DNA from: an uncultured Planctomycetota bacterium
Lineage (GTDB): Bacteria > Planctomycetota > Planctomycetia > Gemmatales > Gemmataceae
Assembly (NCBI GenBank): GCA_963849325.1
Contig: CAWKHF010000005.1
Coordinates: 672,001 to 736,000, forward strand
DNA: 64,000 nucleotides
Reading direction: 5' to 3'
In this document: piece by piece, positions 1 to 64,000 of the stretch
Position numbering within the stretch: the first letter of the stretch is position 1
How the letters are laid out: every line of letters begins with the position of its first letter
Notes under the pieces: generated by a model
The model's input: the letters and a program-made list of their open reading frames with translations, nothing else
Database searches by the model: none
What the model was told of the DNA's origin: nothing
Translations under genes and position numbers: made by a program

Positions 1-794
1 GAGGCATCCGGACGCGACACCCAAATCCTGTACTTGGAGGACACCAGCGGCAGGCCCCAGATCTGGCTGATGGCGTCGAGGACCGTCTCCTTGCCCGTCA
101 CCGGGAAGCGCAGGATCTGCTGCCCGTAGCCGGCCCCGTCGGCGATGACGTAATAATACTTGCTGTTGTACGCATACACGTCCAGGGAAATCTCCGGGTC
201 CACGAAGAAGCGCGACAGGAACTGCTGGATCACCCAGCGGGCCTGGTCGAGAGTCAAGCCGCCGACCTGAAGACTGCCGTAAATTCCCAGGCCGATCGTG
301 CCGTCGGGCCGCACCAGATGGTCGCCGCGGATCAACTGGATGCCGCCCATCTGGCCCAGCGACACGCGCACTTGGGGGTTCTTGAGACGGGATAGCTTTA
401 ACTGCTTCTCGATCGCCGCCTGGGCCTGTTCCAGGGTCATCCCGGTCACCTTCACCGAACCATGGGAAAAGCCCAGGTTGACCGTCCCATCCGGCGCGAC
501 GGCGTAGAGTCCCTGGATCGGCTCTTCGGGCGGAATGTTGATGGTCTGGATGAGGATCGAATCCAGCGGAGCGATCAGGTAGGGCGGGCGGGGAACGAGG
601 CGGATGGCGTCGATGAGGAGGATGTCGGGCGGCTCGATGACGTAGGGCGGCAGCGGAGACATGGCGAGTTCGTGCGGGACGGTCGGAGGCGGAGGAGTCT
701 GATTCAAGCAACCGCCCGCCGCCAGGCAGGCGCACACAAGCCATCCGGGGAGAAAGGGAGACCGAGCTAGGCGTCCGTTCATCATGGTCGGCAT
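1..794 (-). CDS. Polysaccharide biosynthesis/export (Wza-like) lipoprotein, 3' end beyond window
   Basis: Manual translation from ATG at 794: lipobox-like LAAGGC, PYVIEPPDILLIDA, repeated 'V.PDGTV/I.LG..GS..V.G.TL' Poly_export/SLBB-type motifs; runs off the left edge. Confidence 0.8.
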   Translation of the reverse strand, partial: MPTMMNGRLARSPFLPGWLVCACLAAGGCLNQTPPPPTVPHELAMSPLPPYVIEPPDILLIDAIRLVPRPPYLIAPLDSILIQTINIPPEEPIQGLYAVAPDGTVNLGFSHGSVKVTGMTLEQAQAAIEKQLKLSRLKNPQVRVSLGQMGGIQLIRGDHLVRPDGTIGLGIYGSLQVGGLTLDQARWVIQQFLSRFFVDPEISLDVYAYNSKYYYVIADGAGYGQQILRFPVTGKETVLDAISQIWGLPLVSSKYRIWVSRPDA

Positions 795-1087
795 CCTCGC
801 CACACCGCGTAGACCCCGTCGCTTCCGCCGGGGCCGATCTTGACCCGCATGGCCGCGCTAAGCGGCACCACCCTTCTTTTCGGCACGCCCCCTTTCCTCA
901 GTTGAACTCGGTTTGAAGAGGACCGCTATTTTTCCGCGTCCGGCTGGAATCCCCCAATTCCAAACTCGTCCGAGCCGTGACCGGCCAGCTATTGCCCGAC
1001 GATTTGACCGCCCGTGAGAGATGACCTAGGCTTGCGACGGGATACCCTTCGCCGGCAACAGGGCGTTCCCGCCCTTCGGAGTCGCAC

Positions 1088-1814
1088 ATGCTCGCAAGTG
1101 CTGTCACCTTCTGGCGCTGGTTGACCAACCAGCCGATGCCGCTGGACGCCACGGGCCAGGCCGACGACGCCGACGACCGCCGGGTGTGGCTTCGTTTCCG
1201 AGCCAGCCTGAACGTCCGCTGCGATGAGCTGGGGGCCGAGGCCGAGACCGGCGTCTTCGCGGTGATCCGCGACATCTCGCGCGGCGGCGTCCAGATCGTC
1301 GCGCCGTGTCGCTTCGAGCCGGGTACGGTGCTGAGCGTGGAATTGCCCGCCATCGACGGACGCACCGCACTGGCGGCCCTGGCTTGCGTGGTCCGCGCTC
1401 AGCCCCACGGCGACAGCGAATGGGCGATGGGCTGTCGTTTCTCCTGCGAACTCAATGACGAACAGCTGCAAGCCTTCGGGGCCACGCGCGTTCGCACGCC
1501 GTCGTCCGACCCGCGCATCTGGTCGCGCTTCGGCTGTGACGCCACGGCGGTCTACCAGCGGATTGGCGACAAGGACCACGCGCTTCGCCCGGCTCGGGTG
1601 CGGAACATCGCGGCCGCCGGCATGGCCCTTCTGGTCGCGGAGGAAGTGCCCGCCGGCGAATTGCTCAGCACGGAACTGCACGACGCCAACGGCCGGCCGG
1701 TCGTCACGATCCTGGCCTGCGTGGTCCGCGTCCAGACCACGTCCGAGGGCCAGCTGCTCGGCTGCAACTTCATCCGCGAGACTCAGCGATAACGACCTGC
1801 AAGCGCTGCTGTAA
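1088..1814 (+). CDS. Tandem PilZ-domain protein (apparent frameshift near the 3' end)
   Basis: Two PilZ-like units (DDRRVWLR...RDISRGG; DPRIWSR...RNIAAAG); natural end RELSDNDLQALL* is in another frame. Confidence 0.75.
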
Positions 1815-1835
1815 GGGCGCGTCCTGGAATGCCTT

Positions 1836-1891
1836 CGTTTAGCCGCGACGCGCAGCGGAGCGCGCGTTCCGCTGCGCGTCGCGGCTAAACG
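1836..1891. repeat. REP/REPIN-like palindrome, family A (TAGCCGCGACGCGCAGCGGA)
   Basis: 24-bp perfect inverted arms; near-identical copies at 25126-25190 and 28697-28757. Confidence 0.85.
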
Positions 1892-1930
1892 TGGAAGTTA
1901 TTCCGTGGGCGAGCGGAAGAAGAGGGAGAC

Positions 1931-1966
1931 AAAAAAACCCCGCCGTCTTGGTGAAGACGGCGGGGT
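1931..1966 (-). terminator. Intrinsic terminator downstream of 16S rRNA
   Basis: Minus strand CCCCGCCGTCTT-loop-AAGACGGCGGGG followed by T7. Confidence 0.85.
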
Positions 1967-2052
1967 GTTCTTTGTGTGATCGGCGTGAGTCAAAGCGTGG
2001 ATGCGAACATGAGAGATTTCCGCCCCGTGAGAGGGCGGTACTGATCATCCTT

Positions 2053-3605
<1,553 letters not shown>

Positions 3606-3794
3606 AGTTCGCTTGTCCCGATGTACCCGTCGCTTGCGCTCCGGGCTAGTCGGGCTTGGGAACACAGAAAAGTTTGAGGTCGCCTGACGACTCGACTCAA
3701 AGAACTCGCGGCAACGATGTGGTCATCGTTGCCGACGAGGAATGTGTCGAACCGACAGGCTAGACACATCCTCGCTTTGGCTCGGTACGCCGAT

Positions 3795-3807
3795 TTGTCA
3801 AAGAACA
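3795..3807 (-). promoter_or_regulatory. rRNA leader boxA antitermination site
   Basis: Minus strand TGTTCTTTGACAA, about 190 nt upstream of 16S. Confidence 0.65.
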
Positions 3808-3866
3808 ACGAATATCGCCTCACCGAAGTGAGGTTCCATTCGTGCGTCCCAAATAGGACAGAGTGA

Positions 3867-3894
3867 AGTATAGACAGGTTTGATCGGCTGTCAA
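3867..3894 (-). promoter_or_regulatory. Proximal sigma70-type rRNA promoter
   Basis: TTGACA-16 nt-TATACT on minus strand. Confidence 0.75.
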
Positions 3895-4028
3895 GGGTCT
3901 TTGCGGAAAAAAATTGGAAAAGACATCCGCCGCTCCCACCGGGCCATGCTTCGAGGCTTGCTTGCAGCCTCGGGACCGGATTCCTGCCGGTCGCACTGGC
4001 GTTGGGTGCGTTCGACCTCTACAAAACG

Positions 4029-4058
4029 ATTATGCGGTGGCCGATTGGCCTCTGTCAA
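4029..4058 (-). promoter_or_regulatory. Distal sigma70-type rRNA promoter
   Basis: TTGACA-18 nt-CATAAT on minus strand. Confidence 0.6.
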
Positions 4059-4095
4059 GCGAAATGCGTATCCTTCGCGGCAAAAAGACGGACGA

Positions 4096-4866
4096 ATGGC
4101 TACCCCCCGTGTGCTGATTTTGAGGGCCCCCGGGGCCAACTGCGACGCCGAGGCGCAGTTCGCCTTCGAGAAGGCCGGTGCCCTGGCCGAGCGCGTCCAC
4201 ATCAACCGTCTGCGCGAACGGCCTTCCGAGCTGATGCGGTATCAGATCCTTGCGATCCCCGGTGGCTTCACCTATGGCGACGACGTGGCCGCCGGCAAGA
4301 TCCTGGCGAACCAGCTCGCCCATTTCCTCGGCGACGCCCTGCGACGCTTCCGCGATGCGGAACGGCTGATTCTCGGCATTTGCAACGGCTTCCAGGTATT
4401 GCTCAAGGCTGGCCTGCTCATGCCGCCCGACGAGGATGGGCCGATTGCCACGCTGGCCCCCAACCGTTGCGGCCGGTTCGAGGATCGCTGGGTAACGCTG
4501 CAAGCGACGCCCGGCCACTGCCCCTTTCTGACCGGCATCGATCGCCTCTATCTGCCGGTGGCGCACGGCGAGGGGCGCTTCCTCTGTCGCACCGAATGGG
4601 AGCTGCAGGGACTGGAACAGGCCGGACAGGTCGTCCTGCGCTACGTCAATCCGGCGAGTGGGACAGCGGATTACCCGCTCAACCCCAACGGGTCACAAGG
4701 CGACGTCGCCGGATTGTGCGATGCGACCGGCCGGGTACTCGGTTTGATGCCGCATCCCGAGCGACACGTCCTGCCGACGCAGCATCCGCGCTGGACGCGC
4801 GAGGGCCTGGCCGTGGAAGGCGAGGGACTGGCCCTGTTCCGCAATGCGGTACGCTGCCATCTTTAA
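4096..4866 (+). CDS. purQ: Phosphoribosylformylglycinamidine synthase glutaminase subunit
   Basis: PGANCD, PGGFTYGD, GICNGFQ, AHGEG, NPNGS, MPHPER motifs. Confidence 0.95.
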   Translation: MATPRVLILRAPGANCDAEAQFAFEKAGALAERVHINRLRERPSELMRYQILAIPGGFTYGDDVAAGKILANQLAHFLGDALRRFRDAERLILGICNGFQVLLKAGLLMPPDEDGPIATLAPNRCGRFEDRWVTLQATPGHCPFLTGIDRLYLPVAHGEGRFLCRTEWELQGLEQAGQVVLRYVNPASGTADYPLNPNGSQGDVAGLCDATGRVLGLMPHPERHVLPTQHPRWTREGLAVEGEGLALFRNAVRCHL

Positions 4867-4879
4867 GACGAGGGACGTC

Positions 4880-5752
4880 ATGTCATTCCGTCCGGCGGAA
4901 ACCGAGGCGTTTCGCCGCCTGGCGGCGCTGGCCCTGGAGGAAGACCTGGGATCGGCCGGCGACCCGACCAGCCAGACCCTCCTCCCCGTGGAGCTGACCG
5001 GCCGGGCCGTCCTCGTCTCCCGCCAGGCCGGCGTCCTCGCGGGACTGCCGGCCGCCGAACAGACGTTCGCTCTCGTCGATCCCGCCCTGGCATGGGAAGG
5101 GCTGCGCGAAGACGGCTCGTTGTTGCGACCGGGGGACCAACTGGCCGTTATCCACGGTCCCATGCGTTCCCTCCTGACGGCGGAACGGACGGCCCTCAAT
5201 TTCGTGCAGCGCCTTAGCGGCGTGGCCACCCTGACACGCCGTTATGTCGATGCCGTCGCTGGACTACCTTGTCAAATCCTCGACACGCGCAAGACGACGC
5301 CGGGCTGGCGGCTGTTGGAGAAATACGCCGTGCGCCAGGGCGGCGGACACAACCACCGCATGGGCCTGCACGACGGCATTCTCATCAAGGACAATCATCT
5401 CGCCGCACTGCGCGGACATGCCGATCCCATTCCCGAGGCGATCCGTTGCGCTCGGCAAAGGCACGACAAGGCCATCCCGGTCGAGATCGAGGTGGATATG
5501 CTGGAACAGCTCGATGTGGCCTTGCCGGTTCGCCCCGACATTGTGTTGCTCGACAATATGTCGCTCGCCGATTTGCGCGAAGCCGTCCGTCGTCGCAACG
5601 CCGTCGCCCCGAGTGTGCAACTGGAAGCCTCCGGCGGCGTCACGCTGGACACCGTACGCGCCATCGCCGAGACCGGCGTGGATCGCATCAGCGTCGGCGC
5701 CCTGACGCACTCGGCGCCGGCCCTGGACATGGGCCTCGACTATCTGTCATGA
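4880..5752 (+). CDS. nadC: Quinolinate phosphoribosyltransferase (nicotinate-nucleotide diphosphorylase)
   Basis: DTRKTTPG, HRMGLHDGILIKDNH, EIEV, LLDNM, EASGG motifs. Confidence 0.95.
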   Translation: MSFRPAETEAFRRLAALALEEDLGSAGDPTSQTLLPVELTGRAVLVSRQAGVLAGLPAAEQTFALVDPALAWEGLREDGSLLRPGDQLAVIHGPMRSLLTAERTALNFVQRLSGVATLTRRYVDAVAGLPCQILDTRKTTPGWRLLEKYAVRQGGGHNHRMGLHDGILIKDNHLAALRGHADPIPEAIRCARQRHDKAIPVEIEVDMLEQLDVALPVRPDIVLLDNMSLADLREAVRRRNAVAPSVQLEASGGVTLDTVRAIAETGVDRISVGALTHSAPALDMGLDYLS

Positions 5753-6621
5753 GCCAACCCCGCGAGGAATGGACCCTCGACACACGACGGCTGGGTCGCC
5801 GGGTGCTGGTCTTCGATTGCCTCGACAGCACCAATAATCAGGCGGCGCGGCTGGCGGACGATCCGGCCAACGACGGCCTCGCCATCCTGGCCGACGAACA
5901 GACGGCGGGGCGCGGCCAGCACGGACGCATCTGGCTGGCCGCGCCCGGACAGAGTGTGTTGCTGTCGATCCTGGTCTCTCCTCCGCCGGAGTTGTGCCGC
6001 CCTGCCGTGCTCACCGCCTGGGCCGCCGTCGCCGTGTGTACGACCATCCGCGCGAGCGTTGGCTTGCCGACGCGCATCAAGTGGCCCAACGACGTGCTGC
6101 TGCACGACCGCAAGGTCTGTGGCATCCTCATCGAATCCGTCGCGGGCCGACGAGCCGGGAGCGCAAGCGACCGGAGCAGGTCAACTCCGGTCGTTTGTGC
6201 TCCCGGCTCGCCTGCTTTCGTCGTGGGCATTGGCCTGAACGTCCAGCAGAGCGCCGCGACGTTCGCGGCGGCGGGTCTGCCAGAGGCAACTTCCCTGGCG
6301 CAGTTCGCGGCCAGCCCACTCGACACGCACGCCCTCGCCGCCGACCTGATTCGTCAACTCGATCGCGATTACGATGGGATCTGCCAAGGCGATCTCGGCA
6401 CGTTGGAGACGCGGTGGAAAGAACGCCTCGGTCTGCTCGGCCAACACGTTGTCGCGGAGTGCCACGACGCCAGCCACCACGGCCGACTGATCGAGCTGAG
6501 CTTCCGCGCCGTCGAGTTGGCGCGACCCGGATGGCCGCCCCTGGTACTGGCCCCCGAACGCATTCAGCATCTTGAGGAAGCCGAGGCAAGGAAGATTTTT
6601 AACCACGGATTACACGGATAA
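5749..6621 (+). CDS. birA: Biotin--[acetyl-CoA carboxylase] ligase
   Basis: DSTN, QTAGRGQHGRIW, KWPND, KVCGILIE, GIGLNV; ATGA overlap with nadC. Confidence 0.92.
   Translation: MSQPREEWTLDTRRLGRRVLVFDCLDSTNNQAARLADDPANDGLAILADEQTAGRGQHGRIWLAAPGQSVLLSILVSPPPELCRPAVLTAWAAVAVCTTIRASVGLPTRIKWPNDVLLHDRKVCGILIESVAGRRAGSASDRSRSTPVVCAPGSPAFVVGIGLNVQQSAATFAAAGLPEATSLAQFAASPLDTHALAADLIRQLDRDYDGICQGDLGTLETRWKERLGLLGQHVVAECHDASHHGRLIELSFRAVELARPGWPPLVLAPERIQHLEEAEARKIFNHGLHG
6151..6210. repeat. REP-like palindrome inserted in frame in birA
   Basis: 26-bp arms (24 Watson-Crick + 2 G-U), 8-nt loop, exactly 60 nt. Confidence 0.8.
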
Positions 6622-6679
6622 CACGGATAAGACAGATTCGCTTCTTGTCTTATCCGTGTTATCCGTGTAATCCGTGGTT
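6601..6679. repeat. Inverted repeat built of tandem 9-nt units (ACACGGATA/T) between convergent birA and mqnE
   Basis: 34-bp perfect arms 6601-6634 and 6646-6679. Confidence 0.85.
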
Positions 6680-6695
6680 CTATTTGTGCGGCCCT

Positions 6696-7838
6696 TTAAG
6701 GAGCGGCGACGAGCTGGAGCGCCCGGCCCGTCTGCCAGCGGTCCTCCGTGCGGAGGACTTCGTTGTAGAGCGTATCGCGCTCGACAGGGATGCGGCCGGC
6801 TTCCTCGATCAGACGGCGGATCTCGGCCACGCTCAGCTCCTGCGGCGAATCCGAACCGGCGTCGTGATAGATCTTCTCGTGGACCACCGTGCCGTCCAGG
6901 TCGTCGGCGCCGAAGCTCAGCGCCACCTGCGCCGTCTTGAGGCCGAGCATGACCCAGTACGCCTTGACGTGCGGGAAGTTGTCGAGCATCAGTCGGCTGA
7001 TCGCCATCGTCTTGAGGTCGAGCAGGCCGCTCGCTTTGGGGAGGTGCGACAGGCGCGTGTTGTCCGGGTGGAAGGCCAGCGGAATGAACGTCTGAAAACC
7101 GCCGGTCTCGTCCTGCAGTTCGCGCAGCCGGCACAGATGATCGATGCGATGGCGAGCCTCTTCGATGTGGCCGTAGAGCATGGTTGCGTTGGAGCGCAGG
7201 CCGAGCTGGTGGGCCTCGCGGTGGATGCGCAGCCAGGCGTCGGTGTCGGCCTTGTGCTCGCAGATCTTGTCGCGCACCTCGGGATGGAAGATTTCGGCGC
7301 CGCCGCCGGGCAGACTGCCCAATCCCGCCTCCTGGAACTCGGCCAGCAGGTCGCGCGTGGTCCGGCCCGTCAGGCGCGCGAACCAGTCCCACTCCACCGC
7401 CGTGTACGCTTTCAGGTGCAGGCGCGGCTGCGCCTGGTGAATGATACGGACGACATTCAAATACCACTCGTAGGGCAGCTGGTGATGCAAACCGCCGACG
7501 ATGTGCAGTTCGGTCGCCCCGCGCCGCGCCGCCTCGGCGGCGCGCTCCCGGATCTGCTCGTCGGACATGACGTAGCCCCTGGGGCTTTTCAGGTCCGCCC
7601 GGAAGGCGCAGAAGGTGCAGCGATACACGCACACGTTGGTCGGATTGAGGTGCGTGTTGACGTTGTAATAGGTGAAACGACCGTTCTTGCGCTCGCGGAC
7701 GAGGTTGGCCAGTTCGCCGAGGCTGAACAGGTCGGCGCTGTCGTAGAGGAAGACGCCGTCCTCGAAGGACAGACGTTGTCCGGCCTCGACTTTGTCGCGG
7801 ATGGCGGCCAGGCGGGCGTCGGAGTGGAGTGGGATCAT
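6696..7838 (-). CDS. mqnE: Aminofutalosine synthase (radical SAM, futalosine menaquinone pathway)
   Basis: NPTNVCVYRCTFCAF, PGGGAEIF, NATMLYGHIE, FIPLAFHP, HVKAYW, DDLDGTVVHEKIYHDAG. Confidence 0.9.
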   Translation of the reverse strand: MIPLHSDARLAAIRDKVEAGQRLSFEDGVFLYDSADLFSLGELANLVRERKNGRFTYYNVNTHLNPTNVCVYRCTFCAFRADLKSPRGYVMSDEQIRERAAEAARRGATELHIVGGLHHQLPYEWYLNVVRIIHQAQPRLHLKAYTAVEWDWFARLTGRTTRDLLAEFQEAGLGSLPGGGAEIFHPEVRDKICEHKADTDAWLRIHREAHQLGLRSNATMLYGHIEEARHRIDHLCRLRELQDETGGFQTFIPLAFHPDNTRLSHLPKASGLLDLKTMAISRLMLDNFPHVKAYWVMLGLKTAQVALSFGADDLDGTVVHEKIYHDAGSDSPQELSVAEIRRLIEEAGRIPVERDTLYNEVLRTEDRWQTGRALQLVAAP

Positions 7839-8057
7839 GTACTCGTCCTACGTCGAGAAAACCGCGATTCGTGGCTTCAGCCGACATGCTACGAGGGGCA
7901 CGGCGGATTTTCCAGGCGAGCGGAATTGCCCAAAAGAGCAACCGCAAGCCGGGCGACGGCTTAACTTCCCGCGCGACCTTGCCGGATACGGACGATCCGC
8001 TAGAATACTCCTTTCCCAAAACGGGGTAATTCCGACGGAGAGCCACGGAGAGGATCG

Positions 8058-8340
8058 ATGCCGCACACGCGAAGCGCCAAGAAGCATTTGCGCAAGACCG
8101 AGAAACGTCGCCTGCACAATCGGGCCGTCAAGAGGACGCTCAAGACGCACCTCAAGCGCTTCCTGGCGGCGGTCGAGGGACCGATCGACAAGCTGCGCGA
8201 AGAGTACAACCTGGCCGCCAAGAAGCTGGACAAGGCCGCCGCCAAGCGCATCATCCACCCCAACCTGGCGGCGCAAGAAATCGCAGATGGCTCGCAAGCT
8301 GCACGAAAAGACGAAAACGCCAGCGAGTAACCCCGCGTGA
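8058..8340 (+). CDS. rpsT: 30S ribosomal protein S20 (apparent 2-nt deletion near 8273)
   Basis: MPHTRSAKKHLRKTEKRRLHNR...LDKAAAKRIIHPNLAA; the RKKSQMARKL continuation is in another frame. Confidence 0.93.
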
Positions 8341-8341
8341 G

Positions 8342-8396
8342 GAGAAGCCGCTGGCGGCTTCGCGGACAAGCAGCGCTAAGCCGCCAGCGGTTTCTC
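8342..8396. terminator. Hairpin between convergent rpsT and MMPL genes
   Basis: GAGAAGCCGCTGGCGGCTT...AAGCCGCCAGCGGTTTCTC inverted repeat. Confidence 0.55.
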
Positions 8397-8409
8397 TCGT
8401 CGCCGGTTT

Positions 8410-10768
8410 TCACGCGACCGGCGCGCGATGAAAGTACCGCGACGACGGCACCGGCTCATTCCGCCCCAGCCAGAGCGTGAAGGCCGGAACCAGAAACGGC
8501 CGAACCACGAACGTATCCACCAGCACGCCGAAGGCCAGCGCGAAACCAATCTGCACCAGCGTGCTCAATCCTCCCAGCATCAGCGTGGCGAACGTGCCGG
8601 CCATGATTAGGCCGCAGGACGTGATCGTGCCGCCGGTGCGCGCCAGCGCCCGCCGCGTGCCCTCGACAAGTCCATAACGCTTCCGTTCCTCCAGTGCCCG
8701 CGTGATGAGCAGGATGTTGTAATCCTCGCCAACCGCCACGAGGATGGTGAACAGGAAGAACGGCACGCGCCAATCGACCAGTCCCAGCGGCCGACCGTTC
8801 CACCAGTGGGCCAGCAGCGTCGTCGCGCCCAGGCTGGCGTAGTAACTGAGCAGCACGGTCGCCAGCAGATACACCGCCAGCCACGGACGCCGTACCAGCA
8901 TCAAGAGGATGAGGAAGATGCCGCCCAGGACCAGCGTGTTGATGCGCAGGCGATCGCTCTCGGTGACGTGGGCGAGGTCGCGGGCGTTGACCGTGATGCC
9001 GTGACACTCGGCATGGACGCCTGCCGCGCCGGGATACTGTGGCAGTTCCTCGCGCAGCCACAACTGGATCAGCTCCAGCGTCTCGATGCTTTGCGGATCG
9101 AACGGGTCGGTGCGCGGCACGACGTCGAGGCGAGTGACGAAGCGCGGCGCCTCGCCGGCGTTGGTGGCGGGCAGATGGGCCACGTAGAACGTAGCGGCGG
9201 AGCGGTTGATCTGGTCGGTCACGTTCTGGACGACGTTGTTCCACATCGTTTTGAAGAGCGTGCCCTTCCCCCCGGGCATGTCCGGCGGCGCCGGCATGGT
9301 CATGGGACTGCCCAGGGGCTGGGTCAGACTGCGCACCTCGGCGACGTTGTCCAGCAGGGCGAAGCCGTGGCTCAGATACGAGAGAATGGCCTGGCCGCTC
9401 GGACCTTCCCAGTCGGTGGTCGATTCGAGCAAGACGGTGATCGGCCCGACTTCGCCGGCGGTGAAATGGCGCTGGATGGCGGCCAGGCCGCGAACGCTGT
9501 CGCTGGCCGGGTTCAGCTCGCCGGTGGCGCGGTAATTGGGCCGTACACCCAGGCCGACCACGGCCAGGGGCAGCAGCACGAGCACGGCCGTCGCCCAGGT
9601 TCGCGCGGGGCGAGCGACGACGTAACGGCTGATCGGACCCCAAATGCCTTCCCGCTCCGAGGCGGCGCGGCGCGGGCCGGCCACCGGCAGGCGACCGGGC
9701 CAGAAGGCGATCGGTCCCAGCAGGCGCAGCAGCGCCGGGGCCAACGTCAGCGACGCCACCAGGACTACGGCCAGGCTGACGGCGATGGCGGGCCCGCCAC
9801 AACGCACCTTGGCAAACTCGGCCAGGCCCATCAGTCCCAGGCCGCAGATGACCGTGCCGGCGCTGGCGGCCAGGGCGCCGCCGACGCCGCCGATGCTCCG
9901 CGCCAGCGCCGCCGACGGTTCGTGGCCGCGGCCCAGCTCCTCGCGGTAACGGCTGATGAGGAACAGGCAGTAGTCGGTGCCGGCCCCGTACAGCATGACC
10001 ACGGCGAAGACCTGGCTGATGTTGACCAGGCAGAAGCCGGGGATCAGCGTACACAGGGCGAGCACCTTCAGGGCCACCCACACCGAGGCGGCGATGGTCG
10101 CCAGCGGAATCAGGGCCATCACCGGAGCGCCGATGCACCAGCAGCAAAATGACGACCACGAGGATGACGGTGGCCAGCGTGGTGCTTTCCAGGCTGTTGG
10201 CGCTGGCGGCGACAAGGTCGCGGCCAATGCCGGCCGAACCCGTGACGTACACGGCTGGGGCGCCCGGCCCGGCCTCGGCGACGCGGCGGCGAACGCACTG
10301 CTCGGCCGCGTCCGCCGTGGTCCGCGTCTGAACCGCCAGGTACGGCGTACCCAGCGATACCTGGATCAGCGTGCAGTGACCATCGGCGCTGAGCAGACGT
10401 TTCCCGATCAAGGGATCGCGGTGCGAGCAGACGCGCACGATCTGCAAACCGGGGTCGCCCTGCCGCAACTGGTTGAGATCGGCGACCATGCCCTCGACGA
10501 GAGCGAGGTCGGCCGGCGTCAGCGGCGCGTCGGCCCGCTCGACGGCGACGATGAGGCGGCTGGCGAACACGTCCTGAGGGAAGGCCTGTTCGAGCAGGCG
10601 ATGGCCGCGAACACTGTCGCAGCGGGCCGGCAGGAAGCGGATGTCGTCGTCGACGGCCCGGTCGTCCCAGCGCGGCGCCACCACGCCGACGGCGCCGGCG
10701 ACGACCAGCCAGGCCAGGCAGATGAGCCAGGGATGCGACGTCGTGAAGCGCCCGAGATACTTGAACAT
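8410..10768 (-). CDS. MMPL/RND family transporter (frameshift near 10130)
   Basis: GAGTDYCLFLISRYREE and VAVGEDYNILLITR motifs, many TM segments; joins ORFs 8456..10870 and 8410..10227. Confidence 0.88.
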
Positions 10769-10968
10769 GGTCCGTGTCTCCCCTGGTGAGTGCGCCGCGG
10801 CCCCCGTCGCGCCCGGGTCGGAGGGCGAGACGGGGGCGATGGGGTGTTTATCACGAAGGTTGCAAGACACTGCTGGTATCTTCGGCGGGGCGAGGACGCG
10901 CCCTGTAGCGAAAGTGCAGGGTTGGCCCGGAGGGCGGCCGCCGCGGCAAAATGGGATATGAGAACAAA

Positions 10969-11026
10969 CCGAGCCGCGAGCGTTAGCGAGCGGAGAACGC
11001 CCCGCTCCCTGACGGTCGCGGCTCGG
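10969..11026. repeat. REP-like palindrome, family B (CCGAGCCGCGAGCGTYAGCGAGCG)
   Basis: Imperfect inverted repeat; relatives at 17165-17253 and 34855-34917. Confidence 0.75.
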
Positions 11027-11124
11027 AGGGCCGCGGCCGCGACTTGTTTTGCGATGACGGCGCCGGCCGGTACAATGGCGGAAGTCGCGGACAATCAGGC
11101 CACGCGGGAAGGACTCGATCAGCC

Positions 11125-12050
11125 ATGCTCACCTGCGCCTGTGGTACACGCTTCGAGGTCGATGACACACTGGCCGGTCAGGAAGTGCTCTGTCCGGAGT
11201 GCCAGCAGCCGCTCAGGGCGCCGGCCCGGCAACGTCCACCGCAGGTCACCAGCGGCTGGGCGCTGGCCAGCGTCGTGCTGGCCCTGGTTGGCGCCTTCAC
11301 CGTGCTGGGTACGGTTGTCGCCGTCCTCCTCGGCCTCATCGCCCTGGCGCAGATCGCTCGTCACCGCGAGCGCCTCACCGGCGCCGGTTTCGCCGTCTTG
11401 GGCATCGGTCTGGGCGTCCTGTTCACCGGCCTGACCCTGTTCGCCCTCTCCAGCAGCGACCTCTTTGGCCTGGAGGGTCTGGTGCGCGAGCGCACCCTGG
11501 CGCAGCAGGTCGATACCAGCGGCCCGATGGAGATTGTGCGCGGGGCCAAGGGCTTCGCCATCACACGGCCGAGCGAGAAGTGGGGACAGGTGTCGGGCAA
11601 TCAGAGCGACGACCCGGCCGTGTCGCCGTTGCAGCGCGACCGTGACCTGCTGCTGCTGCAGGCGGCCCGTTACGCTTTTCTCGACGTCCGCACCCGGCCG
11701 CGCGGCCACTTCCGGACGCTGGACCAGTGCCAGGACGACATCCTCGCCGAGTTCGAGGCGCCGCATCGGCCGCCGAGTCCCTTCGGCGAGGACGACGAGG
11801 ACTTCCAGCCGGCCCCGCGGCGCAGCTGCAAACGAGCCGGCAGCTGGAAACCCACGAGGGCGTGGAGGGCCGCGAGATGGAGGTGAGCGTGCGCTGTGCC
11901 GGCCAGTCGTGGCAGTTCGTCATTCGTCTGTATCGCCGCGGCAACGGGCCGATTTACGTCGTCCGCGCCTACACGCACAAGCGCCGCTACACCCAGAACA
12001 AGGGCGAGCTGGAACGCGGTTTGGACAGCTTTCGCATTCTGGGACGTTGA
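11125..12050 (+). CDS. Zinc-ribbon + DUF4190-like membrane protein (frameshift near 11820)
   Basis: CACG...CPEC ribbon; TSGWALASVVL...GLIALAQI...G.GFAVLGIGLG resembles DUF4190. Confidence 0.65.
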
Positions 12051-12061
12051 CGGAGGAAGGC

Positions 12062-12319
12062 GTGCGAACCTGTCATTTTCACGACGACCGTCCCGGTGTA
12101 GGCATTTGCATGCGTTGCCGGGTGGTGATCTGCGCGGCCTGCTGCACGCGGCTGAACGGCGTCAATCATTGCCACGCTTGCCTCAAGGTGCTCGGCGGGC
12201 GGCGCGAGGAGGCGCGCGGCGGCGGTCTGTGGGCCGTGTCCGCGATGCTGCTGCTGGGCGCGGCGTCGCTGGTGCTGTTTGGCCTGTGCTGGGCCGTCGG
12301 CGGCTGGATGGCCCCCTAG
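12062..12319 (+). CDS. Small B-box-like zinc finger membrane protein
   Basis: GGAGG RBS + GTG; CHFH...CMRC...CAAC...CHAC then a TM helix. Confidence 0.65.
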   Translation: MRTCHFHDDRPGVGICMRCRVVICAACCTRLNGVNHCHACLKVLGGRREEARGGGLWAVSAMLLLGAASLVLFGLCWAVGGWMAP

Positions 12320-12330
12320 CCACAACTCTT

Positions 12331-12355
12331 CCGAGCCTGAAGCGTAAGCGAAGGA
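12331..12355. repeat. Single arm of REP family C (GAGCCTGAAGCGTAAGCGAAG)
   Basis: Identical to the arms at 47674-47727 and 53841-53894. Confidence 0.75.
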
Positions 12356-12361
12356 ACGACT

Positions 12362-13163
12362 GTGGACATTCGGCCGCGGAGTACGGGAGAAATCCTCGAT
12401 GATGCCTGGCGCCTGGCCCTGGCCGACGCTCCGCTGCTGTTGCTGCTCAGCACTCTGTTTTTGGTCCCGGCCTTCACCGTCTTGCTGTTGCTGTTGGCCT
12501 TGCCCTCTCCCTCGGGGATGGCGCAAGGCGTGCTGCCGGCCCTGGCCGCGGTGCTGTTGCCGCTGACGGGCCTGGCCTCGGGCGCGTGCCAGGAGTTGTT
12601 CCGCCGCCGGGCCGCCGACGAGCCGGTGTCCGCCGGCGCCTGCTTGTTGGCGGCGCTGCGGCATGGACTGGAACACGCCGCCGCCCGCGCCGTGCTGTTG
12701 TGCGGCGTCGTGCTCGGGCTGTTCCTGTTGTTCCTGCCCGGCCTGGCGCTGTGGATGAGCAGCACGTCGATTCACGCTCTGCTCGCCGCCGGCAAGGGAC
12801 GATCCGGCGCGCTGCTGCGCGAACTCCGCCGCGATGCCTCTGCCCCTGCCAAGTCCGCCGCCGTCGTCTTCTGCCGCCTGCCCCTGTTGCTGCTTGTCGC
12901 CGTCGAGCTGCACCTGCTCGGCCTGGCCGTGTTGTGGATCGCTGATCAACCTGGGCGGCTTCGACACGGCCCTGCTCGGAGTGGAGCTGACGTTCCTGGC
13001 GAACCCGGTTTACACGACGGCCCTGTTCCTGCTGAGCTGGCTGCTGCTGACGCCGTTCTTCGAGGCCGGCAATTTCCTGCTGCACACCGACATCCGCACG
13101 CGCCAGGAGGGACTCGATCTGCAATACCGCGTGCAGCGCGTCTTCGCCAGCCTTCGCGGATGA
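12362..13163 (+). CDS. Integral membrane protein of the MoxR/DUF4129 cluster (frameshift near 12945)
   Basis: IRPRSTGEILDDAW N-terminus and D.RTRQEGLDL C-terminal motif; multiple TM helices. Confidence 0.7.
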
Positions 13164-13220
13164 TAAGGTGGCTTTGCGAGAAAACGCCGTTTGGCAACGA
13201 ACCGAACAAGCGGAGACACT

Positions 13221-14084
13221 ATGAAGAAACTCATTGAGATCCTTCGAGATGCGGACACTCACTGGGTCGGCGATGGATTCCCCGTCCGCACCCTCTTCTC
13301 GTTCCAGAGCCTCGGCCCCCGCATCAGTCCGTTTCTGCTGCTCGACTACGCCGGACCTGCGGAGTTTCCGCCCACGGATCAGCCACGCGGGGTCGGCGAA
13401 CACCCGCACCGGGGCTTCGAGACCGTTACCATCGTCTACCAGGGCGAACTGGAGCACCGGGACTCGGCGGGAAACCACGGTCGGATCGGCCCCGGCGACG
13501 TGCAGTGGATGACGGCGGCTTCCGGCGTCCTCCACGAGGAGAAGCACGCGGACGAGTTCGCCAAGAGGGGCGGTACGTTGGAGATGGTACAACTGTGGGT
13601 GAACCTGCTGGCCAAGGACAAGATGTCGCCGCCGCGCTATCAGGACGTTCCGCGCTCGACAGATTCCGACCGTCGATCTGGACGGCGGCGGCACGGGCGC
13701 GTGATCGCCGGCGTCTTCCGGGACGTGAAGGGACCGGCACGCACGTTCACGCCGGTCAACGTGTGGGACGTGTACTTGAAAGCGCGACATCCCACGGAGA
13801 TGACCTTCCCCGAGGGTCATACCACGTTCGTTCTCGTCCTGAAGGGAAAGGCGGTGATCAACGGCTCGGAAACCGCCGCAGAGGCCGGCCTGGCGATCTT
13901 CGACCGCAGCGGAGATCGCATCACCGTCGAGGCCAGCGAAAGCGCGACCCTCTTGGTCCTCAGCGGCGAGCCCATCAACGAGCCGGTCGTCGCCTACGGC
14001 CCGTTCGTGATGAACACGCAGCAGGAAATCCGTCAGGCCATCGAGGACTACCAGAGCGGTCGAATGGGACACAGGAATTCGTGA
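13221..14084 (+). CDS. Pirin family protein
   Basis: SPFLLLDY, HPHRGFETVT, GDVQWMTAASGVLHEE, QLWVNL, GPFVMNT; local compensated frameshifts near 13650-13700. Confidence 0.93.
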   Translation: MKKLIEILRDADTHWVGDGFPVRTLFSFQSLGPRISPFLLLDYAGPAEFPPTDQPRGVGEHPHRGFETVTIVYQGELEHRDSAGNHGRIGPGDVQWMTAASGVLHEEKHADEFAKRGGTLEMVQLWVNLLAKDKMSPPRYQDVPRSTDSDRRSGRRRHGRVIAGVFRDVKGPARTFTPVNVWDVYLKARHPTEMTFPEGHTTFVLVLKGKAVINGSETAAEAGLAIFDRSGDRITVEASESATLLVLSGEPINEPVVAYGPFVMNTQQEIRQAIEDYQSGRMGHRNS

Positions 14085-14282
14085 AAGATCGTCACTCCCG
14101 CGGCGGCTCGTCGCGCGGCGGAACGAAGGAATGACAGCATGGAAAAAGGGAGGCTTGTCGCCTTCAGGGATGGGGTGATCGACAAGAAGCCAGGAGGCGG
14201 CTCGCCGGCATCTCGTTGCCCGCGATAATGGAGAGTAGATGGGTTGCGCCAACCCATCTACCGAAGGATCAAGGAGATCAAC

Positions 14283-14786
14283 ATGCTCGACAATCTCGAC
14301 GTACTCAAGCGAATCGCGCTCGGTGCGGCCGGAGGATTCGCTGGCACTCTCGCCCTTCAGACCCTCCTGAGCGCCAGTCAGAAGTGGTTCCCGAGCGCGG
14401 CGCCTCCGCTTCGCCAACATCCCGGTGAGTTCATGGTCGAAAAAGCGGAGGAAGCGCTGCCGGAGCAAGTTCGCGATCGCATCCCGGAGATGGCCGAGAT
14501 GGCGGCCTCCCAGGCGCTAGGGGTTGGCTATGGTCTGACCTTCGGCGCTCTTTACGCAGTCGTCCGTCCCCGCGGAGGTTCACCCTTGCGGGATGGTCTC
14601 CTGCTGGGAGCGGCCGCCTGGGCGGCAGGCTACCTGGGCTGGCTGCCGGCGCTGGGATTGATGCGTCCGGTTTGGAAACAGAGTGCTCCCCAGGCACTCG
14701 CCCCGGCGGCCGAACACGCGGTATACGGCATGGTCACGGTCGCCGCCTACGACTGGCTGCAAGAGAATCGGATCCATGTCCAGTGA
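14283..14786 (+). CDS. Hypothetical membrane protein (DUF1440-like)
   Basis: AGGAG RBS; GAAGGFAGT, YGLTFGALY, W..GYLGWLPALG, H.VYG pattern. Confidence 0.6.
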   Translation: MLDNLDVLKRIALGAAGGFAGTLALQTLLSASQKWFPSAAPPLRQHPGEFMVEKAEEALPEQVRDRIPEMAEMAASQALGVGYGLTFGALYAVVRPRGGSPLRDGLLLGAAAWAAGYLGWLPALGLMRPVWKQSAPQALAPAAEHAVYGMVTVAAYDWLQENRIHVQ

Positions 14787-14794
14787 GGCTGAGA

Positions 14795-14928
14795 AAGGTG
14801 ACAAGGTGACAAGGTGAAATGAAGCCGAAAGACAACAGGAACCGGACGACGAGGCTCCCCTGGGTTACGCGGTGCCTGGCCTTGCTTGTCACCTTGTCAC
14901 CTTGTCACCTTGTCTCCTTGTCATCCGC
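14795..14928. repeat. Inverted repeat of tandem 8-nt units (GACAAGGT), right arm inside the DUF4129 ORF
   Basis: AAGGTGACAAGGTGACAAGGTGA ... CTTGTCACCTTGTCACCTTGTCACCTTGTCTCCTTGTCATCCGC. Confidence 0.8.
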
Positions 14929-15973
14929 AGTCTCCGCAAGGGCGGACGCGGGGCAGCTGGAAGCGGTGCGTGCCGTCCGCCAGGGGATCGAGACGGTCCG
15001 CGACGAGGTGAAGAAGGCGGAACCGTATCCGGGCGGACAGCGCTGGGTAGGCCGGCTGCGTACACTGGGAGTGCGGCTGGCGCGTTCGGGCGACGGCGAC
15101 GCTCGGCGCTTCCGCTGGTTCGAGCAGGCGCTCACGGATTTCGGCGAACGCAAACGCGAGGACGCCCTGCAAGTGCTCGACGATCTGCACCGGCGCCTGG
15201 CGCTGCTGGAAGATTCGCTGGCGGCGCCGCGCCACGATCCGGCGGAGGGCGAGACGAGCGGCCGTCCCCGGCGCTCGCCGGAGGACGTCAAGTCGCTGCT
15301 GCGCGGCACGGAAGGGCGGAAGCGCGAGCGCTCCCATCCGCGCGAGAAAATCCAGCCGGAACGTCAGGAACCACCCCGGCGTGAAGAGGTTCGCCGCGAG
15401 GAGCCGGAGGGCGAAGGTCCGCGTGGGCACGGTGGCGGAGGCGGGTCGCGGGGGAGCGTTCCCCGTGGGGGGGGCGGCTTCTCCGTTCTGGGTTGGGTGC
15501 TGCTCGTGGGGCTGGCACTGGCGGTCCTGACGGTCGCTCTCTATCTGTACCTGTCGTCGCGCCGTCGGCCGCGGACGCCGAAGTCGTCGGCCGCGACCGG
15601 GACTGAACCGTCAGCGGCGGACAGCGAGGCGCGGCAGGTGTTGGAGGAGTCGCCCAGCGAATTATGGCGACAGGCCGAGGCGTTGGCCGGTGCGGGCCGC
15701 TTCCGCGACGCGGTGCGCCTCCTGTACCTCGCCGTGCTGGCGCTGCTGCACCGGCAGCGGCTCATCCGTTTCGAGCCGATGCGCACCAACGGCGAATACG
15801 TCCGGCAGGTGCGCCTGTCCGAGCAGGCGCCGGCCAGCTTGCACGATCCCTTCCACCAGTTGACCGATCAGTTCGAGGCGAAGTGGTACGGCGAGCGTGC
15901 CTGCGATCCGAACGACTATCGCGCCTACCGCACGCTCGCCGAGGAGATTCAACGGATAGCGGATAGCGGATAG
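14819..15973 (+). CDS. DUF4129 domain-containing protein
   Basis: C-terminal AEALA..GRFRDAVRLLYLA.L...RTNGEY...FEAKWYG motif. Confidence 0.8.
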   Translation: MKPKDNRNRTTRLPWVTRCLALLVTLSPCHLVSLSSAVSARADAGQLEAVRAVRQGIETVRDEVKKAEPYPGGQRWVGRLRTLGVRLARSGDGDARRFRWFEQALTDFGERKREDALQVLDDLHRRLALLEDSLAAPRHDPAEGETSGRPRRSPEDVKSLLRGTEGRKRERSHPREKIQPERQEPPRREEVRREEPEGEGPRGHGGGGGSRGSVPRGGGGFSVLGWVLLVGLALAVLTVALYLYLSSRRRPRTPKSSAATGTEPSAADSEARQVLEESPSELWRQAEALAGAGRFRDAVRLLYLAVLALLHRQRLIRFEPMRTNGEYVRQVRLSEQAPASLHDPFHQLTDQFEAKWYGERACDPNDYRAYRTLAEEIQRIADSG

Positions 15974-15980
15974 CGGACGG

Positions 15981-17225
15981 ATGAGACGTTTCGTGTGCTG
16001 GTGCCTGGTGGTGGTGTTGCTCGGCGTCTTTGGCGTCGTGGCGGCGCACCTGCTGCGCGAGCGGAGCCTGGCGGGGCGCGACATGCCGGCGTACTCGGTC
16101 TACTCGGAAGCCGGCGACGGACTCGGCGAGGCGGCGCACGTCCTGCGCCGACTGGGCTGGACGCCGGTGGCCTTGACGCAGCCGATCCAGCACGCCCGGC
16201 ATCGCGGTCTGCTGATCCTGACGGAGCCGCCGCGACGGAGCCTGTTCGGCGAGGACGCCGACGCCCTCTCGGATGGCGATGCCCGGGCGTTATTGCGCTG
16301 GGTGGAGCAGGGCAACACGCTGCTGCTGATGAGTCGCAAAAACACGGCGTTGCACCAGGCGCTCGGTGTCATCGTCACCGAGGGCGGCCGCGGCGACGAC
16401 GGCTTTACGCCGGTGGCCCTCGGCGCGGCGGGCGGCTATACCGAAGGCATCGAGCACCTCAGCGTCGGCTCGCGGGCCACGCTGCGCGGGCCGGGCGGCG
16501 GCCTGCCGCTGTGGTGGCTGGGCGATCGACCAGGGGCCGTCCTGCTCCGCCGCAAGAAGGGGCACGTGCTGGTCGTGGCCGACCCCCGCCTGCTGACGCA
16601 GGAAGGACTGGTCCGCTCCGACGGCGAACCGCGCGACGACAACGTGGTTTTCCTGGCGAACGTGGCGGCGCTGGACGCCCGCGACGGCAGGGTCTACTTC
16701 GACGAGTACCATCACGGCCTGCACTCCGGCGGCGGTTTCTGGAGTTACCTCGGCTATCACGGCGAGAAGGTCACGCTGCTTTTGGTGCTGCTGGTGCTGC
16801 TGGTCGCCGGATGGACGTGGGCGGTGCGGTTGGGTCCGCCGGTGCCGACGCCGAAGACATCGAGCGCCGACGCGGTCGATTACGCCTCGGCGCTGGCACG
16901 GCTGTATCAGCGGACGGGAGCGCGGCGTTTGCTGGCTCGCACCCTGGTGCGCAGCTTTCTCGCCGACATGACCCGGCACCTGCGTCTGCGCCGCAACGCG
17001 CTGCCGGCCGAGATTCTGGCGGCGTGGCGGCTGCACGATCCGGGGCCGTCGGCAGAGCGCTTGCAAACGCTGCTGCGCGGCGTCGGCGAGCTGCGCCGCG
17101 GCGAAGTGTCCGAGCGCCAACTGCTGGCATGGGCGCAGGCATTCGGCCAATTCACGCAGACCAAAGTCCGCCGTCCGTCCGAGCCGCGAGCGTCAGCGAG
17201 CGATCAAGCCAGCCCCGCTCGCTGA
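15981..17225 (+). CDS. DUF4350 domain-containing protein
   Basis: YSVYS...G, LLRWVEQGNTLL, VYFDEYHHG, RLGPP, YASALARLYQR; typical position before moxR. Confidence 0.75.
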   Translation: MRRFVCWCLVVVLLGVFGVVAAHLLRERSLAGRDMPAYSVYSEAGDGLGEAAHVLRRLGWTPVALTQPIQHARHRGLLILTEPPRRSLFGEDADALSDGDARALLRWVEQGNTLLLMSRKNTALHQALGVIVTEGGRGDDGFTPVALGAAGGYTEGIEHLSVGSRATLRGPGGGLPLWWLGDRPGAVLLRRKKGHVLVVADPRLLTQEGLVRSDGEPRDDNVVFLANVAALDARDGRVYFDEYHHGLHSGGGFWSYLGYHGEKVTLLLVLLVLLVAGWTWAVRLGPPVPTPKTSSADAVDYASALARLYQRTGARRLLARTLVRSFLADMTRHLRLRRNALPAEILAAWRLHDPGPSAERLQTLLRGVGELRRGEVSERQLLAWAQAFGQFTQTKVRRPSEPRASASDQASPAR

Positions 17226-17253
17226 CGCTCGCGGCTCGGACGGACGGCGGACT
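17165..17253. repeat. REP-like palindrome, family B, overlapping the DUF4350 stop codon
   Basis: About 38-bp perfect arms AGTCCGCCGTCCGTCCGAGCCGCGAGCGTCAGCGAGCG. Confidence 0.85.
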
Positions 17254-17268
17254 AGGGAGGATTCTTGC

Positions 17269-18268
<1,000 letters not shown>

Positions 18269-18324
18269 AAGAGGGAACGACGAAAACGATGACTGAAGCC
18301 CGTTGAAAACGGGAGAAGCGTCGC

Positions 18325-18354
18325 TTGATTTGCGATACCATCGTTCGGTAGAAT
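18325..18354 (+). promoter_or_regulatory. Putative sigma70 promoter for the structured RNA at 18359
   Basis: TTGATT-18 nt-TAGAAT. Confidence 0.55.
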
Positions 18355-18358
18355 ACAG

Positions 18359-18431
18359 AGGTCAGTTGGGAGAGCTGTCTGTTGGCGGCTCGTGTTCAGG
18401 GCGACCTGAACCTCAGCTGGCCTTTTTTATT
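18359..18431 (+). ncRNA. Putative three-way-junction small RNA/leader with U-tract
   Basis: P1 18359-18370/18412-18423, P2 18372-18379/18384-18391, P3 18394-18400/18405-18411 with GCGA tetraloop; five G-U pairs; TTTTTT follows. Confidence 0.65.
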
Positions 18432-18438
18432 CTCTCCG

Positions 18439-18519
18439 ATGTACCTCCTCTACGTCGATGAATCGGGCAGCAACCGCACCCCCAGCGGCAACAGCGGCGC
18501 GTGCCCCTTGCCGTCGTGA
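18439..18519 (+). pseudogene. 5' remnant of a DUF3800-like gene
   Basis: MYLLYVDESGS, then runs antisense into the neighbouring gene and stops after 26 codons. Confidence 0.55.
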
Positions 18520-21500
18520 TCGAGCTGCCACGTCTGCACCCAATCCACCCAGCGGATCGGCACGGATGAATACAGCAGCGTATCGCGGCGAAGCGGAGGC
18601 AGAATCGCAAGCGCGGACGTGCCGTGCGAGCGCGGCGAAAGCTCCGGGCCGGCAGACAGATCATAGACAACCTCCCCCCCGCGCCGGTGTCCGGCCAAAC
18701 AACGAGTCCCTCCGCGGTCAGGTCATACACCGTCTTCGCCGGCAGCAGCGCTTCGACTTGTTCGCGCACCACATCGACGCCGGCCAGCTTGTAGAAACCG
18801 GCCAGGGCGTCGCGGAAGGCCGAGGCTTGCTCCGGCGCGAGCCGGGCGAACCATGTCTCCCGGCAACCGTCCGGGCAGATGAGTCCGGCGACCAGCCAGC
18901 CGGCGTGCTCCTCGAAATCGACGTGGATGCTCGCTCCAGGACCGCACAGTTCCAGGCGAATGCGGTTGATGGCGATGGTGATTTCGCCGGGGTTCAGGGA
19001 CAGGCAACTGCCCCAGCTTTTGCTGCCGGCCAGCACGGCGAGCAGGTTGCGCTCGACGAACTGCCGCAGACGCTCGCGGAGATGGTGCAGCGCCTCGTAC
19101 TGTTTGCGCGGCGAGCGGCCGCGACCGTGACGCAGCCGAGCGTACAGCTTGGGCACCGTGCCCGAGTGCAGGCCCGGACGCATCAGACGCAGCACCGTCT
19201 CGCCGTGATGGCCGACGATCTCCGGCCGCAACGTCGGCGACTGATTGGCGCGGTACAGACGCCAGTTCTCCTTGAACTCCCAGACGAGGAAGCCGGCCAG
19301 GCCCGGCAGCAGCCCGATCGCCGTCACCGCCACGGAGTAGCCCATCGCTTTGCCCAGCACCGGCTCGACCGAGGACAGAAAGAAATCGAGCAGGTCCTTG
19401 TAGATCGGCACGATCAGCTTGGCCGTCACCGTCACCACGGGGAAATGCTTGATCGGGTTAAACGTCGGCTCGACGAACAGATTGAAGACCAGCCGAAACA
19501 AATAGGTGACGCCGAACCACATCAGGCCGAGGACGGGCTTGGCATAGAGTGACAAGCGACTGTCACCGGGACGAAAACGCAGCCATTCGTCCACGGTGTA
19601 GATCAGCCGTTCGACCTCTTCCTGCAAGCGGCGGAACAGGTAGAGGACCCAGCGCACCAGGCCGGGCACGATGTCCGCGCGGAGGAGCTGCCAGGTGCGC
19701 ATCACATGGTCGGTGCCCACTTCCTCGACGTACATCCCCAGCCGCGAGTTCAACAGCAAACTGCCCACGGCGAACACGCCGGCTCCGACGCCGAGAGAGA
19801 GGGATAGGCCCAGTCCGAGATCGTACAGGCCCAGCGTACACAGGGCGGCCCACAGCAGTGGCTTGAGGATGAACTGGTAGACGAGCAGCCACGGGCGGCT
19901 TTGCAAGAGGCGCACCATCCACGGCAAACGCAGCAACCAGGCCGGCAGATCGCCGGCCAGCCAGCGCAGCCCGTGCCAGGTTTTCACGGCCGCCCGCAGC
20001 AGAGCGCGACGGAACGGGCCGACGTGGAACAGGGCCAGGAAAAACAGGCCGAGCAGCGTGAAAGCATAGGGATTGATGTGCTTGGCCGCCTCGCTCGCCG
20101 CCTCGCTGCCTTCGGGCGGCGCGCCGTGAATGCGCTCCATCACTTCGTCCCAGACCTTCAGCAGCGCCAGCGAGCAGCCGAACGGCAGGGCGACGTAACG
20201 AGTGAGCAATCGGCCGACGCGAGTGCCGAAGGCAGCGGCACTGAAACGCTGCAGCCAGCGCAGGTAAATCTCGCCGCGATGATAAACGCCGTCGAGATCG
20301 GCCGCCAGCTGGCGGTTGGCGCGGAGGAGCGCGTCGCCCAGGAAAAACGTGGCGATGCCCCGTGCGATGGCCCTTATCACGTCCCGGATGCCGCTGACGG
20401 CTTGGCGTGAGTCGCCAGCGGCGTGGATCGTCGGGTCCGGTCAGGTCGGGGAGCTTGAGGCGATTGCGCGCGATGGCGTCGCGCAGGTCGCTCATGCCGA
20501 GGAAGCCTTGTTCGACGATGCGGTCGATCAGTTCCTCGACCACCTTGTCGCGCGCCACCTGCTCGGCGATGTGGCGCGGCGGCAGACCAACCTTGTCCAG
20601 GGCGGCGCGGATGACCGGCCGCAGTCTCTCGCGCAGGCGGTGCTCGCAGTGGTGGGCCGACTCGATCATGCGAGCGATAAGGCGGCGGCGGATCGGCTCG
20701 GGGATGCGGATGGCGGTCAGGCGGTGCATGGCCGAACGCAGGTGCTTGACCATCCGTACCGGGCCATGGAAAGGCAGCAAGCGCTGGATCGACCGTCGCC
20801 CCCAGGAAGCAAACCATTCGACGAGGTCCACGGCGTAGACAGGGCGCTCCTGATCGATGCACACTTTTTGCAGATCGTAGAGCATCCGGCCCTCGCTGGG
20901 CCAGGCGCCGCGCGCCGCCGGTTCGAGCAGGGCCAGCAGCGCCTGCCGCCAGTCGGCGGCGGCCTCGTCCGAGTAGCCGAGCACCTTCTGCAAGCGGCGC
21001 GCTGAATTGCTCGATCTCACCCCGAGCGGCGGCGCGGATGGCGTCGGCCTGGCCGCTCGGAGCGAGCGGCACCGCCCGCATACGAAAGATGGCGGCGCGC
21101 ACCATGTTGCCGCGCGAGTCGGCCCTGTCGGCGCGGTCCAGGAGACGGCGATAGGCTTGCGGCGAGCGGGGAGCGTCAGCCCCCGGTTGCACGGGAGAAC
21201 AGGGGGCTGACGCTCCCTCCTCGCCATCCCTTGCTTCCGGCATCGCCACGGGATCCGGAGCACCCTCCAGCCGCGTCGCGGCAAACAGACCGGCCGCGTC
21301 CACGTCCACGGCCAGCGTCGCCTCGATCGTCTCCCGGTGGGCGCACGTCGGAAAGTACACCGGCAGCAGGTGCGGAGCGAAATAACGCAGTTCCAGGTAA
21401 ACGGCGGTGAATTCCTCGTAGACGGTGCGGGCGTCGTCGGGCGGCAGAAGAAAATGCTCCTGCCGCAGCACCGCCATCGCCTCGTCGAACTCGGTCAGGC

Positions 21501-21912
21501 CGATCCGTCGGATGCGCGCGCGCACCTCCCCCTCGCTGACAGGACGGGCTTGCAAGGCCAGGTGGACCCGCGCGTGAAACAGCAGGCGCCAGTATTTCAC
21601 CAACGTCGCCTCGCGCTTCCGCGCCGACAGGCGCGGAGTGTCGGGGCGAGGGAAGAGCAGCAGCGTCGGCGGCAGATCGCGGCCCGACTCGACCCCTAAC
21701 TCGTCGCGGTCGGCGATCCGCAGCAAGCGCTCGCGGTCGATGACGTAACTCTTGCGATGCGGGACTTGTAGCCCCGGCCCGGTCAGTCCGCGGTCCTTCT
21801 TGATGACGCGACGGAGGATACGCGGCGCGACCAGCAGCGCGGCCGGCTCCGTCTGGCTCACAATCCGCTCGAGATCGGCGACCGTCAGAACGATGGCGGG
21901 CGGAACACTCAT
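18450..21912 (-). CDS. Large (about 1150 aa) hypothetical membrane protein, split by about 3 frameshifts
   Basis: Consecutive ORFs 20377..21951, 19563..21284, 18413..20380 and 18450..18698 join into one protein with a TM-rich C-terminal half (EPTFNPIKHFPVVTV, WEFKENWRLY). Confidence 0.65.
21161..21225. repeat. REP-like palindrome inside the large hypothetical CDS
   Basis: 28-bp arms (25/28), translated as EEGASAPCSPVQPGADAPRSP. Confidence 0.75.
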
Positions 21913-22062
21913 AAAACGAGACCCTTCCTGGAGGCTCGAATCCGCCGTCATGGTAACGCCGAAACAACAGGATCGCTACCAAAGATGGGTCTTTTCGCGG
22001 TTCGATGCCGCTGGTATCCTTGATTCGTTGACCGCGCCGAGGAGTCCAACGGAGATACCGCC

Positions 22063-22307
22063 ATGACCATCGAACAATTGCGGCGAATGCACCTGGCTCG
22101 GCCCTTTCAGCCGTTCGAGATTCATCTGACGGATGGTCGCGTGCTGTTGATAGAGCATCCGGAATTTCTGGCTCAAGCGCCGACGGGCGCACCATTGCCG
22201 TGGGACATGCCGACGGGACGTTGGAAATCGTGGATTTGCTGTTGGTCGTTAGCCTCAAACCGCGTCCCAATGGCTCCTCCCGTCGCGGTCGTCCTCGTTC
22301 TCAATGA
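22063..22307 (+). CDS. Small hypothetical protein, 'PF.PF.I.L.DG...V.HP' family (frameshift near 22188)
   Basis: GGAG RBS; similar to 34484..34720. Confidence 0.6.
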
Positions 22308-22512
22308 CCCCGTTTTTCCCTTCTCTTCCGCGGATCGCGGGACGCCAAGGAGCCACAAACCGGAAAGGCCCGCCGGCATCCGTGGACTTCCCCGCCAACG
22401 CCCTCTATCCTTACGATGTTCCGGCAGGAATGCCGGCGCACCCCGCTTCGACCCGTGCAGGTGCCGGTTCGACGAAGATGCGAAAATGGTTCTTTAGGAG
22501 ACTTCGCCGCTC

Positions 22513-25118
<2,606 letters not shown>

Positions 25119-25125
25119 GTTGATT

Positions 25126-25190
25126 TGTTTCGCCGCGACGCGCAGCGGAGCGCGGGACTCCCGCGCTCCGCTGCGCGTCGCGGCGAAACA
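25126..25190. repeat. REP/REPIN-like palindrome, family A
   Basis: Near-perfect 32-bp arms between convergent genes. Confidence 0.85.
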
Positions 25191-25198
25191 TCGTTTGC

Positions 25199-27049
25199 TC
25201 ATTTCTTCTGCTTGTCCCACCACTGCAACCACTGGAGGGCGGCCCGATCGCGGTCCTCGCGGCTGGCGTCGGCGGCGGGACCGAAATCCTGGGCCGTCAT
25301 CTCCTTGAGCGCCGCATGAGCGGCGCGCACCACCGACATCTCGGGATCGCGCAGCAGCGGGATGAGATGGGGAAGGAGAGATTTGCTCTCCTTCATGGCG
25401 ACGGCCAGGGCCGCCGCGCGGCGAATTTCGCCGTCCTCGTCCTGCAAGTAGGCGGCCAGCGTCTCGTCCTTCATGCGCGTCAGGCGCTCGGCCAGGGCAC
25501 GCCGCGCCTTGCGGTGCGGCTCGCCTTCCAGCCGGGAGAGGGCCAGCGCCAACGCCTCGGTATATTGCGGTCCCTTCTCATCGCGCATCTTCTCCAGCAA
25601 CTCGGCCTGCCGACCGCCCGAGGCCTTCACCAGCGTCTCCGCCAGTCGGCCGCCCTCGGTGTCCGTCCATTGGGCGTCTTGCAACGGCTTGAGGATCGGC
25701 TTGGCGTCGGTGGATTCGATGCCCGAGCGCAGCGCGCGGCTTGACGCCGCGTAAACTGTCGCCGCCGATGCCGCCGCCGCGAATCTCGCGCTCGCCGGGA
25801 TCTCTCAGCTGGCCCTTGAGCTGGACCGTCAAATCCGTCACCAGGTTCGCGCGCTTGAGGAACAGCAGGGCGAAACAGGTGTCGGCCCCGTAGGTGCCGT
25901 AATCGCCGGACCACGAACCGTCCGGCTTCTGGTTGGCCAGCAGGATTTCGGCGCCCCAGGCGTACCAGTCCTTCTTGCCGAGGGTCGGCAAGTCCAGGGC
26001 CACCGCCACTCGTTCCAGCGACCACAGGAAGTAATAGGTCCGGCCGCCCACGCGCAGGTCCGGGTTGGGCGGGTCGAAGGGGTTGAGGCGCAGGTTGCGC
26101 GGATTGCCGATCACGGAGCCGAGGGCCGTCAGGCCGGTCGTCAGATGAACGTCCTTGCCGAGGTCGGGGAGCTTCCGGCCGGCCGGCTTGCGCTGCTTGA
26201 GCAGTTCCAGGGCGGCCGCATCGGCGACGGTCAGACCGAGCAGGCCGGCACAGGTCATGCTCGCGGTCGAGGCCATGCCGGGCTGGGAAACGGACATCGT
26301 GTACGACCATCCGCCGTCGGCGTTCTGGCTGCTGCGGAAGCGCGTCCCGATCCGGAGCGCGGCCCGTTCGACCGGCAGGCCATATCGACGCCCCACCCAC
26401 AGGGCGATCGTGGCGAATTGCGTGTTCGAGTTGTCTCCTCCCGCGAAGACCGGCCCCGTGGCGGCGCCGGCCGCGCCGCGCTCGATCAGGAGCAACTGCC
26501 GCTGGATCTCTTCGGGCAGGTCCTTGACGGTGCGCTTGGCGGCGCCCGGCGTGGGCGGCTCGCGCCGGCCGCTGCGTTCCTTGTGCTTGTCCAGCCAGGC
26601 TTGCAGACGGCGCACCTCGCCTTCGCCAATGGCCGGACAGCTGTAACTCCAACCGCCCGAGGCGTCCTGCCCGGCGAGCAGACGGACCACGAGCGATTCG
26701 ATCAGCGGAACGTCGGCGGAGTCGCCGAGCCGGTCGAGAAACAGGATGGACAGAGAGATGGAGTACGTTTGCGTGGCTCGAAGGCTGGCTGGGCGCACCG
26801 CATCGGCGGCGCGGCGCACGTCCTTGTCGTCGGCGCCGGCGCCGCACTCCAGCAGGGTCAAGCCGGCCAGGGCCGTCGGGCCGATTTCGCTGTGCTGCCA
26901 GGTGCCGTTGCCGCCCTGCATGCGACGCAGTGCCTCGACGCCGCGGTCGATGGCACGCTGGACGTCCCGCGGATCGACCGCCCGCGCGGCGCGGCCGCCG
27001 ACACCAGCACCACCGCGGCGAGCGGTCCCCAAGCCAGCAGTATTCTCAT
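25199..27049 (-). CDS. Secreted prenyltransferase/squalene-oxidase-repeat protein with C-terminal HEAT repeats (frameshifts)
   Basis: QW-like repeats (QGGNGTW, QDASGGWSY, QNADGGWSY, QKPDGSW), DNSNTQFA, SMTCAGL; HEAT-like C-terminus. Confidence 0.7.
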
Positions 27050-27209
27050 GGCATGTCCTCTGCGAAGGGAGGCGAGCGGAACCTTCTCCCAGGATACTCT
27101 TCGCCCTGGAAACTTGTCAGCGCCTTCCGCGCGACGAAACGCGGCGAGCCGGCACCCCGGGACGAGGCGCCGGCTCGCGGCCAAGGCGACGAGTTTCGTC
27201 GATCCTTGC

Positions 27210-28562
27210 TTACGGCTTGGTATCGGCGCCGCTGCCGGCCAGGCGAGCGACCTTGTAGTCGTAGTCGGCCAGGGCGTGGTAGAGGGCGATGTAGGCGGGT
27301 TCGTCGCCCGGCGTCGCCTCGGCGAACGACAGTCCGTTCTCGCGCATGAACTGCACCAGCTCCGCCACGTTCTTGGCCCGCAGCTTCCATTTGTCGATGT
27401 AGTTGACCGCGTTGGGAGACTTCAACGCGGTCACGGCGTGTTCTACCTGACGCAGATAGCGACTGGCCTCGGTGTACTGGTCCGGCGACATGCTCCCGAC
27501 ATTCTCATCGAGCGCGTTGCGGAGCTTTTTGAGGTCGGCGTCGAGATCGTTGAGGGTGGCCGGGTCGGGGTTTTTGTTGCCGACCCGAACGGCATCGAAG
27601 GCGTTCCGGATGCGGTGGTTGAAGTTCTCGCGCGCATCCTTGAAAGGCTCGCTCTGCAGCGTTTGCGGCCATTGCAGCTTGCCGTTCTCCTTGAGGAGCA
27701 GTCCCAGGTTGCCGCGCGTGTCGCCGGTCGTCAGGCGGATCGACTGGAGCGTGTCCTCGCTCAAAGGCACGTTCTCCCCGCGAACGCCCCGCCCCTGCTG
27801 CTCGATGAGGTAGCCGAGCAACGCGTTGAGGGATTGGCCGGACGTCACCTCGACCAAGGGCGGGCTGTTGCGGGCGCGATCTATGGTGCGACGGATCTGC
27901 TCCTGACGGATCTTCTCGGGGTCGGGCATCTGGGCGCGCTTCCACTGCGCCTCCTCGATCATGGCCCGCCGCGTTCGGATGGACGCCTGCCGCGCTTCCT
28001 GGCGGTAGATCTTGGCCTGCGAGATGGTCAAATAATAGTTGGCTTGGGCAGTGGTCAGGGAGGCTGCCCCGCTCAGGTAGCCCTGGTAGCCGCCGGAGAG
28101 GCCGGCGTAGATACCGGCGGTATTCATGCCACTATAGTACGAGCCAATACCGCCGTAGCCGAGGCCGAGCATGGCGCCGGCCAAGCCGCCGTAGACGCCA
28201 CCACCGCCGTAACCGCTACTGTTCATCAGCGAGCCGTAGCCCATGCCTCGGCCCATGCCGGCGCTGTAGCCCATGCCGGAGCCGTAGCCCATGCCGCGGC
28301 CCAAGCCAGCCCCGTAGCCCAGGCCCGCGCCGGAGCCGTAGCCCACGCCGAAGCCCCTCGCGGCAGCCACCGGATGCGCCAGGGCCGCCAGGTTGGAACC
28401 GAGCACGGCCGCGCCGGCCGCCCGGCTCGCCAGGGGGTTGGCATAGATATTGGGATTCAAGGCCATCGGGTTCACCTGGGCCGAGCTTTCCCGGCTCAAG
28501 GGACCAAGGGCACCCAGGACACCCAGCAACACCGCGACGCCGCTTCGCACAGGAACGTACAT
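27210..28562 (-). CDS. Secreted hypothetical protein with Gly/Tyr-rich low-complexity segment
   Basis: GGAGAGG RBS, signal peptide, repeated GMGYGS-like units, helical C-terminus. Confidence 0.7.
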   Translation of the reverse strand: MYVPVRSGVAVLLGVLGALGPLSRESSAQVNPMALNPNIYANPLASRAAGAAVLGSNLAALAHPVAAARGFGVGYGSGAGLGYGAGLGRGMGYGSGMGYSAGMGRGMGYGSLMNSSGYGGGGVYGGLAGAMLGLGYGGIGSYYSGMNTAGIYAGLSGGYQGYLSGAASLTTAQANYYLTISQAKIYRQEARQASIRTRRAMIEEAQWKRAQMPDPEKIRQEQIRRTIDRARNSPPLVEVTSGQSLNALLGYLIEQQGRGVRGENVPLSEDTLQSIRLTTGDTRGNLGLLLKENGKLQWPQTLQSEPFKDARENFNHRIRNAFDAVRVGNKNPDPATLNDLDADLKKLRNALDENVGSMSPDQYTEASRYLRQVEHAVTALKSPNAVNYIDKWKLRAKNVAELVQFMRENGLSFAEATPGDEPAYIALYHALADYDYKVARLAGSGADTKP

Positions 28563-28696
28563 GGCAACCTCTCCCGAAAAGCCAGTAGTGCAACCGATCC
28601 CGGCTCGGAACAAGCCGCAACGCCTCCATTCGTGGATGTGTCTATCTCTCATCCTATCCCTCGGACGCGCCTCTCGCAAGAAAAAGAGTTCCCGGT

Positions 28697-28757
28697 TTAG
28701 CCGCGACGCGCAGCGGAGCGCGGGACAGACCCGCGCTCCGCTGCGCGTCGCGGCTAA
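28697..28757. repeat. REP/REPIN-like palindrome, family A
   Basis: Same arms as 1836-1891. Confidence 0.85.
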
Positions 28758-28778
28758 CCAAAAAAGGGCGGCTCATTC

Positions 28779-31084
28779 TCAATCGACGTAGAGGAACTCG
28801 TTGCGATTGAATAGCGCCAGGCAAAAATCGGCCATCGCTGTCGCCAAGGCGGGATCGACCCCGGTAGGCGTCTCCGCAGGCACGTCCACCGGCAGACGCA
28901 TCCGTAAGCGATCCCGAAGGCGTTCGCTCTGTTCGCGGAGGAAATCCATCGCCATTCGCTGTTCCTCTTCACCCGGCGGACGCGCCAGGGCCAGATGATA
29001 AGCCCGAACGATGCAGTCTTTCTCGTCGTGGTTGGGTTCCAGCAAAAGCCGTGCCGCGAAGGCCGCCGCCTGCTCGCGCAAGAAAGGACCGTTGAACAAC
29101 AGAAGCGCCTGCGGAGCGAAGGTGCTGACCGGACGCACCGGACACGAACGTCAAGGTGTCCGGTTGATCGAACGCCTCGAACAAGGGCAGGCGGAGGTTG
29201 CGCTTGTTGTACAGGTAGAGACTGCGGCGCGTGTGCTGGTTCGCGTCCGGAGTGATGGGCCAGAGTCCGTCGGGTTCGCCTTCGGTGAAAATCAGCTCGT
29301 AGACTTCCGGTTCCAGCGGCACGCGGACCACCGGGCCGCCGAGCGCCGGATTGAGCGTTCCCGCCACGGTCAGGGCGTTATCGCGCAGCGCTTCGCCCTC
29401 CAGGCGGCGGCGGTTCATGCGGGCGAGCAAACGATTGTCCGGATCGACCGTCCGTCCGCGGGGGTCGCTCCAGCGGTCGGCCTGCTGATAGGTGGCGGAC
29501 AGGACCAGGAGGCGATGCACGTGCTTGAGCGACCAGCCGTGCGACACGAATTCCCCGGCCAACCAGTCGAGCAGCTCGGGGTGACTGGGCGGCGAACCGC
29601 GTAGACCGAAGTCGTTGGGCGTGACGACCAGTCCCCGGCCGAAGTGATGCTGCCACAACCGATTGACGAGGACACGAGCGGTCAGAGGATGGTCCGGCCG
29701 CGTCAGCCAGCGGGCCAGGGCGAGGCGGTCGAGTGCTTTGGGTTCCTTTAAGGGAGAAGGAGGAGAGACATTCTGGAGAATGCGAGGAAAGTCCGAAGCG
29801 ACCGCTTCTCCGGGCTTGTGCGGATCGCCGCGCTTGAGGACGTGGGTCGTCGGCGCGGCGCCGCTGTCGAGGAGGGTCCAGGCCTGGATTGGCGGCGTCG
29901 GCTTTTCGGCTTCCAGAGCGTGCATCCGCTGGCGCAGACGGCTGCGCCGTTCGCGGTCGACCGGAGAGAGGGCGTTCACGATCTCGTCCCACGTCACCTT
30001 GAGAAGGATGTCGGCGTGCGCGGCCAACTGGCGCTGCTGGGGCGTCCGTTTTTTGGGGTCGCAGTCGAGGGCGGCGCGATAGACGGACTCCAGCCGGTCC
30101 CTTTTGGCCTGCGTCAACTGCCGCCGATAGGGGGCTTCCAGCTGCTGCAACTGCTGCCGCAGGGGGGCGATGCGGGCATCGAGGTCGCGGCGGCGGCGAT
30201 CGTACTCCTGACGCTGGGCGGCGGTGGCGAGGTCGACGTCCTTGGGCTGCGCGGCGCTGAAAAAGGCTTGCAGGCGATAATAATCCGTCTGCGAGAAGGG
30301 ATCGAACTTGTGATGATGACAGCGGGCGCAGGCGACGGTCAGACCGAGGAAGGCGGCGCCGACGGCGTTGGTCATCTCGGTGAGCATCTCCTGCCGGCCG
30401 ACGGCCGGATCGACGTTGCCGCTGGTCTGATGGACCGGCCCGCAGCGGTTGAACCCGGCCGCCACCAAGAAATCAAGGTAGGCTTGAGGATGGATGGTTG
30501 ATGAGGGAGAAGACGGTTTGGATTTCTCCCGGAAGAGGAGGTCGCCGGCCAGCTGCTCGGTGACGAAGCGGTCGTAGGGCTTGTCGTCGTTGAAGGCGCG
30601 GACGACGTAATCGCGGTAGCGCCAGGCGTTCGGCCGTTCGGCGTCGGCCTCGTAGCCGTTCGATTCGGCGTAGCGGACCACGTCGAGCCAGTGCTGCGCC
30701 CAGCGTTCGCCGTAATGCGGCGAGGCCAGCAGGCGTTCGACGACGCGAACGTAAGCGTCCGGCCGCGTGTCTTGAAGGAAGTCGTCCAGTTCGCGCGGCG
30801 TGGGCGGCAAGCCAATCAGGTCGAAGGTGATACGGCGGAGCAGGATGGCCCGTCCGGCGCGGCTGGCCGGCCGCAGCCCCTCCCGATCCAGGCGGGCGAG
30901 AATGAACGCATCCACCGGAGTTCGGATCCAGCTTGGATCGCGGGTCCGGGGCGGGGCGGGATGCGAGGGCGACGTGGAAGGCCCAGTGCGACCGCTGGCG
31001 GGCCGAGAAGGCGGGCTCGACCGTCTCCGCCGCCGGCAGCGGGGCCGCGAGTAGGAGCACCAGAAGGGTCAGAACAGCACGCAT
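28779..31084 (-). CDS. DUF1549/DUF1553 planctomycete protein (frameshifts near 30960 and 29150)
   Basis: YGERWAQHWLDVVRYAES, CARCHHHKFDP, VNRLWQHHFGRG, PSHPELLDWLA, LFNRNEFLYVD. Confidence 0.9.
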
Positions 31085-31505
31085 GACGGATCTCGAAGGC
31101 GGGCAGCGGGGCGGCGATGGTAATTTTTGTGCACTATTTTGTGCGCCCGCGGCAACTCGGAGGGCTTGTTCTGCGTAGAATACATCATAGGAGCATCGAC
31201 CGCAACCAGTTCGCATTCCCACCCGGCGCTTTTGCGAGCAGCCGTCGCCGCGGTCGTGGACGAGGCGAAGAAATCGGCGCCTCCCTCTTGGTGGGGTGGC
31301 ATGGATTCATAACATAGTAGGATTGTTTTCCTCGCCTGGGGCGCACCCCCTCCCCCTGGCCGCATGGTCGGAATGGATTTGAGGCGGGTGTGGAATGCAA
31401 TCTGCTCTTTAGTGCCGTCGGGTGCCCCTGGAGGGACCGGCGGCAACCGTATTTTCCCTCCCTGCTCCTCGGCGAGGAACGGGATGGCATAGACAGGACA
31501 GAGCC

Positions 31506-33113
31506 ATGGTCATGAAACGAACAACCAGGCGGACGGGCAAAGGCACGGCTTCCGATCCCACGCGGACCTTGCCCGAGATGCTTCCGACCTCTCCGGAAGC
31601 GGCCCAGACGCCGCGGCGCGAGACGCCGTGGAGCGATGTGCCAGACGATGCCTTCGCGTCGGACGATTCGGACGAGGCGGAGGAGACGGCCGCGGAGGAA
31701 CCGAACGCCGCCCCGGCCGAGGCAGCGGAAGAGGAGGACACGCACGCCCCGGACGACGCTTTGGGTCTATATCTGCGTCAGATGGGGGCGATCCCGCTGC
31801 TGAGCCGCGAGCAGGAACTGGCCCTGGCGGAACGGCTGGAGCGCAAGCGCCGCCGCTATCGCCACGCCGCCATGATGAACTGGCGCACGCTGGCCGCCAT
31901 CGTGGACACCTTCGAGCGCGTCCGCGCCGGTCAGTTGGCCCTTGATCCGACCATCGATGTCGTGACGACGCTGGGACTCAGCCGCGACAATATCCTGCAA
32001 CGGATGCCGCACAACCTGAAAACGCTGCACAAGCTCATCGAGGCGGCCGACGCCGACTTCCGCCATTTGCGCGCCGGTTCGTCCTCCAGCCAGGTTCGCA
32101 TTCGCCGCGACCTGGTACGCCGCCTGCGCAAGGCCGTGCGCCTCGCCGAGGAACTGTCGCCGCGCATCGACTTGCTCGATCGCTGGGTCGATGAGTTGCG
32201 CGGGCTGTCGCGGCAGATGGCCCAGCTGGAGCATCAGAAGGACGCCGGCGACCGCTCGTCGGCCGACCGCGAACGTCGTACCAAGGCGTCCAAGCAGCTG
32301 CGCGACCTCACCCTGGAGGTGCGATCCTCTTCGGAGGATCTGGCGCAGCTGGTGCGCGTCCTGGAACATCGCCGCATCGAGTATCAGAAGGCCCGGCGCG
32401 AGCTGGCCGAGGGCAACCTCCGCCTGGTGGTGTCGATCGCCAAGCGCTACCGCAGTCGCGGCCTGCCGTTCTCCGATCTCATTCAGGAAGGCAACCGCGG
32501 TCTGATGCGGGCCGTGGACAAGTACGAGCATCGTCTGGGTTACAAGTTCGGCACCTACGCGACATGGTGGATCCGTCAGGGCATCACCCGCGCCCTGGCC
32601 GACCACGCCCGCACCATCCGCGTGCCGTGCCATCAGGTCGGCACGCTGGCCGCGGTCGAACGAGTGCGTGGCGAACTGTCGATTGCCCAGGGCCGCGAGC
32701 CGACGGTCGAAGAGATCGCTGCCGTGCTCGGCGTGACGGCCGAGGAGACGCAATCGCTGCGCATGGTCGCGCGCCATCCGGTCAGCTTGCACGAGCCGCT
32801 CGGCGGCGATGGCGAACGCGCCCTGGAAGATTTTCTCGACGACCCCGACGCCGCCAACCCCGGCCAGCAGGTCGATCAACACCTGCTGCGCGAGCGCATC
32901 GCCGAAGTGCTGCGTTCGCTGACGCCGCGCGAGCGCGAGGTGATCGAGTTGCGTTTCGGTCTGCGCGACGGCCAACCGCGGACGCTGGAGGAAGTGGCGC
33001 GAGCCTACGGCATCACGCGCGAGCGCATCCGCCAGATCGAGGCGCACGGCCTTCTCAAGCTACGGCAGCCGCTGCGCAGCCAGCGGCTGGCGGAGTTCGC
33101 CGAAGCGGAATAA
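31506..33113 (+). CDS. RNA polymerase sigma-70 factor, RpoD/SigA-like
   Basis: Region 1.2 [11 protein letters not shown], region 2 [27 protein letters not shown], region 4 TRERIRQIE. Confidence 0.92.
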
Positions 33114-33496
33114 CCTCTCGGCGCGCGCTGGCATCATCTCTCACATATCAATGAAGAGGGGTCTTGTTGCCAGATGGACAGCCCGAGCCGCCGGAGGGTT
33201 TTCGGGCTACGCCGCGCTCTAACCAGGATCGATGCTCCAGGTTAGAGCGCGCTTTAACCCGGGCGGTTTTCGTTGGACAATCGGCGAAACGTCCTGTACC
33301 GTGAGGCTGTTGCATCGCCGAGCGGATCCAGTCACTCCGAATTAGAGCGCACGGCGCACTCTAACCCCGGAAATACGGCGCGCCCGAAACAGTAGTTCGG
33401 CGATAAGTAGCTTGGCACCTGTCCTGTTAGCGTGAGCGCACCGCAACCAGATGGCGTGCGGCAATCGGCGGTGGCGTCAGCTTGAGAGGTGTTCCA

Positions 33497-33877
33497 ATGA
33501 ATGCGTTGCGGATCGTTGCTGCGGCCGCCCTGGCTGCCGGGCTGGTGGGCTTCCTACGGGCCGAGGGACAGAAGGCCGATAACAAGACGCTCATCGTCGG
33601 CTTCTGGGAATTGACGAAAGCCGACAAGGGCGGACCCCCGCTCGGAACGATCATGGAGTTCACGAAGGACGGCAAGGTCAAAATGACCGGCAAGGCCAAC
33701 GGCAAGGATTTCGTCGCCAACGGCACCTATGTCGTCGAGGGCAACAAGTTCACGGGGATTCTGAAGACCCCCGACCGTGAAGAAAAGGGCACGGTGACGA
33801 TCAAGAAACTCACCGACCAGGAGTTCGTCACAGAAGACGATGTCGGCCGAGTCCTCGAATTCAAACGGAAGAAATGA
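33497..33877 (+). CDS. Secreted protein resembling the Gemmata paralogous family TIGR03066
   Basis: Signal peptide; IVGFWE...MEFTKDGKV...GTYVVEGNK...TIKKLTD. Confidence 0.7.
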   Translation: MNALRIVAAAALAAGLVGFLRAEGQKADNKTLIVGFWELTKADKGGPPLGTIMEFTKDGKVKMTGKANGKDFVANGTYVVEGNKFTGILKTPDREEKGTVTIKKLTDQEFVTEDDVGRVLEFKRKK

Positions 33878-33892
33878 CGACAACAGGAGGAG

Positions 33893-33943
33893 AAAAGGCA
33901 CCAGGAACCTTTTTGAATCCGAAAAGGTTCCTGGCACTATTTC
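33893..33943. repeat. Palindromic element (CCAGGAACCTTTT...AAAAGGTTCCTGG)
   Basis: 13-bp perfect core arms flanked by A/T tracts. Confidence 0.65.
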
Positions 33944-33992
33944 CTGACCCCGAGCGCGGGACGCGGTTCCAGCTCTACTGCTCGTGCTAACG

Positions 33993-34088
33993 GCCGAATC
34001 AGCCGCTGCACCTGACCGGGGCCGCATGACGGCGTCCCGAGGCATCACGGCTATCGAGCGGCCCCGGCCGGTGAGCGTGTCGTTCGGC
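33993..34088 (+). other. attC-like integron cassette recombination site
   Basis: R'' GCCGAAT, L'' GCTGCACC, L' GGTGAGC, R' GTTCGGC; 96 bp imperfect palindrome. Confidence 0.7.
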
Positions 34089-34141
34089 GAAGGGGGAAAC
34101 TACTACACTAGTCTGTAATTATCCTCCTTGAGGGTATCATC

Positions 34142-34372
34142 ATGCGGGAGCGGATTACCGTTCAACCGCACGTCCACTTTGGCAAGCCCTGTGTTGCCGG
34201 CACCCGAATCACGGTGCAGAGCGTACTGGAACTCGTCCGCGAGAGGGTTCCCGCAGCGGACATATGTCGAGACTACTACCCAGACCTGTCAGCCGATGAT
34301 ATCCGGGCGTGCGTCCAGTATGCCATCGACCTGATTGCGCTGGAGGACATCCGCCTGGCGGAGGCGGTATGA
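34142..34372 (+). CDS. DUF433 antitoxin-like protein
   Basis: P.VHFGKPCVAGTRITV...YPDLS.DDIRAC..YA. Confidence 0.88.
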   Translation: MRERITVQPHVHFGKPCVAGTRITVQSVLELVRERVPAADICRDYYPDLSADDIRACVQYAIDLIALEDIRLAEAV

Positions 34373-34410
34373 GGTTTCTGACGGATCAGGATGTATACGC
34401 CGCGACGGAG
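34369..34410 (+). pseudogene. 5' remnant of DUF5615 PIN-like toxin
   Basis: ATGA-coupled to DUF433; MRFLTDQDVYAAT then similarity is lost. Confidence 0.6.
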
Positions 34411-34483
34411 ACACGATGTTGTCCGTCCGGTGGCTTCGGGGGACGATCCAGAAAGAGGATGTCCCGGCTCCCGGAGGAATGGA

Positions 34484-34720
34484 ATGGACCGAGACACTTT
34501 TGACAGCACGATCCGCACTTTCAAGCATCGGACGCCGTTCCGACCATTCACCGTCTCGCTGGTGAATGGCGAACGCCTGGAAGTGGACCATCCGGATGCC
34601 TTGGCAGTGCGAGATGGCGTGGCTCTGTTCGTCGGGCCGGGAGGCGTGCCTGCGGTTTTCGATCATGAGAGGGTTGCTCAGGTAATTGGGGATCTGGTCA
34701 GACCTCCGTCTACAGAATAG
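34484..34720 (+). CDS. Small hypothetical protein, same family as 22063..22307
   Basis: GGAGG RBS; TPFRPFTVSLVNGERLEVDHPDAL. Confidence 0.65.
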   Translation: MDRDTFDSTIRTFKHRTPFRPFTVSLVNGERLEVDHPDALAVRDGVALFVGPGGVPAVFDHERVAQVIGDLVRPPSTE

Positions 34721-34854
34721 CACGACCGCCCTTCGGCTCGAAGTAAGGCGGCTTCTCGCCGAACCCGTCGCTGCCGCAGACCGGGCGGCCATGCCGGCTT
34801 TTCAAGGCGCGCCGTCTCTCCAGGCCGCCTGGCTGTTGAGTTAGGTCGTTCTTT

Positions 34855-34917
34855 GCCGAGCCACGACCGTCAGGGAGCGGAGGGAAGGACAAGCTCCCCT
34901 GACGTTCGCGGCTCGGC
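34855..34917. repeat. REP-like palindrome, family B
   Basis: GCCGAGCCACGACCGTCAGGG...CCCTGACGTTCGCGGCTCGGC. Confidence 0.7.
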
Positions 34918-34926
34918 TTGGTTTAC

Positions 34927-36375
34927 CTACCGGATCGGAAGCACGGTGATCGTTGGTTTGCCCTGGCCGAAACCCGCGAGCATCAGAATCGTCTGTCCTT
35001 CCTCCGCCAACTTCAACTCGCGCGCGCGCCGTCGGGCCACCTCCTCGGGTTGATCGAACTCGGCCCGGTCGATCAACTGCGGAATGACACCCCACAGTAG
35101 GTTCATGCGCCGGTACACGCGCGGGTCCATCGTCAGGGCGATGGTCGGCGCCGCCGGCCGCGTGGCGGCGACGACCTCGGCCGATAATCCCTTGACGGTG
35201 CGCACCACCACGGCGCGTACCTGCAAATCGCGCGACAGCTGGGCCGTCGAACGCGCCACCGCCGTCCGCAGCGGCAACGGCGGCGGCAGCTCGCGCTCAC
35301 CCTCGGTGATCGAGCGGAAGCCGCCCTCGATCCACTGCCAACCCTCGACCTGTCGGGCCACGCGGTCCATCATCTCGACGGCCTTGACCGGGTACGCTCC
35401 GGACGCCGTCTCCGCCGACAGCATGACGGCGTCGGCGCCGGCGAAAACGGCGTGAGACACGTCCGACACCTCGGCGCGCGTCGGCCGCGGATGTTCGACC
35501 ATCGATTCCAGCATCTGCGTGGCCACGATGATCGGCTTGTTGCGCTGGCGGGCGCGTTGCACCAGGTCGTGCTGGATGATCGGCACCGCCTCCGGGGCCA
35601 GCTCGACGCCGAGGTCGCCGCGCGCCACCATGATTCCGTCGGCCACCTCCAGGATCTCGTCCAGGGCGTCCAGCGCCTCCGGCTTCTCGATCTTGGCGAT
35701 GACCGGCGTCGTCGCTCCCGTGGCGGCGATCAGCTCCTTGAGATCGGCGACGTCGCGCGGATGGCGCACGAACGACAGGGCGAGGAAATCGACGCCGAGA
35801 TCGAGGGCGAACCGCGCGTCTTCGCGGTCCTTGTCGGTCAGGGCCGGCGAGGACACGAACACGCCGGGCAGGTTCATGCCCTTGCGGTCCTTGAGGACGC
35901 CGCCGAACGTCACGGTACACGTGACTTCGCTGCCGGCCGCCGCCTCGACGTGCAGCTCGAGCATCCCGTCGTCGAGCAGAATGCGATCGCCGGGCCGCAC
36001 GTCGTCGGCCAGGGCGGCGTACTGCGAGGGAATCAGGCCCGGCCCACCGAGGACGTTGCGCGTCGTCACCGTCACCGGCCGGCCGGCTTCGAGCGTGATC
36101 TGTCCGCCGGCGAAACGGCCGACGCGGATCTTCGGCCCGCACAGGTCGGCGAGGACGGCGATCGGCTCGCCCCGCGCCTCGGCCGCCGAGCGGACACGGG
36201 CGAAGTTGGCGCGATGCCCGTCATGATCGCCGTGCGACAGGTTGAGGCGAAAGACGTTGACGCCGGCGCCGAGCAGGGCGTCGAGCACGGCCGGCTCGCG
36301 CGACGCCGGCCCGACGGTGGCGACGATCTTGGTACGGCGGCGGCGCAGCAACAGGGGAGAAGGAGGGGTGCTCAT
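34927..36375 (-). CDS. pyk: Pyruvate kinase
   Basis: RRTKIVATVGPAS, RLNLSHG, IAKIEKPEA, MVARGDLGVE, ATQMLESM, MLSAETASG. Confidence 0.96.
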   Translation of the reverse strand: MSTPPSPLLLRRRRTKIVATVGPASREPAVLDALLGAGVNVFRLNLSHGDHDGHRANFARVRSAAEARGEPIAVLADLCGPKIRVGRFAGGQITLEAGRPVTVTTRNVLGGPGLIPSQYAALADDVRPGDRILLDDGMLELHVEAAAGSEVTCTVTFGGVLKDRKGMNLPGVFVSSPALTDKDREDARFALDLGVDFLALSFVRHPRDVADLKELIAATGATTPVIAKIEKPEALDALDEILEVADGIMVARGDLGVELAPEAVPIIQHDLVQRARQRNKPIIVATQMLESMVEHPRPTRAEVSDVSHAVFAGADAVMLSAETASGAYPVKAVEMMDRVARQVEGWQWIEGGFRSITEGERELPPPLPLRTAVARSTAQLSRDLQVRAVVVRTVKGLSAEVVAATRPAAPTIALTMDPRVYRRMNLLWGVIPQLIDRAEFDQPEEVARRRARELKLAEEGQTILMLAGFGQGKPTITVLPIR

Positions 36376-36515
36376 GGGATCATCGGGCGAGAGGTTGCGG
36401 GCGTCCGAGCGAGCGTGGAGAGGCTGACGAAGCTTAACGAACGCGGCGGACTTCGACAAGGCCGCCGTCCGAGAGGCATCTCGAAAATTGGTGGATTCTT
36501 TGTACACAAAAGAGG

Positions 36516-36633
36516 AAAGAGCCTCACGCAAAGGCGCAAAGGACGCAAAGGAAAAAAAAGAAGAAGAGGCAAGCGACTCGCGTCTATTGTTTGTCTTCCT
36601 TTGCGTTCTTTGCGCCTTTGCGTGAGGCTCTTT
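36516..36633. repeat. Inverted repeat of tandem CGCAAAGG units
   Basis: 38-bp near-perfect arms between divergent genes. Confidence 0.85.
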
Positions 36634-36692
36634 GGGTTAGAAGCTCTTAGTCGCGGATACTTCGGACTAGTCGATTGGAAACGGAGGCTCCG

Positions 36693-38123
36693 ATGCGATA
36701 CGCGCTGACTCTTCCGCGAATGGGTGTCGCCCTATTCGCCGTGCTGCTCTCGGGGACGGTGCCCACTTTTCTTCGGGCGGCGGACTTGCAGGCGGGCGTC
36801 GCCGTGGTGGACATCACGCCGCCCAAAGGCTACCGCATGAGCGGCTACTTCCGCGAACGACTCAACACCGGCACCCACGACCCGCTCTGGGCCAAGGCGC
36901 TCGTCTTCCGCCAGGGCGACGAACAGGCGGCGCTGGTGTTCTGCGACCTCATCGGTATTGCCCGCGACGTGTCCGGCCGCGCCCGTGAGCTGGCGGCGAA
37001 AAAGACCGGCATCCCCGCGGCGAACATCGTCATCGCGGCGACGCACTCGCACACGGGGCCGCTGTACATGGGGGCGCTGCGCAACTATTTCCACGACCGG
37101 GCCGTCACGGCCAACGGCGCCGACCCGCACGAGAAGATCGATTACCCGGCCGTCCTCGTCGAGAAGCTGGCCGAGGCGATCCAGCGCGCGCGGAAAGCCG
37201 TCCGACCCGTCACCCTCTCCGCCGGCGTCGCTCGACAGGCGGGACTGTCGTTCAACCGTCGCTTTCACATGAAGGACGGCAGCGTGCAATTCAATCCCGG
37301 CAAGCTCAATCCCAACATCGTGCGGCCGGCCGGTCCCGTCGATCCGGACGTGGGGCTGCTGCGCCTTGCCGACGGCGAGAAAAACCTGGCGATCCTGACC
37401 GTGTTCGCCCTGCATCTGGATACGGTCGGCGGCACGGAATACTCGGCGGATTACCCCTTCCACCTGGAACGCCAGCTCCGTCCGGTGCTCGGCCCGGAGG
37501 GCGTTTCGCTGTTCGGCGCCGGGACGTGCGGCGACATCAACCATATCGATGTATCCAAAAGAGATCCGCAAAAGGGACAACTTGAAGCCGCCCGGCTCGG
37601 TACGACGCTGGGCGAGACCGTGCGGGCGGCGCTGCCCAAGCTGCGGCCGGTGCGCTCGCCAAGCCTCGCCGTCCGCCGAACCATCGTGGAGGCGCCGCTC
37701 CAGAAGTACGATGCCGAAGCGATCGCGCAGGCGAAGAAGGACATGGCGAAGATCGGCACGCGCGATCTGCCGTTTCTGAAGCAGGTCGAGGCGTACAAGA
37801 TCGTCTCGCTCCAGCTCTTGCCGGGTGAGACGCTGCCGATGGAAGTACAGGTGTTCCGCCTGAGCGACGACGTGGCCCTTGTGGGATTGCCGGGCGAAAT
37901 CTTCGTCGAGCTGGGCCTGGCGATCAAGAAGGCGTCGCCGTTCCCGGTGACGCTGGTGGTCGAGCTGTGCAACGACGCGCCCGGCTACGTGCCGACCTTG
38001 AAGGCGTTCAAGGAGGGCAGTTACGAGACGGTCAATTCCCGCGTTCGGCCGGGCGGCGGCGAGGAACTCGTGGAAGCCGCCACGCGCTTGCTCAAGCAGT
38101 TGGGGGCTTCGCGCCGCCGGTGA
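36693..38123 (+). CDS. Neutral/alkaline ceramidase-like secreted hydrolase
   Basis: AGVAVVDITPP, HDPLWAKAL, ATHSHTGP, SADYP, GTCGDINH, PGEIFVE. Confidence 0.78.
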   Translation: MRYALTLPRMGVALFAVLLSGTVPTFLRAADLQAGVAVVDITPPKGYRMSGYFRERLNTGTHDPLWAKALVFRQGDEQAALVFCDLIGIARDVSGRARELAAKKTGIPAANIVIAATHSHTGPLYMGALRNYFHDRAVTANGADPHEKIDYPAVLVEKLAEAIQRARKAVRPVTLSAGVARQAGLSFNRRFHMKDGSVQFNPGKLNPNIVRPAGPVDPDVGLLRLADGEKNLAILTVFALHLDTVGGTEYSADYPFHLERQLRPVLGPEGVSLFGAGTCGDINHIDVSKRDPQKGQLEAARLGTTLGETVRAALPKLRPVRSPSLAVRRTIVEAPLQKYDAEAIAQAKKDMAKIGTRDLPFLKQVEAYKIVSLQLLPGETLPMEVQVFRLSDDVALVGLPGEIFVELGLAIKKASPFPVTLVVELCNDAPGYVPTLKAFKEGSYETVNSRVRPGGGEELVEAATRLLKQLGASRRR

Positions 38124-38875
38124 TCGCGTTCATGTCCTCGATGCCCTCCGGCCAGCGGTCGCGCGGCTCGAAGCCGAGCAGCTTTCGGGTAGGTTCGAGA
38201 TCGTACATGGCGGTTCGCAGGGGCCGGCTCGTGGCGTAGACGACGGCGAAGCGGATGTCGGCGGGCGCCTCGACGGCGCAGGCGAAGAAGCGGCCGGCGT
38301 CGCCGGGGCTGAGGTACACATCCTTGGCCCAATCGAGAGCGGCCAACTCCTCGACGTGTTCGCGCGAACGCGGCACCCAGCCGAGGCGGACGGCGATCAC
38401 GCTCAGGCCGTGGTTCTCGGCGAGACATGCGGCCGGCCGCTTCGAGAAAGACCTTCGCCGCCGCGTACCAGCCGCGCGGCGTCGGTGGATCATCGGCCTT
38501 GATCGGCCACGGCCCGCGCTGCCGCTGCCACCACACGACCTGGCCACTGCTGGCCAGCACCAGCCGGCGCACGCCGGCCAGCCGCGCCGATTCCAGGACG
38601 TGATAAACGCCGACGAGATTGTTCGGCGCCAGCTGGGTCAAAAAATCGTCGTCGTCCGGCGTGGCGGCGAGGTGGATGACCGTGCCGGCGCCCTCGACGG
38701 CGCGACGCACCGCCGCGGCGTCGGTGAGGTCGGCGACAACGCAGTCCTCCAGGCCCGGCGTCGGTACGCGATCGAAGCCGCGCACCGGCCGGCCGCGCGC
38801 CTGCAACTCCGCCACCACCGCCCGGCCGATGCGTCCGCTCGAACCCGTGACCAGGACTGTCGGCGATTCGCTCAT
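38092..38875 (-). CDS. NAD-dependent epimerase/dehydratase (uronate dehydrogenase-like; frameshift near 38430)
   Basis: VLVTGSSGRIG, HLAA, YAAAK. Confidence 0.82.
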
Positions 38876-38992
38876 GTGTTTCTCTCCGGCAGACGGAATC
38901 TCCTCTCCTTGTGCCTGCGGATCAATGTATCGGACAGGGGGGCGGAGAGGATACACTGAGCAGGGTTGTCCTCGAACGAGAAGGAGTCCCTC

Positions 38993-40157
38993 ATGACGAC
39001 AACGGACCAGAAACAGTTGCTCGCGGATGTCGAGGCGTTTTGCCAGGAGGTTCGGCCCATCGAAGAGCTGTGCTACGTCGAGCACCGCTTCAACGATCAA
39101 GTCCTGCCGCTGGCGCAAGCACAACCTGCTGGGCATGCCCGTGCCGCGCGAGTACGGCGGCCGCGGCGCCGACACCGTCACCTACGCTCGCGCCCTGGCT
39201 CGCATTGGCCGCGAGGGGACCGGCGTGCGGACCTTCTTCTCCGGCCACACGTCCATCGGCGAATATCCCATCCTGACCTGGGGCAGCGAGGAGCAGAAAC
39301 GCCGTTACCTGCCGGCCGCCTGCCGTGGCGAGAAGGTGCTGGCCTTCGGACTGACCGAGCCGGAGGCGGGCAGCAATCCGCTGGAAATGCAGACGACCTA
39401 CGAACGTCGCGGCGATCACTTTATCCTCAACGGCGTCAAATACCTCATCTCCAACGGCGGCATCGCCGACGCCGTGGTCTGCTTCGCCTATCCCAAGGAC
39501 GGCGGCCGCATCAGCGCCTTCCTCGTCGATCGCGGTCCCGGCTTCGTCAGCGAGGACCTGACGGCCAAGCTGGGCATGCCGTCGGCGAACACGGCCATGT
39601 TCGAGCTGCGCGACTGCAAGGTGCCGGCGAATAATCTGCTCGGCGAGGAGGGGGCGGGCTTTCGCATCGCCATGGGCACGCTGGTCAGCGGCCGGCTCAG
39701 CGTGGCGGCGGGCTGTCTCGGCGTGATCGAGGACTGTCTGACGGAGGTGGTCCGTTACGCCAAGGAGCGCCAGCAGCACGGCAAGCCCATCGGCCGCCAT
39801 CAGCTCGTGCAGGAACACATCGCCGCGATCGAGATGGCGCGGGTGGCGTCGGATGCGTTGGTTCGGCAAGCCGCCGAGGCGAAGGACGCCAGCAACGCCG
39901 CCCCCGCCGATGCCGAGCTGCGTGCGCGGGCCGAATTGCTGGCGGCGCAGGCGAAGTTGTTCGCCGCCAACGCCGCCTGGGAGGCGGCCGATCGCGCCGT
40001 GCAAGTGTACGGCGGTCGCGGCTGGTCCACGTTGTATCGCGTCGGCCGGCACCTGATGGACGTGCGCGTCTGCCGCATTTACGAAGGCACGGATGAGATC
40101 CTCAAGCTGAAGATCGCCGCCGCCGTGCTGGGCAAGGAGTATGAAGCGTACAAGTGA
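38993..40157 (+). CDS. Acyl-CoA dehydrogenase (frameshift near 39113)
   Basis: FGLTEPEAGS, LNGVKYLISNG, RQQHGKPIG, AVQVYGGRG, IYEGTDEI. Confidence 0.92.
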
Positions 40158-40315
40158 ATCGCCCTGCCAGACGTGGAAGGAAAAAAGCGAAAAGCGGTAC
40201 GTCTTGAGATTTCTGTTGATAGCGAGACAATTTCGGCCCCTTGCGCGAACCTTGGCTGGTGCTTTGGGTGTCGTTTCTGGGTGACATTGTTGCGTTCTCA
40301 GTGGAGATGACGTTC

Positions 40316-41155
40316 ATGCGCGCCCTGACGAGTTGGGAGAGCCTTCAGCCGCTTGTCGGCACAACTTCAGAGAGCGCCGACCTTGACTTCAAAGCGACAC
40401 TGGATCCGTCGAAGGGCAAAATCGAATTTGCGAAGGACGTCGCTGCGCTGGCCCATGTGTTGGGCGGTCATGTGCTTGTCGGCGTATCCACCGATATGAA
40501 TGGAATCCGTTGCACGGGGTTCCACGGCATCGAGAAGGACCTTGCAACCGAGATCACCAAAGTCATCGAGGAACAGGTTAAGGATCGCTGTCGGCCAACG
40601 CCGATCTTCAATGTTCGATCATTTGGCCTGCCGGGATCGCCGAAAGTGGTTGTCGTGGTTGCCATCGAGGCAAGTGCCCGCGCACCGATTGGCGTCTGCC
40701 TTCGCCAAGACAGGGGTGGTCTCCTTGTCGATAAGGGATGGGCATTCCCATACCGCGTCGGCGCACTGACCGAATTCCTTCACCCGGACCAGTTCGGAGT
40801 CTACGAATCCATGACCGCCCGCCGTGCCGCCGCCATCCTGACTTCCATTCCCGCGAACGAACGCGAGCACATCATCCTTCGTTGGGTGGTACATGCAACA
40901 GTGCTGGGCACTGGGTACGGGGACGGTCAGAGCGCTCATCTCGAATCCGTGGCGGTCCGGTTCCTATGTGTCGATCTGCTTGGCAACGCGGCATCGTTCA
41001 GCGAGTTGGATGGGGCAGCACGAATCGACGTGCCGCTTGACCAGATCCAGACCGTTTGGAGGACAACTTGGAGGGCAACGGAAGGTTGGGCGGTTTCGAT
41101 CAACGGCAGTATCCAACAAACCGATGGCGAATGGCAGTACTGGCCCTCGATCTGA
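40316..41155 (+). CDS. Schlafen/AlbA_2 domain protein (cassette-like, lower GC)
   Basis: ESADLDFK...FAKDVAALAHVLGGHVLVGV N-terminal motif; followed by attC. Confidence 0.75.
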   Translation: MRALTSWESLQPLVGTTSESADLDFKATLDPSKGKIEFAKDVAALAHVLGGHVLVGVSTDMNGIRCTGFHGIEKDLATEITKVIEEQVKDRCRPTPIFNVRSFGLPGSPKVVVVVAIEASARAPIGVCLRQDRGGLLVDKGWAFPYRVGALTEFLHPDQFGVYESMTARRAAAILTSIPANEREHIILRWVVHATVLGTGYGDGQSAHLESVAVRFLCVDLLGNAASFSELDGAARIDVPLDQIQTVWRTTWRATEGWAVSINGSIQQTDGEWQYWPSI

Positions 41156-41430
41156 GCCGTCGTTAGCGTAGTGACTCAGGGCCGAACACGGCGCTGCGGC
41201 AGACCGGCCACGCGGCTAGCAGTTACTCGTGCTACAGCGCCGCGCTCCGCGTGAGCCGGCAGCTTCTATGATGCCAGGCCACTCGTCAAGAGGAAAATCA
41301 CCTTTTCTCGGCGTTAGTCTCCTCTCTTCCTCCCGGAACAGAGAGAGGCTAGCCGGGGGTCCAGGGGGCGGCAATCAGCGCCCCTGGTCGCCGCACGGAG
41401 GCGGCGAAATCTTCGGCAGGACGCCGACGC

Positions 41431-41585
41431 TGTCGGGGCTCCCATGCTTCTTATCCGAGCGTGGGTTCAAGACCCTGCCCAAATGGGATGCGAAGAAAGG
41501 TTGCGGGCTGCCCCATCTGAGCGCGAGGATTAAACCCCAGCAGCCGGCCGAGCACACCCGCAACCGCTCAGGAACTTCCCCGACA
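41431..41585 (-). ncRNA. Predicted bridge/seek RNA
   Basis: Closing stem 41578-85/41431-38; two internal loops whose unpaired strands match the target and donor junction sequences. Confidence 0.75.
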
Positions 41586-41609
41586 ATGACAACGCCTTGT
41601 CACTATCCG

Positions 41610-42623
41610 TCAGGCCGCCGCCTGTTGGCGGACTCCTTCGTGGTACAACCAACGCACGAAGCGGTTGGCCACGGCCGCTATCACCACCGTACTCGGTTTG
41701 CCCCGTGCCTTCAGACGCTCGGCCAGTTGCCGCCAACGCGGCTGCAGACGAGCCAACAGCCAGGCCGCCTCGATGAGCACGCGACGCAGTTCGGGATTGG
41801 CCGCCCGGATCAAACCGGCGTCGGCCTCACGCACGCCCGAGGAGCGGTTGCACGGCGTCAGGCCGCAGTACCGCGCCAACTGCTTGCCGGTTCGGAAACG
41901 GTCGAAGCGACCGATCTCGGCCCGCAACGTCCAGGCGGTGACCGGACCAATGCCCTTGATCGTCCGCAGCCAAGTTACGGTGCCGTCCACAGCGGTGACT
42001 TGTTGGAGACGTTCTTCGACGGTGCGGATCTCCTGGACGATCCAGGCCAGCCGACGCAGGCGTTGTTGCATGACCCAGCGTGCTTGTTCGGGCAGTTGAG
42101 CTTGATGCTCCAGCCAGGCGTGCCAGGCCCGCGTCCAGCGGTTGTGGCTACAGCGTAGGCGGTGTTCCCGTAGCAGGGCACCGATCTGGAGCTTGAGATT
42201 GCGTCGCTGGGCGGCCAGTTGTTGGCGGTCGCGGACCAGGGTACGGAGTTCACGGAGCTGCTGGGGTGCAATCCAGACGCGGGGTAGGTAGCCGACCCGT
42301 TCGAGGTCGGCCAGGACGCGGGCGTCGGAGAAGTCGGTTTTGTCGGGCGACTGCTTCATGCGGCTGACGAATCCGGGGTGGGCGAGGTGGACGGGCCAGG
42401 CGTAGCGGTCGGCGAGTTCTTCGGCGAGGTTGGCGGCTCCGGTGCAGGCTTCCAGGGCGGCGCCGCGGACGGCACCGAATCGCCGGACGGCCTGATCGAT
42501 GGCGTCGGCGGAGTCAGGCACGGCGCGGTTACACAAGACCTGACCCGTGGGGTCCAAGACGCACAGTTGGACGGCGTGTTGGGAGTAGTCCAGTCCGACG
42601 AACAGTGGTAGAGTGGTGGACAT
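41610..42623 (-). CDS. IS110 family recombinase/transposase
   Basis: DEDD RuvC motifs (GLDY, LEACTG, KTDFSDA) and C-terminal GIG...AEIG...F...YCGLTP..RSSG. Confidence 0.95.
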   Translation of the reverse strand: MSTTLPLFVGLDYSQHAVQLCVLDPTGQVLCNRAVPDSADAIDQAVRRFGAVRGAALEACTGAANLAEELADRYAWPVHLAHPGFVSRMKQSPDKTDFSDARVLADLERVGYLPRVWIAPQQLRELRTLVRDRQQLAAQRRNLKLQIGALLREHRLRCSHNRWTRAWHAWLEHQAQLPEQARWVMQQRLRRLAWIVQEIRTVEERLQQVTAVDGTVTWLRTIKGIGPVTAWTLRAEIGRFDRFRTGKQLARYCGLTPCNRSSGVREADAGLIRAANPELRRVLIEAAWLLARLQPRWRQLAERLKARGKPSTVVIAAVANRFVRWLYHEGVRQQAAA

Positions 42624-42805
42624 GTCGGGTTGCTCCAGATGGGGTGGCTTTTACTGGGTTACTCCATAATACCGCCGGCTTGTCGTCGGTGGGAGCAACC
42701 CGGCATCATCCCCATCTGAGCTTGTTGTTCGGCCTCTCTGGTTGCCCCATCATTACGTTTTGCGATACACTATGCTTATCGTTGCCCTGTTGAGGAGGTC
42801 AATTG

Positions 42806-42997
42806 ATGCACACGGTGAAGTACATCCACTGGGAGGAGGAGGGAGCCTGGCTGGGCTACCTTCAGGACTTCCCGGACTACTGGACGCAAGGTGAGACGCT
42901 TGAAGACTTGAAGGAACACTTGCGTGACTTGTATGCGGATTTGAGCGGTGGTCAATTCTCAGGAATTCGCCGAGTCGATGACCTGGACGTGGCATGA
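42806..42997 (+). CDS. hicB: HicB-like antitoxin (short)
   Basis: WLGYLQDFPDYWTQGETLEDLKEHL; ATGA overlap with hicA. Confidence 0.78.
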   Translation: MHTVKYIHWEEEGAWLGYLQDFPDYWTQGETLEDLKEHLRDLYADLSGGQFSGIRRVDDLDVA

Positions 42998-43233
42998 AGT
43001 GTGTTGACTTGATCCGTGCGATTGAAGGACTCGGCTGCGAGTTCGTGCGTCATGGCGGGAAGCACGACTGGTATCGTAATCCGACGACGGGGGTATCTCA
43101 GCCGGTGCCACGGCATCGGGAGATTAAGGATCGGCTGGCTCGCCACATCATCAAGATGTTGAGCAATCCGCCGGCGTCTCCTGCGAGTAGTCCGGAGGGT
43201 GAACAGCCGACGCCTCCCGTCAGCAATCAGTAA
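42994..43233 (+). CDS. hicA: HicA family mRNA interferase
   Basis: GCEFVRHGGKHDWYRNP...VPRHREI. Confidence 0.88.
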   Translation: MKCVDLIRAIEGLGCEFVRHGGKHDWYRNPTTGVSQPVPRHREIKDRLARHIIKMLSNPPASPASSPEGEQPTPPVSNQ

Positions 43234-43338
43234 GCGGCAAACCGGCTTGGTGCTGGAATGCGGAATGGGTATCGTGCCGCCAGCGATGGATTGCACAGAC
43301 CCATCGCTGGCGCTCCGCACTCGTTGGGAAATCCCGTC

Positions 43339-43635
43339 CTAGCCCGCGACGCCGAGCAGTCGGCTCTCCACGTCCATCGGCGCGTCCAGCGGATGCCACA
43401 GCGATAGGCCGAGACGGGCGCGTTCTTCGAGGATGGCGACCTTCTCCGGCGAGCCGGGCGGAGCGCTCGTCGGCTGGGCCGGCAGACACGGCTGGCCGTT
43501 GAAGTCGCCAACGCCGCGGCGGGCGAACTTGCTGGTGGACGGATAGCGATCGCGGACGCCCGGCGTGTAATAGCACGACCAGCATAGGCCCCGCGGACGG
43601 TTCGACTGCACACGCTGACAGTGCCGACACAACAT
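43339..43635 (-). CDS. Hypothetical Cys-rich protein
   Basis: CRHC...RPRGLCWSCYY; PT.APPGSPEKVAILEERARLGLSLWHPLD; AAAGGA RBS. Confidence 0.72.
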   Translation of the reverse strand: MLCRHCQRVQSNRPRGLCWSCYYTPGVRDRYPSTSKFARRGVGDFNGQPCLPAQPTSAPPGSPEKVAILEERARLGLSLWHPLDAPMDVESRLLGVAG

Positions 43636-43707
43636 GGTTTCATCCTTTCACGCGCTGAAGTTCCGGGGATTGTCGAAAGCCTCTTCTCTATCCCGTGCGT
43701 TGTCGGT

Positions 43708-44145
43708 TCACGCCGCGGCGATGTCGCCATCTGCCTGGGCCGGCTCACCGATGTCGGCCGATTGACGCTGGGCCACGGCGCGGTTGACCTCGGCCAGTAG
43801 CTGCGCGCGCATCTCGTCGCGCGGCGTCTCGTCGAACCAGTTGAGGAACCAGCGGCAGGCGGCCGGCTCGCCCAAGCGCTGATCGATCTCGAAACACATG
43901 CGGGCGAAGAACTCCTCGACCTCGGCTACCGTCTCCAGTCCGTCGCCCTGCCAGCCACAGAAGCCCAGGGCGCAGGCGGCCTCGACCGGCCAGTCCTGCA
44001 CGCACTGCAAGGGTGGCGGCGTCGTCGTCGCACCCTGCAGCAAGCGGGCGTCATCGTTCGTCAAGGCTTGCCGCAACGCTTCCAGTCCAGCCGTGGACAG
44101 CAGCGGCGCCACACCTTCCCGCCACACCTTTTGCCAGCTTTCCAT
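43708..44145 (-). CDS. Hypothetical protein
   Basis: AGGAG RBS; MESWQKVWREG...QGATTTPPP...ACALGFCGW...CRWFLNWFD. Confidence 0.72.
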   Translation of the reverse strand: MESWQKVWREGVAPLLSTAGLEALRQALTNDDARLLQGATTTPPPLQCVQDWPVEAACALGFCGWQGDGLETVAEVEEFFARMCFEIDQRLGEPAACRWFLNWFDETPRDEMRAQLLAEVNRAVAQRQSADIGEPAQADGDIAAA

Positions 44146-44222
44146 CGTTCGCTCTCCTGTCCTTGGGACCGTTGGCTTGGTTCGTCGTTGGGTTTTTTCG
44201 TCTCTCATGACTCCATAGTATT

Positions 44223-44251
44223 AGTGTAAGTATGTACATTATTTCTGTCAA
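44223..44251 (-). promoter_or_regulatory. Sigma70-type promoter for the 44145/43635 gene pair
   Basis: TTGACA-17 nt-TACACT with AT-rich upstream tract. Confidence 0.65.
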
Positions 44252-44596
44252 CGCTTTTTGGGCATTTTTTTCGGTTTATTTCCTGAATTGACACAAAAAA
44301 TAGCCTTCTGATGGCCGAGTATGATCAAATAAGTAGACATTATTAGACTTTGCACAAAAACGCGGTTCTGCACAAAAACCCTTCGGGCTGCACAAAAACG
44401 CCAGTATGGCAGGTGTCGAAGTGGCAGAAAGGAGACAGATAGGAATGCGCGGATGGAAGTAACCCCTATCCGACAAGGGAGAGAGAAGCCTCTGAACCTT
44501 GCCGGATAGGGTACTTGCGATGGCCGGTTGACAAGACCGACCGTCCGGGACTTTGTAGCCCCTGGCACTGCTTCGGCAATCTACTGTTGAAGTCTC

Positions 44597-44625
44597 TTGA
44601 CTCGAAGAGTTGAGGGATCTACGAT
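44597..44625 (+). promoter_or_regulatory. Sigma70-type promoter inside the transposon left arm
   Basis: TTGACT-17 nt-TACGAT. Confidence 0.6.
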
Positions 44626-44630
44626 GGTCA

Positions 44631-44747
44631 GAGTTGGCGGTCTGACTAACCGCCGATCTCCAAAATTCTGATTATCGAGTGCCAAGAAGCGGGCACCGAA
44701 AGAGCGACTATATGTCGCTGTTTTCGGTGCCCGCTTCTTTTGTTTTG
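44631..44747 (+). ncRNA. Putative small RNA/attenuated leader
   Basis: 5' hairpin GGCGGT...ACCGCC, then long stem AAGAAGCGGGCACCGAAA/TTTCGGTGCCCGCTTCTT and T-tract. Confidence 0.5.
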
Positions 44748-44835
44748 CAGGAGATGAAGAAGGCCAGCGAACGAAGAATGGCCCGGCAACGTCGGCGACC
44801 AACTGCCAAGGAGGAGCCGACGCGCGCGGGGGAGT

Positions 44836-44909
44836 GCGGGTGTAGCTCAAACGGATAGAGCAACCTGGTGCTAACGGGAAGGTTGCAGGTTCGAGTCCTG
44901 CCACCCGCA
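44836..44909 (+). tRNA. tRNA(-like) gene, anticodon GCT, short variable arm, Arg-like body; CCA not encoded
   Basis: Acceptor GCGGGTG/CACCCGC, D arm GCTC/GAGC, T arm GCAGG-TTCGAGT-CCTGC, anticodon loop GTGCTAA. Confidence 0.8.
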
Positions 44910-45075
44910 TCCCTTTCTTACTCTTTTTTCTGAGTTTTGAGAAGTAGAGCGGCCAAGGGGGCAGGTTTTGTCCCCGCTCGCCCCTGGCGCAAGCCTGGCG
45001 CGATTGGATGGCGTCTCTGCGCTGGAACAAGGACGTAATGGCATGAGAAAAATCGACACAAATCCTCTGCTACAA

Positions 45076-45104
45076 TTTACTTACGACGATATACTGTGTA
45101 TAAT
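45076..45104 (+). promoter_or_regulatory. Transposase promoter
   Basis: TTTACT-17 nt-TATAAT. Confidence 0.65.
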
Positions 45105-45111
45105 GGCAGCA

Positions 45112-45193
45112 GAGAAAAACAAAGCCTCCGAGGTTGCTGGAAACAACCTCGGAGGCAGATGCAACCGGCGGGTTGACGCCAGAAGCACCCTCA
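45112..45193 (-). ncRNA. Predicted cis-antisense RNA to the transposase leader
   Basis: Minus-strand TTCCCA-18-TAGAAT (45229-45200); perfect 13-bp stem 45124-45156 followed on minus by TTTGTTTTT. Confidence 0.5.
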
Positions 45194-45240
45194 ATCGCAA
45201 TTCTAGCGATCCCGCCGACTCTCTGGGAAGGGATCGCTCC

Positions 45241-46497
45241 ATGAATCCCTCTGATCCACGCCAGCAAAGAGCGGAACAGATCCTTGCGACCGGCATGATT
45301 GTCCGGCAGGGACACATCTTCTTCGTGCCGAGTCAGTCCGGCAAGCCGCGCCACTCCGTCATGCTGGACGGCGAAGCGCCCTCTTGCGACTGCGCCGATT
45401 TTGAAGAACGACAGCTTCCGTGCAAGCACATTTTCGCCGTGCAAATGATGCTTGAGCGGGAGAAGACCGGCGAACCGCTACCCGAGCCGGTCAAGGTGCC
45501 GTTGCCTCCCAAGCAGAAGACCTATCCGCAGGACTGGCCGAACTACAATCTTGCCCAGACCAACGAGAAGGACCACTTTCAGGCGCTCTTGGCGGACCTA
45601 TGCCGGAACGTCCCGGAACTTCCACCTGCGAAGACCGGCCGCAAGCGTATCCCGCTGGCCGATGCGCTCTTCGCGGCCACGTTCAAAATTTACTCCACTC
45701 TCTCGGCGCGGCGCTTCATGTGCGACCTGGAGGAAGCCCACCGGCGCGGGCACGTCGGACAGGTGCCCTGCTTCAATAGCGTCCTCAACTGCCTGGACAA
45801 CGCCGACGTGAAGCCGATCCTCTTTGACCTCATCCGGCAAAGCGCTCTACCCTTGCGCGAAGTAGACACGGACTTCGCCGTGGATTCCAGCGGCTTTATG
45901 ACCTCGCGGTTCGTCCGCTGGTTCGATCAGAAGTACGGCAGCACGAAGCAGGCGCATGAGTGGGTCAAGGTCCACATCATCACCGGCGTCAAGACGAACA
46001 TCATCGCCGCCGTGGAAATCCTCGACAAGCAGGCGAACGACTTTCCGCAGTTACCTGCGCTCGTCCGGGCAGCGGCCAAGGGCTTCCGCGTGGCGGAGGT
46101 CAGCGCCGACAAGGCATACGCCGGCCGCGAGAACTTCGACGCCGTGGCGGAAGTCGGAGGCACGCTGTACGCGGCCTTCAAGTCGAACACGACCGGCAGC
46201 GTCGGCGGGCTATTCGAGAAGATGTTCCATCTGTTCTGCCTGAACCGGGAGGACTACCTGCGGCACTACCACAAGCGCTCGAACGTCGAAAGCACGTTCA
46301 GCATGGTCAAGCGGAAGTTCGGCGATTCCCTGCGGTCCAAGTCGGACGCGGCGATGGTCAACGAGGCGCTGGCGAAGCTGCTCTGCCACAACCTCGTCGT
46401 GGTGATTCACGAGATGTACGAACTGGGGATTGACCCGACGTTCGGCGCTCCGACCAGAGAGGAATTACCCTGGTTCATTCTGCGGTTCCCAGGTTGA
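45241..46497 (+). CDS. SWIM zinc finger + DDE transposase (DDE_Tnp_1-type)
   Basis: SWIM CDCADF...CKH; DW.NYN; DSSGF; WVKVH; ADKAY; YHKRSNVESTFSMVKRKFG. Confidence 0.9.
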   Translation: MNPSDPRQQRAEQILATGMIVRQGHIFFVPSQSGKPRHSVMLDGEAPSCDCADFEERQLPCKHIFAVQMMLEREKTGEPLPEPVKVPLPPKQKTYPQDWPNYNLAQTNEKDHFQALLADLCRNVPELPPAKTGRKRIPLADALFAATFKIYSTLSARRFMCDLEEAHRRGHVGQVPCFNSVLNCLDNADVKPILFDLIRQSALPLREVDTDFAVDSSGFMTSRFVRWFDQKYGSTKQAHEWVKVHIITGVKTNIIAAVEILDKQANDFPQLPALVRAAAKGFRVAEVSADKAYAGRENFDAVAEVGGTLYAAFKSNTTGSVGGLFEKMFHLFCLNREDYLRHYHKRSNVESTFSMVKRKFGDSLRSKSDAAMVNEALAKLLCHNLVVVIHEMYELGIDPTFGAPTREELPWFILRFPG

Positions 46498-46664
46498 CGC
46501 CTATGAATCGCGTGTCGGTTCGACCGGCAACGCGCTTTGTTTCATGGCCTCGACTGTCCGAAAACGACCTTTACGATAAAATGTTAGTTCGCCCGAGGTC
46601 GATGAGAAACTTCGGGCATAGAATCCTCAAGTCGAGGAACCCTGCTCGATTGCGAGGCCGGTCA

Positions 46665-47249
46665 ATGTCTGAAATCGAATCGCGACTACTCCAGTTGCTC
46701 AAAGACCGCTCGTTCACGCGGGGAAGGTTTCGCCTTGCCTCTGGCGGCGTGAGCGATTACTTCATTGACGGGAAGATGACCGAGGTTTACTCCGAAGCCG
46801 TTCCCCTGATCGGAGAAGCCCTGTACGAGCGTACCAAGGGACTGAACATTGAAGCCATCGGTGGCCTAGAGGTCGGTGCCGTGCCGCTGACCACGGCGGC
46901 CGTTTTCAGTTACGCCCTACATGGCAGAAAGATGGAAGGCTTTTGGGTTCGCGCCAAGCCAAAAGATCACGGAACTCAGAAACTCATCGAAGGGAACCTC
47001 AAGCCCGGATCGCGCGTCGTTGTCGTGGATGACGTGTTTACGAAGGGGAACTCTGCTGCTAAAGCGGTCGAGGAAGTGCGAAGGGTAGGCTGCGAAGTCG
47101 TAGCGGTTTTGGCTCTTGTGGATCGCCTCCAGGGGGCCGCAGACCTCTTCCGAGAACTCGGCGTAGTCAACTACCAACCCATCTTCACAATCCGCGATTT
47201 TGGGGTCGGAGCCGATGTTTGCGGCACAATTGAAGCCACTTCTCGCTAG
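46665..47249 (+). CDS. pyrE: Orotate phosphoribosyltransferase (transposon passenger)
   Basis: GRFRLASGGVSDYFID, GGLEVGAVP, VRAKPKDHGTQKLIEG, VVVDDVFTKGNS, LVDR. Confidence 0.85.
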   Translation: MSEIESRLLQLLKDRSFTRGRFRLASGGVSDYFIDGKMTEVYSEAVPLIGEALYERTKGLNIEAIGGLEVGAVPLTTAAVFSYALHGRKMEGFWVRAKPKDHGTQKLIEGNLKPGSRVVVVDDVFTKGNSAAKAVEEVRRVGCEVVAVLALVDRLQGAADLFRELGVVNYQPIFTIRDFGVGADVCGTIEATSR

Positions 47250-47547
47250 TGGCCCCTTGCTTGGCGATAGGCTGCGGGACGCTGCTGCCATCTGCGATTC
47301 GTGGTACTCGGCTGAGCCAAGCCTTGTCACTTTCACGCTCCAGTCGCTCCTCAAAGACTTGATCGACCGGGGTTGGACTGATCCGCAGGGCGTCCCCATC
47401 GCTCAGTATCAACCGTTTGAAACCTTGGTGCGTCCCAGTTTGATTCAGGTCGTGGATATTCTCGTCGCTACTCCGGCGGCCGAGCCGATCCCCGAACTTG
47501 ACGCTCTTCTCGTCGCCTACCGAGACTCTATTCGGGCAACCCCCTGA
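47215..47547 (+). CDS. Hypothetical protein (transposon passenger), overlapping pyrE 3' end
   Basis: GGAG RBS + ATG; 110 aa helical-looking ORF. Confidence 0.5.
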   Translation: MFAAQLKPLLASGPLLGDRLRDAAAICDSWYSAEPSLVTFTLQSLLKDLIDRGWTDPQGVPIAQYQPFETLVRPSLIQVVDILVATPAAEPIPELDALLVAYRDSIRATP

Positions 47548-47673
47548 CTCCTCTCCTGCCATCCTGGCACTTGCACAAAAACTCCTCCGCCTGCACAAAA
47601 ACTCGGTCAATCCGAGGTCTTTTTGTGCAAAGTCACATTATTAGACAAGCGAGAGAACGTGTGGAAATGCCTT

Positions 47674-47727
47674 GAGCCTGAAGCGTAAGCGAAGAAGGGT
47701 ATCCTTCTTCGCTTACGCTTCAGGCTC
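47674..47727. repeat. REP-like palindrome, family C
   Basis: GAGCCTGAAGCGTAAGCGAAGAAGG/CCTTCTTCGCTTACGCTTCAGGCTC perfect arms. Confidence 0.85.
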
Positions 47728-47756
47728 GGAAAGAGGCCGAACCTTGTACGAGCGCT

Positions 47757-49274
47757 TTACTCGCCGAGTTGAATCTTGCCGGCCTGGAGCTGGCCGCTGC
47801 GCAGGACGTAGAACTTGAGCGGCTGGAACGTGGCCAGGTCGGGATGCGCGAGAACGTAGTGAATGTGCTCGCCGCTGAGCATCTCGAACTTGTGCAGGCC
47901 GACGAGGATGTCGCCGCGCTGAACGCCGGCCCGCTCGGCGGGGCTGTCCGGCCGAACGTCGGTCACGGCCAGGCCGCCGCGGAACTGCGGATAACTGCGG
48001 TTGACGGCGTCGGCGCCGACGGGCCGCAGACGCAGACCCATCTTTTGCCACGCCGCATCGCCCGCCGCGTTGACTGCCTGCTCGATCGCCGCCGGCCGGC
48101 TGGACTCCAGCGAGACCTCGGCCGTCTTCTCCGCGCCGCTGTGGCGGTAACGCAGCGTCAGCCGTTCGCCGCCGGGCCGATCGAACACGGCGCGTTCCAG
48201 ATCGAGACTGCTGGCGATCGGCGTGTCGCCGGCGGCGAGCAGGATGTCGCCGCGTTCCAGGCCGGCGCGGGCCGCTGGACTGCCCTGTTCGAGGGCGTCC
48301 ACGACGACCGAGCGCAAGGTCGCCGTCTCGCCGGGACTGGCGCCCGCCGGGAGGCGCACTTCATCCTTGACGCCCAGACCCAGGCGGCTGTGAGCGCCGC
48401 CTTGCGGAGCGCGCGAGGCCATCAATCGGCCGGCGACGCGAATCATCGTGTCCACCGGGATGGCGAAGCCGATGCCCTGGGCGCCGGCGCGGATGGCGAC
48501 GTTGACGCCGATCAGTTCGCCGAAGACGTTCAGCAGCGGCCCACCCGAGTTGCCCGGATTGATGCTGGCGTCGGTCTGGATGAGGGCCTTGTACGACACT
48601 TCCTTGTTGAGACTGACGTCGCGGCTGGTGGCGCTGACGACGCCGACGGTGACGGTGTGCTCGTAGCCGTAGGCGTTGCCGATGGCGATGACCGTCTCGC
48701 CGACCATGAGATCGCGCGTGCTGCCCAGCGGGATGGTCGGCAGCGGGTGATCGACGTCGATCTTGAGCAGGGCCAGGTCGGACTCGGGATCGCGGGCCAG
48801 CACGCGGGCGCTGGTCGTGGTGCCGTCGGACAGGCGGACGCGGATGAGGGCGACGTCCTCGACGACGTGCTGGTTGGTGACGATGTAGCCGCGCGAGTCG
48901 ATGAGGATGCCGGTGCCCATGCCGTTGACACGGCTATGCGAGCTGGTGTTGGAAAACATTTCTTCGACGCCGGTGGCGCGGACCGTGCGCTCGCTGTGGA
49001 TGTTGACCACGGCCTCGCGGACGCGCCGCACCACCTCGACGACCGGCGTCTGTCGAGGGTTCCACGCCCGCGGACTGGTGCGCGGCGGCGGTTCGACATA
49101 GGGGTTGGTCGTGGACGTAGCGGGTGGAGTAGGCGGCGTCTCGGGGGCGGCCCACAGCCCTCCGCCGCCGACCACGAACGCCGTGCCGAGCAGCCAGCCG
49201 CGCAGGCGCTGCGCCGCCGTTCGTTTTCCATCCTTGTGTACGAACCGGGCCGTCAGGGAGGGGTGTATGCTCAT
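47757..49274 (-). CDS. HtrA/DegP-like trypsin serine protease with two PDZ domains
   Basis: TNQHVV, DLALLK, IQTDASINPGNSGGPL, two SPA.RAG...GDIL motifs. Confidence 0.92.
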   Translation of the reverse strand: MSIHPSLTARFVHKDGKRTAAQRLRGWLLGTAFVVGGGGLWAAPETPPTPPATSTTNPYVEPPPRTSPRAWNPRQTPVVEVVRRVREAVVNIHSERTVRATGVEEMFSNTSSHSRVNGMGTGILIDSRGYIVTNQHVVEDVALIRVRLSDGTTTSARVLARDPESDLALLKIDVDHPLPTIPLGSTRDLMVGETVIAIGNAYGYEHTVTVGVVSATSRDVSLNKEVSYKALIQTDASINPGNSGGPLLNVFGELIGVNVAIRAGAQGIGFAIPVDTMIRVAGRLMASRAPQGGAHSRLGLGVKDEVRLPAGASPGETATLRSVVVDALEQGSPAARAGLERGDILLAAGDTPIASSLDLERAVFDRPGGERLTLRYRHSGAEKTAEVSLESSRPAAIEQAVNAAGDAAWQKMGLRLRPVGADAVNRSYPQFRGGLAVTDVRPDSPAERAGVQRGDILVGLHKFEMLSGEHIHYVLAHPDLATFQPLKFYVLRSGQLQAGKIQLGE

Positions 49275-49603
49275 GTCGCCTCTCGATTCGCTCTCGGGGC
49301 TGTCCACACGGCAAGGGCGAAGCACCAGCACCGCGGCGCGACACGGGCAGGGCGATCTGCGCCACTACCCTGTGTCCGGTGCTCGATACTTTCGTAGTTG
49401 GTTTCGACCGAGGGCCGGACAACGCTCCAAGCCGACTCGCCAGGTTCACCATCTCCCCCCCGTGCGCGGAGCGATGACAAGGAGTGTGCGCTCCCTGCCG
49501 GCTGTGACGGTTGCGCCGGAAAAGATGGCCGGGCCGGTGTTGCCCCCTATGCGTGCGAGGGTAGAACAAAGGAGTGGAGAGTGAAAGGTGGAGGGTGAAG
49601 GCG

Positions 49604-49921
49604 ATGACAGGCAAGTCGCGCAAGCAACAGATCGAGGAAATGCTGGTGGAAGACCCCAACGACCCGTTCCTGCGTTACGGGCTGGCGATGGAGTACGTCA
49701 GCGCCGGGCAGGACGACGAGGCGGTGCGCTGTTTTCAGGAGTTGCTGCGCGTGGCGTCGGACTATGTGCCGGCCTACATGCAGGCGGGGCGGACCCTGGC
49801 CCGGCTTGGACGCGAGGAGGAGGCGCGCGAGCTGTTTCGCAGTGGCATCGCCGTGGCCCGGCAGAAGGGCGACGAGCATGCGGCCGGCGAGATGCAAGGT
49901 TTTCTGGAAGGGCTGGACTGA
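49604..49921 (+). CDS. Small TPR protein
   Basis: DPNDPFLRYGLAMEY...DYVPAYMQAG...GDEHAAGEM. Confidence 0.8.
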   Translation: MTGKSRKQQIEEMLVEDPNDPFLRYGLAMEYVSAGQDDEAVRCFQELLRVASDYVPAYMQAGRTLARLGREEEARELFRSGIAVARQKGDEHAAGEMQGFLEGLD

Positions 49922-50139
49922 GCCGGCGTATCCGGGGCCATGCGCCCACCGTCGCCTTCTCCCGTCTTGCTTTCCGTTTCCCAACGGTTATTCTGAGGGG
50001 TGAAACGCCATTCGCCTTTCGCGCGGTCTCGCGCACGCTGTCTCCGCCTCTTCGGCACTTATCCTCTCCGGGCCGGGCGAACGGTCGGCCGGCGTCCGGG
50101 GAGACACTTCGGAAGGTTCGCGTGAGGAGGGTCCGGACC

Positions 50140-50595
50140 ATGAAACTCGAGGAACTGCTGGTCAGCCGTCACATCGCGTTCCAACGGCTGCCGCACCGGC
50201 GCACGTACACGGCCAACCGCATGGCCCAGGCGCTGCACGTCAAGGGACGGGAGGTGGCCAAAACCGTACTCGTGCGCACCGGCCACGGCCACGTTCTGGC
50301 CGTGCTGCCGGCCACGCATCACGTCGATCTCGAACAGCTCGGCGAAGATCTCGGCGGAGAGCGCGTCGAGTTGGCCAACGAGGAGGAAATGGATCGCCTC
50401 TTCCCCGACTGCGAGCGCGGCGCTCTGCCGCCGTTCGGCAGCCTGTACCAGGTGCCGACCATCATGGACGAAAGCCTGAGCGAAGACCCGACCATCGTTT
50501 TCGAGGCGCAGGACCACGAGCAGGCCATCCGCATGTCGCGGGAAGATTACGAGGCCGTCGAGCACCCGCGCCGCGGCCGCTTCGCTCATCGCTGA
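50140..50595 (+). CDS. YbaK/EbsC family aminoacyl-tRNA deacylase-like protein
   Basis: VAKTVLV, LAVLPA, FPDCERGALPPFGSLY. Confidence 0.85.
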   Translation: MKLEELLVSRHIAFQRLPHRRTYTANRMAQALHVKGREVAKTVLVRTGHGHVLAVLPATHHVDLEQLGEDLGGERVELANEEEMDRLFPDCERGALPPFGSLYQVPTIMDESLSEDPTIVFEAQDHEQAIRMSREDYEAVEHPRRGRFAHR

Positions 50596-50687
50596 GGCGC
50601 AGAGGGAGGCAAACATTTCCGGGTGAGGGCCGCTCGCAGCACGGCGGTTTCCGCCGCCGGGCCGCCAGCGGCGCCGGAGAGGACGTC

Positions 50688-51404
50688 ATGATTCATCACC
50701 ATTCGGCGCGGGGGATGGCCGAAGCCATCGTCCACGCCAACAGCTATCGCGAGTCCCACCAGCAGGCGCGCGGCTCGTCCGACGCGCCGTCCTTGACCAT
50801 CGCCATCAGCCGACAGGTCGGCGCCGGCGGCACCGCGATCGCCACCGAGGTCGGCACGCGGCTGGGTTGGCCGGTCTACGACAACGAACTGGTCCAGCGC
50901 ATCGCCCAGGAGATGCACCTGCGCACGAAACTGCTGGAGAGCATCGACGAACGGCACACGAACTGGCTGACGGAGTGCGTCGAGTCGTTCGCCCAGGTGC
51001 CGCTGGTCAGCGAAAGCGCCTACGTGCGGCACCTGATCCAAACGATCCTGTCGCTAGGAGCGCTCGGCTCGTGCGTGATCGTCGGCCGCGGCTCGGCGCA
51101 CATCCTGCCGCCGGCGACGACCCTGCGCGTCCGCCTGGTGGCCGACCGCGAAGATCGCGTCACCGCCTTCGGCCGCGAAGTACACGTGTCGCGCGACGAG
51201 GCCAACCGCCGGCTCAACGTCATTGATCGCGAGCGCGACGCTTTCGTCAAGGACCATTTCCACAAGGATCCGCACGACCCGCGGCACTTCGACCTGGTGC
51301 TCAATTCCTCGTGCTTTTCCTACGCCCAGAGCGCGGATCTGATCGTTGAGGCGCTGCGTCACCTGGAAGCGCGCGTGCGGGCGGGCGGGCGCCCATCTTC
51401 CTGA
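50688..51404 (+). CDS. Cytidylate kinase-like family protein
   Basis: TIAISRQVGAGG, CVIVGRGS, FDLVLNS. Confidence 0.82.
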   Translation: MIHHHSARGMAEAIVHANSYRESHQQARGSSDAPSLTIAISRQVGAGGTAIATEVGTRLGWPVYDNELVQRIAQEMHLRTKLLESIDERHTNWLTECVESFAQVPLVSESAYVRHLIQTILSLGALGSCVIVGRGSAHILPPATTLRVRLVADREDRVTAFGREVHVSRDEANRRLNVIDRERDAFVKDHFHKDPHDPRHFDLVLNSSCFSYAQSADLIVEALRHLEARVRAGGRPSS

Positions 51405-51414
51405 CAGGAGCTTG

Positions 51415-52363
51415 TCAGCGCAAGGCGGCGGCCTGGCGATGGCGGGCGAAGAACGTGCCGATGGGAGCGCCCGGCAGCGGGCAAACCTCCACCTCGAATC
51501 CGGCGTCGGCGAGGCAGCGCGCCAGCTCGTGGCGCGAGAAGCGGTCCACTCCGGATACGCGGCTGGCCGGCGGGATGTCGTGCGGCTCGATCTCGTGGTA
51601 TTCGCCGTGGATGTGGTCGATAAGGGACAGCATCCGCGAGGTCAACAGAATGGGGAACTCCGACCCCTCGCAGTCGATCTTGACCAGCTTGATCCGTAGT
51701 CGGCCGTCCTCGCTGAGCCGGCGCACGATATCGTCGAAGGTGACGACGGACATCTCCTCCCCCGACGTGGACCACAGGACGCTGCCGCCGCCGGTGTTGA
51801 CGCCGTCGGCGCCGTAGCCGGCGTGAAACAGTCGATCGCCGATCCGATCCGAGCGGAACACGGCCTGATGATAAAGAGTTACACGACCGCCGAAGGGGCT
51901 GAGGTTCCGCACGGCGCATTCGTAGTTGCCGCGCTCCGCCTCGAAGCCGTGTACGCGGTGCGAGCCGCGCTGCACGGCGGCATAGCAAAAGGCGCCGATG
52001 TGCATGCCGATGTCCACGACAACGTCGTCGGTGTCGAGGTGGTCGGGCAGGCGGTACTCGTTGCCGTCGTGGACGTCGTGGAAGAATCTTCTCGTCCCAC
52101 GTCCCTTCGCGGACGTGGAAGGCCGGGGCCACGAACTGTTCCATGCGGCGCAGGATGGCGACCACGCGCTCCTCGAAGGCGCGTTGGCGTTCGATCTCGC
52201 GGGGCAGAGTCGGGCCGGCGAGCTTCCAGGCGAGCTTGCGGACGGCGGTGAGGAACGGGCCGACCAGCGGCCGAGGGCAGGGAGCGGGGCGGACGGGGCC
52301 GTCCCCGTGAGCCAGCTCGCGCAAAGACGCCAGGGCGCCGGCCAAGGGATCAATCGCTTTCAT
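51415..52363 (-). CDS. FkbM family methyltransferase (frameshift near 52090)
   Basis: VVDIGMHIGAF, GFEA, LVKIDCEGSEFPIL, GEYH. Confidence 0.82.
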
Positions 52364-52453
52364 GCCCTTCACGGCCTATCCTCCCGAGGTTCGCTCTCAC
52401 CTGTCCCCGTGCGGGGCACAGATAGCGATTGCCCGATGACGTTGCAAGACCGA

Positions 52454-52543
52454 AGGCGAACGGCCGGCGTAAGCCGGCTGGTACGGGCCAAACTCGCTGG
52501 CGGGTTTGGCCCGTACCAGCCGGCTTACGCCGGCCGTTCGCCT
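52454..52543. repeat. REPIN-like palindrome (GAACGGCCGGCGTAAGCCGG)
   Basis: 40-bp perfect arms. Confidence 0.85.
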
Positions 52544-52671
52544 ATCTGGTTAAACTATTCCGCAGTCCGAACGAATTAGGGGATGAGGGCCTTCGAGAAT
52601 CTTCTCGCATCGGGATCGCCCGCCGGTAAGCTATCCCCTCGCCAGGATGCGGCAGCGGAATTGAGGTACGC

Positions 52672-53831
52672 ATGTCCAGCCAGCAGATGGTGACGGCAGT
52701 GACGATCGGCGGCGCGCTTGTCTTCGGCATGAGCGTGGCGCTGTTCGGCAATCTTAAGTTGGCCCTGACGCGGCGGCTACAGCGGGACGATGGCCAGGTC
52801 CGCCGATGGCTCATCGCCTTGACGGTGGCGCTGGCTCCGCTGGTGCTGCTGTGCGGAATCCTCGTGGACATTTACGGACCTCGTCCGGTGCTCATCGCCG
52901 GCTCGGTCGCCCTGGCCGTGGGACTGGTCAGCCTGAGCCTGCGGCCGAGGTATCCCCACGCTTTTCTCTCGGTGTTGCTGGCCGGCTTCGGGGCCGTGGC
53001 TCTGAGCGCGTCCGTCACCGTGTTGATGCCGCGCGCCTTCTTCGCGCCGCCGGAGACGTCCGCCTCGATCAACCTCGGCTACGTCTTCGTCGCCCTGGGC
53101 GCCCTGCTGACGCCGGTGCTGGCCGACATCCTGTTCGGCGTCCTGGAGCTGCGCCGCGCCCTGGCCGTGTTCGCCCTGCTGGCGCTGGTCCCCGCCTTTC
53201 TCGCCGTCTTCCCAGACTCTGCATCGTGGCAGATCGCCGATCATCCGGGCGACCCGACGGCGCTGCTGTTCACGCCGGCGGGCTGGCTGGCGGCGCTGGT
53301 CTGCTTCTTTTACGCGCCGCTGGAGGCGTCGATCAGCTTGTGGACGTTCGCGCTTCTCCGTGAGCGCGGGCAGGATCGAGCGCGAAGCGGGCGGCCTGTT
53401 GACCGGCTTCTGGGCCGCCTTCGTGGCCTCGCGTCTGCTGGTGGCACTGGCCCAACATGCGGGATTTCTGTCGGAGTGGTGGGACCGCTCGCTGATCGTG
53501 GTGCCGCCGCTGTTGGCGGCGGTGCTGATCGGCAACCTGGCGGGAGCAAGCCATTCCGGCCGGCCTCGCGCCGGCCTGGTCCTGCTGGGCCTGATGCTCG
53601 GCCCCGTCTGGCCGACGCTTCTGGGCCTCGTCTTCCGCCACGTCGCGCCCGCCGAGCAGGGATTGACTTACGGACTCGTGTTCGCCGCTGGCGCGCTGGG
53701 CAGTCTGTTGCTGTCGCCACTGGTCGGCATGCGCAGCGCAGACACCATTGCAGACGGCCTTGCGTTTGCCAATCTTCCTCGCGCTGCTCTTGACGGCGGT
53801 GTCCCTGGTGCTGGGACTGATGACGCCTTAA
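52672..53831 (+). CDS. MFS transporter (frameshifts near 53365 and 53745)
   Basis: About 12 TM segments, G.LVD.YG.R motif A-like. Confidence 0.75.
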
Positions 53832-53840
53832 TAACACTCC

Positions 53841-53894
53841 TCCGAGCCTGAAGCGTAAGCGAAGGAAGCTCTTCGCTTACGCTTCAGGCTCGGA
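53841..53894. repeat. REP-like palindrome, family C
   Basis: 24-bp perfect arms between convergent genes. Confidence 0.85.
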
Positions 53895-53901
53895 CAAAAA
53901 C

Positions 53902-54420
53902 TTACTTCGGCTTGGCGATTTGCCGGTATTCGGCGAGCATCTCGGGCGTGGCGGGGTAGATGCGGGGCGGCCCGATACTGGCACCGTGCAAGGGAGGATA
54001 GCCGGGTGAGGGCGGCGTCGGCGCAACCTCAAAGTTTCGCGCACCATCTTTGGGGATGATTTGCAGCGGCAGGATGTACTTGCCGGGCCCGGTGTAGTCC
54101 GGCGGCGGTTCCTTGCCTTTTTCCATGGGGTCGGGCAAGGGCTGGCACTTGTCGAGGTTGCCGACCTGAATTTTGTCGCCGGCCTTCACGGGCGGATTGT
54201 CACCGGGATAGAGCACCTCGTCCACGACGACCTCGCCGCCCTTGTCGTCCTCCACCTGGGCGACGATGTCGAGCATGGACACGAGGAACTGCGGCCGCGA
54301 CAGGGTGAGCGGCCGGCCATCCGGCGTGTGCGGCCGGCACAGGACCAGGTAGCCGAGATAACCCAGCCAGGCGACGAATAACCCAGCCGTCAGAACCAGG
54401 CGCCCCACGGCGGGCCTCAT
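53902..54420 (-). CDS. Hypothetical membrane-anchored protein
   Basis: N-terminal TM; ATGA-coupled to the upstream gene. Confidence 0.65.
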   Translation of the reverse strand: MRPAVGRLVLTAGLFVAWLGYLGYLVLCRPHTPDGRPLTLSRPQFLVSMLDIVAQVEDDKGGEVVVDEVLYPGDNPPVKAGDKIQVGNLDKCQPLPDPMEKGKEPPPDYTGPGKYILPLQIIPKDGARNFEVAPTPPSPGYPPLHGASIGPPRIYPATPEMLAEYRQIAKPK

Positions 54421-54836
54421 GACCCTTCCTCCACTTCTTCCTTGAAGTCGATGTGGTAATCGCGCACGAGCACCTGATCGAGGTCATAAACGTCGCGGAA
54501 ATCGTCGCGGTTGTCCTCGGCGGTCTTGCTCATGAGGTTGGCGGCGACGAGGTTGAAGACGATCTCGCCGAAGTCGGCGGTCGAGTCGATGCCCCACATG
54601 TGCAAGACGGTGCGGGCCATCAGCCCGTATTCGCGCAGGGCCAGGTCGCGGATGCCGTCGAGCAGTTGTCGGCCGCTGACGTGATAGTCCGGTTCGCCGC
54701 TGCCTTCCTGCGGCGGCACGCGGCCGAGCAGACGCTGCGTGTGGGCCAGGGCGGCGAAGACAAACTCATACGCTTCGTAGGTGTAGCGCGGGTCGCGCCG
54801 GACCACCTCATCGAGTTTCGGATGGTGCATCGTCAT
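54417..54836 (-). CDS. Planctomycete/Verrucomicrobia conserved protein (TIGR04138/Minf_1886-like)
   Basis: DPRY..EAYEFV, HVSGRQL, WGI.ST.DFGEIVFNLV. Confidence 0.8.
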   Translation of the reverse strand: MTMHHPKLDEVVRRDPRYTYEAYEFVFAALAHTQRLLGRVPPQEGSGEPDYHVSGRQLLDGIRDLALREYGLMARTVLHMWGIDSTADFGEIVFNLVAANLMSKTAEDNRDDFRDVYDLDQVLVRDYHIDFKEEVEEGS

Positions 54837-54841
54837 GTCTC

Positions 54842-54933
54842 AAGGGACTAGGGAATAGGGAATAGGGAATAGGGAATAGGGAGTAGAGAGGCAGCTTCTT
54901 CTCTAGTCCCTATTCCCTATTCCCTAGTCCCTT
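54842..54933. repeat. Inverted repeat of tandem heptamers (TAGGGAA)
   Basis: GGGACTAGGGAATAGGGAATAGGG.../CCCTATTCCCTATTCCCTAGTCCC. Confidence 0.85.
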
Positions 54934-54938
54934 CTTCA

Positions 54939-55748
54939 TCATTTTCCCAGTCTCGTCAGGACTTCGCCGACGGCCACGGGAAGACGTCGGCCGTCCTCGA
55001 ATTCGACCAGCAGGCGGCGTGCGAGCACCTCCTGGGCCAGCACGCGACCCTGGCCCTTCTGGGTCAGGACACGGCTGCCGACCGGCGGCAGCGACGCCTG
55101 GAACTCCTCGTACACGTCCTGCTCGAAGCGCAGGCAGCACTTGAGTCGGCCGCAACGGCCGGAGATCTTCGACGGATCGAGGGTCGATTTTTGCAGCTTG
55201 GCCATGCGCATCGATACCGGCGGCATCGCGACCATGTGCGTGTTGCAGCAGACCGGCTTGCCGCAGTCGCCATAGTCGGCCAGCAACTTAGCCTCGTCGC
55301 GCACGCCGATCTGCCGCATCTCGATGCGCGTCTGATACTCGCGGGCCAGATCCTTGACCAGCTCGCGGAAATCGACGCGCTTCTCGGCCAGGAAGTAGAA
55401 GATGATGCGCTCGCCGCCGAAAAGGTGCTCGACGTCCACCAACTCCATCTGCAAGCGCCGCTGCTGCACGAAACGACCGCACGTCTCCAGCTCGTGCTGC
55501 TCCAGCTCGCACAGCCGGTCGCGCTCGGCCCGGTCGCGCTCGCCGAGGACGCGGACGATTCGGCCGTGCGTCGGCTCGGCGATCAGCTCGACGGCCCGGG
55601 GCGTGGCGAGGCAAAGCACCTGACCCAGCTCCAGGCCGCGCTCGGTGCGGACGACGACGTCCTGGCCGCGCGCATAGGTCCCGGCTTCGGGATCGAACTC
55701 GCCGAGGAAGCGCATGGCGCCGTGCCGCACGATCCAGGAGGACGCCAT
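54939..55748 (-). CDS. PSP1/RicT (YaaT) family protein
   Basis: RVDFRELVKDL, RIEMRQIGVRDEAK, CGKPVCC, KISGRCGRLKCCLRFE. Confidence 0.88.
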   Translation of the reverse strand: MASSWIVRHGAMRFLGEFDPEAGTYARGQDVVVRTERGLELGQVLCLATPRAVELIAEPTHGRIVRVLGERDRAERDRLCELEQHELETCGRFVQQRRLQMELVDVEHLFGGERIIFYFLAEKRVDFRELVKDLAREYQTRIEMRQIGVRDEAKLLADYGDCGKPVCCNTHMVAMPPVSMRMAKLQKSTLDPSKISGRCGRLKCCLRFEQDVYEEFQASLPPVGSRVLTQKGQGRVLAQEVLARRLLVEFEDGRRLPVAVGEVLTRLGK

Positions 55749-56019
55749 GATACACCTCGGTCACCGGTTCGGGACGCACCTGCCACGCGCCCCATTCTAA
55801 AGGACGCGGGCGGGAAGGAAAGAGCATTCAGGACAAGATCCGCGCCGCGGGCCGATGGCCGCGCCGGATTCTTTTCGTTTGGAGAAAAGAAAAAAGGGAT
55901 AAACTATCGTCACCCCTTGCTCTACTACAAGGGAAGACCCTTCGAGAAGAGATCGACCGTCCCGACCCGCGGAGGATCTGGTCCCTGGATCGAGCGGCCA
56001 TCGCCAAGGAGATCCACCC

Positions 56020-57132
56020 ATGAATCGGCTCGCGTCGCCGTTCCCGTCGCGGCGGGGCTTCACCTTGATCGAGTTGCTGGTGGTAATCGCCATCCTCGCC
56101 GTGCTGCTGGCCCTTCTGCTGCCGGCGGTGCAGAAGGTGCGCGAGGCCGCCGCCCGCATGAAGTGTCAGAGTAACCTCAGGCAGCTGGGCCTGGCCCTGC
56201 ACGGCTTCCACGACGCCAACGGCTATTTGCCGGCCGGCATGGTCACCGAGGGGAACATTCAGGATTCGTACCACACCGGCTTCACCTACCTGCTGCCCTA
56301 CATCGAACAGGACAACATCCACCGCCTCTACCACTACGACAGACCCTGGTACGACGCCGACAACTACCCGGCCGTCGAGCAGCAGGCGCCGCTCCTGTAC
56401 TGTCCCAGCAACCGTAACGGCGGCGCCATGGACCTGTCGTCGTACATCGAGCAGTGGAGCAGCGCCATGCCGCCCTCGGTCGGTGCCAGCGATTACGTCC
56501 TGTGCAAAGGGGCCAACGCCGGTCTGTCCGCCGATCCGTCTCGGGTTCCGCTGGCGGCGCGAGGCCCGTTCAACATCAGCCAGGCCGACGGGAGCGTCAA
56601 CGCGCAGACGGGCCAGCTGCAAGGAGCGCCAACGCCGCGGTTCCGCGTCCGCCTGACGGACGTCAGCGATGGTCTGTCGTCCACCCTGGCCATCGGCGAG
56701 GCGGCCGGCGGCACCTCGTACTTCGTCATCGCCGACGTCAACGACCCCAGCCAGCCGGCGACCGAGCCGTTCGTCAACGGCCCGATACAGGCGGACCAGG
56801 CCTGGGGCGCCGCCAGCCTGGGCGACTCGTCGCACCCGTGGTACGCCGGTATCCTCGGTGTCACGGCCCAGTTCGGCCTGCCGTCCGACCCGCTGGACGA
56901 ACCCATGAACCGCCGGCCCGTGACGCCCTCGATCATTGGTGGCGATTCCTCCGGCTACAACGTCAGCGGACGCAACAAGGTCAGCGGCTTCCGTAGCCTG
57001 CATACGGTCGGCTGCAATTTTCTGTTCCTCGACGGCAGCGTCCACTTCCTGCCGCAGTCGATCCAGCCGGCCGTGTATCGCGCGCTCTCGACCTACGCGG
57101 GAGGGGAGACGATCTCCGCTATGGAGTTCTGA
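56020..57132 (+). CDS. DUF1559 prepilin-type N-terminal cleavage/methylation protein
   Basis: [13 protein letters not shown]...[28 protein letters not shown]9-DG C-terminal motif. Confidence 0.92.
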
Positions 57133-57147
57133 GGGAGAGGAGGAGCC

Positions 57148-57633
57148 ATGCCCCGACGATGGTCGCGATGGTTGTGGATTGCCCTGCTGCTGGGCTGCGG
57201 CCGAAAACCGCCTTACGAGGGGCGGAGTGTCGCCGAACTGGAGCGCATGCTGGACGACCCCAATCCGACGGTGCAGGTGCAGGGAGCGTTCGGCCTGGGC
57301 CAGCACGGCAGCGGCGCTCGTCCGGCCGTGCCGGGCCTGGTGCGCGCCCTGAAGTCGCCCGACGCCCTGGTGCGCCAGCAGGCGGCGCTCGCCCTGGGAC
57401 AGATCGGCGCGGACGCCGACGACGCCGTGCCGGCGCTGATAGCGGCGCTGCGCGACCCCGAGTGGACGGTGCGCCGCCAGGCGGCCGTGGCCCTGGGAAA
57501 GATCGGTCCGCCGGCCCACGCCGCCGAGACCGCTCTGCGTCAGTGCCAGGGCGATCCCCATACACTCGTTCGCAAGGCCGTGAGCGAGGCGTTGGCCCGA
57601 ATCCAGAGAACCCCAACCACACAGCGGCGGTAA
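57148..57633 (+). CDS. HEAT-repeat lipoprotein
   Basis: Lipobox LLGC; repeated VRxxAAxALGxIG. Confidence 0.82.
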   Translation: MPRRWSRWLWIALLLGCGRKPPYEGRSVAELERMLDDPNPTVQVQGAFGLGQHGSGARPAVPGLVRALKSPDALVRQQAALALGQIGADADDAVPALIAALRDPEWTVRRQAAVALGKIGPPAHAAETALRQCQGDPHTLVRKAVSEALARIQRTPTTQRR

Positions 57634-57654
57634 AGCGTTCCCCATCGATCCGGT

Positions 57655-58440
57655 TCATGGAGGAGGTGGTTGGAGGATTCGACCCGGATAGTGGGGTGCG
57701 ATCCACGTCCGGAACCAGGCGGGTAAAGAGTCGGCCGTCACCTTGAGTTGAAGTTCCGCCTCGGGCGTCAACTGGGCGAGCCAAATCGGCTCTGCGCCCG
57801 AGTTGTCGAACAGAAAACCTCGGTACGCATGGGAAAGGGCCTCCCCGGCAAGTTCGAGGCAGCGCTGATACCGTTCGACGATCTTGTCTTCAGGGACATC
57901 GTGTTCGCCGAGAGCGGCGCGATTCTTGACACGGTAAACGTTGAGGGAAGAGGATTCCGTGGCGATGAAGTACAGGTAAGTTCGATAACCAGCGGCGCCG
58001 GCGCGGGCGAAGAAGTCGATCTTGCTCCGATGGGACATTACGGTTTCAAAAGAGAAGGATTGGCCGGCGGACAACAATTCTTCACGAAGAAAGTCGGCAA
58101 CGGCCGCCGCAGTGTAGGCATCGGATAGCCGAACCGGGTCGATCAAGCGTCCATTGACCACCTGGGCGGTTGCGAGAAAGGGATGATCCGATCTCAAACG
58201 TCCTCCCGCGGCCAGGGCGGCGCGGATCTGCTCCACCGCAACGGGTCTCTTGAGGAGTCCTAACGAAACCCCTCTTCCTTCTTGCAGGTCGCGGAACAGT
58301 TCGTCGGCGTTGAGAAAGTGATGAAGTTGAAAGAGCCCGTCCGGTGTGTATTCTCGGGCGAGTTTCCGAACCAAACTGGTCTTACCGGACCCGTTAGGGC
58401 CGGCGAACATACGCAGGCGTTTCGGGAGGTCTGGAGTCAT
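57655..58440 (-). CDS. Zeta-toxin-like P-loop ATPase
   Basis: FAGPNGSGKT, NAD, FSFETVMS, RV..R...GEHDVPEDKI..RY, DNS. Confidence 0.8.
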   Translation of the reverse strand: MTPDLPKRLRMFAGPNGSGKTSLVRKLAREYTPDGLFQLHHFLNADELFRDLQEGRGVSLGLLKRPVAVEQIRAALAAGGRLRSDHPFLATAQVVNGRLIDPVRLSDAYTAAAVADFLREELLSAGQSFSFETVMSHRSKIDFFARAGAAGYRTYLYFIATESSSLNVYRVKNRAALGEHDVPEDKIVERYQRCLELAGEALSHAYRGFLFDNSGAEPIWLAQLTPEAELQLKVTADSLPAWFRTWIAPHYPGRILQPPPP

Positions 58441-58655
58441 TCGTGCGTGTGGCCTGCCTCCGTCTCCCCATGGAGGGGTTGAATGATTTCTTCCGTGCCG
58501 TCCGGATGCAGGGCCACGAGCGACGCACCTTTGACGATGAATACGGGTCGCCCTGCCGCAAACGCTGTCCGGCGAGCGTCTCGACCCACACGCCTCAAGG
58601 CGACGCGCAGCTGTTCATCGCTGAACTCGGGAGCGCCGGTAATGTCCTTCGACAT
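58437..58655 (-). CDS. Small basic protein coupled to the zeta-like ATPase (putative antitoxin)
   Basis: 72 aa, ATGA overlap, G.PV...G.LV.LHPDG. Confidence 0.55.
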   Translation of the reverse strand: MSKDITGAPEFSDEQLRVALRRVGRDARRTAFAAGRPVFIVKGASLVALHPDGTEEIIQPLHGETEAGHTHE

Positions 58656-59069
58656 GATAACGACTCGCTTGTCCGGAAACTCTCTCGGATTAGGCGCGGA
58701 AAGTTCTGTGTTGTTGAACGTCCGACTCAACACCTGCCTATAGGAAGTATAGGCACTCGGCACTACAAATCCAGCGTAGGATTCTCTGGCTTCTTTGAGA
58801 TGGTCCCAGAGGAGGCCCGTCCAACGCCGGAGACTCGGTGTGCGATTCTGTCGCGGGGATGGCGCAGCGCGTGCGAAAATGGAACACAGCCAGGCAGCTG
58901 ACTCCTGCCTCGCTATCAAGGACTCCTCCCTTTCTGGCATCCGAAACCTTTCTGTACCAAGGGACTAAATCATCTCCCGCCATCCCTTCCGCCGCGGGAA
59001 TATACGGCACTTCGTTTGCACATCTTTCTAAAAATTGGACATTCCTATCCAGAATGAGGAGTATTCACG

Positions 59070-60910
59070 ATGCGTTCTTCCCCGGAGTGGATCGATGCCC
59101 GCATCCAGAATCCCCGATTTGCTCCGCGCCGCTCCTCAGGTGCGGCCGGTACTCGACCGCTACGGGCTGCGCGGCTGCGGCGGACCCATGGGGCCGGCCG
59201 AATCTCTGGAGTTCTTCGCTCGCGCCCATGAAGTCTCCTTGCCGCGGCTGCTGGACGAGATCCGCGCGGCCTCGCGCCAGTCGGCCGCGCCGGCGCCGCC
59301 GGAGGAAGCTCCTTCCCTGGCCGATGCCATTTATCGGCCCTTCTTCAAGGCCGGCATCGCGGTTACGTTGACGCTGGGGGCGGTCTGGGGCGCCTACTTG
59401 CTCTTGCGGATTGCCTTCACCGGCTCGTTCCGGGCGGCCGGCTTGCACGAAGTCAACGCCCACGGTCATGCTCAGATCTTCGGCTGGGTGGGACTGTTCG
59501 TGATGGGCTTCGCCTACCAGGCCTTCCCGCGCTTCAAACACACAACCTTGGCTCGGCCTCGTCTCGCCTGGACCAGCCTGGTCCTCCTGCTCATTGGCCT
59601 GGTCGCCCGCTCCATCCTGGAACCGTTGGCCGGCGCCGTCGCCTGGGCCGGGACGGGGGCGGTTGCCGGCGCGGTGCTGGAGGTGGCGGCCATCGCCCTG
59701 TTCGTCTGGGTCGTCGTCGCCACCTGGCGAGGGTCCGGCAAACCGCTCGCCGTTTACGACTATTACATTCTCTGCGCGCTGGCCTGGTTCCTGGTCCAGG
59801 CGGTGTATGAGGCCGTTTACCTGGCGGCGACACTGCGGACGGCCGACGGCGAAGAGTTGATCCATCTGGTGGCGACCTGGCAAGGCGCCCTGCGCGACGT
59901 GCAGATCCACGGTTTCGCCTTGCTGATGATCCTCGGCGTCAGCCAGCGTCTTTTGCCCAACTTCTACGGCCTGCCCACGCTGAACCGGCGACTGAGCTGG
60001 CTGGGTCTCGCGGCGATCAACACGGCGGTCGTCGGCGAAGTCCTCGGCCTGGTCCTGCACCGCACGGCTGGACAGGCGTGGCTCGGATGGTGGTATGCCT
60101 CGACGTTGCTGCTGGCCGGCACGGTCGCCGCCCTGGTGTGGAACGGACGAGTGTTCACGGCGCAGGCGGAAGCCGACCGTTCCCTGAAGTTCGTGCGGGC
60201 CGCCTATGCCTGGCTGCTGCTGTCGCTGGCTATGCTCGTGCTGATGCCGGTTCACCAGCACGTCCTGCTGGCGTGGCTGGCGCCGGCGAGCGAGGCGGCG
60301 CGAATTCACTTCTCACACGCCTACTTCGGGGCCATCCGCCATGCCGTCACGGTCGGCTTCATCAGCCTGATGATCGTCGGCGTGGCCTCCCGCATCGTGC
60401 CCACGCTCAACGGCGTCGAGGCGGGCCGTCTGCCGCGCCTGCTCCTGCCGTTTGTGCTGCTCAACGCCGGCTGCGCTCTGCGCGTGTGCGGCCAGGTATT
60501 GACGGACTTCGTTCCCCAGGCCTTCCTCGTCACCGGCGTCAGCGGCGTGCTGGAGGTGTGCGGCCTGGCGCTGTGGGGTGTCCACCTGTGGCGCGATCAT
60601 GGCCGGCCATTACGGCGACGGACCCGAGCCGGAGAACGCCACGCTGGCGGGCGGAGCGCCGGTCGAGGCGCGGCACCGCGTCGGCGGCGTCCTCGATCAG
60701 GATCCCGAGTTGCTCGCCGTCTTTCTCGCCTTCGGTTTTCAGCCTCTGGCCAACCCGGTGCTGCGCCGGTCGCTGGCGCGTCGCCTCACCATCGCCCGCG
60801 CCTGTGCCATGATGGGCGTGTCAACGCAAGAACTGCTCGTGGCCCTCAACACCGCCCGCATGAGGCGGAAAGCGGGGCGAGTTCCGCTGTCGCTGTTGAC
60901 GAACGGCTGA
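59070..60910 (+). CDS. NnrS-like membrane protein with N- and C-terminal DUF1858-like domains (frameshifts)
   Basis: GAGGAG RBS; HGHAQIFGWVGLFVMGFAY, RHAVTVGF; terminal 'VL..YGL.GC' and 'VFLAFGF.PL.NP' domains. Confidence 0.72.
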
Positions 60911-60985
60911 TCCCACCGGACAACGAGGTCGATCGGTCGGATACCGATCCTCCCGTCCATGAACCTCCTATGAGGAGCACTCCCC

Positions 60986-61411
60986 ATGTTTACCCATGTC
61001 ATTCTTCGGGCCATCCACGGAGACCGGGGACACGAAGAATTCGTCCTGGCGAACGGGCGAACCTACGTTCTCGGCCGCGCTACCAATTGCGCCATCCGGT
61101 TGCACTCGCCCCTTGTGTCGCGGCATCACTGCCGGTTCGACGTTCACTCTCCCTTCGTTTCCTTCCGCGATCTCGGCAGCCGCAACGGCACCCTCCTCAA
61201 CGGCGAGGACATCGGCCATCGTAGCAAGGATTGCACCGCCGAAGAGGCGGACAACGCCGCGTCTACGGAGCACATCCTCGAGGAGGGTGACGTAATCCGC
61301 ATTGGTGACAATCTCTTCTGGGTCGATTTTGGCGACACGCCGGAAGACGAGGCGCCGGAGAGCGAGCGGGAGCAGTCCCTGCGAGCCGGAGACGTAAGCC
61401 TGATGGCTTGA
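60986..61411 (+). CDS. FHA domain protein
   Basis: LGRA, VSRHHC, DLGSRNGTLLNG, GDVIRIG. Confidence 0.88.
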   Translation: MFTHVILRAIHGDRGHEEFVLANGRTYVLGRATNCAIRLHSPLVSRHHCRFDVHSPFVSFRDLGSRNGTLLNGEDIGHRSKDCTAEEADNAASTEHILEEGDVIRIGDNLFWVDFGDTPEDEAPESEREQSLRAGDVSLMA

Positions 61412-61488
61412 AACGTCGGCGTCGCAGTCCGCAGTGTCCGCGAGGGCTTTTCCTCGCGGACGCTGCGGACTCCGATGGATTGGCCAAC

Positions 61489-64000
61489 TCAATGATTGAA
61501 CTGGAACGCCTTCGAGTTGAGCAGCGCCCAGGCCAAATCCTGTGCCCCCGGCAGCCGCTTATCGACCGGCATCGGATGCTCGACGACAGCCTGACGCAGC
61601 CGCGGCAGTTCGGCGTCCATCGAGCGGTAGAAGTTGCTCAGCTCTGCTTTTTGCGGCGGCGTCCGCTGGGATGGATCGACGGCGAGGATTTTCACGATCG
61701 CCTCCGGCGGTCCTTTCAGCGACAAGGGCGTCTTGCTCGTCGTCAGCGATAGGCGGAAGCGGCCGATGTTGTGCTCCTTGCCGGGGAAGCTGCTGCACCA
61801 TCGTCACCGTCAGCGTCGCGCCGGCCGGCAGCGACAGAGGCGATGCCAGCTCGAACCAGGCCGTGTGCTTCTTGCCGAACTGCGGCATGATGGCCCAGCC
61901 GGTCGCCGGGTTGTTGTCGATGGCGTTGCCCACCGCGAAGCCCTGCTGCGCGAAGTCGGCCTGAGCGTTGCGCAGGGTGATCGGCTTGGGCTTCTTCTCG
62001 CCCGCCGGCGCGAACGCCAGCTTGAACTCGTTGAGGACGAAGTTGCCGTTGGGCGACCGGCCCGGACCCTTCGCCGGCAGGGATGGGTCGGACAGCACTT
62101 CCAGGCTGGATCGCCGTGATGCCGTTGAGCTTGGTTTGCGCCGTGATCGTGTACACCTCCGGCGACGGGTTCTTGCCGCTGGCCAGGATGGAGCCGTCCG
62201 ACTGCTTGGTCAGCGTCGCGCCGCCCTTGGAGGCGGCCTTGACGATCTCCAGCGGCGTCCACGTCGGCGGGACGGTGTGCTTGATGCCGTCCTCCCACTG
62301 CGCCTGCCGGGCGTCCAGACCCTTGTCGTAGGCGGCCAGGGCGTCCTGGTGCCGCTTCGCCTCGGTGATGAGCGTCTGATAAACCTGCCCCCCATCCCGG
62401 AGCGATTGCAAACCGACCTGCATCTCGTTCTTCGTCGGCAGACGGCCCAGGAAAGCGAGGAACATCTCCTCGACGACCTTGGCGTCGTTCTTCTCGGCCG
62501 CGACCAGCTTGGCGATGCGGTTCTTGGGGTCGTTGATGGCGTTGCCGACAACGGGCCGTTCACCAGGTTGAGGACCGGGCCGAACATCATGGTCGAGGAG
62601 CGCTCGCACTCGCAGGCACTCTCGCGGGCCGGCTTGCCGAACAGCACGAAGAAACCGCCCGGCACGTCGTCGCGCGAGTCGAGCATCTGCGCCGCCCGCG
62701 CTCCCGGCGGCAGGCCCGGCAGACGGCTCAGCGAGCCGGTCGCGCGATGGATGCTGTCGTACAGCACCTCCGCCGGCAGACGGCGGACCAGGGCGTGCGA
62801 GTAGTTGATGTCGTCGTCGCGGTTGAAAGCGTTGGTCCGCACCGACTGCTGATAGACGCGCGACTGGCAGATCGTCCGCAGCATGTGCCGGACGTCGAAG
62901 CCGCTCTTGACGAAATCGTCGGTCAGGGCGTCGAGTAGGGCGGGGTTGGTCGGCGGATTGCCGGCGCGGATGTCATCGACCGGCTCGATGATGCCAACGC
63001 CGAGCAGGTAGCTCCACAGACGATTGACGTAGCTCTTGGCGAAGTAGACATTCTCTTTCGACGTGACCCAGTGGGCCATCTGCTCGCGGCGGCTGGCGCT
63101 GGCCGGGGACACGTCCTTGTGCCGGTAGGGGAAGACCGGCGGCGCCACCTGGCCGGTGCGGATGTGGGTCTCTTCGCCGGACTTCTTGTCGGCGATGATC
63201 TCGACCAGCGGCGTCGCGCCCTGGACGGCCGTCCCGCTTCCGGCGACTTTTTGCCCCTTGAACTTGGGGTCTTCCTTGCGCTCGATCTGGGCGAAGAAGG
63301 CGGCGGTCTGGTAATACTGGTCCTGCGTCCAGCGCTCGAAGGGGTGATCGTGGCACTTGTTGCAGTTGAAGCGCACGGCCAGGAACAGCTGCGTCGTGTT
63401 CTCCATGACCGCGTCCGGGTCGCGCAGGACCTTGAAATAGCTGGCGGCCGGGTTGTCCATGTTGGAGCCGCTGGCCGTCAAGATGTCGTAGACGAACTTG
63501 TCATACGGCTTGTTGGCGACGATGGCGTCGCGGATGTATTTGCGGAAGGCGGCCGCCCCCGGTTCGCCGAGGAACTTGCGGTTGACTTGCAACAGGTCGG
63601 CCCACTTGTTCGTCCAGTGCTCGATGAACTCGGGATTGCCGATCAACTTCTCGACCAGGGCGTCGCGCTTGACGCGCGTCGGCCGGCTGTCGGCGAGGAA
63701 GGCGCGAACGTCCGACGGCTCGGGCGGTAGGCCGGTCAGGTCGAGGTAGATGCGGCGGATGAACTCGGCGTCGGTACACAGCTCGCTGGGCAGGATCTTC
63801 ATTTGCCGGAGCTTGGCATCGACGAGCTTGTCGATGTAGCCGTGCTCCGGGACGTCGTGCCACTGGTAGCCGTCGCGCTGGCCCATGATGACGAGGCCGG
63901 CGGCGGCGTAGGCGCCCTCGTAGCGGGCCAGGATCGTCGTCTCGCCGCGGCGCACGGCCGTCACGGTGCCGGCCCGATTGACCGTCGCCACCTCGGTATT
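61489..64000 (-). CDS. DUF1549/DUF1553 protein with Ig-like domain, 5' end beyond window (frameshifts)
   Basis: [55 protein letters not shown]. Confidence 0.88.

Follow-up and report, generated by a model that had tools for sequence, protein, structure and literature searches.

Experiments published in 2024 established that IS110 and IS1111 elements, those that target attC sites included, are guided by RNA (PMC11208160, PMC11187229), the guide being named bridge RNA in one study (Durrant 2024, PMC11208160) and seekRNA in the other (Siddiquee 2024, PMC11187229). That attC-targeting IS1111 elements are known, as a preliminary description of the locus studied here had stated, is borne out by ISKpn4 and ISPst6, for which seekRNAs were shown and which target one attC end (PMC11187229). 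According to these reports, IS1111 elements are told from IS110 elements by inverted repeats of 7-17 bp that lie subterminally, next to short extensions of unequal length, and further by a long non-coding region downstream of the gene (PMC11187229, PMC11208160). In IS1111 seekRNAs, the guide complementing the top strand is described as preceding the one complementing the bottom strand (PMC11187229, section 9), and for ISEc11 a promoter is reported to form at the circle junction (PMC11187229). Other members of the group, ISPa11 and ISPpu9, are described as targeting palindromic repeats (PMC12288879).

Here, we analyzed an element of this type in a 64,000-nucleotide stretch of planctomycete DNA (the window). 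The whole insertion sequence (IS) occupies 41263..42717 on the minus strand and measures 1,455 bp with both copies of its core dinucleotide and 1,453 bp with one. The core is AG in the sense of the IS and CT on the plus strand, where direct reading gives CCGGCAG-CT/TCTATG for the left junction at 41263 and CCCCAT-CT/GAGCTT for the right junction at 42717. A DNA search of its own assembly (8.16 Mb, 14 contigs, 84.7% complete) returned four full copies that are 98-100% identical. Each is 1,455 bp long including both cores, and alignment of the four shows identical ends with flanks that diverge exactly at these ends, yielding the same boundaries as those proposed in the preliminary description. 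In gene sense, the aligned copies read AG/ATGGGGATGATGCCGGG ... CCTGGCATCATAGA/AG, and none of the 30 positions that vary among them lies within the guide segments described below.

The recombinase gene (41610..42623, minus strand) encodes a DEDD/Ser protein of 337 aa, with matches in Pfam, NCBIfam, and the PDB. Both Pfam domains score above their cut-offs (DEDD_Tnp_IS110, PF01548, 72.4 bits; Transposase_20, PF02371, 87.4 bits), as does the NCBIfam model NF033542, "IS110 family RNA-guided transposase" (203.5 bits vs. a cut-off of 140). The nearest solved structures are the ISCro4 and IS621 transposases, with E values of about 1e-16 (4.8e-16 for IS621). Candidate catalytic residues are D12, E58, D97, and D100, E58 by position only, and the serine motif GLTPCNRSSG contains S262; alignment to ISCro4 keeps GLD (D12), KTDfsDAR (D97 and D100), and GLTPcnrsSG (S262). 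The reading frame is intact in all four copies, which differ by 0-4 aa. The protein had been called compact; it is of ordinary size, since the solved chains of IS621 and ISCro4 have 328 and 341 aa, respectively.

Both structural marks of IS1111 elements are present. By direct reading, the left side starts with the core AG (42717-42716) and a 6-nt extension, ATGGGG (42715-42710), after which comes the subterminal inverted repeat ATGATGCCGGG (11 bp; 42699..42709, minus strand). The right repeat, CCTGGCATCAT (41268..41278, minus strand), matches the left one at 10 of 11 positions; beyond it, the extension has 3 nt, AGA (41267-41265), and the second core AG (41264-41263) closes the element. As for the non-coding DNA, there are 345 nt of it downstream of the recombinase gene vs. 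92 nt upstream. Together with the Pfam and NCBIfam matches, these features uphold the original assignment of the element to the IS1111 type.

Two further observations concern the copies in this genome. In the fourth copy (G000:C12:958690-960145), 19 of 20 private base differences fall within element positions 258-529, equivalent to 42460-42189 of the window, despite which its protein differs by only 4 aa; this cluster looks like a patch gained from a diverged relative by recombination. On another contig, a 195-bp fragment (L005, G000:C7:287260-287454) matches the recombinase gene in its 5' part at 87% identity and is probably the relic of a related element. A match to the target site profile described below lies 6 kb from it, at C7:281169-281220.

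Searches of genome collections gave 12 homologous loci with 47-82% protein identity, nine of them from Planctomycetota metagenome-assembled genomes, which backs the word planctomycete in the preliminary description indirectly. Among these loci, the inverted repeats differ in sequence yet remain complementary. The element is rare among relatives, being found in 2 of 151 genomes of the taxonomic family, its own included (E <= 1e-60). Among the plasmids of PLSDB, the best match is 33% identical and all of the 5,000 best records are below 60%; four contexts of plasmid relatives were opened, and integrons were seen in none of these four. The closest homologue, L043 (82% identity, same attC-type target), lies on a 2.7-kb contig binned as Chloroflexota, and L044 lies on a 2.3-kb contig binned as Betaproteobacteria. 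These assignments could be binning errors or could reflect cross-phylum transfer.

attC sites are imperfect palindromes of about 60-140 bp with a variable center, bounded by R'' and R' boxes (..AAC / GTT..), and they occur in arrays beside an integron integrase gene. In the window, the left (R''/L'') part of an interrupted site of this type spans 41181..41262 on the plus strand (nhmmer match C5:713169-713264), with the R'' box GCCGAAC at 41181-41187. The right part (42718..42733, plus strand) consists of GAGCTTGTT and then the R' box GTTCGGC (42727-42733), which places the crossover 9 bp before the GTT of R'. Once rebuilt, the site reads GCCGAAC...GTTCGGC over 100 bp, and all four insertions sit in similar imperfect palindromes of ~100 bp that run from GCCGAAC or GGCTAAC to GTTCGGC. 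The IS lies on the minus strand and the flanking genes on the plus strand, so that it is antisense to the cassettes. An unoccupied exact copy of the target predicted from the guides (see below) is found at G000:C5:750904-750919. Searching the own genome with a loose version of the target pattern (<=2 mismatches) gave 343 matches vs. 685 for the reversed control, which is uninformative beyond the exact empty site.

We built a site profile from the four rebuilt sites and the empty site. In the own genome, it matches 34 places on nine contigs, five of which are the building sites, and these are mostly solitary; on the flanks of the homologues it matches at L043 only, the contig of L051 ending 27 nt past the element. 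This scatter could mean that the targets belong to a genome-wide REP-like family of palindromic repeats, with a merely superficial likeness to attC. Such a reading would also accommodate the folded empty site, in which there is one bulged base per arm rather than both on one arm, the short palindromes targeted in L046, L047, and L069, and the outcome of our search for an integron integrase, which found none over the NCBIfam cut-off in the own assembly, 84.7% complete as it is (best 85 vs. 265 bits), or in the same-genus genome G038. We nevertheless regard a REP-like family as improbable, because 25 of 61 genomes from this taxonomic family encode such an integrase over the cut-off and, in one of these, G049, the profile finds 22 co-oriented sites directly beside the intI gene, with starts 298-587 bp apart (mostly about 300-550). 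The G049 sites have canonical boxes, reading GCCTAAC ... GGCTGCTGAGCTTGGGC-GTTAGGC, and ribosome-binding sites after R', where GGAGG is often seen. In 21 of the 22, CGCGGCTGCTGAGC is present 10 bp before GTT, identical at 12 of 14 positions to the target read from the guides, whereas in the background DNA of this locus the best match to the target per 125 nt usually has 5-6 mismatches. Since a profile made from its target sites finds a 22-site array beside intI, the sites used by the element are, as judged from their sequence, attC-type sites, and the target motif is a conserved part of the R'-proximal arm. The attC targeting proposed in the preliminary description is thereby borne out.

The array in G049 (L062, G049:C30, 7283-16924) is itself an integron with at least 22 cassettes and near-identical attC sites, and it reaches the end of its contig. 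In the window, the interrupted site follows a gene with an AlbA_2 domain (40241-41155) and precedes a hicB/hicA pair. The latter (42803-43233, plus strand) encodes an antitoxin of 64 aa that resembles HicB (weak UPF0150 match) and, with a 4-nt overlap, the 79-aa toxin HicA (PF07927), and its place directly after the interrupted site is like that of a cassette-borne toxin-antitoxin pair. Further downstream are a tRNA-Ser(GCU) at 44835-44912 and then, at 44968-46497, a DDE transposase of 509 aa that contains a SWIM zinc finger, and the 40-47 kb region looks like a small island of mobile genes beside housekeeping genes (epimerase and acyl-CoA dehydrogenase). Elsewhere in the window, a palindromic repeat of ~64 bp (GTTTAGCCGCGACGCGCAGCGGAGCGCG plus its complement), unrelated to the attC-type sites, has three copies at 1837-1891, 25127-25190, and 28695-28760, and a second short repeat, GAGCCTGAAGCGTAAGCGAAG, is found at 12333, 47674, and 53844.

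The non-coding region downstream of the gene contains two segments that match the target (both on the minus strand). Target guide 1, the left target guide of the preliminary description, is GCCGGCUG + CU at 41539..41548, its DNA letters GCCGGCTGCT being read directly at 41548-41539. Its pairing partner is the right flank together with the core, on the top strand in IS sense, and of the four own insertion sites, two match it at 10 of 10 positions and the other two at 9 of 10. Target guide 2, formerly the right target guide, is CGCUC + AG followed by a handshake AU at 41515..41523 (GCTCAG by direct reading at 41522-41517, then AT), and it matches the own left flank at four of five positions plus the core at all four sites. 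The guide complementing the gene-sense top strand is located 5' of the one complementing the bottom strand, as in IS1111 seekRNAs. The other genomic copies had been predicted to sit at the CT of attC sites: all four are in attC-type sites with their cores at CT and flanks that match both guides, and none of the four is at a guide-unrelated place. In the preferred target deduced earlier, GCCGGCTGCTGAGCG, the last G is borne out by none of these sites: the four own sites and L043 all have T at this position.

We then scored the guides of each locus against its own flanks and against the flanks of other loci. For guide 1 (7 nt outside the core), 10 of 11 loci match the reverse complement of their own right flank at 6-7 of 7 positions, the exception being L048 with 0/7. 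L049 was omitted from this count as it is without a right end. Non-cognate pairs have a mean of 2.85/7 (n = 106), three of them reaching 6 and none 7. For guide 2 (5 nt), 11 of 12 loci match their own left flank at 3-5 of 5 positions, L054 being the exception with 1/5, and non-cognate pairs have a mean of 1.375/5 (n = 128). Because the window copy and L043 share a guide and one element is represented twice, as L046 and L047, these loci amount to nine distinct guide 1 sequences, eight of which match. In addition, guide 1 of L069, from a related genome, matches at 7/7 by eye. Both junctions of L045 have GG as their core, with corresponding letters in guide 1, guide 2, and the right donor guide. 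Short as the matches in the own element are (10, 7, 8, and 5 nt), it is therefore hardly conceivable that the protein alone picks the target and that the guide-like matches are coincidental, since among homologues whose proteins are 47-82% identical the guides change in step with the flanks, and RNA guidance in the IS110 family has been shown by experiment (PMC11187229, PMC11208160). These findings confirm that the target guides, found by direct reading where the preliminary description had placed them, change together with the flanking DNA beyond chance.

The guides are embedded in a conserved RNA structure. The bridge/seek RNA region with its target and donor loops spans about 41432..41574 (minus strand; RNA ends predicted). 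Using RNAalifold on 10 homologous sequences, we obtained a consensus of 24 pairs, 10 of them with compensatory changes, that leaves the guides unpaired; the alignment was made without L047 (identical to L046), L051 (with a hairpin insertion of ~100 nt), and L053 (truncated). On this consensus, 92.7% of cells are paired vs. 79.4% in shuffles and 33-51% with partners slid, and the covariation score is 0.327 vs. 0.099 in shuffles, with none of 500 shuffles attaining the observed value. The first module, common to the homologues, runs from a stem through CUCG, guide 1 (~10 nt), a GGGN hairpin NCUC, G, guide 2 (5 nt + core), and AUG to a closing stem, and the second has the same shape and ends with AUAGAAG in the homologues. 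The hairpin between the target guides (GGGG...CCUC; 41525..41538, minus strand) is helix 2 of the consensus, with 96% of cells paired. When the whole downstream region is folded as a single sequence, its minimum free energy is weakly better than that of shuffles (z = -2.31), and this fold departs from the consensus in the donor loop, where the left donor guide is paired into a helix. No Rfam family matched between 40500 and 43500, even at permissive thresholds. Folding and covariation across homologues, the check put forward with the preliminary description, thus speak for the RNA position and the guide order that it gave, as does the covariation of guides and flanks.

Between this RNA and the right end (41265-41431 of the window, minus strand), the own element and L043 are longer than the other homologues by ~130 nt. 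The additional sequence contains three G+C-rich hairpins, one of which shows compensatory changes between the own element and L043, and no U tract follows the three.

Covariation says little about the donor guides, as the element ends differ so little between loci. On the left side, the donor guide is proposed to be UCCCAUUU (41481..41488, minus strand; DNA letters TCCCATTT read directly at 41488-41481), which can pair with the left end AGATGGGG using two G-U pairs. In the homologues, its CCCA part alone is conserved, a possible partner for TGGG in the left end, and its core-pairing part varies (UU, AU, UG, CU, AC) without tracking the core. The proposed right donor guide is AUAAGA + AG, then CA (41445..41454, minus strand), with AGAAG read directly at 41451-41447 and followed by CA. 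In the homologues it is AUAGAAG, which is the same as their right end CATAGAAG, and in L045, with its GG core, it is AUAGAGG; the own guide has one extra A relative to the homologues, so that its contiguous match is 5 nt only. It is plausible from this agreement of motifs, which includes one informative case in L045, that the second loop fits the joined element ends. The earlier reading of the donor loop therefore stands in part: both guides are located where it had put them and have motifs that agree with the ends, but for the left guide the part proposed to pair with the core was not confirmed to exceed chance. A similar distinction applies to the handshakes. After the core of guide 2, almost all loci have AUG, the letters with which the left end starts, and its AU fits the handshake described for IS621 (PMC11208158). 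By contrast, the CA after the right donor guide, proposed as a donor-side handshake, suits the own consensus target, but the homologues, which have AA, AC, UU, or AG whatever their target (by eye), do not support it.

It might be argued from the variable core-pairing part of the left donor guide, and from a second loop that conserves only CCCA and AUAGAAG, that the RNA guides target choice only, as a short form of seekRNA, and that the ends are recognized mainly by the protein via the subterminal repeats. These repeats covary as inverted repeats, an 82-nt short seekRNA is reported to be enough for movement, and end recognition may, according to the same source, differ between the two groups (PMC11187229). 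On the other hand, the second loop is built like the first (CUCG-guide-GGGC hairpin GCUCG-guide), the right donor guide of L045 tracks its GG core, and bridge RNAs of IS1111 elements have been reported with donor-binding nucleotides (PMC11208160). On balance, we consider recognition of the ends mainly by the protein unlikely, albeit the most serious of the alternatives, and favor a second loop that would bind the joined ends.

If the ends are joined in a circle, they may also create a promoter. A candidate -35 box, TTGACG (41284..41289, minus strand), would be completed only at the circle junction, by 17 nt and then GAAG/AT. TTGAC stands at a constant distance from the right end in 11 of the 11 loci having a right end, and the joined ends would put GAAGAT 17 nt after it, while a scan of the linear element (41200-42800) found neither promoter nor terminator. 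We infer that this junction could function as a promoter.

Taken together, these findings make us highly confident that the element is an active or recently active IS1111-group member of the IS110 family, with a DEDD/Ser recombinase guided by a bridge RNA and aimed at the R'-proximal arm of attC. The recombinase would be guided by a bridge RNA (seekRNA) of ~140 nt, presumably expressed from the DNA directly downstream of its gene. In the first loop, one guide would pair with one target strand to the right of the crossover and the other with the opposite strand to the left, both taking in the two base pairs of the core (plus-strand CT). The second loop would most likely hold the element ends as they are joined in the excised circle. 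The target programmed in this way, GCCGGCTG-CT-GAGC, would correspond to a conserved piece of the R'-proximal (L') attC arm in this bacterial family. Because the target lies within this conserved L' arm, the element would land 9-10 bp before the GTT of R', in antisense, and split the site, which would probably no longer function as attC.

What we describe is a new example of the mechanism described in 2024 rather than a new mechanism, and it opens no new question. What may be new is a lineage of its own, directed at the other attC arm and living on orphan attC sites. Tentatively, and with the balance of probability somewhat against it, one may picture a planctomycete bridge-RNA lineage that came to target attC independently of the IS1111-attC group of Pseudomonas and Klebsiella and on the opposite (R'-proximal) arm, whose guides drift with the local attC (own element and L043 vs. 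L051) and which persists on orphan attC sites after loss of the integrase. If so, RNA-guided insertion sequences would have made attC their landing pad more than once. The element also illustrates that RNA-guided IS elements reach attC sites beyond those of clinical integrons, and it is a natural IS1111-type bridge recombinase whose guides, target, core, and ends can all be read from the sequence. Since these parts were checked by four copies and a dozen relatives, it is a usable candidate for the toolbox of RNA-guided recombinases.

Among the described systems, the IS1111 elements ISEc11, ISPa11, and ISPpu9, which have linear or REP targets, share the same element build; they differ in that the target here is of the attC type, and in that our element is known from sequence alone. 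IS621 is alike in its recombinase with DEDD and Ser parts, in the two internal loops of its RNA, each with two guides round a hairpin, and in its 2-nt core, CT in the orientation of the preliminary description (PMC11208158). It is unlike the present element in that the RNA is here downstream of the gene, not upstream, the subterminal inverted repeats are long, and the guide order in gene orientation is reversed.

The closest parallel is with ISKpn4, ISPst6, ISPa25, and ISPa21, which are described as having the same IS1111 build, an RNA downstream of the gene, and the top-strand guide first (PMC11187229), and as targeting one attC end with the element antisense to the cassettes (PMC11187229, PMC3001079). 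Reported sizes of seekRNAs, 82 nt for the short and about 150 nt for the long form (PMC11187229), are similar to those of the present element, whose target loop measures ~78 nt and whose RNA region as a whole measures ~143 nt. ISPa21 and ISPst6 are placed near the 5' end of attC (PMC3001079), whereas our element is near the 3' (R') end, a contrast that rests on one sentence of that source. As a further difference, the recombinase studied here is distant from all PLSDB plasmid proteins, as seen above from the best identity of 33%. Tetu and Holmes (2008) reportedly defined the IS1111-attC group by insertion in attC antisense to the cassettes, and its transposases are said to form a monophyletic ISPa21/ISPst6 clade with the same insertion position. 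The element of the window is likewise inserted in attC and antisense to the cassettes; its low identity to the plasmid relatives and its R'-side position argue against a close kinship with the ISPa21/ISPst6 clade.

Follow-up and report, generated by a model that had tools for sequence, protein, structure and literature searches.

A 64,000-nucleotide stretch of DNA from a Gemmata-like bacterium, analysed here as a whole (the window), contains a 3,289-bp element (44346-47634) upstream of a gene, recognized by direct reading and a repeat finder. Besides one intact gene for a 418-aa transposase, it carries pyrE, ORF3 and a tRNA-like gene (Table 1). The 15-bp inverted ends and the 9-bp target-site duplication (9 of 9 bp) are both perfect, as given in the preliminary description; the ends extend beyond the 15 bp named there, each with additional TGCACAAAAAC copies and, some 55-70 bp in, a GCCAGNATGGCAGG block. 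Only these two ends match the terminal 15-mer in the 64-kb window with up to two mismatches allowed, against 0.03 matches in shuffled sequences, and two matches were reached in none of 100 shuffles. The whole 8.16-Mb genome likewise contains the 15-mer only twice. The left-end layout (inverted repeat, TGCACAAAAAC copies, block) recurs in related elements of genomes G202, G096 and G257.

Table 1. Features of the element and its target site (window coordinates).
Feature	Position	Strand	Basis and details
Target-site duplication, left copy, ACATTATTA	44337-44345	.	Direct reading, repeat finder; one copy at empty sites of 4 sister genomes
Left end	44346-44413	+	Inverted repeat, TGCACAAAAAC copies, GCCAGTATGGCAGG block; direct reading, repeat finder
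Left terminal inverted repeat, GACTTTGCACAAAAA	44346-44360	+	15 bp
Left-end TGCACAAAAAC, three direct copies	44351, 44369, 44389	+	Repeat analysis
Run of strong hairpins	44396-44745	+	Fold z-scores; possible transcription insulator or RNA of no known family
Left-end GCCAGTATGGCAGG block	44400-44413	+	Repeat analysis
Leader hairpin CGTCGGC...GCCGACG	44790-44822	+	Just 5' of tRNA-like gene; also in C6 paralogue element
tRNA-like gene	44836-44909	+	Class-I body, anticodon loop UGCUAA (GCU); ARAGORN, Rfam
Promoter-like site TTTACT-17-TATAAT	45076-45104	+	5' of transposase gene; promoter scan; conserved in three relatives
Predicted antisense unit	45114-45229	-	Promoter and terminator scans; ~80-nt RNA opposite transposase 5' leader
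Antisense hairpin, then T-tract	45156-45124	-	Terminator scan
Antisense promoter-like site TTCCCA-18-TAGAAT	45229-45200	-	Promoter scan
Transposase, 418 aa	45241-46497	+	SWIM C49, C51, C61, H63; DDE D215, D290, E350
pyrE (orotate phosphoribosyltransferase, by model match)	46665-47249	+	Second copy in genome
ORF3, 110 aa	47215-47547	+	Predicted all-helical; overlaps pyrE end
Right end	47555-47634	-	Block, TGCACAAAAAC copies, inverted repeat; direct reading, repeat finder
Right-end CCTGCCATCCTGGC block	47555-47568		Repeat analysis
Right-end TGCACAAAAAC, two copies	47572, 47592	+ orientation	Repeat analysis
Right terminal inverted repeat	47620-47634		Exact reverse complement of GACTTTGCACAAAAA
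Target-site duplication, right copy, ACATTATTA	47635-47643	.	Direct reading, repeat finder

A Pfam search of the intact transposase reading frame returned both domains sought, DDE_Tnp_1 (PF01609; E = 1.1e-19) and SWIM (E = 2e-5; residues 40-67). Its earlier assignment by eye to IS903-like enzymes is borne out by an alignment with ISAba10, covering nearly all of the ISAba10 protein (25% identity, E = 2e-11), in which the DDE residues and all motifs are retained: DWPNYN, DSSG, WVKVH, ADKAY and YHKRSNVE pair with NWSEYN, DSTG, WLKLH, ADGAY and YHRRSRIE. The best NCBIfam model is IS5_2 (NF033579). ISAba10 and ISVa2 score 362.8 and 387.1 bits against it and pass; our transposase, at 94.1 bits, lies under the 140-bit cut-off. 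Both Pfam and the ISAba10 alignment place the SWIM finger, as proposed before, within some 90 residues added at the N-terminus. Judged from its sequence, the protein is thus a complete IS903-group-type enzyme (IS5 family) to whose N-terminus a SWIM finger has been added. A comparison with the sequences of solved structures yielded nothing useful for the transposase. A longer reading frame, extended upstream through 44968-45240, was rejected: the extension matches no Pfam family, and homologues begin at residue 1-7.

IS903-type elements are textbook minimal insertion sequences; ISAba10 and ISVa2 were the members tested from the group whose type member we take to be IS903 itself. As the preliminary description stated for classical IS903 (about 1 kb, neither SWIM domain nor cargo), these two measure 1,023 and 1,054 bp, encode a single 306-309-aa protein and carry no cargo. 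Our element shares with them the motifs, the DDE triad and the entire catalytic and DNA-binding body, and with ISAba10 the 9-bp duplication. Their termini are GGCTTTGTTGC; GGCTTTG also begins the ends of a C6 paralogue and of 21 delimited relatives, and the studied copy departs from it by one change (GACTTTG). The element differs from the group in its greater size and longer protein, in three further genes, multi-site ends and two cargo slots, and in its sub-threshold family score. SWIM fingers are also borne by eukaryotic Mutator-like (MULE) and FAR1-type transposases, the MULE finger being C-terminal. The likeness consists in a CxCxnCxH finger joined to a DDE transposase; unlike in MULE, the finger studied here is N-terminal, the catalytic domain is PF01609, and Pfam detects no MULE domain. 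We see no evidence for common descent of the two SWIM-DDE fusions.

The empty site looked for in related genomes was found in four sister species (G204, G166, G100 and G083). There the flanking genes are adjacent, 170-385 bp apart, with a single ACATT(A/G)TTA followed by GAC and none of the element's genes between them. Because these species keep a single-copy target, the insertion is a true one; the element is a real transposon, and its earlier description as self-contained is supported. The insertion precedes, by about 90 bp, the predicted promoter of a conserved gene with no assigned function. The 9-mer, part of a conserved motif TAGACATTATTAGAC, is rare, with just 6 copies in 8.16 Mb.

Ends of the same lineage sit on the same nine bases in five other sister species (G096, G202, G198, G142 and G203), in both orientations, with varied cargo and twice stacked. 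The element of G202, 3,948 bp long, has a perfect duplication and lies the other way round, and a second end adjoins the same 9-mer; two ends are stacked in the same way in G203. A transposase-less 1.5-kb derivative occupies the site in G096, while element ends or remnants mark it in G198, G142 and G203. The two orientations, the different cargo and the stacked ends argue for homing of this lineage on one 9-bp site in the sister species. The same picture could have arisen from one ancestral insertion in the genus, followed by decay, inversion between the ends, replacement of cargo by recombination and a few precise excisions, which would make the element neither site-specific nor recently active. 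Long vertical residence would also fit the near-equal divergence of genes and flanks: DNA identity between the studied genome (G000) and G202 is 76% for the transposase gene and 77% for the flanking gene, and pyrE, found at the same locus in G198, is 84% identical with a flank at 83%. Further points in its favour are the G096 duplication, drifted to 7 of 9 matches, and the lack of a target consensus among other family members, whose duplications all differ (20 of 20 from delimited relatives); any site-homing thus belongs to this lineage or locus and not to the family. However, for the target to be undisturbed in four congeners, a single old insertion would have to have been precisely excised four times, unless the tree is favourable. 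The perfect duplications of G000 and G202, each matching a local variant (A or G at position 6) seen at empty sites, also speak against it, as do the occurrence of both orientations and the stacked ends, which imply that the 9-mer was used at least twice within a lineage. We consider a single ancestral insertion unlikely and favour homing. Recent activity, suggested in the preliminary description, is plausible: ends, duplication and gene are perfect, yet the element is single-copy in its genome and older remnants occupy the same site in sister species. Target-specific insertion sequences are described in the IS1202 family, with dif sites as targets (PMC10132070). The family resembles our lineage in inserting repeatedly, with a duplication, at a single defined position, and differs in enzyme family and target; the lineage studied here inserts in both orientations.

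Both right-hand passenger reading frames reported earlier proved to be real genes. The product of pyrE is, by its match to TIGR00336 (128.7 bits; cut-off, 106.8 bits), an orotate phosphoribosyltransferase. ORF3 is conserved and preceded by a pyrE homologue at every locus found; its start was set by comparison with homologues. Two ORF3 copies with in-frame stops, L145 and L147, were left out of the analysis of the gene. Its predicted fold is confident (pLDDT 94.5), with a best Foldseek match in the PDB at E = 1.9 and no match in Pfam or NCBIfam. The pyrE groups inside the genus's own pyrE clade and, in G198, adjoins only one element end; together with the single copy of the element, this would fit host DNA caught between solo ends or two insertions, so that the tRNA, the RNA block and pyrE would form a compound structure and not cargo borne by the transposase. 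Such an origin is highly improbable. The closely spaced empty sites lack these genes, and the ends form a matched left/right pair sharing one 9-bp duplication. The order transposase, pyrE, ORF3, right end is repeated in an element of a different genus, g50, and some delimited elements contain tRNA genes, one such element being present in three copies with three different duplications.

The tRNA reported within the element was called by both ARAGORN (44835/6-44909/12) and Rfam (RF00005, 60.3 bits, with the gathering score at 29; a full-length cloverleaf match over model positions 1-71). It is, however, not a normal tRNA-Ser: the variable region is short (5 nt) and the long class-II arm absent, whereas the host's own tRNA-Ser(GCU) has 90 nt and a long arm. 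Among host tRNAs, Asn(GUU) and Arg(ACG) come closest to the element's gene. By its predicted structure, the gene is a serine anticodon on a non-serine body. Comparable mismatches in relatives include leucine-type bodies with alanine and glycine anticodons and a long-armed body with an isoleucine anticodon.

It is quite possible, if somewhat short of probable, that the gene is functionless decaying cargo, a pseudo-tRNA whose odd anticodon and class result from drift after capture from the tRNA arrays of the family. An A-A mismatch tops its anticodon stem, with which an alternative 7-bp helix (GCAACCU/AGGUUGC) competes, and two relatives' tRNAs have C in place of U at position 33. Elements with a tRNA are a minority (3/30, 4/60 and 1/58 loci), as are relatives with a similarly mismatched one upstream of the transposase, and the nearest relative (79% transposase identity) has none. 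The closest host tRNA sits in a cluster (C12:838.5-839.5k) resembling the dense tRNA arrays of other family genomes. Against decay speak intact acceptor, D and T arms, an Rfam score far over threshold, and a position that is constant in three phyla (128-381 nt upstream of the transposase, same strand). Conservation extends to leader and trailer in the C6 paralogue (47% transposase identity), and a different mobile element in another genus holds a 92%-identical copy that shares the UGCUAA loop.

We speculate that the upstream tRNA-like genes could be working parts, either mobile mis-decoding tRNAs or tRNA-shaped processing or recognition signals; under mis-decoding, the non-serine body studied here would possibly read serine AGY codons. 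With the SWIM finger possibly steering insertion to the 9-bp site, the family would then form a very large class, so far undescribed, of cargo transposons that home and are able to rewrite decoding locally, a reading to which we give only a small chance. Deliberately mistranslating bacterial tRNAs exist. Arrays of tRNA genes borne by mobile elements have also been described (PMC8421152). The traits shared with these cases are extra tRNA genes on mobile DNA and an anticodon unfit for its body; the element differs in having a lone tRNA-like gene at a fixed place upstream of the transposase, on DNA the size of an insertion sequence.

The run of hairpins at the left has fold z-scores of -9.7 (+ strand) and -9.1 (- strand) and terminates in a hairpin with an 18-bp stem (44684-44739) followed by TTTTGTTTT. 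It matches no Rfam family, and none of 251 family genomes, with two candidates scored per genome, contained a DNA relative of this 350-nt block. Its role as an insulator or an RNA is a guess. A guide RNA in the style of bridge RNA or omega RNA was rejected, since the element has no IS110-type, TnpB or reverse-transcriptase gene and the G202 element hits the same target without the block. Rfam at permissive thresholds gave only the tRNA in 43800-48200; microRNA-like rows, scoring far under their gathering scores, were the terminator hairpin.

The small RNAs attributed to the element earlier are predictions from promoter and terminator scans and folds. The hairpin of the putative antisense unit covaries in 4 sequences. 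Antisense control of transposase translation is known from IS10 RNA-OUT. The unit resembles it in that its predicted transcript is short and convergent and faces the leader and ribosome-binding region of the transposase; the sequences are unrelated.

The transposase family is carried by 54 of the 201 genomes of the order, and 7,689 protein clusters match the transposase at E <= 1e-10. It ranges over bacteria (planctomycetes, acidobacteria) and methanogenic archaea. The protein-cluster search returned relatives at 79-83% identity; a metagenome scan found relatives at 55% or less only, and none of 363 matching plasmid records covered at least 80% of the transposase. From 60 loci, 24 partial transposase matches were left out; among the 36 full-length loci examined, 21 could be delimited by their GGCTTTGCA ends and 15 gave no end pair. 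Perfect 9-bp duplications flank 18 of the 21. All 21 are 2,326-5,306 bp long with a transposase gene of 1.2 kb, so every one carries extra DNA. Family cargo includes proteases, a restriction-modification pair, nuclease-like genes, pyrE and tRNA-like genes; 53 reading frames were chosen for examination, mostly the longer of 97 listed, plus some from another listing. These sizes, and a literature search that found no published description, uphold the earlier view of a poorly described cargo family with a single transposase.

In the ISfinder literature, an insertion sequence with passenger genes is a transporter IS (tIS), usually a rare variant inside an IS family. Our element resembles one in its single transposase, IS-type inverted ends and duplication around passenger genes, and the empty sites, the same cargo order in another genus and the three-copy tRNA-bearing relative agree with this. 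It differs in that extra DNA is found throughout the delimited members of its family.

Very probably, then, the element is a transporter IS, a cargo transposon that is autonomous and has a single transposase, an IS903-type DDE enzyme with a SWIM finger, together with site reuse, held-down expression and two cargo slots. The transposase would bind at the 15-bp termini as well as at the TGCACAAAAAC sites repeated within both ends, pair the two ends and insert the 3.29-kb segment in full with a stagger of 9 bp, the lineage repeatedly entering one rare AT-rich 9-mer. The hairpin-rich, terminator-ended block may stop read-in transcription, probably holding transposase output down, and the structured 5' leader and antisense RNA probably add to the repression. 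The cargo slots lie on both sides of the transposase gene, with the tRNA-like gene on the left and, on the right, the pyrE-ORF3 pair, apparently drawn from the genus's own gene pool.

An IS903-type enzyme with a zinc finger and multi-site ends drives a very large family that routinely moves other genes, 1-4 kb at a time. Should this family truly be uncatalogued, the environmental annotation "transposase plus hypothetical genes" would often hide a general gene-shuttling system. How a plain DDE transposase comes to choose its target could be studied simply on the 9-bp site reused among sister species, and mobile mis-decoding on the mismatched tRNAs.

The element, a transposon carrying a SWIM-finger IS903-like transposase, a tRNA-like gene, pyrE and a further gene (ORF3), reads at its junctions TAG-ACATTATTA-GACTTTGCACAAAAA ... 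TTTTTGTGCAAAGTC-ACATTATTA-GACAAG directly in the window. Direct reading and a repeat finder give a 15-bp inverted repeat at the tips and, outside it, a 9-bp direct repeat. The preliminary description had reported both, and both are perfect, but the ends extend beyond 15 bp into inner repeats. The motif TGCACAAAAAC occurs at the left end in three directly ordered copies and at the right end in two copies plus an inverted terminal one; six of its seven matches in the window (0.47 expected) fall inside the element ends, to which six of the 11 genomic copies of TGCACAAAAA also belong. The block GCCAGNATGGCAGG lies 55–70 bp in from each tip in inverted orientation (repeat-finder pair I15). The window holds the 15-mer at the two tips and nowhere else, even when as many as two mismatches are allowed; a shuffled window holds 0.03 matches, and two were reached in none of 100 shuffles. 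Two copies of the 15-mer are present in the whole 8.16-Mb genome (14 contigs), in which the window is C5:672001-736000.

Dispersed repeats lie in both flanks. A perfect palindrome with 25-bp arms, immediately right of the element, has dozens of copies with 82–96% identity in this genome and its congeners, another of them about 400 bp right of the element of the C6 paralogue, the one intact transposase relative elsewhere in the genome. The left flank contains a small repeat of 50–60 nt found at many sites in this and sister genomes (78–88% identity).

Both flanks were searched in the 10 other genomes of the genus. In four congeners (G204, G166, G100 and G083) the flanking genes lie 170–385 bp apart; the left one encodes a 166-aa product without a Pfam family and the right one an HtrA-like protease (domains Trypsin_2 and PDZ). 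Their spacers hold a single ACATTATTA (G204, G166) or ACATTGTTA (G100, G083) followed by GAC, and contain neither the tRNA nor the transposase, pyrE or ORF3. The empty site, proposed earlier as a check, is thus present with one target copy in each of the four: the element is an insertion.

Coordinates of the features discussed (bare numbers are window positions; G, genome; C, contig, of the element's own genome where no G handle is given; L, locus)
Feature	Location	Strand	Remarks
Small dispersed repeat, left flank	43278-43334
Element	44346-47634		3,289 bp
Structured block	44396-44745		350 nt
Leader hairpin	44790-44822		ahead of tRNA-like gene
tRNA-like gene	44836-44909
Promoter-like TTTACT-17-TATAAT	45076-45104		between tRNA-like gene and transposase; promoter scan
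13-bp hairpin	45124-45156		with T-tract, scores as terminator on minus strand; terminator scan
Promoter-like TTCCCA-18-TAGAAT	45229-45200	minus	promoter scan
Transposase ORF	45241-46497		418 aa
pyrE	46665-47249
Dispersed palindrome	47674-47727
Candidate target sequence of the lineage			TAGACATTATTAGAC
Unoccupied second ACATTGTTAGACAA site, own genome	C9:437466	minus
C6 paralogue transposase	C6:234613-235842		intact
Second genomic pyrE	C5:814163
G096 element	L125, C375:82209-83711		1.5 kb
G198 pyrE	L133/L129, C1:182643-183194
int-alpA RNA motif	L029:351-419		RF02996
tRNA-like copy, G250	L233 (G250:C276) 1492-1568	minus
tRNA with anticodon UUA, own genome	C2:189639-189710
tRNA cluster, own genome	C12:838553-839475
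Mismatched tRNA genes			GCU on short-armed bodies, n=2
Mismatched tRNA genes			AGC and CCC on leucine-type long-armed bodies
Mismatched tRNA genes			UAU on long-armed body

The profile search suggested for the transposase ORF recovered both domains named there: Pfam places DDE_Tnp_1 at residues 210–385 (E 1.1e-19) and SWIM at residues 40–67 (E 2e-5; signature C49-x-C51-x9-C61-x-H63). The top NCBIfam model, IS5-family NF033579, scores 94.1 bits, below its 140-bit cut-off, and no other NCBIfam transposase model exceeds its cut-off for this protein. Two classical IS903-group elements, ISAba10 (1,023 bp) and ISVa2 (1,054 bp), score 363 and 387 bits with the same model; both have GGCTTTGTTGC termini, and ISAba10 makes a 9-bp duplication, GTTTCAACA. 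These are the members compared here; IS903 itself, with GGCTTTG ends, we take to belong to the same group. BLASTP aligns residues 91–367 with residues 6–278 of the 309 of the ISAba10 transposase (25% identity, E 2e-11), and the motifs previously matched by eye pair with it as DWPNYN/NWSEYN, VDSSG/VDSTG, WVKVH/WLKLH, ADKAY/ADGAY and YHKRSNVE/YHRRSRIE. The enzyme is thus an entire transposase of the IS903-group type, extended at its N-terminus by about 90 residues. Across 72,556 plasmids, tblastn returned only classical IS5-family elements (23–33% identity), ISAba10 and ISVa2 among them, and none of the 363 matching records covered at least 80% of the query.

In its mode of action the element resembles the insertion sequences of the IS903 group, whose ends, duplication length and enzyme body it shares. 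It departs from two of the group's defining features, falling short of the NCBI family score cut-off and of the minimal one-gene architecture. Its additions are a SWIM finger, ends with multiple sites, a pair of cargo slots and a target that is fixed in this lineage. Full-text literature searches (ISfinder lay outside their scope) returned no description of SWIM-finger IS903-like, cargo-carrying or tRNA-bearing IS5-type elements, and a 2026 survey of archaeal IS contains neither 'SWIM' nor 'IS903'.

Seven further transposase relatives occur in the genome, all broken except the C6 paralogue (47% identity). Order-wide, at E<=1e-20, matches were found in 54 of 201 genomes including this one; the other 53 all belong to one family (53/185, versus 0/15 in the other). 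In the protein database, 7,689 clusters among 8,000 scored candidates match at E<=1e-10, most with both Pfam domains and named only 'transposase'; named relatives come from Gemmataceae, Acidobacteriota, Chloroflexota, Bacteroidales and many methanogens, and the organism of the window itself probably belongs to Gemmataceae. One in-frame stop (TAG, TAA or TGA) interrupts several otherwise full-length relatives (e.g., G059:C12, G123:C1, G136:C50).

From 60 sampled loci, 36 had a near-full-length gene and 21 of these an end pair, beginning GGCTTTGC. Their duplications comprise 18 perfect 9-bp repeats, one 9-bp repeat with one mismatch and one of 10 bp; one element has none. Sizes range over 2,326–5,306 bp (left arm 550–3,445 bp, right arm 44–1,637 bp), so each delimited member exceeds its transposase gene by at least 1 kb; the recommended collection and delimitation of homologues thus found additional DNA in all 21. 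Pfam was run on 53 chosen cargo ORFs, mostly the longer of 97 listed plus some from an additional set, and was blank for most of them. Three elements encode a ClpP-like SDH protease; other recognizable cargo includes a BsoBI endonuclease accompanied by a methylase, an NYN domain, two instances of DUF4365 and an HTH-IrrE protein. The C6 paralogue element is 2.5 kb long; it has GGCTTTGTTGCCAAAC ends, a duplication of 10 bp and subterminal repeats of its own. In one relative that bears a tRNA (L029), the left arm contains an int-alpA RNA motif (55.2 bits, gathering score 35.8); a small HTH-like ORF occupies the matching position in the C6 paralogue.

In the left arm, beyond the end repeats, a 350-nt block folds far more stably than shuffles (z -9.7 and -9.1 on the two strands) and closes with an 18-bp stem, after which comes TTTTGTTTT. 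Rfam offers no family for the block, and 251 family genomes hold no relative of it; our guess is a barrier to read-in transcription or an unknown RNA. The transposase leader was aligned with those of the C6 paralogue, L063 (the G202 locus) and L037. The 13-bp hairpin keeps 12 pairs, with compensatory changes at six, and a second stem over the ribosome-binding region likewise covaries. Together with the promoter-like and terminator signals, this covariation predicts a structured leader and, on the minus strand from about 45192 to 45114, an antisense RNA some 80 nt long; the two would limit transposase synthesis.

The tRNA-like gene scores 60.3 bits with the Rfam tRNA model over its full length and is called tRNA-Ser(GCU) by ARAGORN. 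Its variable region has 5 nt; the host's own tRNA-Ser(GCU) is a 90-nt molecule with a long arm. Among the tRNAs of the host it is nearest to Asn(GUU) and Arg(ACG), the best likeness being an Asn(GUU) gene in the genome's C12 tRNA cluster. An A-A pair tops the anticodon stem, and a perfect 7-bp helix, GCAACCU/AGGUUGC, competes with the cloverleaf. Same-strand tRNA genes recur 128–381 nt upstream of related transposases: at three of eight copies in this genome, 3/30 order loci (this locus included), 4/60 genome loci (two distinct elements) and 1/58 metagenome loci that retain the N-terminus together with 600 nt or more of upstream sequence. By our arithmetic (92 tRNA calls in 8.16 Mb), the chance of a tRNA in a given same-strand 400-nt stretch is about 0.2%. 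Such genes lie inside a delimited Methanothrix element and a delimited acidobacterial element of 2,533 bp, the latter in three copies with three different duplications.

Among the nine distinct genes, five carry an anticodon on a body of the wrong class, three seem normal (Thr GGU, and Leu UAG twice) and the remaining one, a short-armed CCC gene with C33, falls clearly into neither group; C occupies position 33 in two of the nine. A copy in genus G250 (92% identity over 61 nt) keeps the UGCUAA loop and the alternative helix, and its anticodon stem is broken. Inspection by eye places it between two genes, one of an excisionase-like HTH type and one resembling a primase-polymerase, with no transposase nearby. 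The tRNA-like gene is therefore a module shared among mobile elements. It may decode, be processed as a signal or be decaying. Dense tRNA arrays in family genomes (L236, L237, L240, L241, alongside the C12 cluster of this genome) give 13 to 24 ARAGORN calls per 2–3 kb, several of them odd. In this genome a glutamate-type tRNA body with anticodon UUA, which would decode the stop codon UAA, lies some 1 kb upstream of a broken relative of the transposase.

In five further congeners the same 9-mer is directly abutted by ends that belong to this lineage (GACTTTGCACAA[A/G]AAC). G202 (L063) has a 3,948-bp element in the opposite orientation with a perfect duplication, TAACAATGT; its transposase is 79% identical, its cargo is completely different, lacking tRNA and pyrE, and a second left-type end stands back to back on the same 9-mer. 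In G203 two ends are present, and ACATTATTA stands ahead of both. The 1.5-kb element of G096, also in opposite orientation, has both lineage-type ends, a drifted duplication (ACATTATTA versus ACGTTCTTA), no transposase and three small ORFs, with weak matches to aspartyl-protease and KOW domains; it resembles a non-autonomous derivative. G142 retains a decayed left-type end. In G198 a single end is accompanied by a small membrane ORF, a transposase fragment of 40 bp and a pyrE that shares 89.6% identity with the element copy. One old insertion, decayed differently species by species, may account for this distribution: the transposase and pyrE diverge between species about as much as the flanks, and a common target is absent among other family members. 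However, the stacked ends in G202 and G203 show more than one insertion at the 9-mer within a lineage, and we therefore read this lineage as site-homing. The 9-mer is rare, with six copies in the genome (64.9% G+C; 13.5 expected from composition), two of them the element's own duplication. The target sits 86 bp upstream of a minus-strand promoter-like TTGACA-17-TACACT, which precedes the 166-aa gene.

In the right arm, ORF3 overlaps pyrE translationally. It has homologues in seven of 251 other family genomes and 11 database clusters, all unnamed; its predicted fold of six helices (pLDDT 94.5) found no match in the PDB. A pyrE homologue, in one case a fragment, precedes ORF3 in all five homologues fetched, two of which have in-frame stops. 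An element in G257, from a different genus, is arranged in the same order, with a transposase (49% identical), pyrE (73%), ORF3 (58%) and a right end with the same repeat layout. The pyrE-ORF3 pair is thus a recurrent cargo.

The element pyrE exceeds the TIGR00336 cut-off and is 70% identical to the second genomic pyrE. In a protein tree of the genus it is sister to the G198 copy (support 86/94) within the genus clade, and was therefore acquired from the genus's own gene pool. In G198 the element query recovers one pyrE, the copy next to the lone element end; that genome is 74% complete, so a second pyrE may have escaped assembly. If this copy is truly the sole pyrE of G198, transposon cargo would have turned into the working gene.

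Follow-up and report, generated by a model that had tools for sequence, protein, structure and literature searches.

A transposon-borne tRNA combining arginine identity elements with a serine GCU anticodon in a planctomycete genome

A tRNA gene that joins an arginine-type body to the serine anticodon GCU was found inside an intact IS5-like transposon in the 64,000-nucleotide stretch of soil planctomycete DNA analyzed here (the window). The reading that we prefer, to which we give a probability of roughly 0.45, is that the gene is a cargo tRNA maintained by selection, which would be charged with arginine and would read the codons AGC and AGU, probably at a low level. The coordinates of the gene and of the element around it are collected in Table 1.

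The Rfam tRNA model (RF00005) matched exactly the 74 nt of the gene, over model positions 1–71, with 60.3 bits (E 1.5e-10; gathering threshold 29), and flagged the 27:43 pair as non-standard. ARAGORN called a tRNA at 44835–44912 with the anticodon gct, the sole tRNA called in the whole window. The sequence reads GCGGGUG UA GCUC AAACGGAUA GAGC A ACCUG GUGCUAA in its 5′ part and CGGGA AGGUU GCAGG UUCGAGU CCUGC CACCCGC A in its 3′ part. U8, A14, A15 with U48, G18G19, and TTCGA are all present, the acceptor stem has 7 bp and the T stem 5 bp, and the variable loop is the 5-nt AGGUU. The D-loop, AAACGGAUA, ends in GGAUA (A20), and both its length and this ending are as in the host tRNA-Arg genes. 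The 7-nt anticodon loop, GUGCUAA, provides G32, U33, G34, C35, U36, A37, and A38, and an A27·A43 mismatch lies in the stem beneath it. The discriminator is A73 and is followed by TCC in the 3′ flank, so that CCA is not encoded; an extra U(-1):A73 pair is possible, with the T stem still at five pairs. Of the 90 tRNAs that ARAGORN called in the 8.16-Mb genome with a three-base anticodon, the cargo tRNA alone has G32. The full cloverleaf described in the initial annotation, with all the features and oddities listed there, was confirmed by the sequence, by Rfam, and by ARAGORN. Because the host genome already carries a canonical 90-nt tRNA-Ser(GCU) (C9:487349), a tRNA-Arg(UCU), and a tRNA-Arg(CCU), the cargo tRNA is supernumerary.

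The body was typed by arm-by-arm identity to the host's own tRNAs over the 43 positions of the D-arm and the variable/T-arm. Identity was highest with tRNA-Arg, at 40/43 for the ACG gene, 39/43 for UCG, 38/43 for CCG, and 31/43 for UCU, and was 35/43 with a tRNA-Asn from a host tRNA array. When a tRNA pattern blind to the anticodon was run over 267 genomes of the order, allowing up to two mismatches, the only exact matches were the window tRNA and a relative in another genus (G159), and the next five, within the two mismatches, were tRNA-Arg(UCU) genes from five genomes. The earlier statement that the body resembles tRNA-Arg(UCU) is thus upheld across the order, where the nearest canonical genes are of this type, but not within the host genome, where the ACG, UCG, and CCG genes are closer.

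The tRNA also carries what a bacterial arginyl-tRNA synthetase (ArgRS) is described to read. The bacterial arginine identity set is given as A/G73, A20, C35, and U/G36, with A20 and C35 the strongest (Giegé and Eriani, PMC9976931), and Table 1 of the same source lists G73 and a large variable region as the serine determinants. A20, C35, U36, and A73 are all present in the cargo tRNA, which agrees with what had been claimed of its ArgRS set. Likewise, the long variable arm needed by SerRS had been reported as absent, and indeed the variable loop has only 5 nt and the discriminator is A73, not G73, whereas the host tRNA-Ser genes are 87–90 nt long. The anticodon itself is not one for an arginine codon (NCG, or CU preceded by U or C), as GCU pairs with AGC and AGU. 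One ArgRS is encoded in the host genome, and it has the N-terminal D-loop-reading domain Arg_tRNA_synt_N. With the canonical bacterial tRNA-Arg(UCU), the cargo tRNA shares the D-arm with A20, C35, U36, A37, A73, the 5-nt variable loop, and the T-arm; it differs in having G34 instead of U, G32 instead of C, an unpaired 27:43, and a place on a transposon. It further has G1-C72, where all five host tRNA-Arg genes outside the arrays have G1·U72.

The element that carries the tRNA spans 44346–47634 (3,289 bp) and is intact, and the tRNA begins 490 nt inside its left end. The position of the gene between inverted repeats and a target-site duplication bears out its initial description as transposon-borne. 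The terminal inverted repeats are 15 nt long and resemble those of the intact paralogous copy in the host genome (GGCTTTGTTGCCAAAC) and of the acidobacterial copies described below (GGCTTTGCACA); their start, GGCTTTGTTG, is presumably reminiscent of IS903. For the motif TGCACAAAAAC, 0.47 occurrences would be expected in the window and seven were counted, six of which fall at one or other end of the element. In the congener G109 (locus L210), the flanks lie 170 nt apart and ACATTATTA is found once, uninterrupted, and the congener G100 has the same arrangement; the element is thus a transposon insertion for which an empty site serves as control. Related element ends stand at the same junction in five other congeners, where ARAGORN found no tRNA within the ~1.4 kb examined. 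The orthologous element of genome G108 also has the orotate phosphoribosyltransferase-like gene, and there the distance from the left end to this gene is ~1.78 kb less, a difference of about the size of the tRNA-plus-transposase unit.

Table 1. Features of the transposon and its tRNA gene, with positions in the window
Feature	Position	Strand	Basis
Target-site duplication, left copy, 9 bp, ACATTATTA	44337–44345		Same 9-mer after right end
Left terminal inverted repeat, GACTTTGCACAAAAA	44346–44360	+	Reverse complement of 47620–47634
Three subterminal repeats, TGCACAAAAAC	44351–44399	+	Motif count
Sigma-70-like promoter, TTGACT-N17-TACGAT	44597–44625	+	9/12 positions, consensus match only
Terminator-like hairpin, 18-bp perfect stem followed by TTTTGTTTTG	44684–44748	+	100% complementary; T-run read
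GC-rich leader hairpin directly 5′ of tRNA	44782–44830	+	Fold; kept in C6, G107, and G108
tRNA gene, class I, Arg-type body, A73, no encoded CCA	44836–44909	+	Rfam, ARAGORN, arm comparison
Anticodon GCU (G34 C35 U36)	44870–44872	+	ARAGORN (anticodon position 36 from 44835), Rfam
Transposase promoter-like site, TTTACT-N17-TATAAT	45076–45104	+	10/12 positions; in copies with and without tRNA
Transposase-leader hairpin	45124–45156	+	One compensatory pair change between copies; also listed on minus strand
Transposase, 418 aa, SWIM zinc finger and DDE_Tnp_1	45241–46497	+	Pfam
Second cargo gene, orotate phosphoribosyltransferase-like ORF	46665–47249	+	TIGR00336, 127.6 bits (cut-off 106.8)
Right-end subterminal repeats	47572–47629		Motif count
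Right terminal inverted repeat, TTTTTGTGCAAAGTC	47620–47634	-	Inverted repeat of left end
Target-site duplication, right copy, ACATTATTA	47635–47643		9 bp

By its DDE_Tnp_1 transposase between terminal inverted repeats and its target-site duplication, the element is IS5-like, as judged from sequence, although the NCBIfam IS5 model NF033579 scored 94.1 bits on the transposase, below its cut-off of 140. Together with DDE_Tnp_1, the short terminal repeats, the 9–10-bp target duplication, and the multiple copies per genome are what it has in common with IS5-family insertion sequences, from which it is set apart by an N-terminal SWIM zinc finger, the score below the NCBIfam cut-off, and the tRNA passenger. 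Homologues of the transposase number at least 7,689; their source names point to Gemmataceae and Acidobacteria, and there are many archaeal copies too, in methanogens.

Several features of the surroundings may be recorded here. A HicA toxin gene (45.4 bits) and, before it, a UPF0150-like ORF below the cut-off lie at 42806–43233, 1.1 kb to the left of the transposon, and further left is an IS110-family element (41181–42733, by Pfam) with three more copies at 98% identity in the genome. Just beyond the right end there is a perfect palindrome with 25-nt arms (47674–47727), which belongs to a REP-like repeat that recurs hundreds of times and is present on all large contigs. A 335-aa ORF 2 kb to the right of the transposon (49588–50595) has a YbaK/ProX-type aminoacyl-tRNA editing domain (104 bits); it was considered as a partner of the tRNA and set aside because it is ~2 kb outside the element. 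A 71% paralogue of the orotate phosphoribosyltransferase-like ORF lies elsewhere on the same contig of the host genome (G000 C5:814150–814701), between a tRNA-Leu(GAG) and a tRNA-Gln(CUG).

Besides the window element, the host genome contains one intact copy (C6, with 48% protein identity) and five or six that have decayed. The C6 copy measures 2,514 bp and has perfect 16-nt inverted repeats and a 10-bp duplication. Its homology to the window element starts sharply at 44781/2 and ends at the transposase stop codon, and over this stretch both share the order of GC-rich leader hairpin, tRNA, U-rich trailer, TTTACT-N17-TATAAT, structured leader, and transposase. The closest relative of the transposase outside (L007, 79% protein identity) and three copies from the same genus (L068, L069, and L071) share the promoter and the leader and have no tRNA. 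At the 60 genome loci searched with ARAGORN, a tRNA lies inside the element in three cases, all in one Acidobacteriota MAG; at the 80 metagenome loci, a tRNA was found at only one, which appears to resemble the flank case of L033 (below), and at none was it clearly inside the element. The three acidobacterial copies are identical, sharing a 2,533-bp unit at 99.9–100%, and have a 94-nt long-arm tRNA with the anticodon UAU placed 128 nt upstream of the transposase. With a conserved promoter belonging to the transposase itself, and with no tRNA in most relatives, the tRNA is accessory cargo, and hence neither a cofactor of transposition nor a processing signal needed by the element. On the same counts, the candidate explanation that the tRNA is a required part of this transposon family was rejected. 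What lies next to the tRNA varies from element to element: a 75-aa ORF in the C6 copy, a 174-aa ORF in the acidobacterial copies (neither with a Pfam family), and nothing on C5.

A Methanothrix MAG has a compact copy of this transposase family with two tRNAs ~100 nt beyond it (L033, 934–1139): a long-arm tRNA with G73 and the anticodon UAG, and a class I tRNA of 72 nt whose anticodon is GCU and which has C33, a D-loop with GGAUA, and a mismatch at 27:43. This locus was not retained as a case of cargo, as the homology between copies starts at 1239, ~100 nt downstream of the tRNAs, which places them outside the element. Beside one of the acidobacterial copies there is a match to a group II intron domain (L021, 5771–5882; 43.8 bits, gathering threshold 40).

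Compared with its sisters, the window tRNA is one of a set of tRNAs on related transposon copies whose sequences assign body and anticodon to different amino acids. At the equivalent position, the C6 copy carries an 86-nt tRNA with a long arm, A73, and the anticodon AGC; G108 carries a close relative of it with the anticodon UUC; and G107 carries a 92-nt tRNA with a long arm, G73, the anticodon UAG, and a Ser-like acceptor stem. Among the decayed copies, the one at C6:448.6k has a class I tRNA with the anticodon GGU and the same 27:43 mismatch, and the one on C2 has a tRNA with the anticodon UUA and a tRNA-Sec-like sequence below threshold. In global alignments to the host tRNAs, where similarities were modest, the AGC and UUC genes, with A73, were nearest to tRNA-Leu, the UAG gene of G107 to tRNA-Sec/Ser, and the acidobacterial UAU gene to tRNA-Ser. 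As the anticodon is not read by LeuRS or SerRS, according to the account in PMC11028032, Leu- and Ser-type bodies are what would be expected if anticodons wander while charging is kept. Such elements may be spreading tRNAs that deliberately misread the genetic code.

Random anticodon decay in homologues had been named in the initial annotation as something that would refute its reading, and the check came out in favour of that reading: the two closest relatives both keep GCU. The relative in G159 sits in another mobile context, flanked by an HTH_17 ORF and by an ORF that has an NrS-1 polymerase domain. Its D-arm is identical, it shares GCU and the mismatch at 27:43, and its acceptor stem, different in several pairs, is still fully paired; the anticodon stem, by contrast, is broken, and G73 is the discriminator. 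A further relative of the tRNA region is present as contigs in a soil RNA library (run X1; word share 0.04). A 240-nt contig from it covers 44782–44946 with 19 substitutions and 6 indels, none of them listed in 44842–44902, and its four acceptor-stem changes make up two compensatory pairs, 44838/44906 and 44841/44903. Its upstream flank diverges exactly at 44782, where the homology of both the paralogue and the contig starts. What the contig establishes is the existence of a relative in which core and anticodon are the same; its origin from an RNA library is no proof of transcription. G at 44870 (G34) is shared with two independent relatives.

Covariation was examined in a set of three class I tRNAs: those of the window, of G159, and of the decayed copy at C6:448.6k. 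Both partners have changed in seven of the 21 pairs, pairing is complete (100%) in the acceptor, D, and T stems, and 27:43 is unpaired in all three. The observed covariation score was reached by none of 500 shuffles, a weak control with only three sequences. Scans with exact patterns for further relatives of the tRNA gave no matches in metagenome contigs and none in viral contigs. Taken together, the G159 relative, the soil contig, and the covariation speak against recent random decay and support selection on a folded tRNA that would keep GCU.

The leader hairpin just 5′ of the tRNA is found in the window, C6, G107, and G108 and in two decayed copies, and in these last two it is preceded by good sigma-70-like promoters. 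In the window element, the site at 44597–44625 is the only promoter-like site on the plus strand upstream of the tRNA, and a search for a sigma-70-like promoter between the terminator-like hairpin (44684–44748) and the tRNA found none. A hairpin with a T-run lies at the same place as 44684–44748 in G108 and G107. The tRNA output is probably kept low, as would follow from the strong terminator-like hairpin upstream and from the search that found no promoter of its own. The leader hairpin was also used as a strict search pattern against 252 family genomes, of which 93 matched; this route was dropped because the matches listed look like chance in GC-rich DNA, the exceptions among them being G000 (two sites), G107, and G108. 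The promoter-like site and, ~60 nt further on, the terminator-like hairpin (44597–44748) could by themselves form a small RNA of ~110 nt or an attenuator before the tRNA.

The reading that we prefer for the GCU gene can be set out as follows. A planctomycete tRNA-Arg would have acquired G at position 34 and kept the ArgRS recognition set (A20, C35, U36, and A73). Because ArgRS reads A20, C35, and U36, and not position 34, the single ArgRS of the host would charge the cargo tRNA with arginine, and G34 would be the only kind of anticodon change that spares ArgRS recognition while leaving the arginine box. Pairing with the serine codons AGC and AGU would then make the molecule a natural Ser-to-Arg missense tRNA, though one whose decoding may be weakened by G32 and by the unpaired 27:43. 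As a possible gain for the element, recoding of its own transposase was considered and rejected, since 7 of the 9 AGY codons of the transposase stand where 94–110 of 112 homologues have serine and none stands at a conserved arginine; with AGC codons at conserved serine positions, an arginine-inserting GCU tRNA would damage its own transposase. When the GCN codons of the paralogue were checked for recoding, no pattern was found.

Of the other explanations, the one that deserves most weight, although we consider it doubtful, is that a tRNA-shaped RNA is made and does not decode. It might be the decoy or substrate of a tRNA-targeting enzyme, for example an anticodon nuclease, toxin, or modification enzyme; other conceivable roles are regulation of the element or host and the donation of aminoacyl groups outside the ribosome. 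G32 and the conserved A27·A43 are unusual for a decoder and could impair decoding; the GC-rich leader hairpin, with a conserved loop sequence in four elements, suggests a larger RNA or a protein-binding unit; the transposon-associated allo-tRNA(UAU) variants of Mukai et al. (PMC5389517) are described as inactive in translation; and a HicA toxin gene is found 1.1 kb outside the element. Yet everything expected of a decoder has been kept, namely the 7-nt loop, U33, A37, the acceptor stem, the T-loop, and the D-loop, and the anticodon loop is identical in the soil relative despite a difference of ~15% in the flanks. Nor does any partner gene travel with the tRNA, whose neighbours vary between elements, and the transposase, under a conserved promoter of its own, works in most relatives without a tRNA.

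Both remaining explanations are less likely than a non-translational RNA. A redundant tRNA-Arg(UCU) or tRNA-Arg(CCU) could have hitch-hiked on the transposon, mutated at position 34, and be on its way to a pseudogene: GCU is one substitution at this position away from UCU or CCU, the canonical genes closest to the cargo tRNA in the rest of the order have the anticodon UCU, the host already possesses tRNA-Arg(UCU), tRNA-Arg(CCU), and the long-arm tRNA-Ser(GCU), the anticodon stem in G159 is damaged, and no promoter turned up downstream of the terminator-like hairpin and ahead of the tRNA. We nevertheless hold this decay to be improbable, given that the inherited 27:43 mismatch is the only flaw in four otherwise intact stems, that acceptor stems have been turned over by compensatory pairs in three lineages with GCU retained, that the core is identical in a soil relative whose flanks diverge by ~15%, and that sister elements bear other mismatched yet well-folded tRNAs, which independent decay would not be expected to yield. 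That the gene is a true serine decoder, charged with serine by a non-standard route and adding to the capacity to read AGY, is suggested by the anticodon alone and strikes us as very improbable: both the large variable region and the G73 listed for bacterial tRNA-Ser (PMC9976931, Table 1) are absent, the body matches tRNA-Arg and not tRNA-Ser, and the canonical 90-nt tRNA-Ser(GCU) is in place at C9:487349.

The closest precedents for an arginine-charged tRNA of this kind are the allo-tRNAs and tRNAProX. Allo-tRNAs, from Acidobacteria and other bacteria, are likewise natural bacterial tRNAs whose body and anticodon disagree and that lie on or beside mobile elements. As described in PMC5389517, they are associated with transposon-related genes and toxin-antitoxin loci, their anticodons are highly diverse, and those with non-cognate anticodons insert serine at leucine codons in E. 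coli. When six allo-tRNA(UAU) variants were made into amber suppressors, none was active in E. coli (Mukai et al. 2017, PMC5389517), and the same authors proposed a non-translational role for the transposon-associated allo-tRNA(UAU). In that account, allo-tRNAs have an 8/4 or 9/3 arrangement of acceptor and T stems and a long variable arm with serine (or alanine) identity, whereas the cargo tRNA of the window is a 7/5, class I, Arg-type molecule and shows neither trait. The acidobacterial UAU cargo tRNA, carried by the same transposase family, looks like the most abundant UAU group described there and, by its sequence, probably belongs to the allo-tRNAs. The word Planctomycetes does not occur in the text of PMC5389517. 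tRNAProX, from Streptomyces and Kitasatospora (PMC10404621, PMC11415595), is described with proline identity, A34, A33, and an adjacent proSx/ProRSx gene; the cargo tRNA differs in its arginine identity, G34, and U33, and it would rely on the single host ArgRS, with no synthetase gene in the element. The string "transpos" is absent from the text of both tRNAProX papers. In the literature searched, no description was found of a tRNA with arginine identity and a serine anticodon, or of a tRNA as passenger of an insertion sequence.

Few examples of natural code-breaking tRNAs are described in the sources consulted; they are the allo-tRNAs, tRNAProX, and the CUG decoders of yeast. To these, the present case adds a different mismatch logic, in which the one change to G34 would keep ArgRS charging and move decoding to serine codons; a clear vehicle, in the form of an intact, recently mobile transposon with an empty-site control; and a comparative series of sister elements with other mismatched tRNAs at the same position. 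Logic, vehicle, and series make it directly testable whether, and why, mobile elements spread mistranslating tRNAs.

A much broader view, which we offer as speculation and regard as unlikely, is that this family of SWIM-DDE transposons is a vehicle for a code-bending tRNA toolkit in at least two soil phyla, serving programmed mistranslation switched by conditions. Its members would put arginine at AGY, leucine at GCN and GAA, and serine at CUA and AUA, and there would be forms resembling nonsense suppressors as well. With a terminator and a conserved leader hairpin holding them almost silent, the tRNAs would be turned on under particular conditions, and they might be used as an addiction or abortive-infection weapon or to generate diversity under stress.

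Unusual tRNAs also occur apart from the transposons. ARAGORN called a second short (71-nt) tRNA-Ser(gct) in the host genome (G000 C5:1106208–1106278), directly after a tRNA-Pro(UGG) and a tRNA-Ser(CGA). In the host genome (G000 C1:515629–516193, C4:433741–435175, and C12:838476–839555) and in many members of the family (loci L075, L076, L079, L080, L093, and L095), 7 to 24 tRNA genes are packed into dense arrays, some of them odd. The odd members include a 74-nt "tRNA-Leu" that has no long arm and several tRNAs with C33. The sole tRNA-Asn(GUU) of the host genome lies inside such an array, and in the L076 array, UUA is found in the slot that Asn(GUU) occupies in other arrays.
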